53,072 nt of DNA from an uncultured Planctomycetia bacterium (GTDB lineage: Bacteria > Omnitrophota > Gorgyraeia > Duberdicusellales > 4484-171), in the NCBI GenBank assembly GCA_964536195.1, contig CAZHVO010000001.1, positions 1-53,072 on the forward strand, read 5' to 3'. The position numbers and the translations under genes are program-made. Shown in pieces: positions 1 to 53,072 of this stretch (positions within the stretch are counted from its first letter, which is position 1; the number at the start of each line of letters is the position of its first letter). Below the pieces are notes generated by a model. The model worked only from the letters and a program-made list of their open reading frames with translations. It did no database searches and was not told the DNA's origin.

Positions 1-1158
1 GCCAGCGAAGAGAATATATTTTTTGAATTAAGCAAGAAGGTGGTTCGACCGATTATTCATCTTAAGAAGATAGGCATTGAGAGAATCCTTTTCCGTAAAG
101 GGATATCTGAGGAGGAATTAGTTAAATTTATCTCTTTTCTTATTACTCCTGTTGAAGAGATAAAACATGCGCCGCAAAAGTATATTTCTGCTGCCGGGAT
201 AAAGAATATTGAAGTTGGCAAAATTAAGGCTCCGACTGACAACTCTCCAGACCAGAGTGAAGAAGAGAAAAGCGAACTTGTGCGCTATAAGGAGTCATTA
301 AAGAAGCTTTCTCAGCTACTAGATGGATTAATTAATAGTGATACAGTTGATAATTTAAATTTAAAAATCCTTGCTAAGGATATTATGGATAATTTAAAAG
401 ACGGGTACCAACTTTTTTCTAAGCTTAAGCAAGTAAAAAGCTATGATCAGGCGACCTTTATACACCTTTTAAATGTGAGTATTTTGTCAATTTATGTTTC
501 GCATAAATTAGGATTTTCGCGTGATGATTGCCTAGATATTGGTGTAGCTGGACTATTCCATGACATTGGTAAGCTTTATATTGCTAAAAAGATTATTCAA
601 AAGAAGGATAAGCTTGATCAAAAGGAGTTTGATACGGTAAAGAGCCATACTGTCCTTGGGGCAGGGATTCTCCTAAGGCATATAGATAGTTTAACAATGT
701 TACCAGTGGTGGTTGCTTTTGAGCATCACCTACGACATGATTTAGAAGGTTATCCCAAATTATCTTTTCCTCGCAAACTTCATGTTGCCTCTTCGATTAT
801 CGAAATCTGTGATGTCTATGACGCTCTTACTCAGAGGAGATCTTATAAGAGGGATTATCCTCCTGAGAAAATCTATGAGGTAATGATCAGAGATAAGGGC
901 AAGGCGTTTGACCCCAAGCTTTTAGATAGTTTTTTTAAAGCCATGGGGGTTTGGCCGCGAAGAACTATTGTTTGCCTCCAAGATGGAAGAATAGGGATAG
1001 TTAGGGAGGAGAATGAAGACGATATATTCTCACCAGTTGTAGAGATAGTTAACGGTGGCCCAAAAGAACTCATAGATTTAGGAGTTAAGAAAGAAATAAA
1101 GATAAAGCAGTCGCTTAATCCTTTAGGAGAGGGTAAGGATTATATTAATTTAATATAG
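1..1158 (+). CDS. HD-GYP domain (c-di-GMP phosphodiesterase-like) protein, probably 5'-truncated by the window edge
   Basis: The frame is open from base 1, with no in-frame stop before the GTG at 40. Contains the HD motif FHDIGK and the HHLRHDLEGYP signature of HD-GYP proteins. Confidence 0.8.
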   Translation, partial: ASEENIFFELSKKVVRPIIHLKKIGIERILFRKGISEEELVKFISFLITPVEEIKHAPQKYISAAGIKNIEVGKIKAPTDNSPDQSEEEKSELVRYKESLKKLSQLLDGLINSDTVDNLNLKILAKDIMDNLKDGYQLFSKLKQVKSYDQATFIHLLNVSILSIYVSHKLGFSRDDCLDIGVAGLFHDIGKLYIAKKIIQKKDKLDQKEFDTVKSHTVLGAGILLRHIDSLTMLPVVVAFEHHLRHDLEGYPKLSFPRKLHVASSIIEICDVYDALTQRRSYKRDYPPEKIYEVMIRDKGKAFDPKLLDSFFKAMGVWPRRTIVCLQDGRIGIVREENEDDIFSPVVEIVNGGPKELIDLGVKKEIKIKQSLNPLGEGKDYINLI

Positions 1159-1181
1159 GTGAAGAGCGTATCTATGGAAAG

Positions 1182-2297
1182 ATGAAAAAAGTACACATTT
1201 TTCATATATCTGAGTTTGGTGGTCATAACAAAGCTGCCCAGAATCTAAAAGAAGCCCTTCTTTACAAAAATCCGCAAATAGATGTTCTAAGTCTAAATGG
1301 TTTTGGCTATTTTTACCCCCGAGGGGAGAAGATAATTAACTCTATTTATATCACGGTTATAAAACATTTTCCCCATCTTTGGGGAAGAGCTTATGACCGC
1401 CGTAAAGTGGTAAAAGCACTTACTCCCTATCGTAAAGTAATAAATAAATTTGCTTTCTCGCGATTACATAAACTTATCATTCAGCATCCACCCAGTTGTT
1501 TTGTAGCTACTCAAGCTTTTCCCTGTGGCCTAATCGCTGATTTTAAAGCCAAGGAGAACTTAGATGTCCCTCTAGTTGCAATACTAACCGACTATCATCC
1601 TAACCGTTTTTGGGTTCATCCTTGTGTTGATAGATATATCGTTGCTTGTCAGGAAGCAAAAAATGTTTTAATCGGCGAGGGGATTGGGGAGGAGAAAATA
1701 AAAATCCTAGGGATACCTATATCGGTAAAGTTTCTAACTACTTATCCTAAGACCCAGATTAGCAAGGAGCTAGGATTCGTGATCGGCTTAGATACTGTAT
1801 TGATTATGGGGGGTGGATTAGGTATTGGACCAATAAAAGTTATTGCTAAGAAGTTAGATTCTCTCAAGCATGATTTTCAAATTATAGTAGTTTGTGGCCG
1901 GAATAAGAAACTCCATAATTGGTTTCTAAAGAAGGAGACAAAATTTAAAAAGCCACTATTTGTCTTTGGTTACACAGAAGATATTCACAAAGTCATGGAT
2001 TTTGCCGACATGATAATTACTAAGGGTGGAGGAATAACTATCTCTGAGGCCTTAGCTAAAGGCATGTGTATAATTACCACTAATCCGATTCCTGGCCAGG
2101 AGGAGCGTAATGTGCAATATCTTTCTAAGGTCCAAGCAATAATAGAGGCTGATCATGTTAGCCAGATAGGTGAGGTTGTTGAAAGGTTGCTTCAGAATAA
2201 GAAAAAAATGTATTCTTTAAGGGAAAGGGCAAAAGAGATTTCTTTCATTGACTCTTCCTTAAGGATAGTTGATTTAATTTTAGAGCTGGTAAGTTAA
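1182..2297 (+). CDS. GT28 / MGDG-synthase-like diacylglycerol glycosyltransferase
   Basis: N-terminal FGGHNKAAQNLKEAL motif and a C-terminal GT-B half (KGGGITISEALA), as in UgtP/MGDG synthase family enzymes. 371 aa. Confidence 0.65.
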   Translation: MKKVHIFHISEFGGHNKAAQNLKEALLYKNPQIDVLSLNGFGYFYPRGEKIINSIYITVIKHFPHLWGRAYDRRKVVKALTPYRKVINKFAFSRLHKLIIQHPPSCFVATQAFPCGLIADFKAKENLDVPLVAILTDYHPNRFWVHPCVDRYIVACQEAKNVLIGEGIGEEKIKILGIPISVKFLTTYPKTQISKELGFVIGLDTVLIMGGGLGIGPIKVIAKKLDSLKHDFQIIVVCGRNKKLHNWFLKKETKFKKPLFVFGYTEDIHKVMDFADMIITKGGGITISEALAKGMCIITTNPIPGQEERNVQYLSKVQAIIEADHVSQIGEVVERLLQNKKKMYSLRERAKEISFIDSSLRIVDLILELVS

Positions 2298-3148
2298 TGT
2301 ATTATCTCTATCTTCTTGGGAGTCTGTTAACCTCAATTTTTCCCCGGAATATTTGTTATTTATTTGCTCGATTTGTTTCGGTAATACATTATTATGTTTC
2401 TAGAAAAGATCGAGAGACTGTAATCTATAACCTTTCTCCAATAATTACAGGGAAGAGTAAAATAAAGAGGTATACTCAAGAGATATTTATTAATTTTGCC
2501 TATTATTTAGTAGACTTTTTTCGCTATTCAAAGTTAAACCAAGGTTTTATAAAAAAGTACATAGAATTAAGTGGCCTAGAGAATTTGAACAAAGCTCTAG
2601 CTCAAGGCAAAGGGGTTATTATTCTTGCTGCTCATCTGGGAAATTATGAGTTAGCCGGAGCAGTGTTATCTCTCTTGGGTTATCCGCTTTCAGTAGTTGC
2701 TCTTTCCCATGAGGATAAACGGATAAATCAGTTCTTTGACCGACAGCGTCAAAGAGTGGGAATGAAGGTGATTCCTACTGGAACAACCATTCGAAGTTGT
2801 TTTTCGGCACTAAAAAGTGGTGATATGCTTGCTCTTCTAGGGGATAGGGATTTCTCAGGTACTGGTATAAAGCTTGATATGTTTTCTAAACAGGCTTATT
2901 TTCCTCGAGGGATAGCTTTTTTCGCTCTAAAGACCGGGGCGCCTATCATTCCTATCTTTTTAGTTCGTAAGAATAGGAAGCTTTACCATTTGGTCTGTGA
3001 GAAACCGATTATTTACGATAAGGAACAACAAGATGAAGTTGCGATAATCAAGCAGTGTAATCTAGTATTGGAAAAATACATAAAGAAATATCCCCAGCAG
3101 TGGTATATGTTCCAGAGGCGCTGGGTCGATAAGGAGCCTAAGGCTTGA
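2297..3148 (+). CDS. LpxL/HtrB-family lipid A (lysophospholipid) acyltransferase
   Basis: N-terminal TM helix and the HX4E acyltransferase motif AHLGNYE. Size is typical of late lipid A acyltransferases. The ATG overlaps the upstream stop (TAATG). Confidence 0.65.
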   Translation: MYYLYLLGSLLTSIFPRNICYLFARFVSVIHYYVSRKDRETVIYNLSPIITGKSKIKRYTQEIFINFAYYLVDFFRYSKLNQGFIKKYIELSGLENLNKALAQGKGVIILAAHLGNYELAGAVLSLLGYPLSVVALSHEDKRINQFFDRQRQRVGMKVIPTGTTIRSCFSALKSGDMLALLGDRDFSGTGIKLDMFSKQAYFPRGIAFFALKTGAPIIPIFLVRKNRKLYHLVCEKPIIYDKEQQDEVAIIKQCNLVLEKYIKKYPQQWYMFQRRWVDKEPKA

Positions 3149-3810
3149 TGAAAGTTTGGATTATAATTCCTGCTTACAATGAGAGATTTCGTTTAGCCGG
3201 TATCCTCGATGAGCTAAAGAGTAAGAATTTTTCTATTCTAGTGATAGATGATGGCTCAATAGATAATACTTATGAGGTGGCTGAAAAAAAAGCTGACTTT
3301 GTTATTAGAAATGAGGAGAACTTAGGCAAAGGTATGTCTTTAAAAAAAGGAATCAGTTACCTTCTTAAAGAGACCGACTTCGATTATTTAGTTACTATGG
3401 ATGCTGATGGCCAACATTCACCTTCAGAGTTAAATAAATTCTTGCAGAAAGCAGAAGACGGGGCATATTTTGTTGTTGGAAATCGGATGTCTGACCCTAT
3501 CGGTATGCCGAAACTACGGATTATTACTAATAAAGTTATGTCCTGGCTTATTTCCCGGATATCCCGGCAAAGAATTCCGGACACTCAATGCGGTTTTCGC
3601 TTGATTAAAAGAGAGGTCTTAGAGAAGATAAACATAACGACAAATAATTTCGAAATTGAATCTGAAATTCTCATAAAGGCTGCCCGTTCAGGATTTCCGG
3701 TAAAGAGTATACCAATAAGGAGTATCTACTTTAAGAGCCTGGAGAGTAGAATTAATCCTTTTGTAGATACAGTAAGGTTTATAAAGTTTATTTTACAGTT
3801 AGAAGAGTAA
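3145..3810 (+). CDS. Family 2 glycosyltransferase
   Basis: IIPAYNE, VIDDGSIDNT and TMDADGQH (DxD) motifs of GT2 enzymes. The start overlaps the previous stop (ATGA). Confidence 0.75.
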   Translation: MMKVWIIIPAYNERFRLAGILDELKSKNFSILVIDDGSIDNTYEVAEKKADFVIRNEENLGKGMSLKKGISYLLKETDFDYLVTMDADGQHSPSELNKFLQKAEDGAYFVVGNRMSDPIGMPKLRIITNKVMSWLISRISRQRIPDTQCGFRLIKREVLEKINITTNNFEIESEILIKAARSGFPVKSIPIRSIYFKSLESRINPFVDTVRFIKFILQLEE

Positions 3811-4454
3811 TGAAAAATGCTTTTGCTGCCTTAAGAGAAGAGATGGTCTCACGGCAAATTCTTAGTCGTGGGATTGATGATAGTAGCCTCCTAGAGGCTT
3901 TCCGGAACATTCCCCGCCATTTTTTTGTTCCTGAGGATCAGAAGAAATTCGTCTACAATGATTGTCCTCTTCCTATTGGTTGGGGGCAGACTATCTCTCA
4001 ACCCTATATAGTTGCTTTAATGACTTTACACTTAAGCTTGAGCAAAGGAACTTTGGTTTTAGAAGTAGGGACTGGTAGCGGGTACCAGGCTGCAATTCTT
4101 GCTTTCTTAGGAGCTCGTGTCTATACTATAGAGAGATTCTCTCCTTTGGCTAAGGAGGCAAAGAGAGTTCTGGATTCTTTAGGGATGAAAATTCGGATAA
4201 GAGAAGGTGATGGAACTCTAGGTTGGTCTGAACATGCTCCTTATGAGCGGATAATCGTTACTGCCGGTACCTCTAAGATACCGCCATTACTTATTGAACA
4301 GCTTAAGGTAGGGGGAAAAATGGTTATCCCTCTAGGCCAGAGGTTTCGTCAGGAGCTAACCGTGGTAGAGAAGATTTCTGAAACGGAAATTAAAGAAGAA
4401 CGAGTTTGTGGATGTATGTTTGTTCCTTTGGTAGGTGAGTATGGTTGGAGTTGA
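3810..4454 (+). CDS. pcm: Protein-L-isoaspartate O-methyltransferase
   Basis: TISQPYIVA and the VLEVGTGSGYQAA SAM-binding motif. 214 aa, as in Pcm. Confidence 0.9.
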   Translation: MKNAFAALREEMVSRQILSRGIDDSSLLEAFRNIPRHFFVPEDQKKFVYNDCPLPIGWGQTISQPYIVALMTLHLSLSKGTLVLEVGTGSGYQAAILAFLGARVYTIERFSPLAKEAKRVLDSLGMKIRIREGDGTLGWSEHAPYERIIVTAGTSKIPPLLIEQLKVGGKMVIPLGQRFRQELTVVEKISETEIKEERVCGCMFVPLVGEYGWS

Positions 4455-4902
4455 TGAACTTAAAGTAGTAGGTGTAGCAGCTTTACCTATTTTTGAATTA
4501 AGGGGGGCAATTCCTTTAGGTTTTTCTCTAGGCATACCTTTAGCCCGTCTTTATCCTTTAGCCCTACTAGGGAATCTAATTCCGGTCTTACCTTTATTAT
4601 TGTTCTTTAAGTATTTTTTTCATCACCTCGAGAATATAAAGTTTATAGGTAGATTTTTTAAATGGTGGTTTCGCCGGGTAGAGAAAAGATCAAGGCTCAT
4701 AGAGCGTTGGGGATTTTGGGGCTTGGTTCTTTTTGTAGCTATACCCTTGCCAGTAACCGGGGCTTGGACCGGAACAGCAGCTGCGACTTTATTCGAGATT
4801 AAGGTAAAAAGAGCCTTTCTGGCGATTTCATTGGGAGTTGCCATTGCCGGTGTAATAGTAAGTTTAGTGGTTAGTGGGGTCATTCAGTTGTGGTTTACTT
4901 AA
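4435..4902 (+). CDS. Small multidrug-export-like membrane protein (COG2426-type)
   Basis: Four predicted TM helices and the FELRGAIPLG motif typical of this family. The start is uncertain (GTG 4435 or ATG 4441). Confidence 0.55.
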   Translation: MSMVGVDELKVVGVAALPIFELRGAIPLGFSLGIPLARLYPLALLGNLIPVLPLLLFFKYFFHHLENIKFIGRFFKWWFRRVEKRSRLIERWGFWGLVLFVAIPLPVTGAWTGTAAATLFEIKVKRAFLAISLGVAIAGVIVSLVVSGVIQLWFT

Positions 4903-4903
4903 A

Positions 4904-4935
4904 GATCCTTCGACTCCCTTCGGTCGCTCAGGATC
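4904..4935. repeat. GC-rich palindromic repeat, family 1, short copy (GATCCTTCGAC...GCTCAGGATC)
   Basis: The ends GATCC/GGATC are self-complementary. The core TTCGAC..CTTCGG..GCTCAGG is shared with copies at 20055, 25267 and 47510. It begins 2 nt after the stop codon. Confidence 0.7.
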
Positions 4936-4991
4936 AAGAAAAACCTACTTTTGTAGATTTTTCTTGACAATTTGTTCTCTATTGTTATATT

Positions 4992-5050
4992 AAGAAAAGA
5001 CGAAGGCGTCTTTTCTTAGTAACGAAACAAGAAAAGGCGCTTTTTATTTT
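4992..5050 (+). promoter_or_regulatory. Two mutually exclusive hairpins, the second being a terminator (possible attenuator, or terminator of the upstream gene)
   Basis: Hairpin A pairs AAGAAAAGACG (4992-5002) with CGTCTTTTCTT (5007-5017). Hairpin B pairs GCGTCTTTTCTT (5006-5017) with AAGAAAAGGCGC (5029-5040) and is followed by TTTTTATTTTT. Confidence 0.45.
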
Positions 5051-5142
5051 TAAGAGCCTGTAATTTATTGTAGCGAGGGCAAGAATCGCAAAGGAAAAAT
5101 GAATAGTTGAATGTCATTCTTAAAAGTAATAAAATAGTTTAG

Positions 5143-6498
<1,356 letters not shown>

Positions 6499-6523
6499 TT
6501 AAAGACTAGATAATAGAGAGAAA

Positions 6524-6558
6524 TAAAAACGCCTCCGAGTTTCCGGAGGCGTTTTTTT
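6524..6558. terminator. Bidirectional intrinsic terminator between convergent gdhA and glnA
   Basis: AAAAACGCCTCCG-AGTTTC-CGGAGGCGTTTTTTT: a GC-rich stem flanked by an A-run and a T-run. Confidence 0.85.
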
Positions 6559-6588
6559 ATGCCTTTAGTTTTCTGTTGTTTTTAGAAG

Positions 6589-8124
6589 TTAAAGCATAGG
6601 AAGATACTTTTTTATCTCATGTTGGGTAATCTGAATTCGGTAATCTTCCCACTCCCTTTTCTTATTAAATAAGAATCTATTGAAGATATGGTTTCCTAAG
6701 GTTTCCCGCACAAAATTGCTCTTTTCTGTTTCAACAATAGCTTCAAATAGATTTCCAGGAAGTGAGGTTAGGCCTCTTCTTTCCCTTTCTTCCATAGCCA
6801 TACGATAGATATTAGGTTCAACTACTGGAGGAATCAGGTATTTTTTCTCTATACCTTCTAAGCCTGCCGCTAACATTACCGCAAAAGCTAAATAAGGATT
6901 ACAAGCAGGGTCAGGGCAACGCAATTCTACCCGAGTTGCTTTTTCATTTCCTGGCCGGTACACCGGAACCCTAAGTAGAGCTGTACGGTTCTTCTGTGCC
7001 CAAGAAGCATATACTGGTGCTTCATATCCGGTAATCAGACGTTTATAGGAATTTACCCACTGAGCAGTCAGAGAGGATATCTCTCGAGCATGTTTTAATT
7101 CACCAGCAATGAATCCTTTAGCGATAGAGGATAGATGGTGTTTATCCTTCTTGTCGAAGAAGGCATTTTGATTTCCTTTAAATAGGGATTGATGAACATG
7201 CATTCCTGAGCCATTTACTCCAAACAGAGGTTTAGGCATAAAGGTTGCATATACACCGTTTTGCTGAGCAATTTCTTTAATCACATATTTGCAGGTTATT
7301 ACGTTGTCAGCCATAGTAAGGGCATCATTATACTGGAGATCAATCTCATGCTGTGAGGGTGCTACCTCATGGTGAGTTGCCTCCATGGGTATACCCATCT
7401 CTTCCAGAGTTCTTACAGTTTTGTTTCTTAAAGTATTGGCTAAATCATTGGGTATTAGCTCAAAGTAGGAGCCTTCATCTATTACCTCAGGTTTACGGTC
7501 AGATTTAAAGTAGAAGTATTCTATTTCCGGACCAACATAAAAGGTAAAGCCCATCTTTTTTGCTCGAGCCAATGCCCGTTTTAAAACATAACGAGTATCC
7601 CCGGCATAAGGAGTATGGTCGGGATTAAGTATATCGCAGAGCATCCTGGCGGTAGGATTAGTTTCAGCTGTCCAAGGTAATACCTTGAATGTGCTAGGGT
7701 CAGGTAAAGCAAGAATATCACTCTCCTCAGCCTCAGCAAATCCAGTAATAGAGGAACCATCAAAACCTTTACCATGCTCAAAGGCCCCTTTTAACTCGTT
7801 TTGAGTAATTGAAACACACTTTAAAGTTCCTAAAATATCTACGAACCATAACTGTATAGTTCTTATATTTTCTTTATGTATTGTTTCCAAGACTTTTTTT
7901 ATTTCTTCTTTGCAATTCTTCTTGTTGCTCGAAGAAACGCTTACCTTAGTTTCTTTTTTGACCGGGGGGGTTGTCTTGTCGGGAAGTTGGTTTTTGGGGA
8001 TTATATATCTTTTTCCCATCCTTTCAGCGTAGAGCGCTCCATGCTTTATTCGCTCAATAACTGCCTGACGAGATATCCCTAAAAGCTTAGCTGCTTGAGT
8101 TGGGCTAAAATATTCTTGTTCCAT
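6589..8124 (-). CDS. glnA: Glutamine synthetase type I (alpha-like) with N-terminal excisionase/MerR-like HTH extension
   Basis: GS motifs FDGSSITGF, HHEVAPSQHEID, NGSGMHVHQS, NSYKRL and RVELRCPD. The N-terminus carries the HTH SPTQAAKLLGISRQAVIERIKHG. ATG 8124 follows AAAGGAGGAAAA, whereas the track start 8154 lacks an SD. Confidence 0.85.
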   Translation of the reverse strand: MEQEYFSPTQAAKLLGISRQAVIERIKHGALYAERMGKRYIIPKNQLPDKTTPPVKKETKVSVSSSNKKNCKEEIKKVLETIHKENIRTIQLWFVDILGTLKCVSITQNELKGAFEHGKGFDGSSITGFAEAEESDILALPDPSTFKVLPWTAETNPTARMLCDILNPDHTPYAGDTRYVLKRALARAKKMGFTFYVGPEIEYFYFKSDRKPEVIDEGSYFELIPNDLANTLRNKTVRTLEEMGIPMEATHHEVAPSQHEIDLQYNDALTMADNVITCKYVIKEIAQQNGVYATFMPKPLFGVNGSGMHVHQSLFKGNQNAFFDKKDKHHLSSIAKGFIAGELKHAREISSLTAQWVNSYKRLITGYEAPVYASWAQKNRTALLRVPVYRPGNEKATRVELRCPDPACNPYLAFAVMLAAGLEGIEKKYLIPPVVEPNIYRMAMEERERRGLTSLPGNLFEAIVETEKSNFVRETLGNHIFNRFLFNKKREWEDYRIQITQHEIKKYLPML

Positions 8125-8186
8125 TTTTCCTCCTTTTTTAGGCATTTTAGTCATTATGTAAACAACATGTCTTTTACTACATTACA

Positions 8187-8215
8187 ATTGTAAACTATTA
8201 CTTTACACTTGTCAA
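8187..8215 (-). promoter_or_regulatory. Putative sigma70 promoter of glnA (TTGACA-17-TACAAT) overlapped by palindromes
   Basis: On the minus strand, TTGACA lies at 8215..8210 and TACAAT at 8192..8187. TTACAATTGTAA (8182-8193) and TGTAA-N9-TTACA (8189-8207) overlap the -10 element and the spacer. Confidence 0.45.
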
Positions 8216-8344
8216 GTATTTTTTTGATATTTTTTACATTATGCAAAAATATAGCTAAATATTGACTTTTAAACGAGAAAACGGCGATTTTGACCATTAA
8301 TTAGTAGGGGTATGCCCGTATTCCTGAAATTAAGCAAATTTTAT

Positions 8345-8372
8345 TTGGCTTTTATTTTTTTAAGTGTATAAT
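8345..8372 (+). promoter_or_regulatory. Putative sigma70 promoter of the nuoE-like operon (TTGGCT-16-TATAAT)
   Basis: TTGGCT at 8345-8350 and TATAAT at 8367-8372, about 22 nt upstream of the SD/ATG at 8395. Confidence 0.4.
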
Positions 8373-8394
8373 TCTAATTTAAGAGGGTGGTTAA

Positions 8395-8868
8395 ATGAAG
8401 CTTGACCTTTCTACTACAAAAAAAATAATTCAACAATACCAGAACAAAAAAGGGGTATTGATTCCTTTGCTCCAAGACATTCAGTCTGCTTATGGGTATG
8501 TTCCTAAAGAAGCTATAGATTTGATAGCTAAGGAATTAGGGTTTTATCCTGTAGAGATTTATGGGGTGTTGACATTTTATACTCAGTTTTATCTTTTTCC
8601 ACGGGGTAAATATACGATAAAAGTTTGCCAGGGTACTGCTTGTCATGTTATGGGCGGAAAGGAAATTCTTGATTACTTGTCGGATCAATTAGGAATAAGC
8701 GAGGGGGAGACTACAAAAGACGGTTTGTTTTCTTTAGAAAGGGTTGCTTGTCTTGGGTGTTGTGGCATGGCGCCTGTTGTTATGATTGATAAGGATTTTT
8801 ACGGGAGATGTACAGTTCAGAAGCTAGATGAGCTTCTCAAAAAGTATAAATCAAAAAAGGTTAGATAG
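8395..8868 (+). CDS. NuoE/HydC-like [2Fe-2S] thioredoxin-fold ferredoxin subunit
   Basis: Cys pattern CQGTACHV...CLGCCGMAP typical of NuoE / 24-kDa subunit family. 157 aa. Confidence 0.85.
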   Translation: MKLDLSTTKKIIQQYQNKKGVLIPLLQDIQSAYGYVPKEAIDLIAKELGFYPVEIYGVLTFYTQFYLFPRGKYTIKVCQGTACHVMGGKEILDYLSDQLGISEGETTKDGLFSLERVACLGCCGMAPVVMIDKDFYGRCTVQKLDELLKKYKSKKVR

Positions 8869-10623
8869 ATGGAGACAAAGATACTTATATGTATGGGTAC
8901 AAGTGGCATTTCAGCCGGAGCTGAAGATGTGGCGAGAATTTTTGAAGAAGAGCTAAGGCGTCACAAACTGACTGATAAATGTAAGATTGTAAAAACTGGC
9001 GATCGCGGTCTATTTAGGGATGTGTTAGTAGATATTATTAGTTCTAAACTTGGTAGGGTTGTCTACGAGTATATTAAACCTGAAGATGTGTCTAAAATTG
9101 TAGAAAGCCATCTTTTACGGGGTGAGCCAGTAGGAGAATTGCAGGCTAAGAAAGACTATGAAGAGTTTTTCTCAGGTCAAATGCGAATTGTTCTTTCTAA
9201 TTGTGGAGAAATTGACCCTGAGGATATAGATGATTATATAAATCATGGCGGCTATATGGCGTTAAAGAATCTTTTTGATACAACCCCAGATAAAGTTATA
9301 GAAGAGGTTAAGAGTTCGGGTTTAAAAGGTAGAGGCGGAGCAGGATTTCTTACCGGATTAAAGTGGCATTTTGCTAGAATTGCCGAGAGTAGTGAGAAAT
9401 ATGTGATATGTAATGCCGACGAGGGTGACCCTGGTGCATTTATGGATCGTAGTATCTTAGAGGGCGACCCTCACTCTGTAATTGAAGGAATGATTATCGC
9501 CGGTTATGCTATCGGTGCCAGTATTGGATATATCTATTGTCGCGCTGAATATCCATTAGCCATAAAGAGACTAAACAAGGCAATATCGCAAGCTAGAGAA
9601 AAGTTATACTTGGGGAAAAATATTTTAAATAGTAGTTTTTCGTTTGATATTAACATAAAAGAAGGTGCTGGTGCGTTTGTTTGTGGAGAGGAAACAGCCC
9701 TTATAGCGTCTATCGAAGGGCGTCGAGGTATGCCAAAATCTAGACCGCCATTTCCTGCCCAAGAGGGGTTATGGGGCAAGCCTACCTTGATCAATAATGT
9801 AGAAACGCTTGCCAATATAAGGCATATTATTGCAAAAGGGGCCGAGTGGTTTTTTGGGATAGGCTCTGAAAATAGCAAGGGTACCAAGGTTTTTGCTTTG
9901 GCAGGAAAAGTTAAAAATACAGGCTTGGTAGAGGTTCCTATGGGAACTACTATCCGCCAGCTCATATACGGCCCCGGTGGCGGAACGGTAAATAAAAATA
10001 TAGATTTTAAAGGTGTGCAGATTGGCGGTCCATCAGGCGGATGTCTTCCCGAAAGCCTTCTAGACACTTCTATCGATTTTGAATCTATTACTAAAACTGG
10101 TGCAATTATGGGTTCTGGAGGTATGGTTGTAATGGATAAACTTACCTGTATGGTTGATATAGCAAAATTCTTTTTAGATTTTACCGTAGCTGAATCGTGT
10201 GGTAAGTGCGTACCTTGCAGGGTTGGTTTAAAAAGGATGCTAGAGGTTCTTGAAGGAATTACAGAAGGTAAGGGTAAGCAGGAGCATATTAAATTTCTGC
10301 AAGAGATGTCGGTTACTATAAAAGACACTGCTCTTTGCGGCCTGGGTAATACAGCTCCTAATCCGGTGTTGACAACGATAAGGTATTTTTTAGATGAATA
10401 CAAAGCTCACATAGCAGATAAATTTTGCCCTTCTCACGTATGCGTAGAGCTTTTAAAATTCGAAGTTATCGAGAGTAAGTGTGTTAAATGCGGAAAATGT
10501 TTTACGGTTTGTCCGGTCGGTGCTATCGATTGGAAAAAGAAAGAATGCGCAAAGATAAATAAGGAAAAATGTATAAAGTGTAAGGCATGCATTAATGCCT
10601 GTCCATTTATGGCAATAGAATGA
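8869..10623 (+). CDS. NuoF/HydB-like NAD(H)-binding FMN/FeS flavoprotein subunit
   Basis: GRGGAGFLTGLKW FMN/NADH motif, ESCGKCVPCRVG N3-cluster motif and two C-terminal CxxCxxCxxxCP ferredoxin motifs. The start abuts the nuoE-like stop. Confidence 0.85.
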   Translation: METKILICMGTSGISAGAEDVARIFEEELRRHKLTDKCKIVKTGDRGLFRDVLVDIISSKLGRVVYEYIKPEDVSKIVESHLLRGEPVGELQAKKDYEEFFSGQMRIVLSNCGEIDPEDIDDYINHGGYMALKNLFDTTPDKVIEEVKSSGLKGRGGAGFLTGLKWHFARIAESSEKYVICNADEGDPGAFMDRSILEGDPHSVIEGMIIAGYAIGASIGYIYCRAEYPLAIKRLNKAISQAREKLYLGKNILNSSFSFDINIKEGAGAFVCGEETALIASIEGRRGMPKSRPPFPAQEGLWGKPTLINNVETLANIRHIIAKGAEWFFGIGSENSKGTKVFALAGKVKNTGLVEVPMGTTIRQLIYGPGGGTVNKNIDFKGVQIGGPSGGCLPESLLDTSIDFESITKTGAIMGSGGMVVMDKLTCMVDIAKFFLDFTVAESCGKCVPCRVGLKRMLEVLEGITEGKGKQEHIKFLQEMSVTIKDTALCGLGNTAPNPVLTTIRYFLDEYKAHIADKFCPSHVCVELLKFEVIESKCVKCGKCFTVCPVGAIDWKKKECAKINKEKCIKCKACINACPFMAIE

Positions 10624-12695
10624 TTAATTTAACTATTAACAACACAAAAGTAAAGGTAGAAGAAGGCAGAACAGTGCTTGAGGTAGCGCTTAATGCCGGC
10701 ATATACATACCTAATTTATGCTATCATCCCGACATACCCCCCATAGGCGCATGTCGTTTATGTATTGTTGAGATTGATGGCATGAGAGGATTTCCCACAT
10801 CTTGCACTACCAGAGTAAGGGAGGGTATGGTTATTCACACTAACACTCCTAGAGTCCAGGAATTAAGAAAGAACATTATTTGGTTTATTTTGAGCGAGCA
10901 TCCAGAGAGAATAGATAAGTCGTCTCAGTTAAAAAAGGTTGTTGATTGGGTAGGAATAAAAAATCCTCTTTCCGGCTATGTTCCTCATTTAAGGAATTTA
11001 CCGATAATTACAAATGAACCTTTATTCATCAAGGATTTTGATCGGTGTATTTTGTGCGGTCGCTGTATCAGCATGTGTCAGGGGATAAGAAATGTTGGGG
11101 CTATAGGATTCATAAATCGTGGTATAAATACGATTATAGGTACTAATTGCAATTTAGCCATGGAAGAAGCTGGTTGTAAATTCTGTACAGCTTGTGTGGA
11201 AGTATGTCCTTCAGGAGCATTAGTCGATAAAAATAAGTTTGAAGAAAAGGATCGCGAGAAAACAATTCTACCTTGTAAATATGCATGTCCTGCGGGAATA
11301 GATATACCAAGGTACGTGAGACTAATCGCTGAGGGAAGATTCCAGGATTCTCTAGAGGTAATTAGGGAGACTGTTCCATTCCCGTATGTTTTAGGTTGCG
11401 TATGCCATCGTCCCTGTGAAGAAGTATGTCGTAGAGGCGAAGTCAACGAAACTATGTCTATAAGAGAGTTAAAGAGGTTTGTGGCTAAGCAGGATTCAGG
11501 TAGGTGGAGATCAAAGATTACGATTGCACCGGATACAGGTAAAAAGGTTGCAATCGTCGGTTCCGGACCCTGTGGCTTAACTGCTGCTTGGTTTCTTAAG
11601 AAATCGGGCCACTCTGTAACTGTCTTTGAGGCTTTATCAAAACCAGGTGGGATGATGAAAATAGGCATTCCTGATTACAGGTTGCCAACAGAGATTTTAA
11701 ACCGCGAAATTAAAGATATAGAAAATATTGGAGTAAAAATAAAGACTAATACAAAAATAGAATCGGTTGATAATCTTTTCGATCAGGGGTTTGATGCAAT
11801 AATTTTAGCTTTAGGTGCACAGAAAGGAATAAAAATGGGTATTCCTGGCGAGGACGATCCTCGGGTTCTTGATGGAATTTCTCTGTTAAGGTCTATAAAT
11901 CTTGGAGAAAAGGTTAAGCTTTTAGGTGAGGTGGCTGTTGTTGGCGGAGGAAATGTAGCGGTAGATGTGGCAAGGAGTGCATTAAGGGTTGGAGCTAAGA
12001 AAGTTAATATTTTATATCGTCGGACTCGAGAAGAAATGCCGGCATATTCAGAAGAGATAGAAGAGGCATTGAAGGAGGGGGTGGATATAAGTTTTCTCAT
12101 AGCTCCACAGAAAGTTTTGTCTGGAGATAATAGATTAAAGGTAGAATGTATTCGGATGGAGCTGGGTGAACCTGATTCAAGCGGGAGGAGGCGTCCGGTT
12201 CCGATTAAGGATAGTGAATTTATAATTGAAGTCGATAAGCTGATAATAGCTATCGGACAAAGGTGTGTTGTACCTGCTGAGTTTAGCATTACAACAGATA
12301 AGAAAGGTAAAATTAGTGTGGATCAGGAGACCTTAGCTTGCTCAAGACAAGGGGTGTTTTCAGGGGGAGATGTAGTAAGCGGGCCGGCTTCTATTATTGA
12401 AGCTATTGATGCTGGCAGAAAATCCGCAGTTTCTGTAGATAAGTATTTAGGGGGAGAGGGCCAGGTTTATCAGAGATTTATCCCTGAGGAGCAAGAAAGC
12501 CCTTGCTTAAATAGAGAAGAGGGTTTTGGTTGTCGTAAGAGAGCTGAAATGACCTTACTTCCCGTTAATAAGAGAGTACACAATTTTTCTCAGGTAGAAT
12601 ATGGTTTTGATGAAAAGACAGCAGTAGAAGAAGCAAAAAGATGTTTAAGGTGCCAATTACGATTGAAGATTTCTAAGCCTCCTTTACCTTACTAA
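10620..12695 (+). CDS. Fusion protein: NuoG/HydA-N-terminal-like FeS domains plus GltD/NfnB-like NAD(P)H FAD oxidoreductase
   Basis: N-terminal 2Fe-2S (CYHPD..CRLC) and CxxCxxCxxxC motifs. From about residue 300 it has GltD-like VAIVGSGPCGLTAAWFL and VVGGGNVAVD Rossmann motifs. No H-cluster (TSCCP) motif is present. Confidence 0.75.
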   Translation: MINLTINNTKVKVEEGRTVLEVALNAGIYIPNLCYHPDIPPIGACRLCIVEIDGMRGFPTSCTTRVREGMVIHTNTPRVQELRKNIIWFILSEHPERIDKSSQLKKVVDWVGIKNPLSGYVPHLRNLPIITNEPLFIKDFDRCILCGRCISMCQGIRNVGAIGFINRGINTIIGTNCNLAMEEAGCKFCTACVEVCPSGALVDKNKFEEKDREKTILPCKYACPAGIDIPRYVRLIAEGRFQDSLEVIRETVPFPYVLGCVCHRPCEEVCRRGEVNETMSIRELKRFVAKQDSGRWRSKITIAPDTGKKVAIVGSGPCGLTAAWFLKKSGHSVTVFEALSKPGGMMKIGIPDYRLPTEILNREIKDIENIGVKIKTNTKIESVDNLFDQGFDAIILALGAQKGIKMGIPGEDDPRVLDGISLLRSINLGEKVKLLGEVAVVGGGNVAVDVARSALRVGAKKVNILYRRTREEMPAYSEEIEEALKEGVDISFLIAPQKVLSGDNRLKVECIRMELGEPDSSGRRRPVPIKDSEFIIEVDKLIIAIGQRCVVPAEFSITTDKKGKISVDQETLACSRQGVFSGGDVVSGPASIIEAIDAGRKSAVSVDKYLGGEGQVYQRFIPEEQESPCLNREEGFGCRKRAEMTLLPVNKRVHNFSQVEYGFDEKTAVEEAKRCLRCQLRLKISKPPLPY

Positions 12696-12746
12696 GATAA
12701 AAGAGGTAGTTCTTTGTTTTCATTCCTTGTTTTTAAAAAGTTTTTC

Positions 12747-12776
12747 TTGACTATTAACCAAATTTATTGGATAATT
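12747..12776 (+). promoter_or_regulatory. Putative sigma70 promoter upstream of the carB leader (TTGACT-17/18-GATAAT/ATAATT)
   Basis: TTGACT at 12747-12752 and ATAATT at 12771-12776. The same TTTTTCTTGAC context is seen upstream of gdhA (4959-4969). Confidence 0.35.
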
Positions 12777-12795
12777 ATTTCTAATGTGGATAAAG

Positions 12796-12843
12796 GCGTC
12801 CCTTTGTTAAGAAGAAATAGAGGGGGCGCTTTTTTTATTTTTA
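12796..12843 (+). terminator. Intrinsic-terminator-like hairpin inside the carB leader (putative attenuator)
   Basis: GCGUCCCUU (12796-12804) pairs with AGGGGGCGC (12821-12829), giving 9 bp including 2 G-U pairs. It is followed by TTTTTTTATTTTT, which ends 4 nt before the carB SD (AAGGAGGG). Confidence 0.55.
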
Positions 12844-12856
12844 AAGAAGGAGGGAT

Positions 12857-15800
12857 ATGCCGCGATATGAAGACATTAAAAAAGTTTTAATCATTGGTTC
12901 AGGGCCAATAATTATTGGACAAGCCTGTGAGTTCGATTATTCCGGTACTCAAGCCTGTAAAGCCTTAAAAGAAGAGGGGTACGAGGTTGTTCTGGTTAAT
13001 TCTAATCCGGCAACTATTATGACTGATCCCGGAATGGCTGATAAAACTTATATTGAACCTCTTACCGTTGAAAGTTTGGAACAGATTATCGAGAAAGAAA
13101 GGCCAGATGCCCTTCTACCTAACTTGGGCGGTCAAACCGGTCTTAATTTATCTTCGAGTCTTCATAAGTCTGGGGTTTTAAAGAAGTATGGAGTTAAGAT
13201 GATTGGTGTTGCGGCTGATGCCATTGAACGCGGAGAGGATCGTCTCATCTTCAAAGAGACAATGAAGAAATTAGATATCCCTCTTCCTGAATCTGAAATT
13301 AGTCATTCAGTAGAAGAGGCTGAAGCAGTAGCTGCCAAAATAGGCTATCCAGTAGTATTGCGGCCAGCCTATACAATGGGCGGAACCGGCGGAGGAATCG
13401 CTTATAATGTAGAAGAGTTAAGGGTTATTGTTACTCGAGGTTTATCAGTAAGCCTTGTTCATCAGGTTTTAGTTGAAGAAGCAGTAATTGGCTGGGAAGA
13501 ACTAGAGCTAGAAGTTGTACGGGATCATAAAAGTGCGAAGATTACCGTGTGTTTTATCGAAAATATTGATGCTATGGGTATTCATACTGGGGATAGCTTG
13601 TGTTCTGCCCCAATGCTTACCGTAAAAAAAGAGATACAAGAGAAGTTACAAGTGTATTCTTACCGGATAGTTGATGCGATTGGAGTTGTCGGCGGGACTA
13701 ATATTCAATTTGCCCATAATCCTAAGGATGACCGTATAGTAGTTATTGAGATTAATCCTAGAACATCTCGTTCTTCAGCTTTGGCTTCAAAAGCAACTGG
13801 TTTTCCAATTGCTCGAATCTCAACAAAGTTAGCTGCTGGATTATCAATGGATGAGATTCCTTATTGGAAGGAAGGAACTTTAGAGAAGTATGAACCTAGC
13901 GGTGACTATGTTGTTGTTAAGTTTGCCCGCTGGGCCTTTGAGAAGTTTCCTAAGGCAAAGGATATCTTAGGAACTCAGATGAAGGCAGTTGGTGAGGTAA
14001 TGAGTATAGGAAAGACATTTAAAGAGGCTTTCCAGAAGTCTATCCGTTCTTTAGAAATAGGCCGGGCTGGATTAGGGGTTGATAAATTCAAAGCCCTTTC
14101 GATAGAAAAACTAAGAGGAAAATTAAGTGTGCCTTCAAGTGAGCGGATATTTTTAATATATGAGGCCTTGCGTAGAGGAATCTCTGTTGAAGAGCTCCAC
14201 AAAGTTACTTATATTCATCCTTGGTTTCTTAACGAGATAAAAGAGCTAGCTGATTTTGAAGAGGAGATAATTAAGAATAAGTGGAAAGATTTGCCTGATG
14301 CTAAGCTAATTAAAGCAAAGGAGTTAGGATTCTCAGATAAATATCTAGCTCAGATTTTTAAGATAAAAGAAAAAGAAGTAAGAGAGAAGAGATTATTCCT
14401 TGGGAAGATTGAATGCTATGATGTAGTTCCAGTTAGCGGAGTAGAAAACGCAGCTTACTATTACTCAACATATATCGGAGAAGATAAGGTATCGGTGGCA
14501 GCGAATAAGAAGATATTAATCTTAGGTGGCGGGCCTAACCGGATTGGCCAAGGAATAGAGTTTGACTACACTTGCGTTCATGCAGCTTTTGCTTTGCGGG
14601 ATGAAGGCTATGAGTCAGTTATGGTAAATTGTAACCCTGAGACAGTATCTACTGATTATGATACCTCTAATAAGCTCTACTTTGAGCCGTTGACCGTAGA
14701 AGACGTACTGAGTATCTATGAGAAAGAGAAACCACAAGGAGTTATTGTTCAGTTTGGCGGGCAAACTCCATTAAATATCGCTCAGGAATTAAAAGATAAC
14801 GGAGTAAATATTTTAGGTACTTCACCTGAGAGTATCCGTTTAGCAGAAGACAGAGAATACTTTCGGGAGAGAATGATTGCTCTTGATATTCTTCAACCTG
14901 AGAGTGGTACAGCCCGGTCATTGGATGAGGCTGTAGGAATTGCCAAAAAAATAGGTTACCCTCTTATGGTTCGTCCTTCTTTTGTCTTAGGAGGCCGGGG
15001 TATGAAAATTATCTATAATGAAACAATGTTACAAAAATACGCCCAGGAAGCTATTAAGGTGAGTCCGGAATTTCCTATGCTTATTGATAGATTCTTAGAA
15101 CATGCTATCGAAGCTGAAGTTGATGCTCTTGCTGATGGGGACGATGCTTGTGTTGTTGCAGTAATGGAGCATATAGAACTTGCTGGAGTTCATTCTGGTG
15201 ATTCTGCTTGTGCAATCCCAACCAGGACTATTAAGAAAGAACACCTGGAGACTATTGAGGATTATACTGTTAAAATCGCGAAGGAACTTAAAGTTGTTGG
15301 GTTGATGAATATTCAGTATGCTATCTGTGACGATAAGGTATATATTTTGGAAGCTAACCCTAGAGCGTCTCGAACAGTACCTTTTGTTTCAAAGATCATG
15401 GCAATTTCTATGGCTCGGATTGCAACCCAATTAATGCTTGGCAAGAAACTGAAAGATTTTCCTGAGCTTCAGAAACCTCGCAAGGTCCCTTATGTTGGGG
15501 TTAAAGAGGCAGTTTTTCCTTTCAATATGTTTCCGGAAGTAGACCCTTTGTTAGGTCCTGAGATGAGGGCTACCGGAGAGGTAATGGGCATTGCTGATAC
15601 TTTTGGGCTTGCTTTTTATAAGGCTCAATTGGCTGCAAATTTAAAGCTTCCTACAGAGGGAAATGTTTTGCTTACCGTAACCGATAATGATAAGCCGGAG
15701 CTAATCCGTATAGCTAAGGGGTTTGGTAAGCTTGGGTTTAACATTTACGCTACCCAAGGAACTAGTCGCTTTCTTAAAGAAAACGGTATAGATAGTACCG

Positions 15801-16060
15801 AAGTAAAGAAGCTTCATGAGGGAAGGCCTAATCTCTCTGATGCGATTAAAAATGGAGATATCCATCTAATTATAAATACACCTATTGGAAGTAATAGTAA
15901 ATACGATGATAGTTATATTCGTATTATGGCTATTCAACAGAAGATTCCTTACATTACATCTATGGCTGGTGCCCAAGCCAGCTTTGAAGGGATTGAGGCA
16001 TTGAGGGGAAAGAAGACTTCACCAAAATCTCTTCAGGAATATCACCAAGAAGTGATATAA
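12857..16060 (+). CDS. carB: Carbamoyl-phosphate synthase large subunit
   Basis: 1067 aa with duplicated ATP-grasp halves (GSGPIIIGQACEFDYSG and GGGPNRIGQGIEFDY) and a C-terminal MGS-like domain. Confidence 0.97.
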   Translation: MPRYEDIKKVLIIGSGPIIIGQACEFDYSGTQACKALKEEGYEVVLVNSNPATIMTDPGMADKTYIEPLTVESLEQIIEKERPDALLPNLGGQTGLNLSSSLHKSGVLKKYGVKMIGVAADAIERGEDRLIFKETMKKLDIPLPESEISHSVEEAEAVAAKIGYPVVLRPAYTMGGTGGGIAYNVEELRVIVTRGLSVSLVHQVLVEEAVIGWEELELEVVRDHKSAKITVCFIENIDAMGIHTGDSLCSAPMLTVKKEIQEKLQVYSYRIVDAIGVVGGTNIQFAHNPKDDRIVVIEINPRTSRSSALASKATGFPIARISTKLAAGLSMDEIPYWKEGTLEKYEPSGDYVVVKFARWAFEKFPKAKDILGTQMKAVGEVMSIGKTFKEAFQKSIRSLEIGRAGLGVDKFKALSIEKLRGKLSVPSSERIFLIYEALRRGISVEELHKVTYIHPWFLNEIKELADFEEEIIKNKWKDLPDAKLIKAKELGFSDKYLAQIFKIKEKEVREKRLFLGKIECYDVVPVSGVENAAYYYSTYIGEDKVSVAANKKILILGGGPNRIGQGIEFDYTCVHAAFALRDEGYESVMVNCNPETVSTDYDTSNKLYFEPLTVEDVLSIYEKEKPQGVIVQFGGQTPLNIAQELKDNGVNILGTSPESIRLAEDREYFRERMIALDILQPESGTARSLDEAVGIAKKIGYPLMVRPSFVLGGRGMKIIYNETMLQKYAQEAIKVSPEFPMLIDRFLEHAIEAEVDALADGDDACVVAVMEHIELAGVHSGDSACAIPTRTIKKEHLETIEDYTVKIAKELKVVGLMNIQYAICDDKVYILEANPRASRTVPFVSKIMAISMARIATQLMLGKKLKDFPELQKPRKVPYVGVKEAVFPFNMFPEVDPLLGPEMRATGEVMGIADTFGLAFYKAQLAANLKLPTEGNVLLTVTDNDKPELIRIAKGFGKLGFNIYATQGTSRFLKENGIDSTEVKKLHEGRPNLSDAIKNGDIHLIINTPIGSNSKYDDSYIRIMAIQQKIPYITSMAGAQASFEGIEALRGKKTSPKSLQEYHQEVI

Positions 16061-16157
16061 ACCCAACCTCTAGAGAGTTTGTCTGTGTTTGGTAAAATAG
16101 TGATAATCCTATAGACAATTGGGAATAAACAGCGACAATGCTAAAGGGGGAGCAATA

Positions 16158-17675
16158 ATGGTTAAGCGATTAGGTTTTGATAATGAAAAATACCTTAAAG
16201 AGCAAACTAAAGCTATATTAGAGCGAGTCGAGAGGTTTAATAACAAACTTTACCTTGAGTTTGGTGGCAAGATTGTTTTTGACTATCATGCCTCAAGAGT
16301 TCTGCCAGGATTTGATCCTAATGTAAAGATGAGACTTTTGCAGAAGCTTAAAGATAAAGCTGACATTATCCTTTGTATCTATGCTGGTGATATCGAAAGA
16401 AGAAAAGTTAGAGCTGATTTTGGTATTACCTATGATGTCGACGCTTTAAAGCTAATTGACGATTTAAGGAGTTGGGGTATTAACATAGCAGCAGTGGTAA
16501 TAACTCGTTTTGATAATCAAACTTCAGCTAAAATATTCAAAAATAAATTAGAGCGCAGAAATATGAAGGTTTACACCCATTCATTTACTAAGGGTTATCC
16601 TACAGATGTGGATTTAATTGTAAGTGATCAGGGCTATGGTGCAGATACTTATATTGAGACCAAAAAGCCGCTAGTTGTAGTTACTGGCCCTGGACCAGGA
16701 AGTGGAAAACTTGCCACTTGTCTTTGTCAGCTTTACCATGAATATAAAAGGGGAGTAAAGGCAGGCTATGCAAAGTTTGAAACCTTTCCGATTTGGAATA
16801 TTCCTCTTAAACATCCGGTTAATATCGCTTATGAGGCAGCCACCGCAGATTTGCGAGACTTTAATCTCGTTGATCCCTTTCACCTAGAGGCTTATAAAGA
16901 GACAGCAATTAATTACAATCGAGACGTTGATGCTTTTCCTCTTGTTGAGCGGATAATAGAGAAAATTACTGGGGCTGAATCAATATATAAATCTCCTACT
17001 GATATGGGAGTAAATAGAGCTGGTTTTGGAATTGTAGATGATGATGCTGTTAAGACTGAAGCAAAACAGGAGATCATCCGCAGGTTTTTTAGATATAGGT
17101 GTGAATATGCAATGGGTTTTAGCGATAAGGGGACAGTCGAGCGAATAGAACAACTTATGGAGGAGTTAAACCTTAAACCTGAAGATCGATGTGTTGTTAA
17201 ACCAGCCAATGATGCTGTTAGTGAGGCTGAAGATAAGAAAAAGGGGCATGGAGGGGTTTTTTGCGGTTCAGCTATAGAGCTTAAAAGTGGTAAGATAGTT
17301 ACTGGAAAGAATTCCAACCTGATGCATGCAACAGCTAGCCTTGTTCTTAATACTGTAAAAGAGTTAGCAGGGATACCGGACAAAATTCATCTCTTGGCGC
17401 CAACAATAATAGAATCGATAGGAAAGTTAAAGAAAAGTGTTTCTGGTTCCAAAGCAGTAAGCCTGGATTTGGAGGAGACTTTAATTGCCTTAAGCATTAG
17501 TGCTGCTACTAATCCAACATCTCAATTAGCTATGGAGAAACTGAAAGAACTTGGAGGATGTGAAGTGCATACAACTCATATACCTACACCGGGCGATGAA
17601 GCCGGGTTGCGTAAGCTAGGGGTTAATCTTACCAGTGAACCAAATTTTTCTTCCAAGAGTCTTTTTATAACATAA
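16158..17675 (+). CDS. UPF0371 / DUF1846 family protein (function unknown)
   Basis: [11 protein letters not shown]...[23 protein letters not shown]-terminus is typical of UPF0371. ATG 16158 follows AAAGGGGGAG. The TTG 16119 track start only adds an unsupported 13-aa extension. Confidence 0.8.
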
Positions 17676-17709
17676 TGATACAGACGTTCTACTAAATCGG
17701 AGGTAATAA

Positions 17710-19158
17710 ATGAGCGGAATTTTTGGTGTAGTTTCGAAGGAAGATTGCGTAGATACTTTGTTTTATTGTACCGATTACCACTCTCATCTAGGAACTGAAT
17801 ATGGAGGCATGGCAGTTCTTGGTGATGAATTCCAACGCCAGATTCATAAGATATCCCAGAGTCAATTCAAGTCAAAATTCTATGACGATTATCAACATAT
17901 GAAAGGTAACAAAGGCATTGGCGTTATTAGTGCTCTTGAAGAGCAGCCGATATATTTGAGCTCTAAGTTTGGCCCTTTTTGTATAGTTACCAATGGATTT
18001 GTCGAGAATAAGTCAGATTTAATAGCAGGTCTTTTTAGAAAAGGAGTGTCCTTTGCTGAGGTAAGTAAAGGCGGGGCCAATGACACAGAGCTTATAGCAA
18101 AGCTTATAAGTCAGGGTGATGACTTGGTAGATGGTATCGAGAAGATGCTCGATCAGATTAAGGGTTCTTGTTCACTATTATTGCTACATAAAGATGGAGT
18201 CTACGCCGCCAGGGATAGATTTGGCTATACTCCTCTTGTAGTGGGGAAGCGTAATGGTGCTGTGGCTGTTACTTCTGAAACTTGTGCTTTTCCTAATAGT
18301 AATTTCGAAGTAGTTAAGTATTTAGAGCCCGGCGAGATAGTTTTAATAAACGAAAAAGGCATGAACCAAAAAAAGCCCGGCAGAGACATAAATCAAATTT
18401 GTGCTTTTCTTTGGATTTATACAGGATTTCCGGCCTCAAGTTATGAAGGGGTAAATACCGAGGTAGTAAGAGAGAGGTGCGGACGGGCCTTAGCTAAGCA
18501 TGATAAAGATATTAACGTAGATGTAGTTTCCGGGGTTCCTGATTCAGGTACTGCTCATGCTATAGGGTATGCTATGGAAAGCGGTAGCCCCTATCGGCGA
18601 CCATTAATAAAATATACTCCTGGGTACGGAAGAAGCTATACTCCACCTTCTCAAGAAACACGCGATTTAGTTGCCAAGATGAAACTTATTCCTATAAAGG
18701 AGATAATTGAAGGCAATAAAATTGTTGTTTGTGATGACTCTATAGTGAGGGGAACCCAGCTTAAGAATTTTACTATAAAGAAGCTTTGGGATTATGACGC
18801 TAAGGAAGTTCATGTAAGATCGGCTTGTCCACCCTTGATGTTTCCTTGCCGATTTAATCTATCAACACGCAGCATTAATGAACTTGCTGCTAGAAAAGCT
18901 ATTCGCAGTATTGAAGGTTATGACTTAGAAGATGTCTCTGAATACACTGATTACAACTCTGAAAAATACAAAAAAATGATAAAGTGGATCGCTAAAGACT
19001 TGGGAGTTACCACCCTTAGGTATCAGACTGTGAATGATATGGTTGAAGCTATTGGTTTACCTAAAGAGAGACTTTGTCTCTATTGTTGGACCGGCGGATG
19101 TCCGCAAAAGCAAGGATGTGAAGGTGGCTGCTGCTCAACCGCTCAAGAAGCAAAATAA
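17710..19158 (+). CDS. Amidophosphoribosyltransferase (PurF)-like class-II amidotransferase/PRTase with Ser in place of the N-terminal Cys nucleophile
   Basis: MSGIFGV N-terminus (AGC codon at 17713-17715). Contains SGVPDSGTAHAIGYA, the PRTase motif VVCDDSIVRGTQ, and Cys positions equivalent to the Bacillus PurF 4Fe-4S ligands (ICAF, FPCRF, CLYC). Confidence 0.75.
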   Translation: MSGIFGVVSKEDCVDTLFYCTDYHSHLGTEYGGMAVLGDEFQRQIHKISQSQFKSKFYDDYQHMKGNKGIGVISALEEQPIYLSSKFGPFCIVTNGFVENKSDLIAGLFRKGVSFAEVSKGGANDTELIAKLISQGDDLVDGIEKMLDQIKGSCSLLLLHKDGVYAARDRFGYTPLVVGKRNGAVAVTSETCAFPNSNFEVVKYLEPGEIVLINEKGMNQKKPGRDINQICAFLWIYTGFPASSYEGVNTEVVRERCGRALAKHDKDINVDVVSGVPDSGTAHAIGYAMESGSPYRRPLIKYTPGYGRSYTPPSQETRDLVAKMKLIPIKEIIEGNKIVVCDDSIVRGTQLKNFTIKKLWDYDAKEVHVRSACPPLMFPCRFNLSTRSINELAARKAIRSIEGYDLEDVSEYTDYNSEKYKKMIKWIAKDLGVTTLRYQTVNDMVEAIGLPKERLCLYCWTGGCPQKQGCEGGCCSTAQEAK

Positions 19159-19187
19159 GGTATTGTAGAACTTAAAGTTAGTAAGAT

Positions 19188-19226
19188 AATAGCGCTTTTG
19201 TCTGTTAAGATGAAAGCGCTATTTTT
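19188..19226 (+). terminator. Intrinsic terminator after the purF-like gene
   Basis: A perfect 11-bp stem (AATAGCGCTTT / AAAGCGCTATT) with a 14-nt loop, followed by TTTTT. Confidence 0.8.
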
Positions 19227-19530
19227 ATGTTAAAGAAACCCCCTCCCTAAAAGGGAGAGGGCCCGTGGCATTTGATCCCTCGAAAGGAATCCTTATTAAA
19301 GCATAACACCCTTTTTACTTGTCTCGCAAGGGTTTATAAATCTTTTTTTGAAATCGTTTTCATTGGGAAACGGCTCTAAAACCTCACAGTAGGTCCTATT
19401 AACTAGACCTAGATAGAAGAAAAAATAGTCGCTGTACCTATAAACCGTTTCTATTAGTCATCTTTAACCTATTCTTATTTGACATAGAGGAAGAGAGCGT
19501 GGTATAAAAAAGATAGATAGGGAGGGGTCT

Positions 19531-19983
19531 ATGTTAATAGGGCCACAAAAAGTAAGTAAAAATAGGCATTTTGTGAGAGGGAGAAAGGGATTTACACTTA
19601 TGGAGCTGGTAATCGTAGTGGTTATCATAGCCATTTTGGCTGCTATCGGTCTTCCTCATTACTTCCGGGCAATCAGGAAGGCAAAGATAGGAAAGCCAAG
19701 GGGAAACTTAGGAGAAATTAGAAAAGTGCAGTTGGCTTTCGAAGCAGTTACCGGGTCCTGGATCGTGATGCCTCTTAGCCAAACTGTTTCTTTGCAGGTT
19801 GACCTCGATGATGCCGAACAAGACAATGATCACACAACTGGTACTGATATCCGGTTATCCTTTTTTGATAGGGATTATACTTATGTTCGAGCCGGTGATG
19901 TTGTTATTGCTGCACCGGTGAATGCAGCATCAGGTTTACCCACCAACACTCTGAATTTAAGAACTGGTGTAGTTAATTGGTAA
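19531..19983 (+). CDS. Prepilin-type N-terminal cleavage/methylation domain protein (type IV pilin / T2SS pseudopilin-like)
   Basis: RKG|FTLMELVIVVVIIAILAAIGLP class-III signal with Glu at +5. Strong SD (GGGAGGGG). No assembly genes lie nearby. Confidence 0.8.
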   Translation: MLIGPQKVSKNRHFVRGRKGFTLMELVIVVVIIAILAAIGLPHYFRAIRKAKIGKPRGNLGEIRKVQLAFEAVTGSWIVMPLSQTVSLQVDLDDAEQDNDHTTGTDIRLSFFDRDYTYVRAGDVVIAAPVNAASGLPTNTLNLRTGVVNW

Positions 19984-20016
19984 TAAAAATTTGATACAAC
20001 TGGTTTAATATTTCCC

Positions 20017-20045
20017 TTTACAAGTTAATATGGGCATTGTATAAT
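20017..20045 (+). promoter_or_regulatory. Putative sigma70 promoter of hisG (TTTACA-17-TATAAT)
   Basis: TTTACA at 20017-20022 and TATAAT at 20040-20045. The repeat array begins about 10 nt downstream. Confidence 0.45.
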
Positions 20046-20054
20046 TCTCCATTA

Positions 20055-20181
20055 GATCCTTCGGCTTCGCCTGACTGTTGTCAGGCTTCGCTCAGGATCA
20101 ATTCGATGCTTCGAGAATACTCAGCATCGACCCTGAGCATTGTCGAATGGGTCGACTACAGTCCGCCTTCGGCGAACTAAG
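20055..20181. repeat. Composite of three family-1 GC-rich palindromic repeat modules filling the hisG 5' leader
   Basis: Module 1 is 20055-20099 (GATCCTTCGG...GCTCAGGATC, with an inner GCCTGAC/GTCAGGC hairpin). Module 2 is 20105-20151 (GATGCTTCGA..CTCAGCATCGACCCTGAGC..GTCGAATGGG). Module 3 is 20152-20181 (TCGAC..CGCCTTCGGCG). Confidence 0.75.
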
Positions 20182-20196
20182 TTTCATTGAACAGAT

Positions 20197-21072
20197 ATGG
20201 CAATATTAAAATTAGGAATACCTAAAGGAAGCCTGCAGGAGAAGACATTAGAACTTTTGCGTATGGCCGGTTTCAATGTTTACCTAAGCTCACGGTCATA
20301 TTTCCCTTCTATCGACGATGACGAGATTGAAGTTGTGCTTATTAGGGCCCAGGAGATGTCTCGTTACGTTGAAGAAGGAGTCTTAGACTGTGGTATTACC
20401 GGTGAAGATTGGATTTTAGAGAATGGCTCAAGTGTTCTGAAATTATCCCAGTTACCTTATGCTAAGCAAACGCTTAACCCGGTAAGATGGGTAGTTGCAG
20501 TAAGAGAGGATTCCCGAATAAAGAAACTAAAGGATTTAAAAGGCAAACGGGTAGCCACAGAGCTATTAAAGTATACTAAGAGATTTTTTAAGGCTAAAAA
20601 GATAGATGTAGACATAGAGTTTAGTTGGGGCGCTACTGAAGTTAAGGTAAAAAGCGGTCTAGTTGATGCAATAGTTGAGCTTACCGAGACTGGCACAAGT
20701 CTGCGAGCTAATGGTTTAAAGATAATCGATACGGTATGTACTTCCACTACTCAGTTTATTGCTAATAAGTCTTCTTATGGAAGTAAGTGGAAGAAGAAAA
20801 AGATGCAGCAGGTTTTATTGCTTCTTAAAGGAGCCTTAGAAGCTAGAGCTAAAGTTGGTCTTAAGCTAAATGTTAAAAAGGAGAATCTGGATAAGGTCTT
20901 ATCTATTCTTCCAGCATTGAAGAAGCCAACGATTTCTCATCTAACCTTAAAGAATTGGGTTGCTTGTGAGGTTATTGTCGAAGAGAGCCAAGTACGTAAA
21001 ATTTTACCTTTATTGAAGGAAAATGGGGCCCAAGGGATAATAGAGTACCCCTTAAATAAAGTTATCTATTAG
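20197..21072 (+). CDS. hisG: ATP phosphoribosyltransferase, long form
   Basis: LKLGIPKGSLQEKTLELLRMAGF N-terminus, LVDAIVELTETGTSLRANGL motif and a C-terminal regulatory domain. 291 aa. Confidence 0.9.
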   Translation: MAILKLGIPKGSLQEKTLELLRMAGFNVYLSSRSYFPSIDDDEIEVVLIRAQEMSRYVEEGVLDCGITGEDWILENGSSVLKLSQLPYAKQTLNPVRWVVAVREDSRIKKLKDLKGKRVATELLKYTKRFFKAKKIDVDIEFSWGATEVKVKSGLVDAIVELTETGTSLRANGLKIIDTVCTSTTQFIANKSSYGSKWKKKKMQQVLLLLKGALEARAKVGLKLNVKKENLDKVLSILPALKKPTISHLTLKNWVACEVIVEESQVRKILPLLKENGAQGIIEYPLNKVIY

Positions 21073-21094
21073 CATATAGACTACGGGAGTAAAC

Positions 21095-21184
21095 ATGCCT
21101 TGTGGAAAGAAAAAGAAGCTAAAAAAAGTAAAAAGACACTGGTTTAAAAAAAGAAGAAAGCAGCAAAGGCATAAGTCTAAATAA
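21095..21184 (+). CDS. Unannotated 29-aa Lys/Arg-rich protein, possibly ribosomal bS22 / AURKAIP1-COX24-like
   Basis: ATG 21095 lies behind GGGAG with a 5-nt spacer. The peptide is MPCGKKKKLKKVKRHWFKKRRKQQRHKSK. It is too short for the ORF track, and its composition resembles small basic ribosome-associated peptides. Confidence 0.45.
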   Translation: MPCGKKKKLKKVKRHWFKKRRKQQRHKSK

Positions 21185-21190
21185 TCATCA

Positions 21191-22159
21191 ATGAGATTTT
21201 TTCTGATTTTCATTATTTCATGTCTCATCGCGCCTTTATCTTTCCCCCAAAGTCAAAAGGCTCTTACTAATCTCTATAGTAATTACATAAAAGGACTTCT
21301 TTACGCTGAAAAGGGAGAATACCTTAAAAGCTTAGAAGAGTTAGAGCGTGCTAAGACTGGCGACCCTCAATCTATTCATATCCGTTTAAAAATTGCTTCA
21401 GTTCTGATTCGCTTAGAGCGTCTTGATGAAGCCGAAGTAGTATTAAAAGAAGCTAAAGAAATTGATCCTGAGAACTTGGACCTTTCTTTGGCCCTAATTT
21501 TTGTTTACTCATATGGCCAGAGGGATGAAGATCTGGAGACTGAATATGAGATTTTTTTGAAAAAAGCTCATGATGAAAAACCTAAAGATATAGGTATATC
21601 TGAATATCTAGCCCAATTCTATTTTTACAAGAAGAGGCCTCAGGAGGCAATTGACGTATACGAGAAGATTTTAGAAAGCAACCCTGATTATGTCGAAGCA
21701 CTTTTTTGGTTAGGTTATCTTTATGAAGATTGCGGCCAACGCGGCAAGGCTTTAAAAACATGGGAGAGAGGAGCAGATCTTGATTCTTCTTTTGCCCCAA
21801 TTTTGAATTGCTTAGGTTATACTTATGCTGAAGAAGGAATTAAACTTGACCAGGCTGAAGAAATGGTAAAAAAAGCCTTAGAGGAGGAGCCGGAAAACGG
21901 AGCCTATCTAGATAGCTTAGGTTGGGTTTATTATAAGAAGGGAGACATAGAGAAGGCTAAGGAGTATACTCTTAAAGCTGTAGACTTGATTAAAGATCCT
22001 GACGTATATGAACATCTCGGAGATATTTATATTAGCTTGGGTAATCAAGAGGAGGGGGTTCGTTACTATCAAGAAGGACTTTTGCGTTTCCCCGGCGATA
22101 AAGGCTTAGAATTAAAACTTAAAAAATATGGAAAAGAAGATAAGTTTCCTAAAAGATAA
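21191..22159 (+). CDS. Secreted TPR-repeat protein
   Basis: N-terminal signal peptide (MRFFLIFIISCLIAPLSFPQ), then several 34-aa TPR-like repeats (for example AYLDSLGWVYYKKGDIEKAKEY). Confidence 0.7.
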   Translation: MRFFLIFIISCLIAPLSFPQSQKALTNLYSNYIKGLLYAEKGEYLKSLEELERAKTGDPQSIHIRLKIASVLIRLERLDEAEVVLKEAKEIDPENLDLSLALIFVYSYGQRDEDLETEYEIFLKKAHDEKPKDIGISEYLAQFYFYKKRPQEAIDVYEKILESNPDYVEALFWLGYLYEDCGQRGKALKTWERGADLDSSFAPILNCLGYTYAEEGIKLDQAEEMVKKALEEEPENGAYLDSLGWVYYKKGDIEKAKEYTLKAVDLIKDPDVYEHLGDIYISLGNQEEGVRYYQEGLLRFPGDKGLELKLKKYGKEDKFPKR

Positions 22160-22961
22160 GGCTAATACAATCAGAAAACTGATTATTGAGATGTTAGCTG
22201 AGGCTAAGAGTGGGCATCCCGGAGGGTCTCTTTCAGCTACAGAGATTATTGCTTGTCTTTACTTTGAAGTTATGCGCCATAATCCTAAGGATCCTGATTG
22301 GTTAGAAAGGGATAGGTTTCATCTTTCTAAAGGGCATTGTTGTCCGGCTGTTTATTCTAGCTTAGCTTTGAGCGGATATTTTTCTGTTGAGGAGTTGATG
22401 AAGTTAAGAAAAATTGGTTGTCTTCTTCAAGGCCATCCTGATCGAAATATTCCCGGGATAGAAGTAGCTAGTGGATCTTTGGGCCAGGGCTTATCGGTTG
22501 CTTGTGGCATGAGTATGGCTGCTAAGATAGATAAGAAAGATACCCGAGTCTATTGTCTTATGGGTGATGGTGAGCTTCAAGAGGGGAATATTTGGGAAGC
22601 AGCAATGTCAGCAGCTCATTTTAAACTAGATAATCTTTGCGGGATCGTCGACTACAATCACTTTCAGATTGATGGACGAATTGAGGAAATAATGGATTTA
22701 GCGCCTCTGGCCGATAAATGGAAATCTTTTGGTTGGCATGTTATTCAATGCGATGGGCATAGCATAGAAGAATTACTTAGTGCATTCCAAGAAGCAAGGA
22801 CAATTAAACAAAAGCCAGCGATAATTATCGCCCAGACAGTTAAAGGAAAAGGGGTGTCTTTCATGGAACACGTAGTTGATTTCCACGGAAGAGCTCCTAC
22901 CAATGAGGAAAAAGATATTGCTTTAAGTGAACTAGAAAAAAACGACAAAGGGCAAGAGTAA
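22128..22961 (+). CDS. Transketolase, N-terminal (TPP-binding) subunit of a split enzyme
   Basis: SGHPGGSLS, GSLGQGLSVA and GDGELQEGNIWEA TPP-binding motifs. 277 aa. Confidence 0.9.
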   Translation: MEKKISFLKDKANTIRKLIIEMLAEAKSGHPGGSLSATEIIACLYFEVMRHNPKDPDWLERDRFHLSKGHCCPAVYSSLALSGYFSVEELMKLRKIGCLLQGHPDRNIPGIEVASGSLGQGLSVACGMSMAAKIDKKDTRVYCLMGDGELQEGNIWEAAMSAAHFKLDNLCGIVDYNHFQIDGRIEEIMDLAPLADKWKSFGWHVIQCDGHSIEELLSAFQEARTIKQKPAIIIAQTVKGKGVSFMEHVVDFHGRAPTNEEKDIALSELEKNDKGQE

Positions 22962-23890
22962 TGGAGAAATTATATACCCGCGATGCTTACGGAAAGACAC
23001 TTCTGGAATTAGGCAAGAAGCATAAGGATTTAGTTGTTCTAGATGCTGACCTTTCTGGTTCAACACGTACTGCTTTTTTTGGCCGAGAATTTCCCGAGAG
23101 GTTTTTCAATTGTGGTGTTGCTGAGCAGAATATGATGGCTACTGCTGCTGGTTTAGCTAGCTGTGGTAAAATTGTTTTTGTTTCTACCTTTGCTATGTTT
23201 GCTACTGCTCGGGCACTTGATCAAGTAAGAAATACAATCTGCTACAATAACTTCAATGTTAAAATTGTGGCTACCCATGGGGGAATAACTGTCGGTGAAG
23301 ATGGAGCGTCGCATCAGGCCTTGGAGGATGTTAATCTTTTCAGGGCAATCCCTAATATGAAGATAATCATGCCTGCCGATGCGCCACAAACTAGAGAAGC
23401 AGTTATCACAGCCTATCAAACTCCCGGACCTTTTTACATTCGTTTAGGCCGTTCAAAAATTCCTACCCTTCAAAAGAAGAGCGATTTTGTCTTTGGGAAG
23501 GGGCAGATAATCGAAGAGGGCAAAGATTTAGCAATAATTACCTGTGGTATTATGGTTAATGAGTCACTAATGGCAAGAGAGATTCTAGGAAAGAAAGGAA
23601 TTTCGACAACAGTGGTAAATTTTCATACTATAAAACCGATTGATGAGGATTTATTGGTAAGTATTGCTAAGAAGCATAAGAAGATTCTTGTCTGCGAAGA
23701 GCACCAGATTACCGGTGGTCTCTTTTCAGCTGTTTCTGAGGTGCTGATTCGCAAATACCCGACGCAACTAAAGCCCATAGGGATAGAGGATGAATTTGGT
23801 CAATCCGGTTCACCTCAGGAGTTGATGGATTTTTATGGCCTCTCCGCTAGTAATATCGCTGAAAAAGCACAAGAGTTTTTGCGGCAGTAA
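22961..23890 (+). CDS. Transketolase, C-terminal (pyrimidine-binding) subunit
   Basis: FNCGVAEQNMM and GEDGASHQALEDV motifs. The start overlaps the previous stop (TAATG). Confidence 0.9.
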   Translation: MEKLYTRDAYGKTLLELGKKHKDLVVLDADLSGSTRTAFFGREFPERFFNCGVAEQNMMATAAGLASCGKIVFVSTFAMFATARALDQVRNTICYNNFNVKIVATHGGITVGEDGASHQALEDVNLFRAIPNMKIIMPADAPQTREAVITAYQTPGPFYIRLGRSKIPTLQKKSDFVFGKGQIIEEGKDLAIITCGIMVNESLMAREILGKKGISTTVVNFHTIKPIDEDLLVSIAKKHKKILVCEEHQITGGLFSAVSEVLIRKYPTQLKPIGIEDEFGQSGSPQELMDFYGLSASNIAEKAQEFLRQ

Positions 23891-24728
23891 GATTAAAATT
23901 TTAAGTCCGGCCAAAATAAACCTTTACCTTAATATAAAAGGAAAGTATTCCGGTGGGTTCCACCGGCTAGAGAGCATTGTCGAGCGTATCTCTTTGTGCG
24001 ATCAGATTTCAGTTAGGATAACTAAAATCCCAGTAATAAAATTATCATCAAACCTCAAGAAGCTTGAAACCGACGATAATCTTGTATTTAAAGCTGCCCA
24101 ACTCTTGAGGAAGAAATTTAAGATTCCTTTCGGCTTTGATATTTTTCTCCAAAAAAGAATCCCTATAGGCGCTGGTTTAGGGGGAGGCTCATCCAATGCT
24201 GCTTCTACTCTTCTAGGGTTAAACCAGCTCCTTGATTTAAGGCTAAAAAGAGAGGAGTTTTACTCATTAGGCAGTCAACTCGGCAGCGACGTTAACTTCT
24301 TTCTTTCCCAGAGTCAATTTGCTTTTCTTACCGGTAGAGGCGAGAAGGTAACTCCTTTGAAGACTGGTAATAAATTCAACCATTTTATTATCTGGCCGGG
24401 CATATCTATATCTACTAAAAGGGTTTATACTGGTATGAGAGTAAAATTGACAAAATTTTTTAATAATGCTAATATAATGCGGTATGCTTTAAAGAAAGGT
24501 GATCTCCCTTTAATTAAAAAGAGCATTTTTAATGCTTTAGAAAAGAGAGCCCTTTCGCTTTATGCTGAGTTAGGACGAGTGAAAATGTACTTGGAGAAAA
24601 GAGGTATCTTCGCAAAAATAACCGGCTCAGGCAGTGCTTTTTATACAGTCGGTAATGCTATCTCTTTACCTGGGATAAGGAGATTAGTACCTAAAGAGTG
24701 GGCTGTATTTAGAGTCAACACTTTTTAA
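23835..24728 (+). CDS. ispE: 4-diphosphocytidyl-2-C-methyl-D-erythritol kinase
   Basis: SPAKINLYLNI and the GHMP kinase motif PIGAGLGGGSSNAAS. The only in-frame ATG gives a 56-nt overlap with the transketolase gene, so the start is uncertain. Confidence 0.85.
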   Translation: MASPLVISLKKHKSFCGSKIKILSPAKINLYLNIKGKYSGGFHRLESIVERISLCDQISVRITKIPVIKLSSNLKKLETDDNLVFKAAQLLRKKFKIPFGFDIFLQKRIPIGAGLGGGSSNAASTLLGLNQLLDLRLKREEFYSLGSQLGSDVNFFLSQSQFAFLTGRGEKVTPLKTGNKFNHFIIWPGISISTKRVYTGMRVKLTKFFNNANIMRYALKKGDLPLIKKSIFNALEKRALSLYAELGRVKMYLEKRGIFAKITGSGSAFYTVGNAISLPGIRRLVPKEWAVFRVNTF

Positions 24729-24758
24729 GGCACCTGGTAAGAAAAGGAGGTAGGTTCT

Positions 24759-25184
24759 ATGGAGATCACAGAAGTCAGAGTTTCTCTTCGAGAAAGTGAG
24801 GGCAAGAGACTTAAGGCTTATGCAACAATTACCTTTGATAACTCCTTTGTGGTGAGAAACATCAAAGTTATTGAAGGCAACAATGGTTTATTTGTTGCAA
24901 TGCCAGCAAGGAAGCTAAAGCAATTTTGTCCTCGTTGCGGCAAAAAGGTTGATGTTGGTAGTCAATACTGTAACCATTGCGGAGTACAATTACCTCCTCC
25001 TCCTCGGGAATCAGAAGATAGCCGACACACTACTCATCAAGATTTAGCACATCCTATTAACCAGGAATTTCGTGATTACTTGCAGAGTAAGGTTTTGGAT
25101 GCTTATCACGATGAGAAAGCAGCGCCGAAAGAAGGGCCGGCCAAGGAAAAGGCTACGGCAGGAGAAGAAAACAAAGAAGAATAG
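24759..25184 (+). CDS. spoVG: SpoVG family protein with an inserted CxxC...CxxC zinc-ribbon and a charged tail
   Basis: MEITEVRV...GNNGLFVAMPARK and HPINQEFRDYLQSKVLDAYH match SpoVG. FCPRCGKKVDVGSQYCNHCG is inserted between these two segments. Confidence 0.85.
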   Translation: MEITEVRVSLRESEGKRLKAYATITFDNSFVVRNIKVIEGNNGLFVAMPARKLKQFCPRCGKKVDVGSQYCNHCGVQLPPPPRESEDSRHTTHQDLAHPINQEFRDYLQSKVLDAYHDEKAAPKEGPAKEKATAGEENKEE

Positions 25185-25194
25185 TCTAAAATTC

Positions 25195-25266
25195 TGCCCG
25201 GTAGTGTAATCGGTAACACATCAGCTTTTGGAGCTGACTTTCCTGGTTCGAGTCCAGGCCGGGCAA
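25195..25266 (+). tRNA. tRNA-Gln (anticodon UUG)
   Basis: Manual cloverleaf fold. The acceptor stem is TGCCCGG/CCGGGCA and the anticodon stem TCAGC/GCTGA with loop TTTTGGA (anticodon TTG). The T arm is CCTGG-TTCGAGT-CCAGG. 72 nt, no encoded CCA. Confidence 0.85.
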
Positions 25267-25368
25267 TGCTTCGACTCGCCCTTCGGGCTCGCTCAGTATA
25301 GACGAATGAATTCCTTAGGCGAGGAGAAGTATCCTGAGCAACCGAGCGAAGCGAGGGAGTCGAAGGAT
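25267..25368. repeat. Family-1 GC-rich palindromic repeat, long copy (two inverted half-units)
   Basis: CTTCGACTCGCCCTTCGGGCTCGCTCAG and its imperfect inverse CTGAGCAACCGAGCGAAGCGAGGGAGTCGAAG. The repeat abuts the tRNA 3' end and ends 5 nt before the GIY-YIG ATG. Confidence 0.75.
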
Positions 25369-25373
25369 AATAT

Positions 25374-25637
25374 ATGTGGTTTGTATATATTCTAAAATGC
25401 AGAAACGATGATTTATATACAGGTATTACCGATAATCTTCAGCGAAGATTCGATGAACACAAATCTGGTAAAGGTGGACATTTTACCAGGTCTTTCGGTG
25501 CAGAAGAGATTTTGTATTCAGAAGAGCACATGAATAAATCGTCTGCCTTAAAGCGTGAAGCCCAAATCAAAGGTTGGACAAGAAAAAAGAAACTAGCGTT
25601 AATCGAAGGTGACTTGGAATTATTAAAAAAATTATAA
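25374..25637 (+). CDS. Stand-alone GIY-YIG nuclease domain protein (YhbQ/UPF0213-like)
   Basis: 87 aa. Contains the FVYILKC..LYTGITDNLQRRFDEH..G (GIY...YIG) motif and REAQIKGW.RKKK. Confidence 0.85.
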   Translation: MWFVYILKCRNDDLYTGITDNLQRRFDEHKSGKGGHFTRSFGAEEILYSEEHMNKSSALKREAQIKGWTRKKKLALIEGDLELLKKL

Positions 25638-25644
25638 TCAATAG

Positions 25645-26931
25645 GTGATGATGGAAAATTTTACAGTAGTAATATTAGCCGGCGGCAAGGGTAAGAGGAT
25701 GGGGTCAACTTCGCCTAAAGCCCTTTGTAATTTATTAGGCCAGGCTTTAATTCTCTACCCCTTAAGGGAGGTCTTGAAGCTAAAGCGATATCTTAAAGAG
25801 ATAATTGTTGTAGTAGGGTATAAGGCTGGAGAGGTTCGGCAAGAGGTAAAGAGATCTTTCCCGAAGAAGCAGAAGATAAAATTTGTTTATCAGCCTAAGA
25901 TGTTAGGAACTGCTAACGCTTTAGCCCTAGCTTATAAAAAGGTAAAACATAATAATGTTTTAGTTCTCTGTACTGATACTCCCTTAATAAGTGCCGAAAC
26001 CCTCAAAGCTTTTATCTCAGCATTTTTAAAGAAAAAGGTCTCTTGTTCGGTGCTTAGTGCTGATTTGAGCTATAAGAATTCTTTGGGAGTCATCTTAAGA
26101 GATAAACAAGGAAAAGTAAAGGGAATCAGAGAAAAGATTACCCTTGGTTCTAGGCCAGTGAGAGGATTTATTAGCGAAGAGGTAAATAGTGGAATATATT
26201 GTTTTAAGAGGAAGGTTTTGGGGAAAAACCTTCCTAGAATAAAGAAGAATAAGAGGAAAAAGGAGTATTTTCTTACTGATATAGTAGAAATTCTTTATTC
26301 TCGAGGGGAGAAGCTAGATACCTATTTTCTAGATAGAGCTGAGGAAATCTTAGGCATAAATAATCAAAGAGACCTTTGGAAAGTTAATAAATTAATGCGC
26401 CAGAAGATGTTAGAGGAGTTAGTAACGAAAGGGGTTAAGGTTATTGACCCTGAAGTTACCTTTATCGAAGCTGGGGTCAAAATTGGGAAGAATACCATAA
26501 TTTACCCCTTTACCTTCATTGAGAAAGGTGCTATAATTGGCAACAATTGTTCCCTGGGCCCTTTTGTGCGTATACGTGGGAATAGCTCCGTTGGCGATAA
26601 TGCTCAGGTGGGCAATTTCCTGGAAATAAACCGTACCCAAGTAGGAAAGAAGGTAAGAATAAAGCACTTTGGTTATTTGGGAGATACACGAATAGCTGAT
26701 AGGGTTAATATCGGTGCTGGCACTGTAGTTGCCAACTATGATGGTAAACATAAGCATAAGACCGATATTAAAGAAGGTGCTTTTATTGGGTCAGATACTG
26801 TCTTGGTGGCCCCAGTTAAAGTAGGTAGAGGTGCAGTTACTGGCGCCGGGAGTGTTGTTACTAAAAACATTGAACCCAATACAGTAGTAGTGGGCGTTCC
26901 GGCAAGAAAGTTAAAGAAAAAAAGAGGGTAG
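25645..26931 (+). CDS. glmU: Bifunctional UDP-N-acetylglucosamine pyrophosphorylase / glucosamine-1-phosphate N-acetyltransferase
   Basis: VILAGGKGKRM N-terminal nucleotidyltransferase motif and a C-terminal left-handed beta-helix of hexapeptide repeats. Start is GTG 25645 or ATG 25648. Confidence 0.9.
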   Translation: MMMENFTVVILAGGKGKRMGSTSPKALCNLLGQALILYPLREVLKLKRYLKEIIVVVGYKAGEVRQEVKRSFPKKQKIKFVYQPKMLGTANALALAYKKVKHNNVLVLCTDTPLISAETLKAFISAFLKKKVSCSVLSADLSYKNSLGVILRDKQGKVKGIREKITLGSRPVRGFISEEVNSGIYCFKRKVLGKNLPRIKKNKRKKEYFLTDIVEILYSRGEKLDTYFLDRAEEILGINNQRDLWKVNKLMRQKMLEELVTKGVKVIDPEVTFIEAGVKIGKNTIIYPFTFIEKGAIIGNNCSLGPFVRIRGNSSVGDNAQVGNFLEINRTQVGKKVRIKHFGYLGDTRIADRVNIGAGTVVANYDGKHKHKTDIKEGAFIGSDTVLVAPVKVGRGAVTGAGSVVTKNIEPNTVVVGVPARKLKKKRG

Positions 26932-26934
26932 ACT

Positions 26935-27873
26935 ATGGATAAAATGATAGTTTTCAGCGGGACAGCCAATAGGAAATTATCTGAGAAGATTGCTAAAAGC
27001 TTGAAGGTTAAACTGGGGAAATTAACTGTTTCCCGATTTAGCGACGGAGAAATTGGAGTAAAGGTTCACGAGAATGTAAGAGGCAAAGATGTTTTTGTTA
27101 TTCAACCTACTTGTCCGCCGGTAAATGAGAATTTAATAGAGTTGTTGATTGTCCTTGATGCTTTACGTAGAGCTTCGGCTTCTAGAATAACTGCAGTAAT
27201 TCCTTATTTTGGCTATGCCAGGCAGGACAGAAAGGATCAGCCTCGGGTTCCGATCACTGCCAAACTAGTAGCTAATATTTTATATGGAGCAGGAGTAAGT
27301 CGAGTATTAACTTTAGAGTTGCACGCTGGTCAGATTCAAGGCTTTTTTGATATCCCGGTGGATCATCTCTATGGGATTAATACCATAGTGGATTATTTTA
27401 ACAAGACAAAGACTAATAATTTAGTAATTGTCTCTCCTGATGTCGGCGGAATAAAGATGGCTCGGGCCTATGCCAAAAGATTTAGAGCCGGATTAGCAAT
27501 TGTTGATAAAAGAAGAAATACTCCTGAGTCCACAGAGGTTATGAATATATTAGGTGAGGTTAAGGATAAGAATGTTATTATAGTTGACGATATAGTTGCT
27601 ACTGGTTCTTCTTTAGCTGAGGCAGCCAGAGCCTTGAAGAGAGCTGGAGCAAAGAAGATATTCGCCGCTATTACTCATGGTATCTTATCTAATGATGCTG
27701 TCGGTAAGATAAATAAGTCTTGCATTGATTCCTTGATAATTACTGATTCTATTCCTTTAGATGAGAATAAGAAGTCTAAGAAGGTAAAGATTGTTTCTGT
27801 GGGTAGCCTTTTTGCCGAAGCAATAAAGAGAATTCACTTTGAGAAGTCAATAAGCGTACTTTTTGACCAATAG
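26935..27873 (+). CDS. prs: Ribose-phosphate pyrophosphokinase
   Basis: GYARQDRK, ELHAGQIQGFFDIPVDHL and the PRPP-binding motif IIVDDIVATGSSL. Confidence 0.95.
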   Translation: MDKMIVFSGTANRKLSEKIAKSLKVKLGKLTVSRFSDGEIGVKVHENVRGKDVFVIQPTCPPVNENLIELLIVLDALRRASASRITAVIPYFGYARQDRKDQPRVPITAKLVANILYGAGVSRVLTLELHAGQIQGFFDIPVDHLYGINTIVDYFNKTKTNNLVIVSPDVGGIKMARAYAKRFRAGLAIVDKRRNTPESTEVMNILGEVKDKNVIIVDDIVATGSSLAEAARALKRAGAKKIFAAITHGILSNDAVGKINKSCIDSLIITDSIPLDENKKSKKVKIVSVGSLFAEAIKRIHFEKSISVLFDQ

Positions 27874-27885
27874 GGAGATGATGCA

Positions 27886-28602
27886 ATGGAGAGGACAAAA
27901 GTTAAAGTCGAAAAAAGAGAAGTAGTAGGCAAAGAAGGTGTAAAGAGATTACGCAAACGGGGTTATGTTCCAGCAGTAGTGTATAGCAACGACATTAATA
28001 TTGCGTTGTCAATTCCCGTTATTGGCCTTAAGATCTTGCGGTCGATAGGTTTTTCTGAGAGTGCTGTCATTGACATGGAGATAGTTGGTGAGAAGAAAGC
28101 TAAATCTATTCCGGTTCTCATTAAGGATATTCAATTTCATCCCCTTACTGAGGATGTTATCCATGTTGATTTCCTAAAGGTTTCCTTGAGCGAAAAGTTA
28201 AAAGTCAATGTTCCGATAGTGCTTAAGGGTGAGTCAAAACAGGTTAAGGAAGAAAGCGGAACCCTGGAGCAGATTCTAAGAGAGTTAGAAGTGGAAGGTC
28301 TTCCTTTAGATATTCCTGAGAAGGTAGAGGTGGATGTTACTGAGTTAACAATTGGTCATTCCCTACATGTTTCTGATTTAACTGTTACCGGTAATGTGGC
28401 AGTCATAACCGATTCTCAAGTGACTGTAGTTACAGCTTTGGCTAAGGAAGAAGAGGTTGAAGAAGAAGTCCTAGCCGAGGAAGAGGTTTCTACGGAACCA
28501 GAGGTTATTAAAGAGAAGAAGGAAGGAGCACCAGGCGAAGGCGAGGGAAAGGAAACACTAAAAGAAGAAGCTAAGAAAGAAGAGAAAGAGAAAAAAGAAT
28601 AG
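27886..28602 (+). CDS. rplY: 50S ribosomal protein L25 / general stress protein Ctc form
   Basis: GKEGVKRLRKRGYVPAVVY N-terminus, a two-domain Ctc length and an acidic/Lys-rich tail. It sits in the conserved prs-ctc-pth order. Confidence 0.85.
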   Translation: MERTKVKVEKREVVGKEGVKRLRKRGYVPAVVYSNDINIALSIPVIGLKILRSIGFSESAVIDMEIVGEKKAKSIPVLIKDIQFHPLTEDVIHVDFLKVSLSEKLKVNVPIVLKGESKQVKEESGTLEQILRELEVEGLPLDIPEKVEVDVTELTIGHSLHVSDLTVTGNVAVITDSQVTVVTALAKEEEVEEEVLAEEEVSTEPEVIKEKKEGAPGEGEGKETLKEEAKKEEKEKKE

Positions 28603-28627
28603 AAGAGTAACTGTAATTAGGGAGAGA

Positions 28628-29197
28628 GTGAAAATAATCTTTGGTTTGGGTAATCCCGGCCAGCAATATAGGAATAATCGACATAATGTTGGTTATAAAG
28701 TTCTTGAGAGCTTAGCAAACAATCAGAACTTAGAGTTTAAGAGAAGTTTTAGGACATCTTCTTACATCGTCAAAAAGAAAGATCCTCGAGGTTGGGTTTT
28801 TCTTGTTAAGCCCCGTACTTTCATGAACAATTCGGGGTTGTGCGTAAAGAAGGTTTTAAATAAGTATAAGGTTAATCTTTCAGATATTTTGGTAATTTAT
28901 GACGATACTGACTTGCCTCTAGGTAAAATTAGGTTTAGAGCTGGAGGTTCTTGTGCTGGGCATCGAGGCATGACTTCGATAGTATCAGCCTTAGAGAGCG
29001 AAGAGATTAACAGGCTAAGAGTAGGCATTGGCAGCTCGCAAGGCCAGGAGTTATCTGATTACGTTCTTTCTGATTTTTCCAAAACAGAAAGAGAAGTCTT
29101 AGATAGTGCTATTCCCGAGGCAGCATCAGCATCTTGGGATTGGGTTAATGAAGGGATTGACTTTTCGATGCAAAAATATAACAGACGAGGAGGATAA
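28628..29197 (+). CDS. pth: Peptidyl-tRNA hydrolase
   Basis: GTG start. Contains IIFGLGNPGQQYRNNRHNVG and the GHRGMTS-type motif. Confidence 0.9.
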   Translation: MKIIFGLGNPGQQYRNNRHNVGYKVLESLANNQNLEFKRSFRTSSYIVKKKDPRGWVFLVKPRTFMNNSGLCVKKVLNKYKVNLSDILVIYDDTDLPLGKIRFRAGGSCAGHRGMTSIVSALESEEINRLRVGIGSSQGQELSDYVLSDFSKTEREVLDSAIPEAASASWDWVNEGIDFSMQKYNRRGG

Positions 29198-29199
29198 TA

Positions 29200-29538
29200 G
29201 TGAGCAGAGATTACGAAAACATGATTATTTTAAAGCCAGATTTGGACGACAAGGAAAGAGAAGAAGTCTTCGATAAGATCTCCAAGCGAATTAAGGACTT
29301 AAAGGGAGAGGTGTCGGCTTCCGCGGTGTGGATTAAGGAGAGAAAATTCTATTATTTCCTACGCTCAAGAGGTGCTGAGAAGAAGAAATATTATAAAGGT
29401 TGTTACTGGCTTATTAATTTTACCCTAGATGTAGAAAAGCTGCCTGAGTTAAAAGAGACGATAAGGTTAGAAGAGAGAATTTTAAGAAATCTTATTGTAA
29501 GTCGAGAAGGTAAGGTTAAATCCGGACTTACTAGTTAA
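29200..29538 (+). CDS. rpsF: 30S ribosomal protein S6
   Basis: GTG start. 112 aa with YENMIILKPDL, in the conserved rpsF-ssb-rpsR context. Confidence 0.85.
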   Translation: MSRDYENMIILKPDLDDKEREEVFDKISKRIKDLKGEVSASAVWIKERKFYYFLRSRGAEKKKYYKGCYWLINFTLDVEKLPELKETIRLEERILRNLIVSREGKVKSGLTS

Positions 29539-29558
29539 GCTTAGTCAGGGAGGTAAAA

Positions 29559-29984
29559 ATGGTTAGTTTAAACAAAGTATCTTTAATTGGGAATTTAACT
29601 AAAGACCCAGAGTTAAGATATACACCTCAGGGGACAGCCGTAACTACTCTGCGGATAGCTGCTAATAGGTCATTTAAAGGTAAAGACGGGCAGATTAATA
29701 AAGATACTTGTTTTGTTAATGTTGTTGTTTGGGCTCAGATGGCTGAAGTTTGCAATCAATATTTGCAAAAGGGCAGAGGTGTCTTTGTAGAAGGAAGGCT
29801 CCAGTCTCGCTCTTGGCAAAATAACGAGGGTAAAAACAGAAGTGTTTTAGAGGTGGTGGCTACAAGAGTACAATTCATGCCTGGAGGTCAAAGACAGGAG
29901 TCTCGCGAAGTAGACTTAGGGGAAGAACCAGTAGAAGTTTTAAGTTCAGAGAGTAATGGTGAAAAATCAGGAGAAGCGATTTAA
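29559..29984 (+). CDS. ssb: Single-stranded DNA-binding protein (no canonical acidic D-D-D-I/L-P-F tip)
   Basis: OB-fold N-terminus [25 protein letters not shown]...SW. The C-terminus ends [12 protein letters not shown]. Confidence 0.85.
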
Positions 29985-29985
29985 A

Positions 29986-30264
29986 ATGTTTAAAAAAAAG
30001 AAGTCAAAAGACGATAAAACTAAAAGAGCTCCTAGAAAAGGGGTAGGTATTAGGATTCAGAAAGATTGTGTTTTCTGTAAAAATGACCTAGAGATTGACT
30101 ACAAGAATTTAGAACTTCTTACCCGCTATGTGTCTTCACGTGGAAAGATTCTTTCTCGGCGCATCAGCGGTAATTGCGCCAAGCATCAAAGGAAGGTGTC
30201 TCGAGAGATTAAGCGAGCAAGGTTTCTTAATTTGGTTCCATACACAGGAAGAGTTTTTTCTTAA
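29986..30264 (+). CDS. rpsR: 30S ribosomal protein S18
   Basis: [42 protein letters not shown] matches S18. ATG 29986 follows AGGAG. The track start 29956 would overlap ssb by 29 nt. Confidence 0.85.
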
Positions 30265-30279
30265 AGGGGGAGCAGCAAG

Positions 30280-30723
30280 ATGAAGGTAATTCTTCTTAAA
30301 GATTCAAATAAGTTGGGTAAGGAAGGGGATACCGTAGAGGTCAAAGATGGTTATGCCTATAACTACCTTATCCCTCAAGGATTAGCCCTTGTTGTTACCA
30401 AGGGGAGTTTTAAGCGGCTTGAGGAGATAAAAAGAGTTAAGACTAAGGTAGAAGAGAGGAAAAAGAAGGATTTTTCAAAGATAAAAGAGAAAATTGAAAA
30501 GATTTCCTTAACTGTCACTGCTGAGGCTAAAGACGACGAAGAGCTTTATGGAACTATTAACGAGGCCCAGATTTTGAAGCTTCTGCAGCCTGAAGGCATA
30601 GAGTTAGAAAAAGATTCCTTAGTTTTAGATGAGCCAATAAAGAAATTGGGAGTTTACAATTTAAAGGTAAACGTATACTCCGGAGTAGAAGCAACTTTGC
30701 GTGTTTGGGTTGTGAAAAAATAA
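30280..30723 (+). CDS. rplI: 50S ribosomal protein L9
   Basis: MKVILLKD..KLGKEGDTVEVKDGYAYNYLIPQGLA is the canonical L9 N-terminus. Confidence 0.92.
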   Translation: MKVILLKDSNKLGKEGDTVEVKDGYAYNYLIPQGLALVVTKGSFKRLEEIKRVKTKVEERKKKDFSKIKEKIEKISLTVTAEAKDDEELYGTINEAQILKLLQPEGIELEKDSLVLDEPIKKLGVYNLKVNVYSGVEATLRVWVVKK

Positions 30724-30733
30724 TCATACCCTA

Positions 30734-32086
30734 ATGAGCGTAGATAGTCCTATCAAACAGTTAGATAAAATCCCGCCTCAGAATATCGAAGCAGAGATGG
30801 CTACTTTGGGGGCAATGCTAATTGATGAAAAGGTCATAGCAGAAGTCCTTGAGTTTGTCTTTGCGGATTCATTCTACAAAAGGGAACACCAGATAATTTT
30901 TGAAGCCATTGTTTCTCTTTTTGATGCCCGGAAAAAAGTCGATATTCTAACAGTTTCAGAAACCTTAAGTAAAAAGAAGATGCTCGAGAAGACTGGCGGT
31001 AGTGTTTATTTAACTACTTTAGCTGATTTTGTTCCTAACTCTGCTAGTGCCTCCCACTATGCCCGTATTATTAAAGAAAAAGAAATTCTGCGTTCTTTGA
31101 TAGCAAGCGCTAACGAAATCGCAACTTCAGTGTATAAGGAGCAGGGAGAAGTCAGCAGTATTTTAGATAAAGCCGAAAAACTTATTTTTGAAATAAGCGA
31201 TCGTCGTGTAGAAGGCAGTTACGTTCATATAAAAGATATAATTAAGGATGGTATTGAGCTTATCGAGTCTCTTTATCATAAAAAGTCGCGTGTAACTGGA
31301 ATACCTACCGGATTTAAGGATTTTGACTTAAAGACTGCTGGTTTGCAAAAGGGCGATTTAATAATTGCTGCTGGTAGGCCGTCAATGGGTAAAAGTGCTT
31401 TTGTTACTTCTATTGCCGGTTACGTAGCTGTAGAGGAGAAGGTGCCGGTAGCTATTTTTAGTCTAGAAATGTCTAAAGAGCAGCTTATGCAGCGTTTCTT
31501 ATGTGCACAAGCTAAAGTTGAAATTAATCGGGTTAGAACTGGTTTTCTTGCTCCTTCAGAGTGGCCAATTTTAACTAATGCTGCTGGAAAGTTATCTGAG
31601 GCTCCTATTTATATTGACGATACGCCAGCTTTGAATATTTTTGAAATAAGATCTAAGGCAAGGCGGTTAAAAGCTCACCACAACGTTCAACTTATCCTTG
31701 TAGATTATTTACAGTTAATTAGAGGTATGCGTCGAGGTGATAATCGACAACAGGAAATATCAGATATCTCTCAAAGTCTAAAGGCCTTGGCTAAAGAGTT
31801 GAGCGTTCCGGTAATTGCTGTGAGCCAGCTATCAAGAGCTGTTGAGTTGCGAGAAGGTCACCGTCCTAAATTATCAGATTTAAGAGAGTCTGGGGCGCTT
31901 GAGCAAGACTCAGACGTAGTCGTTCTTTTATTTAGAGAAGAGTATTATAAGCCTACCGATGAGAATCAAGGTATCGCCGATGTTATTATTGCTAAACAGA
32001 GAAATGGTCCAGTAGGAACGATTAAGCTGACTTTCTTGAAGGAATATACTAAATTTGTCGATATGGCCAGAGAAAAGGAGGATTGA
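30734..32086 (+). CDS. dnaB: Replicative DNA helicase
   Basis: IPPQNIEAEMATLGAML N-terminus, Walker A GRPSMGKSAF, and the LILVDYLQL and SQLSRAVE motifs. 450 aa, no intein. Confidence 0.95.
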   Translation: MSVDSPIKQLDKIPPQNIEAEMATLGAMLIDEKVIAEVLEFVFADSFYKREHQIIFEAIVSLFDARKKVDILTVSETLSKKKMLEKTGGSVYLTTLADFVPNSASASHYARIIKEKEILRSLIASANEIATSVYKEQGEVSSILDKAEKLIFEISDRRVEGSYVHIKDIIKDGIELIESLYHKKSRVTGIPTGFKDFDLKTAGLQKGDLIIAAGRPSMGKSAFVTSIAGYVAVEEKVPVAIFSLEMSKEQLMQRFLCAQAKVEINRVRTGFLAPSEWPILTNAAGKLSEAPIYIDDTPALNIFEIRSKARRLKAHHNVQLILVDYLQLIRGMRRGDNRQQEISDISQSLKALAKELSVPVIAVSQLSRAVELREGHRPKLSDLRESGALEQDSDVVVLLFREEYYKPTDENQGIADVIIAKQRNGPVGTIKLTFLKEYTKFVDMAREKED

Positions 32087-34392
32087 CTTTGAGAAATAAT
32101 GCCTTTATAATACTTAAAATGATGCAAAAAATCCTTTTGTTTTCACTACTTTTTTGTTTTGCCCTAACAGCATACCCTGAAGACTCTATATCTCGTATTG
32201 ATATTGAGGGAAATGCAATTGTTAGTGACGCTACCATTGTTTCTAAAATCAAAATTCGTGCTGGTCAGTTTTATAATAAAAATGTTATTAATGAGGATGT
32301 GAAAAACCTTTATGCCACAGGGTTTTTCGAGACTGTAGAAGCAGAAAAGGATGAGTCTTTAGAGGGGGTAGTTATTCTTTTTAAGGTTAGAGAGAAACCC
32401 TTGCTTAAGAAGATAACCATTAAAGGAACACGTTTTATTCGCAAGAAAAATATCGAAGATTCTATCGACATAAAAGAGGGATCTTTTGTTGATGAGGTTA
32501 AAGTAAGGGAAGCAACGAGAAAGATAAAAGATCTCTACAACACTAAGGGTTTTTCTCAGGCTGAAGTTACTTACGAGATAAATCCTGTAGTCGATAAGAA
32601 CGAAGTTAGGGTAGAGCTGACTATCAATGAGAAAGGGGTTTTGAAGGTTAGGAGCGTAAAGGTTTTAGGGAATAAGATCATGTCGGCAGGCAGGATTATA
32701 AAATTAATGAAGACCAGAAAAGCCTGGCTCTTTAATCGAGGAGTATTTAAAAAGGAAGTTTTAGAAGATGACATAAGACGTATAAGTGATTTTTATAAAT
32801 TAGAAGGTTTCAGTGATGCCTCAGTAGATATAGATGCTGAGTATTTACCTAAGGGAGTTTATCTTACTGTTAACGTTAAAGAAGGTCAGCGTTATTATGT
32901 AGGTAAGATAACAGTAAAGGGGGTAAGCGAGATTCCTAGTAGCGCTGTGCTTTCGGCAATGGAGTTAGGAGAAGGAAGTATTTATAGTGAACAAGCTGTT
33001 TATGTAGATTCTTCACGAATAAGGGAGGCTTATGTAGATAGAGGGTATATATTCTCTCAGGTTGATCCTTTGAGTCTTCTTAATCCAACGACAGGAAAAA
33101 TAGACATTGCCTATAAGATTGTTGAGAATGATATCGCCTATATTGAGGATATAAATATTAAAGGAAATATTAAAACTAAGGATAAGGTGATTCGTCGAGA
33201 GCTAAGGGTTTATCCTGGCGAGAGGTTTGACGGCAAGAAGATAAGAAAGAGCAAGGATAAATTAGATAATCTGGGATTTTTTGAGGAGATAAGATTTGGT
33301 ACAGAACCAGGTTCTGAGCCCAACAATGTTGATTTAGTCGTTGACGTAAAAGAAGCAAAGACAGGGTATTTTAGTTTTGGAGGAGGTTACAGTTCCATAG
33401 ATGAGTTTATGGGGTTCATAGAGATAAGACAACGTAATTTTGACTACAGAAATTTTTCTACCTTTACTGGTGCTGGTCAGGATTTAAGCGTAATGCTTAG
33501 CATGGGAACTCTGACTAAGCGTTATCAGTTAAGCTTTACTAACCCTTGGATATTTGGTAAGCCGGTTTCTTTTGGCTTTGACGGTTACAGAAGAGGCCAT
33601 GATCAGGATGATAATGTTGGTTATGCTTACAAAGAGGATGTAAAGGGAGGATTATTACGCTTGAACAGAGAGTTCAATGACTATTGGAATGGCGGAGTTG
33701 CTTATAGATTTGAAGATGTCACGATTAGCGACGTTGTCAGTGGTGCGACCACAGAACTTACTAGTGAGATTGGAAATACTGATTTAAGTAGCGTAGAAAC
33801 TCAGCTTTCTTATGACAGTCGTGATAGTGTTTTTTCTCCTTCAAAAGGTCTTTACATTAGGAATGTTTTCCAAGTTTTTGGAGGTCCTTTTGCTGGAGAT
33901 AGAGATTTTATAAAATACTTTGGCCGAATAAGTTTTTATGTTCCGGCGCCTAAGGAGGCAGTAGTGGAGTTAAGGCTTCGAGGAGGTATAGCTTCTGAGT
34001 TTGATGATACTGACAAGATACCTATTTATGAGAGGTTCTTTGCCGGAGGTTCTTCTACTGTTCGTGGCTATCGGGAGAGAAAGGTAGGTCCTATTGATAG
34101 AAGTGCTGAGGATCCAGTAGGCGGAGACAAGATGTTTATAGGAAATATTGAATATACCTATCCTTTGGCTGATTTTTTTAAAGTTGCTACTTTTTTTGAC
34201 ATTGGAAAGGTCTGGGGTAATGAGAGCGTCAACGTTGATGATGGTGAGGTTATGTCTAGTATTGGTATGGGTTTTAGGGTCAATACCCCTATTGGGCCGG
34301 TAAGTGTTGATTACGGCTGGCCTCTAGATACTGAAGCTGGCGAAGAAGACAAAGAGGGAAGATTTCATTTTAATGTAAGCAGATCGTTTTAG
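32083..34392 (+). CDS. bamA: Outer membrane protein assembly factor BamA
   Basis: Signal peptide, five POTRA-like repeats, a C-terminal D15/Omp85 barrel and a terminal Phe (SRSF). The start is uncertain (TTG 32083, TTG 32089 or ATG 32119). Confidence 0.9.
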   Translation: MTLRNNAFIILKMMQKILLFSLLFCFALTAYPEDSISRIDIEGNAIVSDATIVSKIKIRAGQFYNKNVINEDVKNLYATGFFETVEAEKDESLEGVVILFKVREKPLLKKITIKGTRFIRKKNIEDSIDIKEGSFVDEVKVREATRKIKDLYNTKGFSQAEVTYEINPVVDKNEVRVELTINEKGVLKVRSVKVLGNKIMSAGRIIKLMKTRKAWLFNRGVFKKEVLEDDIRRISDFYKLEGFSDASVDIDAEYLPKGVYLTVNVKEGQRYYVGKITVKGVSEIPSSAVLSAMELGEGSIYSEQAVYVDSSRIREAYVDRGYIFSQVDPLSLLNPTTGKIDIAYKIVENDIAYIEDINIKGNIKTKDKVIRRELRVYPGERFDGKKIRKSKDKLDNLGFFEEIRFGTEPGSEPNNVDLVVDVKEAKTGYFSFGGGYSSIDEFMGFIEIRQRNFDYRNFSTFTGAGQDLSVMLSMGTLTKRYQLSFTNPWIFGKPVSFGFDGYRRGHDQDDNVGYAYKEDVKGGLLRLNREFNDYWNGGVAYRFEDVTISDVVSGATTELTSEIGNTDLSSVETQLSYDSRDSVFSPSKGLYIRNVFQVFGGPFAGDRDFIKYFGRISFYVPAPKEAVVELRLRGGIASEFDDTDKIPIYERFFAGGSSTVRGYRERKVGPIDRSAEDPVGGDKMFIGNIEYTYPLADFFKVATFFDIGKVWGNESVNVDDGEVMSSIGMGFRVNTPIGPVSVDYGWPLDTEAGEEDKEGRFHFNVSRSF

Positions 34393-34403
34393 GAGGTGTA
34401 GTC

Positions 34404-34913
34404 ATGAGAAGAATTATCGGATGTTTATTAGTTTTAACAATGATGATGTCATTTTCTTTTACCTGTTTCTCTCAAGATCTAAAGATTGGCTATGTGGATA
34501 TATTCAAAGTCTTTAATGATTATGAGAAGACTAAAGAGTATGATGTCAATTTAGAGAAAAGGAAAAAAGAGGCCGAGAAGAAGCTAGAGATTAAGAAAGA
34601 GACTATTGAGAAACTCCAGGGTAAGTTAGACCTGCTTAAAGAGGGTGAAAAAGCGAAGGAAGAAGAAAAACTCAATAAAGAACTTAAAGAATATCGTGAT
34701 TTAGAAAGGGAAGCTTTTACCGACATAAGAAAAGAAAGAGACGAGAAGATGAAGGATATCGTTGAGGATATTGATAAAATAGTCAAAGATTATGCTAAGG
34801 CAAATGGTTTTGACATAATCGTTAATTCCAACGCTGTTCTCTATGGTGCTAAGACTATGGATGTAACTGATGAGATTCTGAAAATTTCCAATAAGAAGTA
34901 TAAGAAGAAATGA
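34404..34913 (+). CDS. skp: OmpH/Skp periplasmic chaperone
   Basis: Signal peptide, a coiled-coil Lys/Glu-rich core, and a position between bamA and lpxD. Confidence 0.85.
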   Translation: MRRIIGCLLVLTMMMSFSFTCFSQDLKIGYVDIFKVFNDYEKTKEYDVNLEKRKKEAEKKLEIKKETIEKLQGKLDLLKEGEKAKEEEKLNKELKEYRDLEREAFTDIRKERDEKMKDIVEDIDKIVKDYAKANGFDIIVNSNAVLYGAKTMDVTDEILKISNKKYKKK

Positions 34914-35944
34914 GATTTATCCTTAAAGAAATCGCACATTTAGTTAAAGGAGAGGTAGTTGGCGATCCCAATATTGCCATCACTGGTATTTCAGGGATAA
35001 AAGAGGCTAAAAAGGGTGATATAACCTTCCTAGCTAACCCTAAATATGCTTCTTTAGTAGAAACTACTAAGGCTGCAGCAATAATTACCTCACGGGAGCA
35101 GTTTAAGACTTCCAAGCCTTTGATTAGGACTGATAATCCTTCAATAGCTTTTACTAAGGTGGTTAGCCTAGCTGCTTCTGATGATACCAAGCATCCTAAA
35201 GGCATTCATCCCACAGCAGTAATTTCTCCAAATGCACAAATTGCAAAGGATGTAGGTATTGGTGCTTATACAGTCGTTGAAGATGGTGTTGAAATAGGAG
35301 CAGGGTCAGTTATATATAGTGGGTGTTACCTTGGATATTCTGCTAAAGTTGGGAAGAAGTGTCTCATTTATCCCCATGTTTCCATAAGGGAGCGAATAGA
35401 GATTTGTGATAGGGTAATTATTCACTCCGGAGCTGTGATTGGCAGTGACGGTTTTGGTTTTGCTATGGTCAGAGGAGTACAGGAGAAGATACCTCAAATT
35501 GGAACAGTCTTAATAGAAGATGATGCTGAGATTGGTGCAAATGTTACAATTGATAGAGCTAGATTTGACAAGACGATCATTGGTAAAGGAACCAAGATAG
35601 ATAATCTTGTCCAGATTGCCCATAATGTAGTTACTGGAGAGAATTGTATTATTGTTGCTCAGGCTGGTGTGTCAGGGAGCACTACTTTGGGCAAAGAAGT
35701 TATTTTAGCTGGACAAGCTGGAATAGTAGGGCATATTCAAATTGGTGATAAGGCAATTGTTGCTGCTCAGGCTGGAGTAACAAAATCTATTCCTGCTGGT
35801 GTTAAAGTTTCCGGGTATCCAGCAAAACCCCATGAGAAAGCACTAAGGGTGAATGCTTGTCTGCAGCGCCTGCCGGAACTTTATAAGAAGATAAGAGAGC
35901 TTGAAGAGAAAGTAAAGAGCTTAGAGGAGAAAGACAAGGAATAG
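34910..35944 (+). CDS. lpxD: UDP-3-O-acylglucosamine N-acyltransferase
   Basis: N-terminal uridine-binding domain, hexapeptide beta-helix and the IGSDGFGF motif. ATGA overlap with skp. Confidence 0.92.
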   Translation: MRFILKEIAHLVKGEVVGDPNIAITGISGIKEAKKGDITFLANPKYASLVETTKAAAIITSREQFKTSKPLIRTDNPSIAFTKVVSLAASDDTKHPKGIHPTAVISPNAQIAKDVGIGAYTVVEDGVEIGAGSVIYSGCYLGYSAKVGKKCLIYPHVSIRERIEICDRVIIHSGAVIGSDGFGFAMVRGVQEKIPQIGTVLIEDDAEIGANVTIDRARFDKTIIGKGTKIDNLVQIAHNVVTGENCIIVAQAGVSGSTTLGKEVILAGQAGIVGHIQIGDKAIVAAQAGVTKSIPAGVKVSGYPAKPHEKALRVNACLQRLPELYKKIRELEEKVKSLEEKDKE

Positions 35945-35946
35945 AT

Positions 35947-37260
35947 ATGGATAATCAAAGAACAATTAAAGGTAAGATAGAGTTGGAAGGCATAGGTCTT
36001 CATACTGGGAAGAAGACGAAATTAGAGCTTTTGCCGGCATCGGCGGATACAGGGATAACCTTTTTGAGAAAAGATATCGAATCACCGTCTTTAATCAAGG
36101 CTAATTCTTATTCTGTTTTAGATCCTGACGAATTTCCCCGACGTACTTCGGTGGGTGCAAATGGCGTATACGTACATACTGTTGAGCATCTCATGGCCGC
36201 TCTACATCTTTTAGATATTGATAATATACAAATAAATATTTGGGGTGAAGAAGTCCCGGGGCTAGACGGAAGCGCTAAAGATTTTGTAGAAAGAATCAGA
36301 GAGGTTGGTTGGCAGGAGCAAGAGCTTACTCGTAATCGTTTAATAGTACGAGAGCCTTTATGGGTTGAAGAGGGGTTAGCCAGTATTGTAATATTGCCTT
36401 ACCCTAGTTTAAGGATATCCTATGTTTTAAGTTATGATAATCCTATAGTTGGTTCCGGTTATGTTGATATAGTGCTCAATGGAGATTTGAAAGATGATCT
36501 TTATGAAGCTCGGACATTTTGCTTAGAGGCTGAGGTTAAGCCTTTATTAGATATGGGTTTAGGAAAAGGAGCAAACTACAAAAATACCTTGGTTGTTTCT
36601 GATAAAAAGATATTAGATAATAAGTTAAGACTTGATAATGAGTTTGTTAAGCACAAAGTCCTGGATTTAATTGGTGACTTGTATTTAGCTGGTCCAGTTA
36701 AAGGGCATGTAATTGCTGTTAGAGGTGGCCACTCTTTAAATATAAGATTATTAGAAAAACTACGTAAGTACAAAGAGAAATCTCGAAGTGCCGGAGTAAG
36801 ATCGCAGACCCTTTATATTCCTCAGAAGGAAGAGCTTAGTACTGAGGAGATAATGAAAATATTACCTCATCGATATCCTTTTCTGCTTGTAGACAAGATA
36901 CTTTATCTTGAAAAAGGCAAAAAGGCTGTTGGGATTAAGAATGTTACTATGAATGAGTATTTTTTCCAGGGTCATTTTCCCAATAAGCCTGTTATGCCAG
37001 GTGTACTTATTGTTGAGGCAATGGCCCAGGTTGGCGGAGTGCTTATGTTGGCCTGCGAAAAGCATAAGGGTAAATTAGCTTATTTTATGGCGGCAAATAA
37101 TATCAAATTTAGAAAAACTGTCCTGCCCGGAGATCAATTAGTTATAGAGGTAGTTTCTGGAAAGATAAGAAGCAAAACAGGTTCGGTTATCACCAAGGCC
37201 TTTGTGAATGAAAAGGTGGTTGCTGAAGCTGAACTTATGTTTGTTCTAGTTGATGCTTAA
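35947..37260 (+). CDS. lpxC: Bifunctional UDP-3-O-acyl-GlcNAc deacetylase / 3-hydroxyacyl-ACP dehydratase (LpxC-FabZ fusion)
   Basis: The LpxC half has GIGLHTGKK, TVEHLMAAL and KHKVLDLIGDL. The FabZ half has ILPHRYPFLLVDKI and FFQGHFPNKPVMPGVLIVEAMAQ. Confidence 0.92.
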   Translation: MDNQRTIKGKIELEGIGLHTGKKTKLELLPASADTGITFLRKDIESPSLIKANSYSVLDPDEFPRRTSVGANGVYVHTVEHLMAALHLLDIDNIQINIWGEEVPGLDGSAKDFVERIREVGWQEQELTRNRLIVREPLWVEEGLASIVILPYPSLRISYVLSYDNPIVGSGYVDIVLNGDLKDDLYEARTFCLEAEVKPLLDMGLGKGANYKNTLVVSDKKILDNKLRLDNEFVKHKVLDLIGDLYLAGPVKGHVIAVRGGHSLNIRLLEKLRKYKEKSRSAGVRSQTLYIPQKEELSTEEIMKILPHRYPFLLVDKILYLEKGKKAVGIKNVTMNEYFFQGHFPNKPVMPGVLIVEAMAQVGGVLMLACEKHKGKLAYFMAANNIKFRKTVLPGDQLVIEVVSGKIRSKTGSVITKAFVNEKVVAEAELMFVLVDA

Positions 37261-37265
37261 AAATC

Positions 37266-38042
37266 ATGTCTGTTCAAATTAACCCTAAAGCTATGGTGAG
37301 TCCAAAAGCCCAGTTAGGCAAGGGCGTAAAAATTGGACCTTATGCAGTAATCGCAGATAATGTTAAAATCGGACCCGATTGCGTTATTGATTCCTTTGCT
37401 CAAGTTTTAGGCTATACTGAGTTGGGTCAAGGTTGTCATATCTTTCCTTATGCAGTAGTAGGTAATATTCCCCAAGATTTAAAATATAAAGGTGATAAGA
37501 GTTTTTTAATTATTGGGAATAATAATAGAATAAGAGAATTTGTCACTATTAATCCAGGAACCGATAAGGGGGCTAAGACAATCATTGGCAGTGATAATCT
37601 TATAATGGCTTATTCTCACATTGCCCATGATTGTAAGATTGGTGACGGAAATGTTTTTGCTAACTCTGCTACCTTAGCCGGATATGTAACAGTAGGTAAT
37701 AGGGCAGTAATCGGCGGGTTGGTAGCAATACATCAGTTTTGTCGGTTGGGAGACTTTTCGATAATTGGTGGTTGTTCTAAAGTTGTTCAGGACATCCCTC
37801 CCTTTTCAATGTGTGATGGACACCCGGCTGTAATCTGTGGGCTTAATCTAGTAGGATTAAAAAGAGCCAAATTCCCGTCTTCTACGATAAGGACATTGAA
37901 AAAAGCTTTTAAGATAATATTTTTTGAGAGTCACCTAATAGCTCAGAGTAAAGAGTTGGTTCAGAAAGACTTGCCGCCTTTGGAAGAGCTAGAGTACCTT
38001 TTTGAGTTTATTTCATCCTCAAAAAGAGGCATAAGCAAATGA
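37266..38042 (+). CDS. lpxA: Acyl-ACP--UDP-N-acetylglucosamine O-acyltransferase
   Basis: Hexapeptide beta-helix, the MAYSHIAHDCKIGD motif and a C-terminal helical domain. Confidence 0.92.
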   Translation: MSVQINPKAMVSPKAQLGKGVKIGPYAVIADNVKIGPDCVIDSFAQVLGYTELGQGCHIFPYAVVGNIPQDLKYKGDKSFLIIGNNNRIREFVTINPGTDKGAKTIIGSDNLIMAYSHIAHDCKIGDGNVFANSATLAGYVTVGNRAVIGGLVAIHQFCRLGDFSIIGGCSKVVQDIPPFSMCDGHPAVICGLNLVGLKRAKFPSSTIRTLKKAFKIIFFESHLIAQSKELVQKDLPPLEELEYLFEFISSSKRGISK

Positions 38043-38860
38043 ACTCGAGATTAGGAATTATTGCTGGCAATCGCCTTTTACCTCTAATCCTTGCCCAGAG
38101 AATCAAAGAAAAGAATAAGAATCGTGAAGTTGTTGCTTTCTGCTTTAAGGGTCAAACCTCTAGGCAGATTAGTAAGTATGTGGATAGGTGCCATTGGTTT
38201 TCTGTAGGTTCGCTTTCAAGTTTAAGAAAATCAATAAAGGAGGAAGGGCTTCGCCAGTGCACTATGGCTGGTCAGATTAATCCTTTATATATTTTTCGAA
38301 AAGAGTATTGGGATCAAGAATTAACTTCTCTAATAGAGGATAGTGAAGATTTTCGGCCTCATAATATATTTGATAAGATAATTTCTTATTTCGAGAAGGT
38401 AGGCGTTGAGTTCATAGATTCCACACTATGCTTAAAAGACGATTTAGCTTCCACCGGGGTCATGAACAACTTACCCTTGGCCGAAGGAGTAACAGGAGAT
38501 ATTAATTTTGGCCTGGATGCAATATCAAAGTTTGTAGAGTTAGACGTAGGCCAGACTATAGGCGTAAAGTCAAAAGCTGTTGTGGCTTTGGAGTCTCTAG
38601 AAGGAACTGATCGGACTATTAAACGTGCTTATAGATTAGCAGGCAGAGGCTCGGTTATTTTAAAGTTCTCTAAGACCAATCAAGATTTGCGGTTTGATGT
38701 TCCGGTGGTAGGTATTTCCACCTTAAAACTCCTTAAACGCATTAAGGCTGCAGCTCTAGTTCTTGAGGAGGCCAAGGTGATTATTCTAGAGAAGCAGGAA
38801 TTTTTATTCTTAGCAGAGAAGTGGAAGATTCCTGTAGTTGGCAGAACGAAAAATAGCTAG
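38039..38860 (+). CDS. lpxI: UDP-2,3-diacylglucosamine hydrolase LpxI (DUF1009)
   Basis: LGIIAGNRLLP N-terminus, with LDVGQT, LEGTDRTIKRA and QDLRFDVPVVG motifs. ATGA overlap with lpxA. Confidence 0.8.
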   Translation: MNSRLGIIAGNRLLPLILAQRIKEKNKNREVVAFCFKGQTSRQISKYVDRCHWFSVGSLSSLRKSIKEEGLRQCTMAGQINPLYIFRKEYWDQELTSLIEDSEDFRPHNIFDKIISYFEKVGVEFIDSTLCLKDDLASTGVMNNLPLAEGVTGDINFGLDAISKFVELDVGQTIGVKSKAVVALESLEGTDRTIKRAYRLAGRGSVILKFSKTNQDLRFDVPVVGISTLKLLKRIKAAALVLEEAKVIILEKQEFLFLAEKWKIPVVGRTKNS

Positions 38861-38891
38861 GAGAGTCAAATAAGCTAAAAGGGAGGAGCAA

Positions 38892-39350
38892 ATGCTTGCA
38901 AAAAAGTTTGCCTTAGGTGTTGGAATGGCGATCATTTTACCTATGCTTGTTTATTATGGAGTAAATATGTTTAGCCCATCTCCAAAGTGGAGAGATTATC
39001 GAGTTGATGATTATTACGGGCGCTATGAGGAGGCGGATAAAGCAGAGAAAGGTGTCCTTCGTAAGGAACGAAAGCAGCTTGATATCGAGAGAAGAGCACA
39101 TCGTAAGCGTTTTGAACGGCATTTATTCTTAGTAGCTACACCAATAGGGGTAGTTGCGATAATTGCTGGTTCAGTTATTGCTATTCATGGTATAGGGGCA
39201 GGACTTATGTTTGGTGGGATATTTACGGTAACAGAAGGTTATGTTTGCCACTGGTCCGAACTTCCCCCATGGCTTAGGTTTTTATCACTTTTGGCTGCCT
39301 TCGTAATCCTTCTTTATGTTGGTTATCGTAAATTTCCCAAGAAAGAATAA
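38892..39350 (+). CDS. Hypothetical membrane protein (1 + 3 TM helices around a basic cytoplasmic loop)
   Basis: Strong SD (GGGAGGAG). Hydrophobic segments and a charged RKERKQLDIERRAHRKRFERH loop. No family recognised. Confidence 0.5.
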   Translation: MLAKKFALGVGMAIILPMLVYYGVNMFSPSPKWRDYRVDDYYGRYEEADKAEKGVLRKERKQLDIERRAHRKRFERHLFLVATPIGVVAIIAGSVIAIHGIGAGLMFGGIFTVTEGYVCHWSELPPWLRFLSLLAAFVILLYVGYRKFPKKE

Positions 39351-39405
39351 TCCTAGTATAGGGATTCGATTAAGCTAAAGGCGTTAGCTAGATATCCTTT
39401 TAAAT

Positions 39406-41292
39406 ATGAGATTTTTAGCTTTACTTTTCTTTTTTTCTTTTTTGCTTCATCCTGTGCACTTATTTGCCCAAAGCTCTTTAGAGGACTATTTAGATACGGC
39501 TATTCTTTTTAAGGAGTCGGGCGAGTATACCAGAGCATTAGATGTTTTAGAGACCGCCAAAGATTTTAGCAAGAATCCCCAATTATTAAAATACCGAGCC
39601 AAATTAGAGTTTCTCACCGGCCACAGTAACCAGAGTTTAGATTCTTTTAATAGCATAAAGGATAAGGATTGGCAGAGCTTTCTCTATTTAGGTTTAATTT
39701 ATGAAGATTTAAATAAGGAGACTTTAGCGATAGAAAATTATTCAAAGTCCCTGAGTTTTCGAGTCAATACTATTGCTTATTTTCGGTTAGGAAAGATTTA
39801 CCGAGATAAAGGTGATTATAAAAAGGCCGCGAAATATTTTTCCGATCTCATTAAATTGGATCCCAGTGTAAGATTAGCTTACTACTATTTGGGTCAGTGT
39901 TTAAACGAGAGTGGTAATTATCAGGAAGCTTATAAGTATTTAGCCAAAGCAGTAAATTTTTATCCCGAGACTACAGTAGTCCAAGAGGAATTAAAATCTG
40001 TTAAACAGAGGTTGGGAGAAGATTTTTTTATTGTTCGGGACAAGAAGAAGGAAGAGAAAAGAAAAAAAGTTCGATTAACGACTTATATTCAGGAAAAAGA
40101 CATTCCCGTAGTTAGAGTTGGTTTAATCAGGGGTGCAAATGAGTTTTCTTTTTTCTGCCCGGCTAATTTTTTAATTAGCAATGGTAAAGACTCTTATTCA
40201 GCTGTTGCTAATAAGTTTTATACTTTTACTTTTAAGGAAGAGAAAATAGTCTTGCGAGACTATCAGGATAAAAAAGAATATAAGTCTTTTTCCGGGCCGC
40301 TTAATATTACTTCTTTGGAATCTGGAGAGGAAAAATCTCCCTTTTATGTTTTGAGTCTTTCTTCTGGCAAAGGTGATTTTTGGAATAAAGAGAGAGATAG
40401 GGCTTATCGTGGTGACTTAGAAGTAATCATTAAAGATAAGGCTCTAACCCTAGTCAATATCTTAAGTGTCGAAGAGTATCTCTATGGGGTTTTATCAGCC
40501 GAGATGTCTTCTAAAGCTCATGTTCAAGCTCTTAGGGCTCAGGCAGTAGCAGCTCGAACCTTTGTCTTTAGGAATTTAGGGCGGCATAAAAAGGAAGGAT
40601 TTAATTTTTGCTCCCTGGTACATTGCCAAGTTTATCAAGGAGTGTCAGCCGAGACCTCTTCTACTATAGCTGCAGTTAGGGATACTAGGGGTGAGGTTAT
40701 TGTCTATGGGGATAGACCAATAGAAGTATTATTCCATGCTCATTGTGGTGGATGTTTAGCTTCAGATGTCTTTGGAGAGAGTAATTATTTAGACGAGAAG
40801 ACAGATAGTTTTGATTTAAGTATTCCTAACTCTGCCTCCAAAGAAGAGAATTGGTTCTCGGATTTACCTTTAGTTTTTTGTTTCGAGGACAAAGGGAGCA
40901 AGTTTCGTTGGCAGAGAGTCTACGACCAGGAGGATTTTTCTATTGCTTTTGGGGAAGAGTTAGAAGATTTAAAGGATGTCCTCTTAAAGCAGAAGGGTGA
41001 TTGTTTTCATTATAAAGAGATAGAGGTTATTACCTCAAAAGGCAGTGAGAGCTTAAGAGGTGGTTTATCGATAAGGAATTATTTTGACCATTTACGAAGC
41101 AGTGCCTTTAAGATAGAGATAAAATTATCAGCTTTTGGTCAGCCTTCAATGCTTTTTTTCTGGGGGGCTGGGTTTGGTCATGGGGCTGGTATGTGTCAGG
41201 ATGGAGCCGTAGGTATGGCTGAAGCCGGCCATAACTGGCGTCAAATAATTAACCACTATTTTCCAAATACCAAGATCAAAACCCTCTACTAA
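39406..41292 (+). CDS. Secreted TPR-repeat / SpoIID-LytB domain protein
   Basis: Signal peptide and N-terminal TPR repeats. The C-terminal SpoIID signature has EEYLYGVLSAEM, ALRAQAVAARTF, FHAHCGG and GHGAGMCQDGA. Confidence 0.8.
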   Translation: MRFLALLFFFSFLLHPVHLFAQSSLEDYLDTAILFKESGEYTRALDVLETAKDFSKNPQLLKYRAKLEFLTGHSNQSLDSFNSIKDKDWQSFLYLGLIYEDLNKETLAIENYSKSLSFRVNTIAYFRLGKIYRDKGDYKKAAKYFSDLIKLDPSVRLAYYYLGQCLNESGNYQEAYKYLAKAVNFYPETTVVQEELKSVKQRLGEDFFIVRDKKKEEKRKKVRLTTYIQEKDIPVVRVGLIRGANEFSFFCPANFLISNGKDSYSAVANKFYTFTFKEEKIVLRDYQDKKEYKSFSGPLNITSLESGEEKSPFYVLSLSSGKGDFWNKERDRAYRGDLEVIIKDKALTLVNILSVEEYLYGVLSAEMSSKAHVQALRAQAVAARTFVFRNLGRHKKEGFNFCSLVHCQVYQGVSAETSSTIAAVRDTRGEVIVYGDRPIEVLFHAHCGGCLASDVFGESNYLDEKTDSFDLSIPNSASKEENWFSDLPLVFCFEDKGSKFRWQRVYDQEDFSIAFGEELEDLKDVLLKQKGDCFHYKEIEVITSKGSESLRGGLSIRNYFDHLRSSAFKIEIKLSAFGQPSMLFFWGAGFGHGAGMCQDGAVGMAEAGHNWRQIINHYFPNTKIKTLY

Positions 41293-41306
41293 ACTCCGAA
41301 ATTCGA

Positions 41307-41462
41307 AATTCGGGACAGGTCCCATCGAAATTTACCTTACTAGAATTAGCTTTTTTTGAGAAATTCTGTCTTTTTTTTAAAAAAGTAATGAGGTTTTTAT
41401 CCAAATTTCGCTAAAGAACCCTTTGTCAGCTTGCCTTTTTCAAGTGGGACCTGTCCCGAATT
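41307..41462. repeat. Family-2 repeat: perfect 18-bp inverted pair AATTCGGGACAGGTCCCA / TGGGACCTGTCCCGAATT enclosing 120 nt
   Basis: The arms lie at 41307-41324 and 41445-41462. The element sits between convergent genes, and the right arm overlaps the stop codon of the - strand gene. Confidence 0.8.
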
Positions 41463-42879
41463 AAATGAGGGAGTTTTCGATATTGTTTAAAGGAACCAAT
41501 CCTTTTGTATTAGCCCAGGTTTGTTTATCTTCCATGCAGAGATAAATCGGTGTCTTTTTATCAAATTGTCTTATCTTGCTGACCATTTCTTGATAAATTT
41601 CTTCCTTTATAAAATCAGGGTAACGTAATTTTTTATCGGCTCCTAATAATAATTCTCCATAGAAGATATTACTTTGAGGAAAGCGCAGTTCGGTAATTGT
41701 CTTTAGTCGGCGGTTAGATCGCAAGGTACCTAAACTTATCCAGGCAAAAGGACCCTTAAGCTTCGAGTATAATTTATTAATAACTTCAGCGTATAAGTCT
41801 TGCCATCCTTTTAAATGGATAATCGGGTCAAAGTGAAACCCTACACTAAATCCAGTAGTTTGGACTCTTGCTGCTGCCTTTAGCTTTTGGTCTAAGGAAG
41901 CAGTGGCTTTTTCTTCCCTTTCAATAATAGAAGCCGGGCCCAGAGACCAGGAGATAATAATATTTGCTGAAGGCTTTAAGGTTAGCAGATTAGCAATATT
42001 ATTACTCTTTGTTTTAAGTTCAAATAAGACTTTTTTATCCTTAAAATAAGGGATTAGTGCTTTAGAGTATTCAGTTATATCATCAAGAGCTAGGGAATCG
42101 CAGAATTCACCGGTTCCGATTCTTATCGGCCGTTTAAAGTCTCCATAGAGCTTATCAAAGCTGGTGAAGAAGTCTTCTATGTTAGCCGGTAGAATTATTC
42201 CCGGGAAGTTAGTGTATTGTTGGAGGAAGCAGTAAGAGCAATCAAAGGGGCAGCCAAACCCTAGATTAAATATCCAGTAGCCACAATGCAGATGCTTCTT
42301 GGTACAGGGGCATTTTTTTATAAAGTCTCCTCTTTCTTTGACGATAAAAACAAGCGGTTTTTTTAATTGGGAGACTATAAATTTGTTCTTTTTCAAATAG
42401 CGGCCATAATAGTCAATCTCCTGAACTTCTACATTTGGGAATTTTTTCTCAAAATTAGCTAAAAGCTGACTTTTTTTAACATCTTTTTCTACAAATATTT
42501 TTAGGGGCTTAAAATCAGGCTTTACTTGCCAGTTATTCCCTAAAGGTTCTCCTACTTTGTTTAAGAAGATGTTTTTAGAGTCAATTGTCTGACGCTGTGA
42601 TGTTTGAGGGAAGCGGTATTTGATTAGGGTATTTTTTAAAGAAAAGAACTTAAGTTTACTACCCTGGTCTTTAAAACTAGGTATCTTTTCTAAAAGCCCT
42701 AGGATTTTGTCAAAACAGAGATTATTACGCTTACTTATTTCAAAAATTAGGCGTTCAATTTCACGAAATTGGTTTCTATTCAGCCTCAAGCCGAATTTTT
42801 GCTCAATTTGTTGCTGTAAATCGATTGACCTTTTCATTTTGCTCTTATTATAAGTATAACAGGAGAAAAAACAAGTCAT
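41461..42879 (-). CDS. Radical SAM protein of the spore-photoproduct-lyase (SplB/COG1533) family with about 190-aa N-terminal extension
   Basis: NLGFGCPFDCSYCFLQQY contains the CX3CX2C radical SAM motif in an SPL-like context. An alternative start is ATG 42837. Confidence 0.65.
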   Translation of the reverse strand: MTCFFSCYTYNKSKMKRSIDLQQQIEQKFGLRLNRNQFREIERLIFEISKRNNLCFDKILGLLEKIPSFKDQGSKLKFFSLKNTLIKYRFPQTSQRQTIDSKNIFLNKVGEPLGNNWQVKPDFKPLKIFVEKDVKKSQLLANFEKKFPNVEVQEIDYYGRYLKKNKFIVSQLKKPLVFIVKERGDFIKKCPCTKKHLHCGYWIFNLGFGCPFDCSYCFLQQYTNFPGIILPANIEDFFTSFDKLYGDFKRPIRIGTGEFCDSLALDDITEYSKALIPYFKDKKVLFELKTKSNNIANLLTLKPSANIIISWSLGPASIIEREEKATASLDQKLKAAARVQTTGFSVGFHFDPIIHLKGWQDLYAEVINKLYSKLKGPFAWISLGTLRSNRRLKTITELRFPQSNIFYGELLLGADKKLRYPDFIKEEIYQEMVSKIRQFDKKTPIYLCMEDKQTWANTKGLVPLNNIENSLI

Positions 42880-42963
42880 TTTGCGATAATCTCCTTGCCA
42901 TAGCTGAGTTTTAAAAGTATACTGAAAACAAGGCCTATAAGTTAATTATTAGGTAGAAAAAGC

Positions 42964-44472
42964 ATGAAAAAGTTTAAATTAATATCTTTCTTGTTGGCTA
43001 TCGCACTATCCTTAGCAATTCCTGCTTTTGCTGAAACTATTGTTCTTAAATCCGGCAAGACAGTAGATGGGAAGATACTCCAGAGAACTGATCAGTACAT
43101 AAAGGTAGATGTCTACGGAGTGTCTTTGACCTATTATTTTGATGAGATTGAGAGTATTATCGCAGAAGCTACCGGGGGAGTGCTAGAGTCTATTACTTCA
43201 TCCATATCTCTTGGCGCTGGGCGGGCTCCATCCCAGATTTTTGACGATGTAGCCTCAAGTGTTGTAGTTATTACAACTCGTTCGGCAGATGGCGGGTTAT
43301 TGGGAAGTGGATTTATTGTAAGTGGTGACGGGATAATTGTTACTAATTTTCATGTTGTGGCCAATGCTGAAGGAGTAGATGTTAAATTAAAAAACGGCAA
43401 GAGTTATCCGGTAACCGGAGTTGTTGATTATGACCCGGTTAGAGATATTTGTGTACTTAAGATAGATGCTAGGAATTTAGATGTAATGTTACTGGGTAGT
43501 TCAGATAATCTGATCCAGGGTCAGAAAGTTTTAGTTATCGGAGCCCCCTTGGGGTTAGAATATAGTATTTCCGATGGTTTATTCAGCGGTAGGAGAGATT
43601 CCTTCGGCCAGGAGGTTATACAATTTACTGCTCCGATTTCACCGGGAAATAGTGGTGGGCCACTTTTGAATATTCAGGGTAAAGCGATCGGTATAACTAC
43701 TTTTACCAATGTCGGGGGGCAAAACCTTAATTTTGCCGTTCCGATTGAGGAGGCAAAGAAATATATTCATAGCTACCCTAAGATGAGCTTTAGGGAATTC
43801 GTCACCGGCCTAAGTGGTAAATATTCACTCTATAATCTTGGCTGCCAATTATTTATGGCTGGTAATACTGAATTAGCAGTAGATTATTTATTTCGGGCTG
43901 TTGAGCTTGACCCAGACTTTGTTGACGCCTACGCAGCACTTTCTGAGGTCTTCGCTGTGCTAGGGATGTATGAACAGGAATTCCAAGTATTAGAAAAGAT
44001 TATTTCTATCGACCCTTATAACGTCCCGGCCCATAACAATCTTGGATTTATTTACGGTAATCTTGGAATGTTTAATGAGGCCATTGCTGAGTTTAAAGAA
44101 GTCATAACCATTAAGCCTGATGATGCTATGGTCCATGCTAACCTTGCCGCAATATATTCAAAAGCTGGTTATCTCGATGCAGCTATGGCCGAGTGTAAAA
44201 TGGCTGTCTCACTTGACCCTGACTATTCTCCTGGCCACAATAATCTTGGCTGGGGATATTTTCAAAAGGGGATGGTTGATGAAGCTGTGGTTGAAATTAA
44301 AAAAGCTGTCTCTTTAGATCCCAACAATGCTGATGCTCACTACAACCTATCTAATATATATTATGGTAGTGGTAAGTACGCACTAGCTGTAAAACATTGC
44401 GATCAAGCAATGGATTTAGGACGGTTAGTTGAACCGGAATATTTAGATAAATTAAGACAGCATAGATACTAA
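42964..44472 (+). CDS. Secreted trypsin-like (S1C/HtrA-type) serine protease fused to C-terminal TPR repeats
   Basis: Signal peptide and a His/Asp/Ser triad context (VTNFHVV, VRDICVLK, GNSGGPL). There is no PDZ domain; instead there are about six TPR repeats (for example AHNNLGFIYGNLGMFNEAI). Confidence 0.8.
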   Translation: MKKFKLISFLLAIALSLAIPAFAETIVLKSGKTVDGKILQRTDQYIKVDVYGVSLTYYFDEIESIIAEATGGVLESITSSISLGAGRAPSQIFDDVASSVVVITTRSADGGLLGSGFIVSGDGIIVTNFHVVANAEGVDVKLKNGKSYPVTGVVDYDPVRDICVLKIDARNLDVMLLGSSDNLIQGQKVLVIGAPLGLEYSISDGLFSGRRDSFGQEVIQFTAPISPGNSGGPLLNIQGKAIGITTFTNVGGQNLNFAVPIEEAKKYIHSYPKMSFREFVTGLSGKYSLYNLGCQLFMAGNTELAVDYLFRAVELDPDFVDAYAALSEVFAVLGMYEQEFQVLEKIISIDPYNVPAHNNLGFIYGNLGMFNEAIAEFKEVITIKPDDAMVHANLAAIYSKAGYLDAAMAECKMAVSLDPDYSPGHNNLGWGYFQKGMVDEAVVEIKKAVSLDPNNADAHYNLSNIYYGSGKYALAVKHCDQAMDLGRLVEPEYLDKLRQHRY

Positions 44473-44475
44473 CCT

Positions 44476-44508
44476 ATTCGGGACATATCCCATTAAAATT
44501 TACCTTAC
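44476..44508. repeat. Family-2 repeat, third copy (ATTCGGGACATATCCCATTAAAATTTACCTTAC)
   Basis: Identical to 41308-41340 at 29 of 33 positions, in the same orientation. It starts 4 nt after the protease stop codon. Confidence 0.75.
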
Positions 44509-44536
44509 CAGCATCATTCTGTAATTATAATACAAA

Positions 44537-45661
44537 ATGAAGAAATCCTTATATATCCACATACCTTTTTGTCGAGAAAAGTGTCCTTATTGTGATTTCT
44601 ATAGCCGCTCTTACGATTTGGCCTTAGCTAAAGCTTACATAGAGGTTCTTTGTAGGCAGATAAAGGCTTTGGATTGGGATTTTTCTACCGTTTATATTGG
44701 CGGTGGGACTCCCAGTGTTCTAAGCTTACCATTATTGAAGAAACTGCTAAAAGCTTTAAGAGAGATAAGTGCTAGGGTAGAGGAGTTTACTATTGAGGTT
44801 AATCCCGAGAGCTTGGATAGGGGGAAGCTAGAGTTATTCCGCGATAATCGGGTTAATCGCCTTAGCATTGGCCTGCAGTCTTTCTCTGATAAGAAGTTAA
44901 AGAAACTAGGAAGAGTTCATAGTTGCAAGAAGGCCATAGAAGCAGTCCAATTGGCCAAGAGAGCTGGCTTTAAGGATATAGGGATTGATTTAATCTTTGG
45001 TGTAAGCGGAGAGACTTTGCCTGAGTGGGTTTTAGAGTTAAAGCAGGCAGCTTGCTTAGGCCTGAAGCATATATCAACATATTGCTTAACTTACGAGAAG
45101 AATACCCCGTTGTTTTTGCAGGTTAAAAGGAAGTTTGTCATTCCCTTAGGTGATGAAGTATTGGCTAAGATGTATATCAAGGCTATTAATTATCTCTCCA
45201 AGAAAGGCTTCAAGCACTATGAGATCTCAAACTTCTCAAAACCTGGCTTTGAGTCTAAGCATAATAGGAACTACTGGCAGGGTAGTCCCTACCTAGGCCT
45301 AGGGCCGGGAGCAGTCTCTTTTATCAAAGGCAAGAGAGATAAAAATGTCTCTAACGTTGCTAAATATATTGATAAGGTAAAAAAGGGAGAGAGCCCGGTT
45401 TCCTTTAGCGAAGCTTTACCCAAGAGAAAGCAGGCCAAGGAACTAGCAGCAATAAAGATTCGTACCAAAGAGGGTATAAATTTTAAGTGGTTTAGAACCG
45501 GCACCGGCTATGATTTCCTAAAACTAGAGGGCAAGGCCCTAGAAGGCCTTTTTAAAGACGGCCTGCTTAAGTACAAAAGAAAAAAAGGCCGAATAATAGG
45601 GGTTTATTTGAGCAAAAAAGGCTTTTGTTTTTCAGATACTGCCTCCAGTTCCTTCCTTTAA
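44537..45661 (+). CDS. hemW: Radical SAM heme chaperone HemW (HemN-like, oxygen-independent coproporphyrinogen oxidase family)
   Basis: LYIHIPFCREKCPYCDF N-terminal radical SAM motif, GGGTPS, and a HemN C-terminal domain. 374 aa. Confidence 0.85.
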   Translation: MKKSLYIHIPFCREKCPYCDFYSRSYDLALAKAYIEVLCRQIKALDWDFSTVYIGGGTPSVLSLPLLKKLLKALREISARVEEFTIEVNPESLDRGKLELFRDNRVNRLSIGLQSFSDKKLKKLGRVHSCKKAIEAVQLAKRAGFKDIGIDLIFGVSGETLPEWVLELKQAACLGLKHISTYCLTYEKNTPLFLQVKRKFVIPLGDEVLAKMYIKAINYLSKKGFKHYEISNFSKPGFESKHNRNYWQGSPYLGLGPGAVSFIKGKRDKNVSNVAKYIDKVKKGESPVSFSEALPKRKQAKELAAIKIRTKEGINFKWFRTGTGYDFLKLEGKALEGLFKDGLLKYKRKKGRIIGVYLSKKGFCFSDTASSSFL

Positions 45662-45757
45662 ATTTATATAGTTTTATTGTAGATTTTTTCTATTAGGATG
45701 GTATAATTGTTTGGTTATATTGGCAGCTTTAGGGCTTGATTTTAAAGGGAGAGAACA

Positions 45758-46732
45758 GTGAACAAGAAGCTAAAAAATATCGTTTCTCGTTTTAAGAATA
45801 AGAGAATCCTTGTGGTCGGAGACTTGATTCTTGACCACCATATCTTTGGAAGCGTTGACCGGGTCTCTCCAGAGGCTCCAGTTCCAGTAGTCTGGGCTAA
45901 TCAAGAGAAATTCGTTCCCGGAGGGGCTGCTAATGTAGGCCTCAACCTTAGTGCTATCGGGGCAAAGGTCAGCCTTTGCGGGGTTATTGGCCGTGATCAT
46001 TTCGGGAAAACTTTATTTTCTCTTATTAGTAAGTGCGGTATTTCTACTAATCTAATTGTTAAAGATAATAAGAGACCTACTACCTTAAAGACTCGAATAA
46101 TTGCTCACCATCAGCAGGTAGTAAGAGTTGATTGGGAATCGTTAGAATTTCTTTCGGCAAATATAAATAAGCTGGTTTTTAATAAAATTAAGAACAACCT
46201 CAATGATTTTGATGCTGTAATTGTCGAAGATTATGGTAAAGGGGTGATAAATCCTCTATTACTTGAGGAATTAGTAAGTTTGTGCCGCAAGAAGAAGAAG
46301 ATAATTACTGTTGACCCCAAAGAGGAACACTTTGATTACTATGAAGACGTAACTGCTCTTACCCCTAATCTAAAAGAAGCTCAGGCTGCAGCCGGAACTA
46401 AGATAAGAAATAAGAATCAGTTGCCTTTTTTAGGCAAGATAATCATGAAGAAGTTAAATCCCAAGGCCCTCTTAATTACCTTAGGAGAAGATGGAATGAT
46501 TTTATTCGCCGGCGATAACCATTATCATATTCCAACAGCAGCTCAGGAGGTTTTTGATGTCAGTGGAGCCGGAGATACCGTGGTATCTGTCTTTACTTTA
46601 GCTTTAACCGCCGGAGCAACTTACAAAGAAGCAGCAATGATTGCCAATTTTGCTGCCGGGGTTGTAGTCGGTAAGTTAGGGGCAGCCACTGCAAACAAAA
46701 AAGAACTCAATAAGGCGATTGATGGAAACTAA
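45758..46732 (+). CDS. hldA: D-glycero-beta-D-manno-heptose-7-phosphate kinase (RfaE domain I-type, PfkB family)
   Basis: GTG start. Contains ILVVGDLILDHHIFGSVDRVSPEAPVPVV and the C-terminal DVSGAGDT motif. There is no adenylyltransferase domain. Confidence 0.8.
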   Translation: MNKKLKNIVSRFKNKRILVVGDLILDHHIFGSVDRVSPEAPVPVVWANQEKFVPGGAANVGLNLSAIGAKVSLCGVIGRDHFGKTLFSLISKCGISTNLIVKDNKRPTTLKTRIIAHHQQVVRVDWESLEFLSANINKLVFNKIKNNLNDFDAVIVEDYGKGVINPLLLEELVSLCRKKKKIITVDPKEEHFDYYEDVTALTPNLKEAQAAAGTKIRNKNQLPFLGKIIMKKLNPKALLITLGEDGMILFAGDNHYHIPTAAQEVFDVSGAGDTVVSVFTLALTAGATYKEAAMIANFAAGVVVGKLGAATANKKELNKAIDGN

Positions 46733-47471
46733 GCTTAATGTAATTGGCGTAATACCGGCACGATATGAATCAACTAGACTCACTTACAAGCTCCTACGCA
46801 AAATTTGTGGTAAGAGCTTACTGCAATGGACTTGGGAGAGTGCATCTGCCACTCATAGTCTCGATAGGCTAATAATTGCTTGCGATCATCTTGAAATAAA
46901 AAAGGAAGCTGAGAAGTTTGGAGCTGAGGTTATTTTAACGTCTCCTGAGCATTGTTCAGGCACAGATAGGATAGCTGAGGTCATAAGAGATATTGATGCT
47001 AAAGTTATTATGAATATCCAGGCTGATGAGCCACTTATCCATCATTCAATAATTGATAGGTTGGCCCAGGAAATGCTTTCCGATGGAGAGTTAGTTATGG
47101 CCACAGTTAAAAAGAGGATTGACCAAGACAACGAGATAAATAACCCTAATGTTGTTAAGGTTGTAACGACCCGGGAAGACTTTGCGATTTATTTTTCCCG
47201 TTTTCCAATTCCCTTTTATCGAAATCAAGATAGTCAGCCTTTACATTACAAACACTTAGGAATTTATGCCTATACCAAGGATTTTCTTTATACTTTCAAG
47301 AATCTTCCTGAATCTTCATTAGAAGGAGCAGAAAAATTAGAGCAATTAAGGGTTCTAGAAGCTGGTTACAAGATAAAAGTTGTTGAAACCCAATTTGATT
47401 CTTGTGGCGTTGATACCGAAGAGGATCTCCGTAAAGCCGAGAGGCTTTTAGCCCAGAGAGGAAATACTTAG
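46719..47471 (+). CDS. kdsB: 3-deoxy-manno-octulosonate cytidylyltransferase
   Basis: VIGVIPARYESTRL, GTDRIAEV, NIQADEPLI and EQLRVLEAGY motifs. Confidence 0.92.
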   Translation: MMETKLNVIGVIPARYESTRLTYKLLRKICGKSLLQWTWESASATHSLDRLIIACDHLEIKKEAEKFGAEVILTSPEHCSGTDRIAEVIRDIDAKVIMNIQADEPLIHHSIIDRLAQEMLSDGELVMATVKKRIDQDNEINNPNVVKVVTTREDFAIYFSRFPIPFYRNQDSQPLHYKHLGIYAYTKDFLYTFKNLPESSLEGAEKLEQLRVLEAGYKIKVVETQFDSCGVDTEEDLRKAERLLAQRGNT

Positions 47472-47488
47472 AGGAGTGAGGGTTTAAT

Positions 47489-48358
47489 ATGCTTAAATTA
47501 GGAAAGGAATTGATGCTTCGACGGCGCTCAGCATCAACCCTGAGCGAACTCGGGCTTAAAAGCCGAGGAAAGTCGAATGGGTTGATTTTTATCGCTGGTC
47601 CCTGTGTGATTGAGAATAAGAGTCAAACTATGGATATCGCTTCTTATTTGAAGGATTTATCTTCAACTCTTCCGATACAGTTTATCTTTAAGGCCAGTTT
47701 TGATAAGGCTAATCGTACCTCAGTGAAATCTCCTCGAGGGGTAGGGTTAGCTAAGGGAATTAAGATATTAGGAGAAGTTAAGTCCAAGCTAAGAATTCCG
47801 ATTTTAAGCGATGTACATTGTGTTAGCCAGATAAAAGATGTTAAGGATGTTCTTGATATAATTCAAATACCGGCTTTTCTCTGTCGTCAAACCGATTTAA
47901 TTTTAGAGGCGGCAAAAACCAAGAAGATAATAAATATTAAGAAAGGCCAATTCCTTTCTCCTACCGATATTAAGTATGTAGTCGAAAAGGTTGAGGCAAC
48001 AGGGAATAAAAAGATTCTTATTACTGAGAGAGGGAGTTGTTTTGGTTACAATAGTCTAGTTGTTGACTTCCGTTCTTTTTTAATTATGAAGAAATACGGG
48101 TACCCGGTAATTTATGATGTTACTCACTCTTTGCAAAGTCCTTCAGCAAAGGGAGGAGTTTCAGGTGGAGACAGAGAATTTGCTTCTAGTTTAGCTAAGG
48201 CAGCGGTAGCTTGTGGTGTAGATGGCTTATTTATGGAAGTGCATCCCAAGCCTTCTCAGGCTTTATCAGATGCTTACACTTCTTTACCTTTAACTAAGCT
48301 CAAAGGTTTAGTCAAGAGTATCCTGAAGATAAGAGAGGTAGTAGATGAGAAAATTTAA
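47489..48358 (+). CDS. kdsA: 3-deoxy-8-phosphooctulonate (KDO-8-P) synthase, carrying a 24-codon repeat insertion after codon 7
   Basis: IAGPCVIE, FKASFDKANRTS, IIQIPAFLCRQTDL, DVTHSLQ and the GLFMEVHP motif. ATG 47489 lies behind GAGGAGTGAGGG. An alternative start is TTG 47582. Confidence 0.9.
   Translation: MLKLGKELMLRRRSASTLSELGLKSRGKSNGLIFIAGPCVIENKSQTMDIASYLKDLSSTLPIQFIFKASFDKANRTSVKSPRGVGLAKGIKILGEVKSKLRIPILSDVHCVSQIKDVKDVLDIIQIPAFLCRQTDLILEAAKTKKIINIKKGQFLSPTDIKYVVEKVEATGNKKILITERGSCFGYNSLVVDFRSFLIMKKYGYPVIYDVTHSLQSPSAKGGVSGGDREFASSLAKAAVACGVDGLFMEVHPKPSQALSDAYTSLPLTKLKGLVKSILKIREVVDEKI
47510..47581. repeat. Family-1 GC-rich palindromic repeat inserted in frame in kdsA (72 nt), flanked by TTGAT direct repeats
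   Basis: It shares GATGCTTCGA, CTCAGCATC[A/G]ACCCTGAGC and GTCGAATGGG with 20105-20151. TTGAT occurs at 47510-47514 and 47582-47586. Confidence 0.8.
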
Positions 48359-49325
48359 GAAAGAAAAGATAATAAGTTGGGCAAAAGAAGTGCTTAAAAC
48401 CGAGAAGAAAGGCATTGATGACTTGGGCCGTAATTTAAATAAGAGTTTTTTAAAGGTAATTGATACGATTTCCTGTTGCAAGGGTAGAGTTGTAGTTACT
48501 GGTATGGGGAAAGCCGGAATCATCGGCCAGAAGTTCTCAGCCACTCTTTCTTCTACTGGTTCTTCATCATTTTGGCTCCATGCTGCTGAGGCAGTCCATG
48601 GAGATTTAGGTAGTGTACGCGAAGATGATGTAGTGGTAGTTCTCTCTTATAGCGGAGAGACTGATGAGGTAAAGAATTTAATCCCTTTCATAAAGAAGAT
48701 TGGAGCAAAAATTATTGCTATTACTGGTAATATTAAATCTAGCCTTGCTCGTTATGCCGACAGTGTAGTTAACGTTAAGGTAGACAAGGAAGCCTGTGCA
48801 TTAGGCCTAGCCCCAACTACTTCTACTACGGCAATGTTAGTAATATGTGATGCGATATCTGTAGTTTTACAAAGAATAAAGGGTTTTAAGGAAAAGGATT
48901 TTGCTTTTTTCCATCCCCGGGGTTCTTTGGGCAGGAGATTGCTTCTTAAAGTTAAGGATATTATGCGTAAGGGGAAATTTAATCCTATTGTTAACGAGGA
49001 TACTTTAGTTAAAGAGGTTATTTTAGAAATAACAACTGCTCATGCTGGAGCAGCAACGGTTGTTAACAAGAGTAGAAAATTGATCGGGATATTTACCGAT
49101 GGAGACCTGCGCCGAAATTTAGAAAAACATCCCTATCTTCTAAAGGAAAAGGTCAAGATGGTTATGACTAAGAATCCAATAGTAGTTTGCGATGATGATT
49201 TGGCTTCGGAGGCTTTAAAGATTTTAGAGAAAAAGAAGATTGATGAAGTTCCAGTAGTAGATAAAGATTATTACCCTGCCGGGATGCTTGATATTCAGGA
49301 TTTAATTGCTGCCGGAATAATATAA
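48345..49325 (+). CDS. kdsD: Arabinose-5-phosphate isomerase (SIS + tandem CBS domains)
   Basis: The SIS motif is GRVVVTGMGKAGIIGQK, with two C-terminal CBS repeats. It sits in the kdsA-kdsD-kdsC context. Confidence 0.9.
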   Translation: MRKFKKEKIISWAKEVLKTEKKGIDDLGRNLNKSFLKVIDTISCCKGRVVVTGMGKAGIIGQKFSATLSSTGSSSFWLHAAEAVHGDLGSVREDDVVVVLSYSGETDEVKNLIPFIKKIGAKIIAITGNIKSSLARYADSVVNVKVDKEACALGLAPTTSTTAMLVICDAISVVLQRIKGFKEKDFAFFHPRGSLGRRLLLKVKDIMRKGKFNPIVNEDTLVKEVILEITTAHAGAATVVNKSRKLIGIFTDGDLRRNLEKHPYLLKEKVKMVMTKNPIVVCDDDLASEALKILEKKKIDEVPVVDKDYYPAGMLDIQDLIAAGII

Positions 49326-49360
49326 TGAAACTTGAGCTTGCAAAGCTCATTAGCTGAATT

Positions 49361-49894
49361 ATGAATAAAAAAATTAAAGACCTATTCAAAAAAGTAAAAC
49401 TGCTTATTCTAGATGTTGATGGAGTCTTAACTCGAGGGGAGATTATTTACGACAGCCAGGGTAGGGATCTTAAGATTTTTAACGTTAAGGATGGATTAGG
49501 AGTAGTTCTTCTTAGCAAGTTAGGAATTAAGACTATTTTTCTTTCAGCTAATAATTCCCCAGTGCTTAAAAGAAGAGCTCAAGATATGCGGGTGGCTGAG
49601 GTAATCGGCGGAATTCTACCCAAAGAAAGTGTTCTGGGAAAAATTAAGAAGAAATATAAGGTTAAAGAAGGCGAAATTTGTTTTGTTGGTGATGATTGGA
49701 TAGATTTAGGTTTAATCGAGAAGGTCGGGATACCGGTAGCAGTGCCTGATGCGCCTCTAGCAGTTAAGAGAGCAGCTAAATACATTACTAAAAGAAAAGG
49801 CGGAGAAGGAGCAGTAAGAGAGGTAGCAGATCTAATTTTTAAAGCCCAAAATTTAGAGAAAAAGATCTATAAAATCATTAAGAATCCTCGCTAA
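49361..49894 (+). CDS. kdsC: 3-deoxy-D-manno-octulosonate 8-phosphate phosphatase (HAD family)
   Basis: LLILDVDGVLT HAD motif I and the GDDWIDL motif. 177 aa. Confidence 0.88.
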   Translation: MNKKIKDLFKKVKLLILDVDGVLTRGEIIYDSQGRDLKIFNVKDGLGVVLLSKLGIKTIFLSANNSPVLKRRAQDMRVAEVIGGILPKESVLGKIKKKYKVKEGEICFVGDDWIDLGLIEKVGIPVAVPDAPLAVKRAAKYITKRKGGEGAVREVADLIFKAQNLEKKIYKIIKNPR

Positions 49895-49929
49895 ACAGTT
49901 GGCTTTAAGGTGTAATTTGATATATTAGT

Positions 49930-50742
49930 ATGTTTTTAAAAAGTCTAATTTTAATTACCATTTTTTTGTCGTTTGCGTCTATAAATATTCAGGCGTATTC
50001 ACAACAGAAAATCAAGGATTTTTACCTTTCTAATTTCAAGGACGATGGCACCCAAGATTGGGAGGTAAAGGGAGAAACCGCTATTATCCATGATGATTAT
50101 GTAGACATTAACGATATGGAGGCAAGTTACTACGCGAAGGACGATACGATTCTAATTACCTCTGATGAAGCAAGGTTGAATAAAGAGAACATGGATGTAC
50201 ATCTTAAAGATAGCGTCCACATCGAGAATAAAGAGGGGGCAACTCTAGATACTGATTCCTTGAATTGGAAGAGAGAAGAGAATCGTGTTGAGACCGATGA
50301 TTGGGTAAAGACTACTAGGGATTCGATGGAGATAGAAGCAGTCGGTCTTTCAGCTGATACTGAACTTAAGGAAGCTGCTTTTAAGAAGGATGTGAAAGTA
50401 ACGCTTCCTGATCAAGAGAATGGGGAAGCTACTACAGCAACTTGTAGCGGTCCCTTAGAGATTGAATACAGCACAGGTAAAGCAATATTTAACGAAGATG
50501 TAGTGGTTACGCATCCGCAAGGCAAGCTATATTCAGATAAAGCTACTTTATTCTTCGATACCGAGAATAGAGAAATAATAAAGGTTATTTCCGAAGGGAA
50601 TGTTAAGATAGTACGCGGTAGTAACGTTACTTTTTCACAAAAGGCAACTTATCTGGGTAAAGAACAGAAGGTTATCCTTGAAGGTCGGCCAAGAGTAATT
50701 TATTATCCTGATAGTGAGGAAGATCTAGATCTTTTTAGGTAA
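49930..50742 (+). CDS. LPS export protein of the LptC/LptA (OstA-like beta-jellyroll) family, possibly a LptC-LptA fusion
   Basis: N-terminal anchor/signal and an LptC-like first half. The second half has the LptA/OstA pattern (GKAIFNEDVVVTHPQGKLYSDKATLFFD...EGNVKIV...ATYLGKEQKVILEG). It lies immediately upstream of lptB. Confidence 0.65.
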   Translation: MFLKSLILITIFLSFASINIQAYSQQKIKDFYLSNFKDDGTQDWEVKGETAIIHDDYVDINDMEASYYAKDDTILITSDEARLNKENMDVHLKDSVHIENKEGATLDTDSLNWKREENRVETDDWVKTTRDSMEIEAVGLSADTELKEAAFKKDVKVTLPDQENGEATTATCSGPLEIEYSTGKAIFNEDVVVTHPQGKLYSDKATLFFDTENREIIKVISEGNVKIVRGSNVTFSQKATYLGKEQKVILEGRPRVIYYPDSEEDLDLFR

Positions 50743-51464
50743 TGCGGCTTCTAGAAGTTCATAATTTAACCAAATCCTATGGTAAGAAGACGGTGGTAAG
50801 AGGTGTGTCTTTGTCAGTGAAGAGGGGGGAGGTGGTAGGTTTGCTTGGCCCTAACGGAGCAGGTAAGACTACTACTTTCTATATGGTGGTAGGAATCATC
50901 TCTCCCGATGCTGGTCAGATATTATTTGATAACCGGGATATTACCTATACTCCTATTCATGTGCGTGCTAAATTCGGTATTGGTTATCTTTCTCAGGAAC
51001 CCTCGGTTTTTAGAAAACTTACCGTAGAGGAGAATATTATGGCAATTTTGGAGACCTTGCCTTTGCAGAGAGTAGAACGTCTAAGGCGTCTTGATGAGTT
51101 ACTGGAAGAGTTAAATATTTCACATTTACGAAAGAGCAAGGCTTATACCTTAAGTGGTGGTGAGACCCGACGTTTAGAGATTACCCGAGCTTTGGTGACT
51201 AACCCTTCTTTTCTTCTTTTGGATGAACCTTTTTCAGGAATTGATCCTATAGTAGTTGGTGAGGCAAAAGGGATAATTGCTGATTTGAGAAATAAAGGAA
51301 TGGGGATTTTGGTAACTGATCATAATGTACGAGAGACCCTTTCGATAACCGATAGAGCTTATTTGATTTCCGAAGGCAGAATCTTGGTTTCAGGAACATC
51401 GGATGATTTAGTTAATCACCAAGAAGCTAGGAAGATATACTTAGGAAAAGATTTTAAGATGTAA
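50742..51464 (+). CDS. lptB: LPS export ABC transporter ATP-binding protein
   Basis: Walker A GPNGAGKTT, signature LSGGETRRLEI, Walker B LLLDEPFSGIDP and the H-loop TDHN. 240 aa. Confidence 0.93.
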   Translation: MRLLEVHNLTKSYGKKTVVRGVSLSVKRGEVVGLLGPNGAGKTTTFYMVVGIISPDAGQILFDNRDITYTPIHVRAKFGIGYLSQEPSVFRKLTVEENIMAILETLPLQRVERLRRLDELLEELNISHLRKSKAYTLSGGETRRLEITRALVTNPSFLLLDEPFSGIDPIVVGEAKGIIADLRNKGMGILVTDHNVRETLSITDRAYLISEGRILVSGTSDDLVNHQEARKIYLGKDFKM

Positions 51465-51509
51465 ATTTTTAACAAGATTGAAGATTTAATTAAAGGAGAA
51501 ACGAGTAGG

Positions 51510-52406
51510 ATGCGAGTAGAGGTAAAAAAGTTAGACAAGTTAAAACGAACGATTAAGGTAGAGATTGAAGGAGAAGAATTCTTAAAGGAAAAGAATGAGG
51601 TTTATAGCAAGAAATCCAAGGATCTTAAGGTTCCGGGATTTAGGCCGGGAAGTGCACCTTTAGATGTTCTCGAGAGGCATCACAGTAAGCTTTTAAAGGA
51701 AGAGTTATTAAAGGAATCCTTGCCGAATTTTTATCGCAAGGCCCTGGAAGATAAAAAAATATTACCGGCAGGTATGCCTCATGTCTACGACATCAAACTC
51801 ACCTCTGATGCTCTGTCTTTTTCTGCAGATTTTGAGGCTAGGCCTGAAGTAGAGGTAAAGGAGAGTTTTTACAAAGGGGTAAAAATTAAGGATAAAAATT
51901 GCCAAGTACAGGAAATTGAAATCGAAAAAGTATTAACTAACTTAAAAGAAGGGATCAAGAAAGTAATCAACAAGGACTTAGCAGACGAGGATTTGGCTAA
52001 ATGGGCTTCCTATCCTGAGGTTAAGTCTTTAAGGGAAGCAATAAGAGCCCAGCTTTTTATTGAGAAATCAAGGGAACGTCGAGGAAAAGTAGATAGCCAA
52101 GTTCGTGCTCAGCTGTTTAAAGCATTTAAGGTGGATTTGCCTAAAGATGAAGTTGCTCGGCACCATCAGGAGTTAATAGAGAGAGAAACCTACAGCTTGC
52201 AGCGCCGAGGTGTTCCTCAGGAAGATATTGATAAGTACAAGAAGGACTTGGAAGAAAAGCTGAAATCAGTGGCTGAGGAAGATCTGAAATTATTCTATAT
52301 TTTGGAAGCAATTGCTAAGAATGAGGGGATAAAAGTCGATAATAATCTAGGTGATGTTGTTCTGGGATTTGTTTTAAGCCACGCACAATACCAAAAAGGA
52401 GGGTAG
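51510..52406 (+). CDS. tig: Trigger factor lacking the central FKBP-type PPIase domain
   Basis: The N-terminal ribosome-binding domain has the GFRPGSAP signature and a C-terminal arm-domain-like region follows. It is only 298 aa and lies directly upstream of clpP. Confidence 0.75.
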
Positions 52407-52408
52407 AG

Positions 52409-53020
52409 ATGAAGAACCAAATGTATGTTCCTATGGTTATTGAGCAAACCGGGAGGGTAGAGCGCGCTTATGATATATACTCGCGATTGCTTAAAGATAG
52501 AATTATTTTCATCGGGACGCCAGTAGATGATAATATTGCTAATGTAGTTATTGCTCAGCTGTTGTTTTTGCAGATGGAGGATGTAAGCAAGGATATCAAT
52601 CTTTACATAAATACCCCCGGAGGTGCCATTACGGCTGGTTTGGCAATATATGATACAATGCAATTTATAAAGTGTGATGTTGCAACCTATTGCGTAGGCC
52701 AAGCTGCTTCTCTAGGGGCTTTGCTTCTTTGCGCTGGTACTAAGGGCAAGAGATTTGCTTTGCCTAACTCCCGAATTATGATTCATCAGCCTTGGGGTGG
52801 AGTACAAGGTTCAGCAGAGGATATCTCGATACAGACAGAAGAGATTTTGAGACTTCGGGCTAAAATAAATGAAATTCTTTCTTCTCATACCGGTAAGTCT
52901 CTTGATAAGATAAAGGAAGATACTGATAGAGATTTTTTTATGAGCGCGCCGGAAGCAAAAGAGTATGGAATATTAGATGAAGTACTTGTTAATGCTAAGC
53001 GTAAAAATAATAAAAAATAG
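52409..53020 (+). CDS. clpP: ATP-dependent Clp protease proteolytic subunit
   Basis: [28 protein letters not shown] (catalytic Ser) and MIHQP (catalytic His). Confidence 0.95.
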
Positions 53021-53072
53021 ACAGAGATTACACAGATTAAAAATAGAACAAATAAATTAAATTAGTTACAAG

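Follow-up and report, generated by a model that had tools for sequence, protein, structure and literature searches.

A glutamine synthetase with a fused N-terminal helix-turn-helix domain in Omnitrophota, predicted to repress its own gene

The window, i.e., the whole stretch of 53,072 nucleotides that was analysed, contains on its minus strand a gene for a glutamine synthetase (GS) with a helix-turn-helix (HTH) domain at the N-terminus, here named HTH-GS. The coding sequence (6589..8124, 511 amino acids including the start, stop codon TAA at 6591..6589) was assigned from the open reading frame, the ribosome-binding site and full-length homologues. In the list of open reading frames, this one spans 6589..8154, and the ATG at 8124 lies inside it. 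A preliminary description of this DNA had chosen that ATG as the start, and the choice held: the ribosome-binding site GGAGG, read from the sequence (8133..8129, minus strand), stands 4 nt ahead, AGGAGG-like sites occupy the equivalent position in the orthologues, and the N-terminus M-x-x-(E/D)-Y-L-S-P-T, shared across 63 orthologous loci, agrees with it. On the 3' side of the gene, an intrinsic terminator with a stem of 14 pairs and a T-run behind it was found (6525..6556, minus strand), and this is bidirectional, serving both the GS gene and the convergent gdhA, which encodes an NADP-specific glutamate dehydrogenase (5158..6498, plus strand). The genes carB and a gltD-like gene also lie near gdhA and HTH-GS in the 53-kb window. 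Rfam searches, run at gathering thresholds for the window and seven loci and in E-value mode for the leader of L027, revealed no known RNA element in the glnA leaders, and the sole match was a tRNA at 25195-25266. Exact-sequence look-up of the window protein, in versions of 511 and 521 amino acids, gave no matching record.

The protein is composed of three parts: a winged HTH of the MerR/excisionase type (aa 1-47), a linker (aa ~48-65) and a complete type I-α GS. The winged HTH (7984..8124, minus strand) was assigned from HTH_17 (Pfam) and TIGR01764 (NCBIfam) matches close to the cut-offs and from AlphaFold2 and Foldseek, in line with the N-terminal HTH and linker first read from the translation. 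The HTH_17 model (PF12728) matched aa 5-47 with an E-value of 1e-5 and 26.2 bits, 0.8 bit under the 27-bit Pfam cut-off, the NCBIfam 'excise' model TIGR01764 scored 28.8, which is precisely its cut-off, and PF12728 is precomputed for most orthologues. The AlphaFold2 model of the domain had a pLDDT of about 80-90 (80.5), with helices at residues 8-15 and 19-28 and strands at 34-36 and 39-43; the topology is β-α-α-β-β, and the recognition helix begins S18-R19-Q20-A21-V22. The top Foldseek matches were Pukovnik Xis (4j2n), BldC (6ama), RacA (5i44), RdfS and MerR-family proteins, and the matched structures include RacA bound to a 14-bp palindrome, BldC with DNA and DNA complexes of MerR-family proteins. 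The match probability was about 1 and the TM-score 0.6-0.7, with E-values of merely 0.06-0.3 because the domain is short. Residues R19, Q20, I26, A33, G37, Y40 and I41 were invariant in 67 sequences. No match to the Pfam models MerR or MerR_1 was obtained for HTH-GS at E ≤ 1, and GlnR or TnrA chains were retrieved neither with the HTH profile against the PDB (E ≤ 10) nor among the top 50 Foldseek matches.

The linker (7930..7983, minus strand) is rich in Pro, Lys and Ser and was delimited by AlphaFold2 and the homologue alignment. It is predicted to be disordered, with pLDDT below 50 at aa 51-67, and is hypervariable among homologues in both sequence and length. It contains the C7 run at 7964-7970 that had raised the concern that the locus might hold two genes. 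According to this explanation, the fusion would be an artefact of C7 length, due to sequencing error or phase variation, and the real arrangement would be two genes, a small glnR-like one and glnA behind it; indeed, the sequence shows that one base more or less in this run truncates the frame. Nevertheless, the fusion with differing linkers occurs in 63 independent genomes and at least 120 clusters, the closest relatives (e.g., L001 and L002) have no C-run, the homologue alignments contain no conserved internal start codon, and no glnR-like gene was found upstream of the closest unfused GS loci. The two-gene caveat therefore gave way to the fusion, and the artefact is effectively refuted, with a probability we consider negligible. 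For lack of conservation of the C7 run, we also rejected programmed slippage there.

In support of a single polypeptide, and answering the question of recurrence left by the preliminary description, the fused architecture was found in at least 120 protein clusters, with 68-90% identity and 100% query coverage, nearly all of them with PF12728, PF03951 and PF00120 together, and 63 species-representative genomes matched residues 1-129 throughout. The carriers belong almost exclusively to Candidatus Omnitrophota, a phylum without cultivated members. The fusion is thus genuine and not an artefact. When the N-terminal profile was compared with 1.84 billion representative proteins, the fused family, at 50% clustering, was present as fragments only; this search also exposed Omnitrophota paralogues with four tandem HTH_17 domains (4xHTH).

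The GS core (6604..7929, minus strand) includes an N-terminal helix (aa 66-84), a β-grasp domain (aa 86-168) and a catalytic domain (aa 175-507). Gln-synt_N (PF03951) matched aa 86-168 with an E-value of 4e-27 and Gln-synt_C (PF00120) aa 175-507 with 3e-125, and the NCBIfam equivalog GlnA, TIGR00653, scored 507 bits against a cut-off of 429, bearing out the complete GSI-α-like core described earlier. The nearest PDB entries were 8ufj, 8tfb and 8s59 (Methanosarcina mazei, hereafter M. mazei), with about 482 bits and alignments running from aa 70-76 to aa 511. The top 15 PDB matches were archaeal and Firmicute type I-α enzymes aligned end to end, the Firmicute matches including 4lnf and 7tfa, whereas the type I-β enzymes 1f1h, 2gls and 1hto aligned only over aa ~212-505 and with far lower scores. 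The catalytic motifs EYFYF, HHEVAPSQHEID, NGSGMHVH, NSYKRL, GYEAP, NRTALLRVP and RVELRCPD were invariant, and the metal-, ATP- and glutamate-binding motifs were identical to those of M. mazei GS when aligned. Residues E200, E202, H251, H252, E253, E260, H309, H311, R362, E368, R380, R385, E400 and R402 showed no variation in 67 sequences. An enzymatically competent GS is the best explanation of these intact motifs.

The regulatory residues of the core gave a different picture. Arg62 is required for the glutamine-feedback-inhibited state of GS (PMC10799026), and its equivalent in HTH-GS is E131, within an invariant A130-E131-A132. This substitution would fit the idea that the GS moiety is an inactive sensor domain and that assimilation is carried out by another GS. 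We consider this very improbable, as the ligand-binding motifs and the TIGR00653 score described above speak against it, the same Glu is present in the unfused sister GS proteins, and the GS of M. thermolithotrophicus is active even without that Arg (PMC10799026). The M. mazei 2-oxoglutarate ligands F24, R26, S38 and R87 correspond in HTH-GS to T89, Q91, C103 and T152. Two candidate switches were rejected on these grounds: one like the B. subtilis glutamine feedback, as HTH-GS has Glu in place of Arg62, and one like the 2-oxoglutarate-driven assembly of M. mazei, as the ligand residues are missing. Consequently, the core has no obvious metabolite switch.

We then turned to the promoter region. 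The proposed promoter TTGACA-17-TACAAT (8215..8187, minus strand) agreed with 11 of 12 consensus positions and was the best promoter-like site in 6400-8500. The palindrome TTACAATTGTAA (8182-8193) and the pair TGTAA-N9-TTACA (8189-8207) that the preliminary description had placed over it were both present; the repeated unit had been partly mis-parsed, however, since it is TT(T/G)ACA-N2-TGT(A/C)AA, occurring twice, and not TGTAA-N9-TTACA, whose inner spacing is N9 in the clade of the window alone and about N15 in other clades. The first predicted operator, Box 1 (TTGACAAGTGTAAA, 8202..8215, minus strand), scored 27.6 bits, recurs in 60 of the 63 orthologous promoters and opens with the -35 hexamer (8215..8210). 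The second, Box 2 (TTTACAATTGTAAT, 8181..8194, minus strand), reached 20.5 bits in the weight matrix and has the -10 hexamer TACAAT (8192..8187) at its centre. The matrix was derived solely from other genomes; in the 53-kb window the runner-up to these two scores had 7.0 bits, and the best of 20 shuffles 15.4, so the only box sites in the window are those at the HTH-GS promoter (8178-8218). Counts of matches were less informative: TTKACANNTGTMAA, with at most one mismatch, occurred twice where 0.75 matches were expected, a count reached by 15 shuffles in 100, so that taken alone the window counts are not significant. Both matches are on the promoter, at a distance of 21 bp from each other.

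Two outer half-sites flank the boxes: TGTAAA upstream (8233..8238, minus strand), about 17 nt ahead of Box 1, and TTTACA in the 5' untranslated region (8157..8162, minus strand), 18 nt past Box 2. Together, they form the two arms of inverted repeat I3. They include the half-sites noted earlier at 8157-8161 and 8234-8238, which are conserved within the clade of the window: the upstream one appears as (T/G)TGTAAAA at equal offset in the window, L001-L006, L008, L010, L012, L015 and L017, and the downstream one as gTTTACAAA in the clade with 21-bp box spacing, about 20-30 nt after Box 2 in relatives.

Comparison of the 63 orthologous loci revealed a shared 18-bp palindrome, aCTT(T/G)ACAA|TTGT(A/C)AAGt, with two copies upstream of the gene, the first containing the -35 hexamer and the second overlapping either the -10 hexamer or the start of transcription. 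In total, 135 box instances were found at most 320 nt upstream in 60 of the 63 fused loci, 58 of which had at least two and 17 three. The three loci without boxes have less than 225 nt of upstream sequence each, and all 60 with enough sequence have them. The distance between Box 1 and Box 2 is 21 bp in 22 of 61 aligned promoters, the window included, and a second layout has a spacing of 26-28 bp; as the boxes fall on the -35 hexamer and on the -10 hexamer or +1 in both of these differing layouts, conservation of the palindrome is independent of the promoter hexamers. Among the 17 closest unfused GS genes, none had boxes upstream (0/17) and none an adjoining HTH gene (0/17). This comparison across genomes strongly supports the suggestion of the preliminary description that the protein binds its own operator, and sequence-specific DNA binding by the HTH is predicted from the conserved palindromes at its own promoter. 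The putative link between the HTH and the boxes is correlative. Moreover, only 7 bp separate the centres of the two pentamers in a box. This leaves little room for a pair of HTHs, unless the half-site that they recognise lies further out (CTTTAC/GTAAAG, with 10 bp between centres), and it counts against the reading we favour.

An alternative is that the palindromes are operators of a separate trans-acting regulator, and that the GS-borne HTH has another role, such as nucleoid tethering, recognition of DNA elsewhere or contact with other proteins. The neighbour-joining tree of GS cores divides fused from unfused proteins by one split, and therefore fusion and boxes occur together through a single evolutionary event and not through many independent ones, which leaves room for such a regulator. 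In addition, similar TTGACA/TACAAT palindromes were found at promoters of unrelated winged HTH proteins, e.g., MNT/HEPN pairs (L144 and L202-L204), so the motif is not unique to HTH-GS; related two-box promoters precede MNT-type winged HTH-nucleotidyltransferase genes on contigs without HTH-GS, and other winged HTH families therefore use look-alike sites. A two-box scan of metagenomes, with a pattern too loose to pick out HTH-GS promoters, returned 120 loci, mostly with a CG-centre palindrome (TTGACACGTGTCAA) and without HTH-GS, and only seven were HTH-GS promoters. The 4xHTH paralogues, with four HTH_17 domains, would also fit the four half-sites of two boxes. Against a separate regulator, the window encodes no second HTH of this kind, and neither does the DNA up to about 4 kb from each of the 63 fused genes; in the window and 80 loci, the only HTH of this type was the GS-borne one. 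The 4xHTH proteins were rejected as the box-binding factor, as their genes precede giant ORFs and carry GTTAAC-type repeats instead of glnA boxes, with a best weight-matrix score of at most 6 bits. That the DNA-binding domain has been retained with an invariant recognition helix, alongside operators whose core does not vary either, finds its simplest explanation in autoregulation. We thus regard a separate regulator as unlikely.

It is also conceivable that the main role of HTH-GS is to control many genes, as a global regulator of nitrogen metabolism or as an activator in the style of MerR, with autoregulation as just one output, or that it activates its own promoter and does not repress it. 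The MerR-like fold is compatible with this, and so are a few extra sites: L042, L046, L059, L061 and L075 have a third, distal box at 130-150 bp upstream, L043 and L053 have sites about 170-190 nt past the GS stop codon, and L066 has one upstream of carB. On the other hand, no further site exists in the 53 kb of the window despite the proximity of gdhA, carB and the gltD-like gene, and about 570 kb of flanking DNA contained, beyond the glnA promoters, only about a dozen near-consensus sites. As for activation, promoters of MerR activators typically have spacers of 19-20 bp; here, a consensus -35 hexamer, an optimal 17-bp spacer and boxes on both hexamers make up the layout of a repressor. Both forms of this explanation seem to us rather improbable.

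Since the HTH is carried on GS and matching palindromes are conserved at its own promoter, we consider it probable that HTH-GS is a direct autorepressor, the covalent counterpart of the Bacillus GS-GlnR circuit. By analogy with other GS, HTH-GS would assemble as the usual dodecamer. The N-terminal helix makes head-to-head dodecamer contacts in E. coli GS filaments (PMC11800386) and should therefore be exposed on the outer faces of the rings, so that each face would present about six HTH domains on flexible tethers of about 20 residues, at high local concentration. Pairs of HTHs may then occupy the two 14-18-bp palindromes TT(T/G)ACA-N2-TGT(A/C)AA, as comparative genomics suggests, covering, on the strong sigma-70-type promoter of the gene, the -35 hexamer together with either the -10 hexamer or the transcription start and, in the clade of the window, the two outer half-sites as well. 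Such occupancy would shut out RNA polymerase, and the enzyme would repress its own synthesis. Whether a GS ligand or the oligomeric state modulates the predicted DNA binding is a point on which we lean slightly towards the negative. More speculatively, the dodecamer could be a multivalent, metabolite-responsive repressor, in which the six HTHs of one ring face engage six half-sites spread over about 80 bp, those of Box 1 and Box 2 with one outer half-site on either side, and wrap or occlude the promoter, with the catalytic or oligomeric state shifting the N-terminal geometry and hence occupancy. Direct transcriptional self-control would here replace the allosteric controls, as the Arg62 glutamine lock and the 2-oxoglutarate pocket are absent. 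We hold this extended proposal only tentatively.

A full-text literature search, whose coverage was incomplete and which does not prove absence, found no description of an HTH-GS fusion. GS is a textbook hub of nitrogen control and, to our knowledge, all known systems link it to transcription via partner proteins, such as GlnR/TnrA, PII/NtrBC and NrpR. If autorepression holds true, HTH-GS would represent the simplest possible nitrogen circuit, with one protein and one operator, and if the metabolite-responsive reading were also true, it would be the first known GS that senses nitrogen status and binds DNA partner-free. It would offer a test of the Firmicute model of GS as a template for tethered winged HTH domains, may illustrate how Omnitrophota with small genomes save on regulators, and could serve synthetic biology as a compact sensor-regulator part.

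Among known systems, M. mazei GlnA1 (8tfb/8s59) is the solved structure nearest to the GS core (about 482 bits); unlike HTH-GS, it has no N-terminal HTH, and its 2-oxoglutarate ligands are not kept in HTH-GS. The HTH shares its β-α-α-β-β fold, with TM-scores of 0.65-0.70, with RacA, BldC and the HTH_17 excisionases of phages and ICEs, and two such domains of RacA recognise a 14-bp inverted repeat; these proteins, however, are stand-alone DNA-architecture or recombination-directionality factors with no enzyme fusion. The trigger enzymes BirA, PutA, NadR and archaeal RbkR are bifunctional enzyme-repressors, and HTH-GS would join this short list. Like them, it has a metabolic enzyme and an N-terminal DNA-binding domain in one polypeptide, with putative operator boxes at its own promoter (60 of 63 orthologues) as the predicted own-pathway target, and RbkR (5trd) and BirA were among the structural neighbours of its HTH in Foldseek. 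They act as ligand-induced dimers, whereas HTH-GS would be a dodecamer with 12 DNA-binding domains. In Bacillus, feedback-inhibited GS gathers monomeric GlnR via flexible linkers for dimerisation on glnRA operators. Travis et al. 2022 showed that GS is a template for the tethered winged HTH domains of GlnR (PMC9249791). As in the Firmicute GS-GlnR/TnrA systems, a type I-α GS is predicted here to govern its own gene via linker-held MerR-like winged HTHs, with two operators over the promoter and identical half-site pentamers, TGTNA/TNACA (PMC9249791). In contrast, the HTH is covalent on the GS N-terminus, and GlnR is a separate protein whose C-terminal tail docks in the active site; the HTH-GS linker, which lacks the XG(E/D)XSRF tail of GlnR/TnrA, is continuous with GS, and by sequence the protein is not a member of the GlnR/MerR families. 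The operators also differ, being TGTNA-N7-TNACA for GlnR/TnrA and units of TNACA-N2-TGTNA for HTH-GS, with an inner TGTNA...TNACA spacing of N9 or about N15. Finally, Bacillus GS has Arg62 for its feedback-inhibited state and HTH-GS has an invariant Glu (E131), so of the Bacillus analogy drawn in the preliminary description the likeness of the circuits stands and its literal transfer does not.

The minus-strand reading frame proposed in the preliminary description proved genuine (6589..8154). Its predicted start, ATG 8124, lies 4 nt after the end of a GGAGG and has an equivalent in 63 orthologous loci, and since these begin with M-x-x-(E/D)-Y-L-S-P-T at that position, ATG 8124 is the start used across relatives. 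The 511-aa product, a glutamine synthetase (GS) with an N-terminal helix-turn-helix (HTH), here termed HTH-GS, matched Pfam Gln-synt_C at aa 175-507 (3e-125), Gln-synt_N at aa 86-168 (4e-27) and HTH_17 at aa 5-47 (E 1e-5, 26.2 bits against a threshold of 27 bits), and gave no MerR-family Pfam match. The NCBIfam GlnA equivalog scored 507 bits against a cut-off of 429, and the 'excisionase family DNA-binding' domain scored exactly at its cut-off.

The fusion of the two modules into one polypeptide had been claimed with a caveat about the C7 run at 7964-7970, and it recurs widely. Among 5.8 billion proteins, at least 120 clusters had 100% query coverage at 68-90% identity; their members measure 500-580 aa, nearly all carry PF12728, PF03951 and PF00120, and the source, where named, is Candidatus Omnitrophota. 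When GTDB species representatives were scanned, 63 loci matched the whole N-terminal 129 residues, i.e., HTH, linker and GS start, a few of them labeled Planctomycetia or Methanosarcinales. In the alignments, R19, Q20, I26, A33, G37, Y40 and I41 of the HTH were invariant and the GS core was about 76% identical, with residues ~48-78 varying freely in sequence and length. The C7 run codes for part of this variable linker, the nearest relatives lack it, and no conserved internal start codon was present in the homologues; a homopolymer accident was rejected, as the architecture is conserved and the run is absent from the nearest relatives. A neighbor-joining tree of GS cores showed a single split between the nearest unfused (17/17) and the fused proteins (54/54), so the fusion arose once, and it persisted as sequences in the fused clade drifted apart to 68% identity. 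Run against the window and all 80 loci translated in six frames, an HMM of the HTH matched only GS N-termini (64/64). The proteins are already in public databases under generic names; full-text literature searches yielded no account of any GS fused to a DNA-binding domain, and a 2025 review covering the regulation and moonlighting of GS contains no mention of such a protein.

AlphaFold2 models confidently placed a beta-alpha-alpha-beta-beta winged helix at aa 5-43 (helices 8-15 and 19-28, wing strands 34-36 and 39-43), then a disordered linker (pLDDT <50 over aa 51-67) and the GS N-terminal helix, whose first residue is aa 66. Foldseek matched the HTH to mycobacteriophage Pukovnik Xis, BldC-DNA, RacA-DNA, the RdfS excisionase and MerR-family DNA complexes (TM 0.6-0.7, probability ~1, with modest E-values owing to the small size of the domain), and the enzyme-regulator fusions RbkR and BirA were also among the matches. 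A profile search of the PDB with the HTH retrieved no GlnR or TnrA chain at E<=10; in sequence, this domain differs from GlnR and TnrA and falls outside both. The nearest matches to the GS core were type I-alpha enzymes of archaea and Firmicutes, i.e., M. mazei 8ufj, 8tfb and 8s59 (~482 bits) and GS from B. subtilis and relatives (4lnf, 4s0r and 7tfa; ~440-455 bits), in alignments starting at query residues ~69-79. The catalytic motifs of this core are invariant, so HTH-GS should be catalytically active.

The best sigma-70-like site of the region is the promoter TTGACA-17-TACAAT at 8215..8187. The palindromes and half-sites listed earlier around it were all confirmed at the positions given. 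An alignment of the 100 nt 5' of each of the 63 orthologues and a subsequent systematic scan gave the same common element, an 18-bp palindrome, aCTT(T/G)ACAA|TTGT(A/C)AAGt, which as a rule is present twice. It occurred 135 times within 320 nt upstream in 60/63 fused loci, at least twice in 58 and three times in 17; for each of the three box-less loci, less than 225 nt of upstream sequence was available. Box 1 always starts with the -35 hexamer TTGACA. In 22 aligned promoters, including that of the window, Box 2 starts 21 bp later with the -10 hexamer (TACAAT or TACACT) inside it, and in 33 loci it starts 26-28 bp later, right after a TATACT -10 hexamer and over the transcription start. The Box 2 sequence is kept with or without hexamer overlap, and the inner spacing differs between clades; therefore, the conserved unit is the palindrome and not TGTAA-N9-TTACA, the element noted before. 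Scored with a weight matrix made from other genomes only, the window boxes reached 27.6 bits (8199-8218) and 20.5 bits (8178-8197), against 7.0 for the next best site in 53 kb and a shuffled-sequence maximum of 15.4. Raw match counts in the window alone were not significant, and the case for the boxes lies in position and conservation. The two extra half-sites (8233-8238 and 8157-8162) keep the same offsets throughout the clade with 21-bp spacing, giving six half-sites over ~80 bp at the window's promoter. One subclade carries three full boxes, the third lying 130-150 bp 5' of Box 1 within the 3' end of an lpxB-like gene (L042:3795, L046:3810, L059:1198, L061:3815 and L075:3800). Consensus boxes were also seen ~170-190 nt 3' of the GS stop codon (L043:5737 and L053:5710) and at L066:455 and L065:2220; of these two, one precedes carB by ~100 nt in a genome whose GS is unfused, and the other directly follows an Omnitrophota GS gene, also unfused.

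None of the 17 closest unfused GS genes, from MAGs that include Omnitrophota, Clostridia, Ratteibacteria and Elusimicrobiota, had a box upstream (best score <=11.3 bits) or an adjoining HTH gene. In the GS-core tree, fusion and boxes were one joint event, so finding them together does not count as statistically independent evidence. A promoter in the layout of the window's clade also precedes a pair encoding an MNT-type wHTH-nucleotidyltransferase and HEPN (L144:5748-5810, equal to L124), and homologous loci L202-L204 have similar boxes (L202:2915-2990 and L203:2940-2985), on contigs lacking HTH-GS; further homologues of the pair (L201 and L205/L206) had weak or partial boxes only. Other wHTH families thus use TTGACA/TACAAT palindromes, and a trans-acting factor other than HTH-GS could bind the glnA boxes, which we consider unlikely. 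The promoters of these operons read TTGACAnnTGTAA-N7-(T/A)TTACAATTGTAA(+TTACA), much like the glnA promoter of the window's clade, by hexamer-palindrome convergence or shared binding specificity. The metagenome scan with a loose two-box pattern that had turned up the L144 promoter mostly retrieved a different double palindrome with a CG center, TTGACACGTGTCAA-N12ish-TTTACACGTGTCA, very common and mostly on soil metagenome contigs (L081-L200, e.g., L083, L088, L110, L129 and L155), presumably an operator through which some unrelated transcription factor regulates itself. Among 1.84 billion proteins, the nearest relatives of the HTH were Omnitrophota proteins of four tandem HTH_17 repeats (~230-250 aa; P0123, P0125-P0127, P0330, P0345 and P0350; gene at 4001-4700 in loci L207-L211). 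Their gene adjoined a giant ORF of 1876 to >7000 aa in 3/3 contexts examined, with Laminin_G_3 domains in 2/3, and was preceded by repeated GTTAAC/GTTAATAATTG motifs instead of glnA boxes. In view of this context and these repeats, they were rejected as box binders; the HTH appears instead to have been captured from this family in evolution.

Besides the HTH-GS gene, only one long gene in the 53 kb is on the minus strand. The HTH-GS gene shares a strong terminator (6556..6525) with the convergent gdhA for NADP-glutamate dehydrogenase (5158-6498, +). Divergent from the HTH-GS gene is a NuoE-like/NuoF-like operon (8395-12695, +), in whose third protein a NuoG/HoxU-like N-terminus is joined to a module like GltD, the small subunit of glutamate synthase; carB follows (12857-16060, +). 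Genes for nitrogen and glutamate metabolism are thus clustered locally, and no further box was found in the window although gdhA, carB and the gltD-like gene are nearby. A tRNA gene lies at 25195-25266 (+; Rfam RF00005, 66.8 bits). A subset of fused-GS orthologues has a structured leader, ~100-200 nt long, after the boxed promoter (L005:3920-4003, L006:2905-2990, L023:3915-4003, L024:135-226 and L027:3912-4003; also L011 and L032), absent from the window and with no Rfam match. Its last hairpin, UUAAUUCGCAC...GUGCUCAUUAA, ends 1-2 nt 5' of the ribosome-binding site and showed compensatory changes at 8/19 pairs, in five sequences only; the leader may be a second, post-transcriptional control layer.

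The consensus -35 hexamer, the 16-17-bp spacer and operators on both promoter elements are a repressor layout, and the simplest candidate repressor is the HTH that the regulated gene itself encodes. HTH-GS is, in our view, probably an autorepressor of its own gene. The GS N-terminal helix makes head-to-head contacts in E. coli GS filaments (PMC11800386) and is thus exposed on the ring face, so a dodecamer should display ~6 HTHs per face, on linkers of ~20 residues. Firmicute GlnR is monomeric and becomes activated once feedback-inhibited GS brings two GlnR close by way of their flexible linkers of >40 residues; the wHTH domains are then able to dimerize on two glnRA-promoter operators (PMC9249791). 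In the Omnitrophota protein, covalent attachment would give the tethered wHTH domains an equally high local concentration. Arg62 of B. subtilis GS (M. mazei R66) locks the feedback-inhibited state and is essential to glutamine feedback inhibition, and enzymes without its equivalent are glutamine-insensitive (PMC10799026); in HTH-GS, the aligned residue is E131, inside an invariant A130-E131-A132 (7729-7737) shared with the unfused sister proteins (L063-L080). The M. mazei 2-oxoglutarate ligands F24, R26, S38 and R87 (PMC11957540) align to T89, Q91, C103 and T152, and are absent from the whole clade, fused and nearest unfused. Neither known type I-alpha effector switch is therefore predicted, and the clade would be insensitive to both effectors. 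DNA binding may instead respond to oligomeric state or to movements that substrates drive in the N-terminal domain, or control may be plain, concentration-dependent negative feedback. We classify HTH-GS as a probable enzyme-repressor fusion, functionally parallel to GS-GlnR.

Follow-up and report, generated by a model that had tools for sequence, protein, structure and literature searches.

What are the 72 palindromic nucleotides that lie in frame near the start of kdsA in the window (the whole 53,072-nt stretch of DNA analyzed), and how did they come to be there? The gene and its start region are:

47489..48358, + strand: kdsA (3-deoxy-8-phosphooctulonate synthase), 289 aa including a 24-aa insert, with the conserved TIM-barrel core from about residue 32
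47471..47491, + strand: kdsA ribosome-binding site GAGGAGTGAGGG (47471-47482), 6-nt spacer TTTAAT, and ATG at 47489

The identity of the gene is supported by the NF003543 equivalog HMM (384 bits against a cut-off of 242, residues 26-286), by PDB KdsA chains that match the product at E ~1e-84 from residue 27-33 onward, and by the neighboring kdsB, kdsD, and kdsC. The first-pass annotation put the start at ATG 47489, behind a ribosome-binding site with a 6-nt spacer, and reported an exact 72-nt in-frame repeat insertion near the 5′ end with TTGAT on both sides; inspection of the sequence confirmed both. The insert follows codon 7 in frame and makes up codons 8-31 (47510-47581, stop-free, encoding LMLRRRSASTLSELGLKSRGKSNG), with TTGAT at 47510-47514 and again at 47582-47586. 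Subtracting the 72 nt gives MLKLGKELIFIAGPCVIE, which had been taken to restore a normal KdsA N-terminus; this is borne out by an orthologue without the insert, P0002, which reads MFKLGKELIFIAGPCVIE. The short N-terminus cited for Aquifex KdsA likewise checked out, the Aquifex chains (1FWN and others, 267 aa) aligning from residue 5 to query residue 33.

Alignments to the HMM and to PDB chains start at residues 26-33, AlphaFold2 gave pLDDT values of 39-49 over residues 1-30, and β-strand 1 spans residues 32-37. On the model, the 24-aa insert is probably a disordered N-terminal extension before the first TIM-barrel β-strand; because it sits ahead of that strand, the enzyme is proposed to stay functional. 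If translated, the insert would yield the peptide LMLRRRSASTLSELGLK.

KdsA orthologues lacking the insert were exactly 24 aa shorter (85-91% amino-acid identity by alignment) and had a single TTGAT or TTGAC. The closest, P0002 (91% identical by alignment, 93% by BLASTP), has the empty-site DNA GAA-TTGAT-TTTTATC, with one TTGAT only. A second gene, proA, gave a similar pair: the filled allele (L044) has 48 extra nt (16 aa) between ATCAA repeats, and an empty allele (L247), whose protein is 94% identical to that of L044, lacks the 48 nt. The proA empty site, compared at the DNA level using orthologue P0121, has one ATAAA versus ATCAA on either side in the filled site. Clean pairs of filled and empty alleles were thus obtained for two genes, kdsA and proA.

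The kdsA insert has the anatomy of a compound hairpin, the parts of which are:

47510..47513, + strand: left flanking tetranucleotide TTGA; the orthologues' empty site has one TTGA(T)
47514..47581, + strand: element body, T-GC through GGG; with one TTGA this is the 72-nt insertion
47517..47522, + strand: outer stem A, 5′ arm TTCGAC, pairing with 47572-47577
47526..47531, + strand: inner stem B, 5′ arm GCTCAG, pairing with 47540-47545
47531..47540, + strand: guide-like loop 10-mer GCATCAACCC, the reverse complement of GGG + TTGA + TGC
47540..47545, + strand: inner stem B, 3′ arm CTGAGC
47546..47571, + strand: extra hairpin module (GAA-CTCGGGC-TTAAAA-GCCGAG-GAAA), which extends the 48-nt core to the 72-nt form
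47572..47577, + strand: outer stem A, 3′ arm GTCGAA
47582..47585, + strand: right flanking tetranucleotide TTGA; the following base is host sequence

The flanking duplication, originally given as 5 nt, is really 4 nt (TYRA), the fifth base belonging to the element on the left and to the host on the right. The family's core has a period of 48 nt (44 nt plus the 4-nt TYRA repeat), in which the stem TTCGAC/GTCGAA is nested around the stem GCTCAG/CTGAGC and the loop has 8 nt; the consensus is TTGATGCTTCGACnnnGCTCAGCATCAACCCTGAGCnnnGTCGAAGGGTTGA.

The window holds two other copies of the same repeat:

20103..20156, + strand: second copy, TCGA-type, 49-nt period, intergenic, upstream of an ORF starting at 20197 (covariance model)
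25263..25372, + strand: third, degenerate copy with an expanded loop, abutting the 3′ end of a tRNA gene (25195-25266)

The sequence blocks said to be shared with the copy at 20105 were recovered as a 34-nt pattern, GATGCTTCGAN5CTCAGCATCRACCCTGAGC, that matches exactly at two places in the window, 20105 and 47512, versus 0 expected from 100 shuffles. A by-eye parse of 20040-20185 for a nested or 1.5-copy arrangement gave no clear structure. About 100 genuine copies were found among 118 genome loci, and metagenomes added a further 116; these copies too are flanked by direct repeats, as the first-pass annotation anticipated. The family is not restricted to one lineage but present in many phyla: its hosts include Omnitrophota, Patescibacteria, Desulfobacterota, Planctomycetota, Cyanobacteria (Crocosphaera), Nitrospirota, Aminicenantes, and uncultured Gammaproteobacteria, making at least eight phyla, and every host found lies outside Rickettsiales. 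Complete genomes with the family include Velamenicoccus archaeovorus NZ_CP019384, Omnitrophota CP070684, and Roizmanbacteria CP066689. Plasmids, phages, and IMG/VR viral contigs gave zero family matches. Across the window and 15 loci, no Rfam 15 model reached its gathering score, and literature searches by sequence fragments and keywords found no published description of the family, previously unnamed.

About a quarter of the copies are intragenic, sitting in either orientation within the long ORF of a real gene (18 of 91 and 26 of 109). All genic copies with a measured period are multiples of three, the metagenome pattern having a length fixed at 48, and every copy of 47, 49, 68, 74, or 100 nt was in a context read as non-coding. 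Multiple-of-three copies are carried by kdsA, proA, ispE-like, coaX-like, spoIID, gltB, PFOR, and CCA-adding enzyme genes; homology searches bore out the identities of kdsA and proA, and the other names were read from translated ORFs. The consensus core is free of stops in four of its six reading frames. The suggestion that the insertion kept the frame in the manner of Rickettsia palindromic elements holds for kdsA, the 72 nt being divisible by three and stop-free; the event is a real in-frame insertion of the same sort, made by a new family.

Read as its reverse complement, the loop 10-mer gives right end + TYRA + left end; in kdsA the loop is able to pair with 47510-47516 (TTGATGC) or 47579-47585 (GGGTTGA). 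This complementarity was examined by a covariation scan of 69 distinct sequences in which the loop was left unconstrained. The 5′ loop-flank pairing was 97% paired, with four of six pairs changed on both sides, and the 3′ pairing was 96% paired, with five of six so changed. None of 500 shuffles reached the covariation score, and slid registers collapsed. Flanking TYRA and apical loop are complementary throughout, with 7 Watson-Crick base pairs per junction, and five subfamilies (TTGA, TCGA, TTAA, TCAA, and CTGA) show matching changes in loop and flank; matches include TTGAC/GTCAA, TCAAG/CTTGA, CTGAT/ATCAG, GGA-TTGA/TCAA-TCC, and GTG-TCGA/TCGA-CAC. Such complementarity implies DNA-guided target choice or end joining, and from these sequences it appears that the element's own DNA guides the choice of target.

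The reading we consider probable is that the 72 nt represent one copy of a tiny mobile element, palindromic and non-autonomous, that integrated in kdsA, is translated with it, and may use its loop as a guide. A 48-nt-period core with a 24-nt hairpin module would have integrated at TTGA in kdsA codon 8 and would now be translated as the 24-aa N-terminal extension of KdsA. By analogy with pairing in IS200/IS605 and REP/RAYT systems, the loop may serve as a DNA guide by which the target tetranucleotide is chosen or brought into register, and loop-guided insertion would need an enzyme acting in trans.

The initial proposal of an ordinary MITE (miniature inverted-repeat transposable element) with a target duplication stood as regards the dispersed palindromic repeat and its flanks, but does not account for flanks that covary with the loop across subfamilies. 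Such an element would be cut and pasted by a DDE transposase in trans, with a 4-5 bp duplication at a preferred TYRA and a loop without a role. The small size, internal inverted repeats, flanking direct repeats, and presence/absence polymorphism all suit this model, as does the lack of visible orientation bias: with copies oriented by their loops, since the element is quasi-symmetric, 72 lay on the G-rich and 63 on the C-rich strand by local GC skew, a noisy proxy (p = 0.49). The model is nonetheless insufficient because the flanking repeat covaries with the element's own hairpin loop, and passive duplication would not produce covariation at positions both within the repeat and beyond it, among them the element-internal GGG/GGA and the left fifth base. 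Further, the extreme termini are not inverted repeats (TGC versus CCC), and 1.7 Mb of loci yielded no longer element with the same ends, nor any end lacking a partner within 160 nt that suggested a long one. An ordinary MITE is therefore an unlikely source of the kdsA insert.

Far less likely still is a functional structured RNA, whether a cis-regulatory leader from which translation restarts at TTG 47582 or an RNA that removes itself from the mRNA by cleavage or splicing. The element region in kdsA does fold stably as RNA (-31.6 kcal/mol, z -3.2), and hairpin modules in other copies keep the same architecture and the pairing while differing in sequence. In stem A, however, G-T wobbles occur across copies about as often as A-C mismatches (5 versus 4), so neither strand is favored. 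Copies occur in both orientations relative to genes, Rfam gave nothing relevant around either window copy even at E-values up to 10, and stop-free genic copies in multiples of three would be needless if the RNA were excised. The restart at TTG 47582, offered earlier as an alternative with the element as a structured leader, is itself unlikely because the matching position reads TTA in L001 and CTG in L003, the other two filled alleles; the sole Shine-Dalgarno-like sequence ahead of it, GAGGA, is 12 nt off and within a hairpin stem, and filled and empty alleles alike conserve the ribosome-binding site and ATG upstream.

The prior expectation that the insert might be unique to its source genome failed, in that two other Omnitrophota lineages (L001 and L003) have it at the same codon, the L003 allele being carried by source metagenome runs of the SRR264698xx series. 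Comparison of the three bears on whether the insert is a domesticated peptide or linker, beneficial to the host and held by selection on the protein. The inserts of the window and L001 are 82% identical versus 54% at four-fold sites, and conservation is higher at codon positions 1 and 2 than at position 3, as such selection would have it. Against this, the bases that are conserved coincide with the DNA consensus seen across phyla, and the same element DNA encodes different peptides, according to frame and orientation, in unrelated proteins. Most close orthologues are without the insert, the segment has pLDDT below 50, and the L003 copy, decayed yet in frame and open, has drifted at a neutral rate (53% identity versus 48% at four-fold sites). 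Domestication is accordingly very improbable. An assembly or chimera artefact is scarcely credible: repeats can mislead metagenome assemblers, but the same in-frame insertion at the same codon recurs in independent assemblies (JGI, ENA, and 22 Logan contigs), with flanks collinear with the kds operon.

As to the age of the inserted element, the three filled alleles fall in one clade of the KdsA tree, interleaved with empty alleles, a distribution that needs either three to four independent precise losses or three independent gains at one site. The insertion may be old, in which case sister lineages would have lost the element by precise deletion between the TTGA repeats. The L001 copy is of the TTAA type in both flanks and loop, and its nearest empty relatives carry TTGAC; judged from these sequences, one ancient insertion does not explain this type unless there was compensatory change, gene conversion, or re-insertion.

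The 1.7 Mb of fetched loci, covering 4-16 kb around each copy, revealed no mobilizing enzyme near family copies. Searches by tblastn with Y1/RAYT-like queries gave two matches, both confirmed by Pfam as Y1_Tnp (PF01797; L201 and L092), and neither is flanked by family copies. No circle junction was seen among the copies, and the circularly permuted A′-loop-A form, predicted if a circle integrates through either complementary site, was absent. That the family is a new class of micro-transposon, in which a guide loop would govern both site choice and end alignment, the enzyme would be widely distributed or host-encoded, and the element would have evolved to be nearly invisible to the reading frame, is a possibility that we put forward tentatively. 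If this is true, a length divisible by three and four open frames in six would allow the element to colonize essential genes in the compact genomes of many phyla.

Several known systems resemble the new family in part. Rickettsia palindromic elements are small palindromic repeats found in frame in unrelated housekeeping genes and translated without destroying the protein (PMC10969869), which is the same outcome as in KdsA: an extra translated segment in a housekeeping protein. They measure ~100-150 bp and are confined to Rickettsia and relatives, whereas the new family has a 48-nt core and spans at least eight phyla; loop-to-flank complementarity of these elements was not found described in PMC10969869 or PMC3733652, the distinction being drawn from published descriptions. 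REPs are short repeats that form a hairpin and that in some cases lie inside genes, where they encode 20-30 aa (PMC3733652); their conserved tetranucleotide is proposed to guide cleavage-site choice through DNA-DNA pairing (PMC8266576). Like the new family, CGTC REPs are without an identified dedicated transposase. Unlike REP/REPIN sequences, the new family's consensus has no GTAG/CGTC tags on either strand, and its copies show no RAYT linkage within 4-16 kb; a REP has one stem, the new family two nested stems and an internal loop, with the guide-like sequence in the apical loop.

IS200/IS605 elements and PATEs also insert beside a specific tetra- or pentanucleotide, which is recognized through base pairing to transposon DNA, and their excision can be precise; the targets of ISDra2 and IS608 are TTGAT and TTAC (PMC5934647, PMC8612924). 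In IS200/IS605 a changed guide retargets the element, which fits the new family's TTGA, TCGA, TTAA, TCAA, and CTGA subfamilies if pairing is used in the same way. The architecture differs: in IS200/IS605 elements, 4-nt guides lie at the 5′ foot of each of two imperfect palindromes near the ends, and the pairing is partly non-canonical, with differing left and right cleavage sites, whereas the new family has one compound hairpin, a single apical-loop guide that serves both junctions, and identical left and right tetranucleotides. IS608 and ISDra2 further show strong replication-strand bias, unlike the new family, which has no detectable skew bias and no linked tnpA. Classical bacterial MITEs are non-autonomous, <300 bp, and sometimes fused in frame with genes (PMC10969869). 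Those such as Correia, ERIC, and Nezha share with the new family inverted repeats and flanking direct repeats, and the single copy at the empty site expected of a MITE duplication is present in kdsA and proA, although the repeat covaries with the loop. The new element is far smaller, has no parent insertion sequence within the 1.7 Mb of loci, has its flank specified by internal sequence, and in place of terminal inverted repeats ends in TGC.../...GGG, only the subterminal TTCGAC/GTCGAA being inverted.

The new family bears on both genome annotation and mobile DNA. In-frame palindromic insertions in housekeeping genes have been discussed mostly for Rickettsia and a few REP families, and the new family repeats that phenomenon at a smaller scale, in 16-aa units. 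Its spread takes in Desulfobacterota and Cyanobacteria and also uncultivated phyla whose genomes are streamlined (Omnitrophota, Patescibacteria). Gene calls and protein alignments of these lineages will hold element peptides (LMLRxRSASTLS, DASTSLSINPERSRRVD, INPSTTLRVDAERSRS) that are foreign to the ancestral proteins. Should the micro-transposon reading be true, few mobile DNA units so far described would be as small as this element, with its 44 nt and 4-nt repeat. Were the guide confirmed and the enzyme found, it would represent a minimal, reprogrammable integration system with a logic comparable to that of IS608.

Two other candidate identities for the repeat were discarded. Its CUGAG...GAAAGUC three-way junction is suggestive of a hammerhead or other small ribozyme, but the core does not match CUGANGA...GAA and Rfam gave no hit. 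By inspection, the R′/R″ cores of an integron attC site (GTTRRRY/RYYYAAC) do not fit, TCGA-type copies being without GTT. Two true tandem copies were found, both in L184, the sole exception to an otherwise tandem-free set.

The kdsA gene of the window belongs to a Kdo operon whose genes were named by curated HMMs:

45758-46732, heptose-7-phosphate kinase gene
46719-47471, kdsB
47489-48358, kdsA
48345-49325, kdsD
49361-49894, kdsC

The neighbourhood (pfkB-type heptose kinase, kdsB, kdsA, kdsD, kdsC, lptC/lptA-like, lptB, trigger factor, clpP) is kept in the Omnitrophota loci L001 and L003-L009, with lpxC-fabZ, lpxA and lpxI upstream in L003. The genome is of Candidatus Omnitrophota, the window is AT-rich (G+C ~38-40%), and its nearest protein homologues are every one named Omnitrophica or Omnitrophota.

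The first-pass annotation had placed the ATG of kdsA at 47489, behind the ribosome-binding site GAGGAGTGAGGG (47471-47482) and a 6-nt spacer, and had described a 72-nt block at 47510-47581 with TTGAT at both 47510 and 47582; all of this is exact in the sequence. Its reading of the block as an in-frame palindromic insertion of the Rickettsia palindromic element kind was right in kind; to this are added here three lineages with the insert, an alternative start made unlikely, a cross-phylum family and a flanking repeat apparently specified by the loop. Among thousands of homologues, the closest KdsA proteins are 265 aa long, precisely residues 8-31 being absent; in the alignment they share 85-91% identity with the window protein (P0002, 93% by BLASTP). 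The empty site reads GAA-TTGAT-TTTTATC in L009 DNA and GAA-TTGAC-TTTTATT in L130, L132 and L133. The insert is not unique to this genome: P0001 (encoded on the JGI and ENA contigs L001 and L002) and P0006 (on 22 Logan contigs, L003-L008) also have 289 aa with a 24-aa insert at the same codon, which rules out an assembly artefact.

In a neighbour-joining tree of the KdsA core, the three filled alleles shared a single clade with empty alleles interspersed among them: the window was sister to the P0002-P0005 group, P0001 was sister to P0008, and P0006 lay at the base. Because of this interleaving, the history would comprise either a single gain followed by three or four losses, each precise, or else a gain at the same site three times over. 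The L003 copy is 53% identical to that of the window, against 48% at four-fold degenerate sites, and its likeness to the window copy's extra hairpin module persists; this neutral-level divergence and the module resemblance favour a common origin. Identity between the copies of the window and L001 is 82%, with four-fold sites at 54%, so consensus bases are being maintained or refreshed in both lineages. In L001, the left flank (TTAAT), the loop (ATTAA) and the right flank (TTAAC) of the copy are all three TTAA-type, whereas its nearest empty relatives have TTGAC at the site, which one ancient insertion would not by itself account for. Given the general instability of palindromes, replication slippage between the 4-5-nt repeats joined by the hairpin would restore the wild-type codons, so that precise loss needs, in principle, no enzyme.

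Initiation at TTG 47582, offered earlier as an alternative, is unlikely. That codon is TTA in L001 and CTG in L003, so downstream restart there is no general solution; alleles with and without the insert alike retain the upstream ribosome-binding site and ATG; and the sole Shine-Dalgarno-like motif, GAGGA (47565-47569), is 12 nt from the TTG, within the stem of the extra hairpin. The still-open reading frame of L003's decayed copy is weak evidence for translation, because a random 24-codon stretch is calculated to stay open about one time in three. The conserved KdsA core begins C-terminal to the insert: alignment to the TIGR01362 model begins at residue 32, residue 5 of Aquifex KdsA structures aligns to query residue 33, and AlphaFold2 (pTM 0.82) gave pLDDT 39-49 at residues 1-30 and placed beta-1 at residues 32-37. 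In TIM barrels the segment ahead of beta-1 and the active site lie on opposite faces, which makes a floppy extension of the N-terminus plausible and tolerable.

The minimal unit of the repeat family is TYRA-T-GC-TTCGAC-nnnG-CTCAG-CATCAACC-CTGAG-Cnn-GTCGAA-GGG-TYRA, an outer stem A (TTCGAC/GTCGAA) around an inner stem B (GCTCAG/CTGAGC) with an apical loop; most copies have a start-to-start period of 48 nt. Larger forms (72, 93, 102, 108 nt) carry hairpin modules, differing in sequence with pairing kept, where the two stems join, on one side or on both. The kdsA copy is a 72-nt form with one module (47546-47571). A covariance model built from metagenome copies found three copies in the window:

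20103-20156, family copy
25263-25372, degenerate family copy
kdsA copy (in the block at 47510-47581)

A 34-nt pattern common to the kdsA block and 20105-20138 has 2 matches in the window, with 0 expected by chance. The degenerate copy (GCAATGCTTCGAC ... GTCGAAGGATAAT) starts within the final bases of a tRNA gene (25195-25266) and has hairpin modules and an expanded 37-nt loop, which may be a nested insertion. The copy at 20103-20156 is part of a GC-rich, highly structured intergenic block of ~130 nt (20040-20185; RNA fold -58.5 kcal/mol, z -5.4), with a promoter-like TTTACA...TATAAT on one side and an ORF at 20197 on the other. The block also holds an apparent extra 5' half-copy (GATCCTTCGGC...GCTCAGGATC) and, unrelated, the hairpins CCTGACTGTTGTCAGG and CCGCCTTCGGCG. 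Unrelated to the family is a 39-nt direct repeat, ATTCGGGACAGGTCCCATCGAAATTTACCTTACTAGAAT, at 41308-41346 and 44476-44514 (85% identical, 3.2 kb apart).

A scan of one genome per GTDB species with the inner hairpin CTCAGCATYRACCCTGAGC matched at least 118 loci. Of the 118 matches listed, about 20 lie by chance within GC-rich genes, which a pattern of this size would lead one to expect, and at least ~100 are true copies that have the flanking arms in common. Hosts among the matches listed were many Omnitrophota, including the complete genome of Velamenicoccus archaeovorus; Patescibacteria (Wildermuth-, Roizman-, Woese- and Curtissbacteria, Saccharibacteria, Paceibacterales); Desulfobacteraceae and other Thermodesulfobacteriota, with dozens of copies in one MAG; Planctomycetia, Stahlbacteria, Aminicenantia, a Nitrospira and uncultured Gammaproteobacteria; and two cultured strains of Crocosphaera. 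No match to the family was found in Rfam, PLSDB plasmids, GenBank phages or IMG/VR, nor any description in the searchable literature. It is apparently a so far undescribed, cross-phylum family with a 48-nt period, tolerated inside reading frames. In the Desulfobacteraceae MAG JASFEQ01 (L016-L123, many contigs), dozens of TCGA-type copies lie inside a ~150-nt composite repeat (...GAGGGTAACGCAGCCCTTCGATGC ... GGCAGATGGGCGTTTTCCGACAGCC), evidently amplified as a unit, alongside other TTCGAC...CTCAGG...GTCGAA-type hairpins. L041 holds a variant (6640-6701) with the family's outer arms, a TTAA end and a completely different inner hairpin.

Flanks in the genome scan were TTGA, TCGA, TTAA or TCAA, and among the matches listed the loop always held the reverse complement. 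Because that pattern fixed most loop bases, metagenomes were scanned with all eight free (GCTTCGAC-N3-GCTCAG-N8-CTGAGC-N3-GTCGAA), yielding 116 copies, 69 of them distinct, and a fifth class, CTGA.

Pairing of the loop with both flanks (cell counts overstate independent events because many TCGA-type copies come from few genomes; the tetranucleotide classes are spread over different phyla, and pair-level counts are robust)
5' flank + GC with loop: alignment columns 1-6 with 23-28; 97% of cells paired; 4 of 6 pairs changed on both sides
Loop with GGG + 3' flank: alignment columns 25-30 with 47-52; 96% of cells paired; 5 of 6 pairs changed on both sides

The covariation score was reached by none of 500 shuffles, and pairing collapsed when the partner was slid one to three columns. 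Paired changes extended beyond the repeat, to the left fifth base (TTGAC with GTCAA, TCAAG with CTTGA) and the element-internal GGG (GGA-TTGA with TCAA-TCC, GTG-TCGA with TCGA-CAC). In a second copy in L107 (minus strand, ~7248-7300; loop CATCAATC, right end TGGATTGAT), a C-G pair has become T-A, a compensatory change that lies beyond the flanking repeat. Because the right fifth base is free, the true repeat is 4 nt, with the left T part of the element; the TTGAT target duplication proposed earlier thus stands as a flanking repeat, but not in its 5-bp length, and it is the loop of the element itself that appears to specify the "duplication".

Right end (GGG), TYRA and left end (TGC), read in that order, have the loop 10-mer as their reverse complement. 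Such a run of right end, TYRA and left end would form by joining of both ends or where two copies stand in tandem. A real case is L184, where two CTGA-type copies (483-570), 48 nt apart and in perfect tandem, have the middle CTGA in common within a 192-codon open frame, showing that a copy already in place recreates a usable target at its ends.

Long ORFs of recognisable genes contained 18 of 91 genome copies and copies in 26 of 109 distinct metagenome contexts, in both orientations. The genes included proA, ispE-like, coaX-like, spoIID, gltB, PFOR, CCA-adding enzyme and Rnf-type Fe-S proteins, proA alone being confirmed by homology search and the other names read from translated ORFs. All measured periods of genic copies were multiples of 3 (48, 72, 93, 102), the metagenome pattern having fixed copy length at 48; copies of 47, 49, 68, 74 and 100 nt were all in contexts read as non-coding. 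Each consensus has four of six frames stop-free; the forward frame that is closed is that where a TGA stop codon would fall within the target TTGA. L044 and L247 form a second filled/empty pair: in L044, ProA is longer by 16 residues (48 nt, flanked on either side by ATCAA), orthologues 93-94% identical lack them, and at the site in L247 ATAAA occurs once. The orthologues P0124 and P0125, also without the 16-aa insert, have at residues ~58-78 a rewritten, 11-aa longer segment, AARDSAKAFAESSKNKRQPAFLL, where relatives have LANEIGLSDAMI; this may be another intragenic insertion.

As a DNA element, the family is dispersed and polymorphic; each insertion brings in one TYRA besides the element itself, and the loop is complementary to both junctions. 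Stem A wobbles were 5 G-T vs 4 A-C on the plus strand, without strand asymmetry, which, with copies in both gene orientations, argues for structure at the DNA rather than the RNA level. We propose, by analogy, that the loop guides target choice or end alignment, with an enzyme acting in trans; loop-junction complementarity is the observed part of this proposal. To our knowledge, IS200/IS605 elements are the sole well-studied DNA transposons that read the target with transposon DNA. Their tetranucleotide guide pairs with cleavage site and target, excision is precise, and a changed guide retargets the element (PMC5934647); GTAG is thought to serve likewise in REP/RAYT systems (PMC8266576), and the ISDra2 target is TTGAT (PMC8612924). 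The resemblance would be one of logic, not membership: the IS200/IS605 guide is at the hairpin foot, whereas that of the family would be apical; two subterminal hairpins contrast with one compound hairpin; and the family's left and right tetranucleotides are identical. Also unlike IS200/IS605, family orientation had no bias relative to local GC skew (72 vs 63). Two Y1 transposase genes were found in 1.7 Mb of loci around copies, neither linked to family copies. L092 (259-1031) carries a 230-aa Y1_Tnp gene (IS200-like or RAYT-like) bracketed by 21-bp inverted repeats (AAAAGGGGACGGTTCTATTTT / AAAATAGAACCGTCCCCTTTT), a different small mobile unit unlinked to the family.
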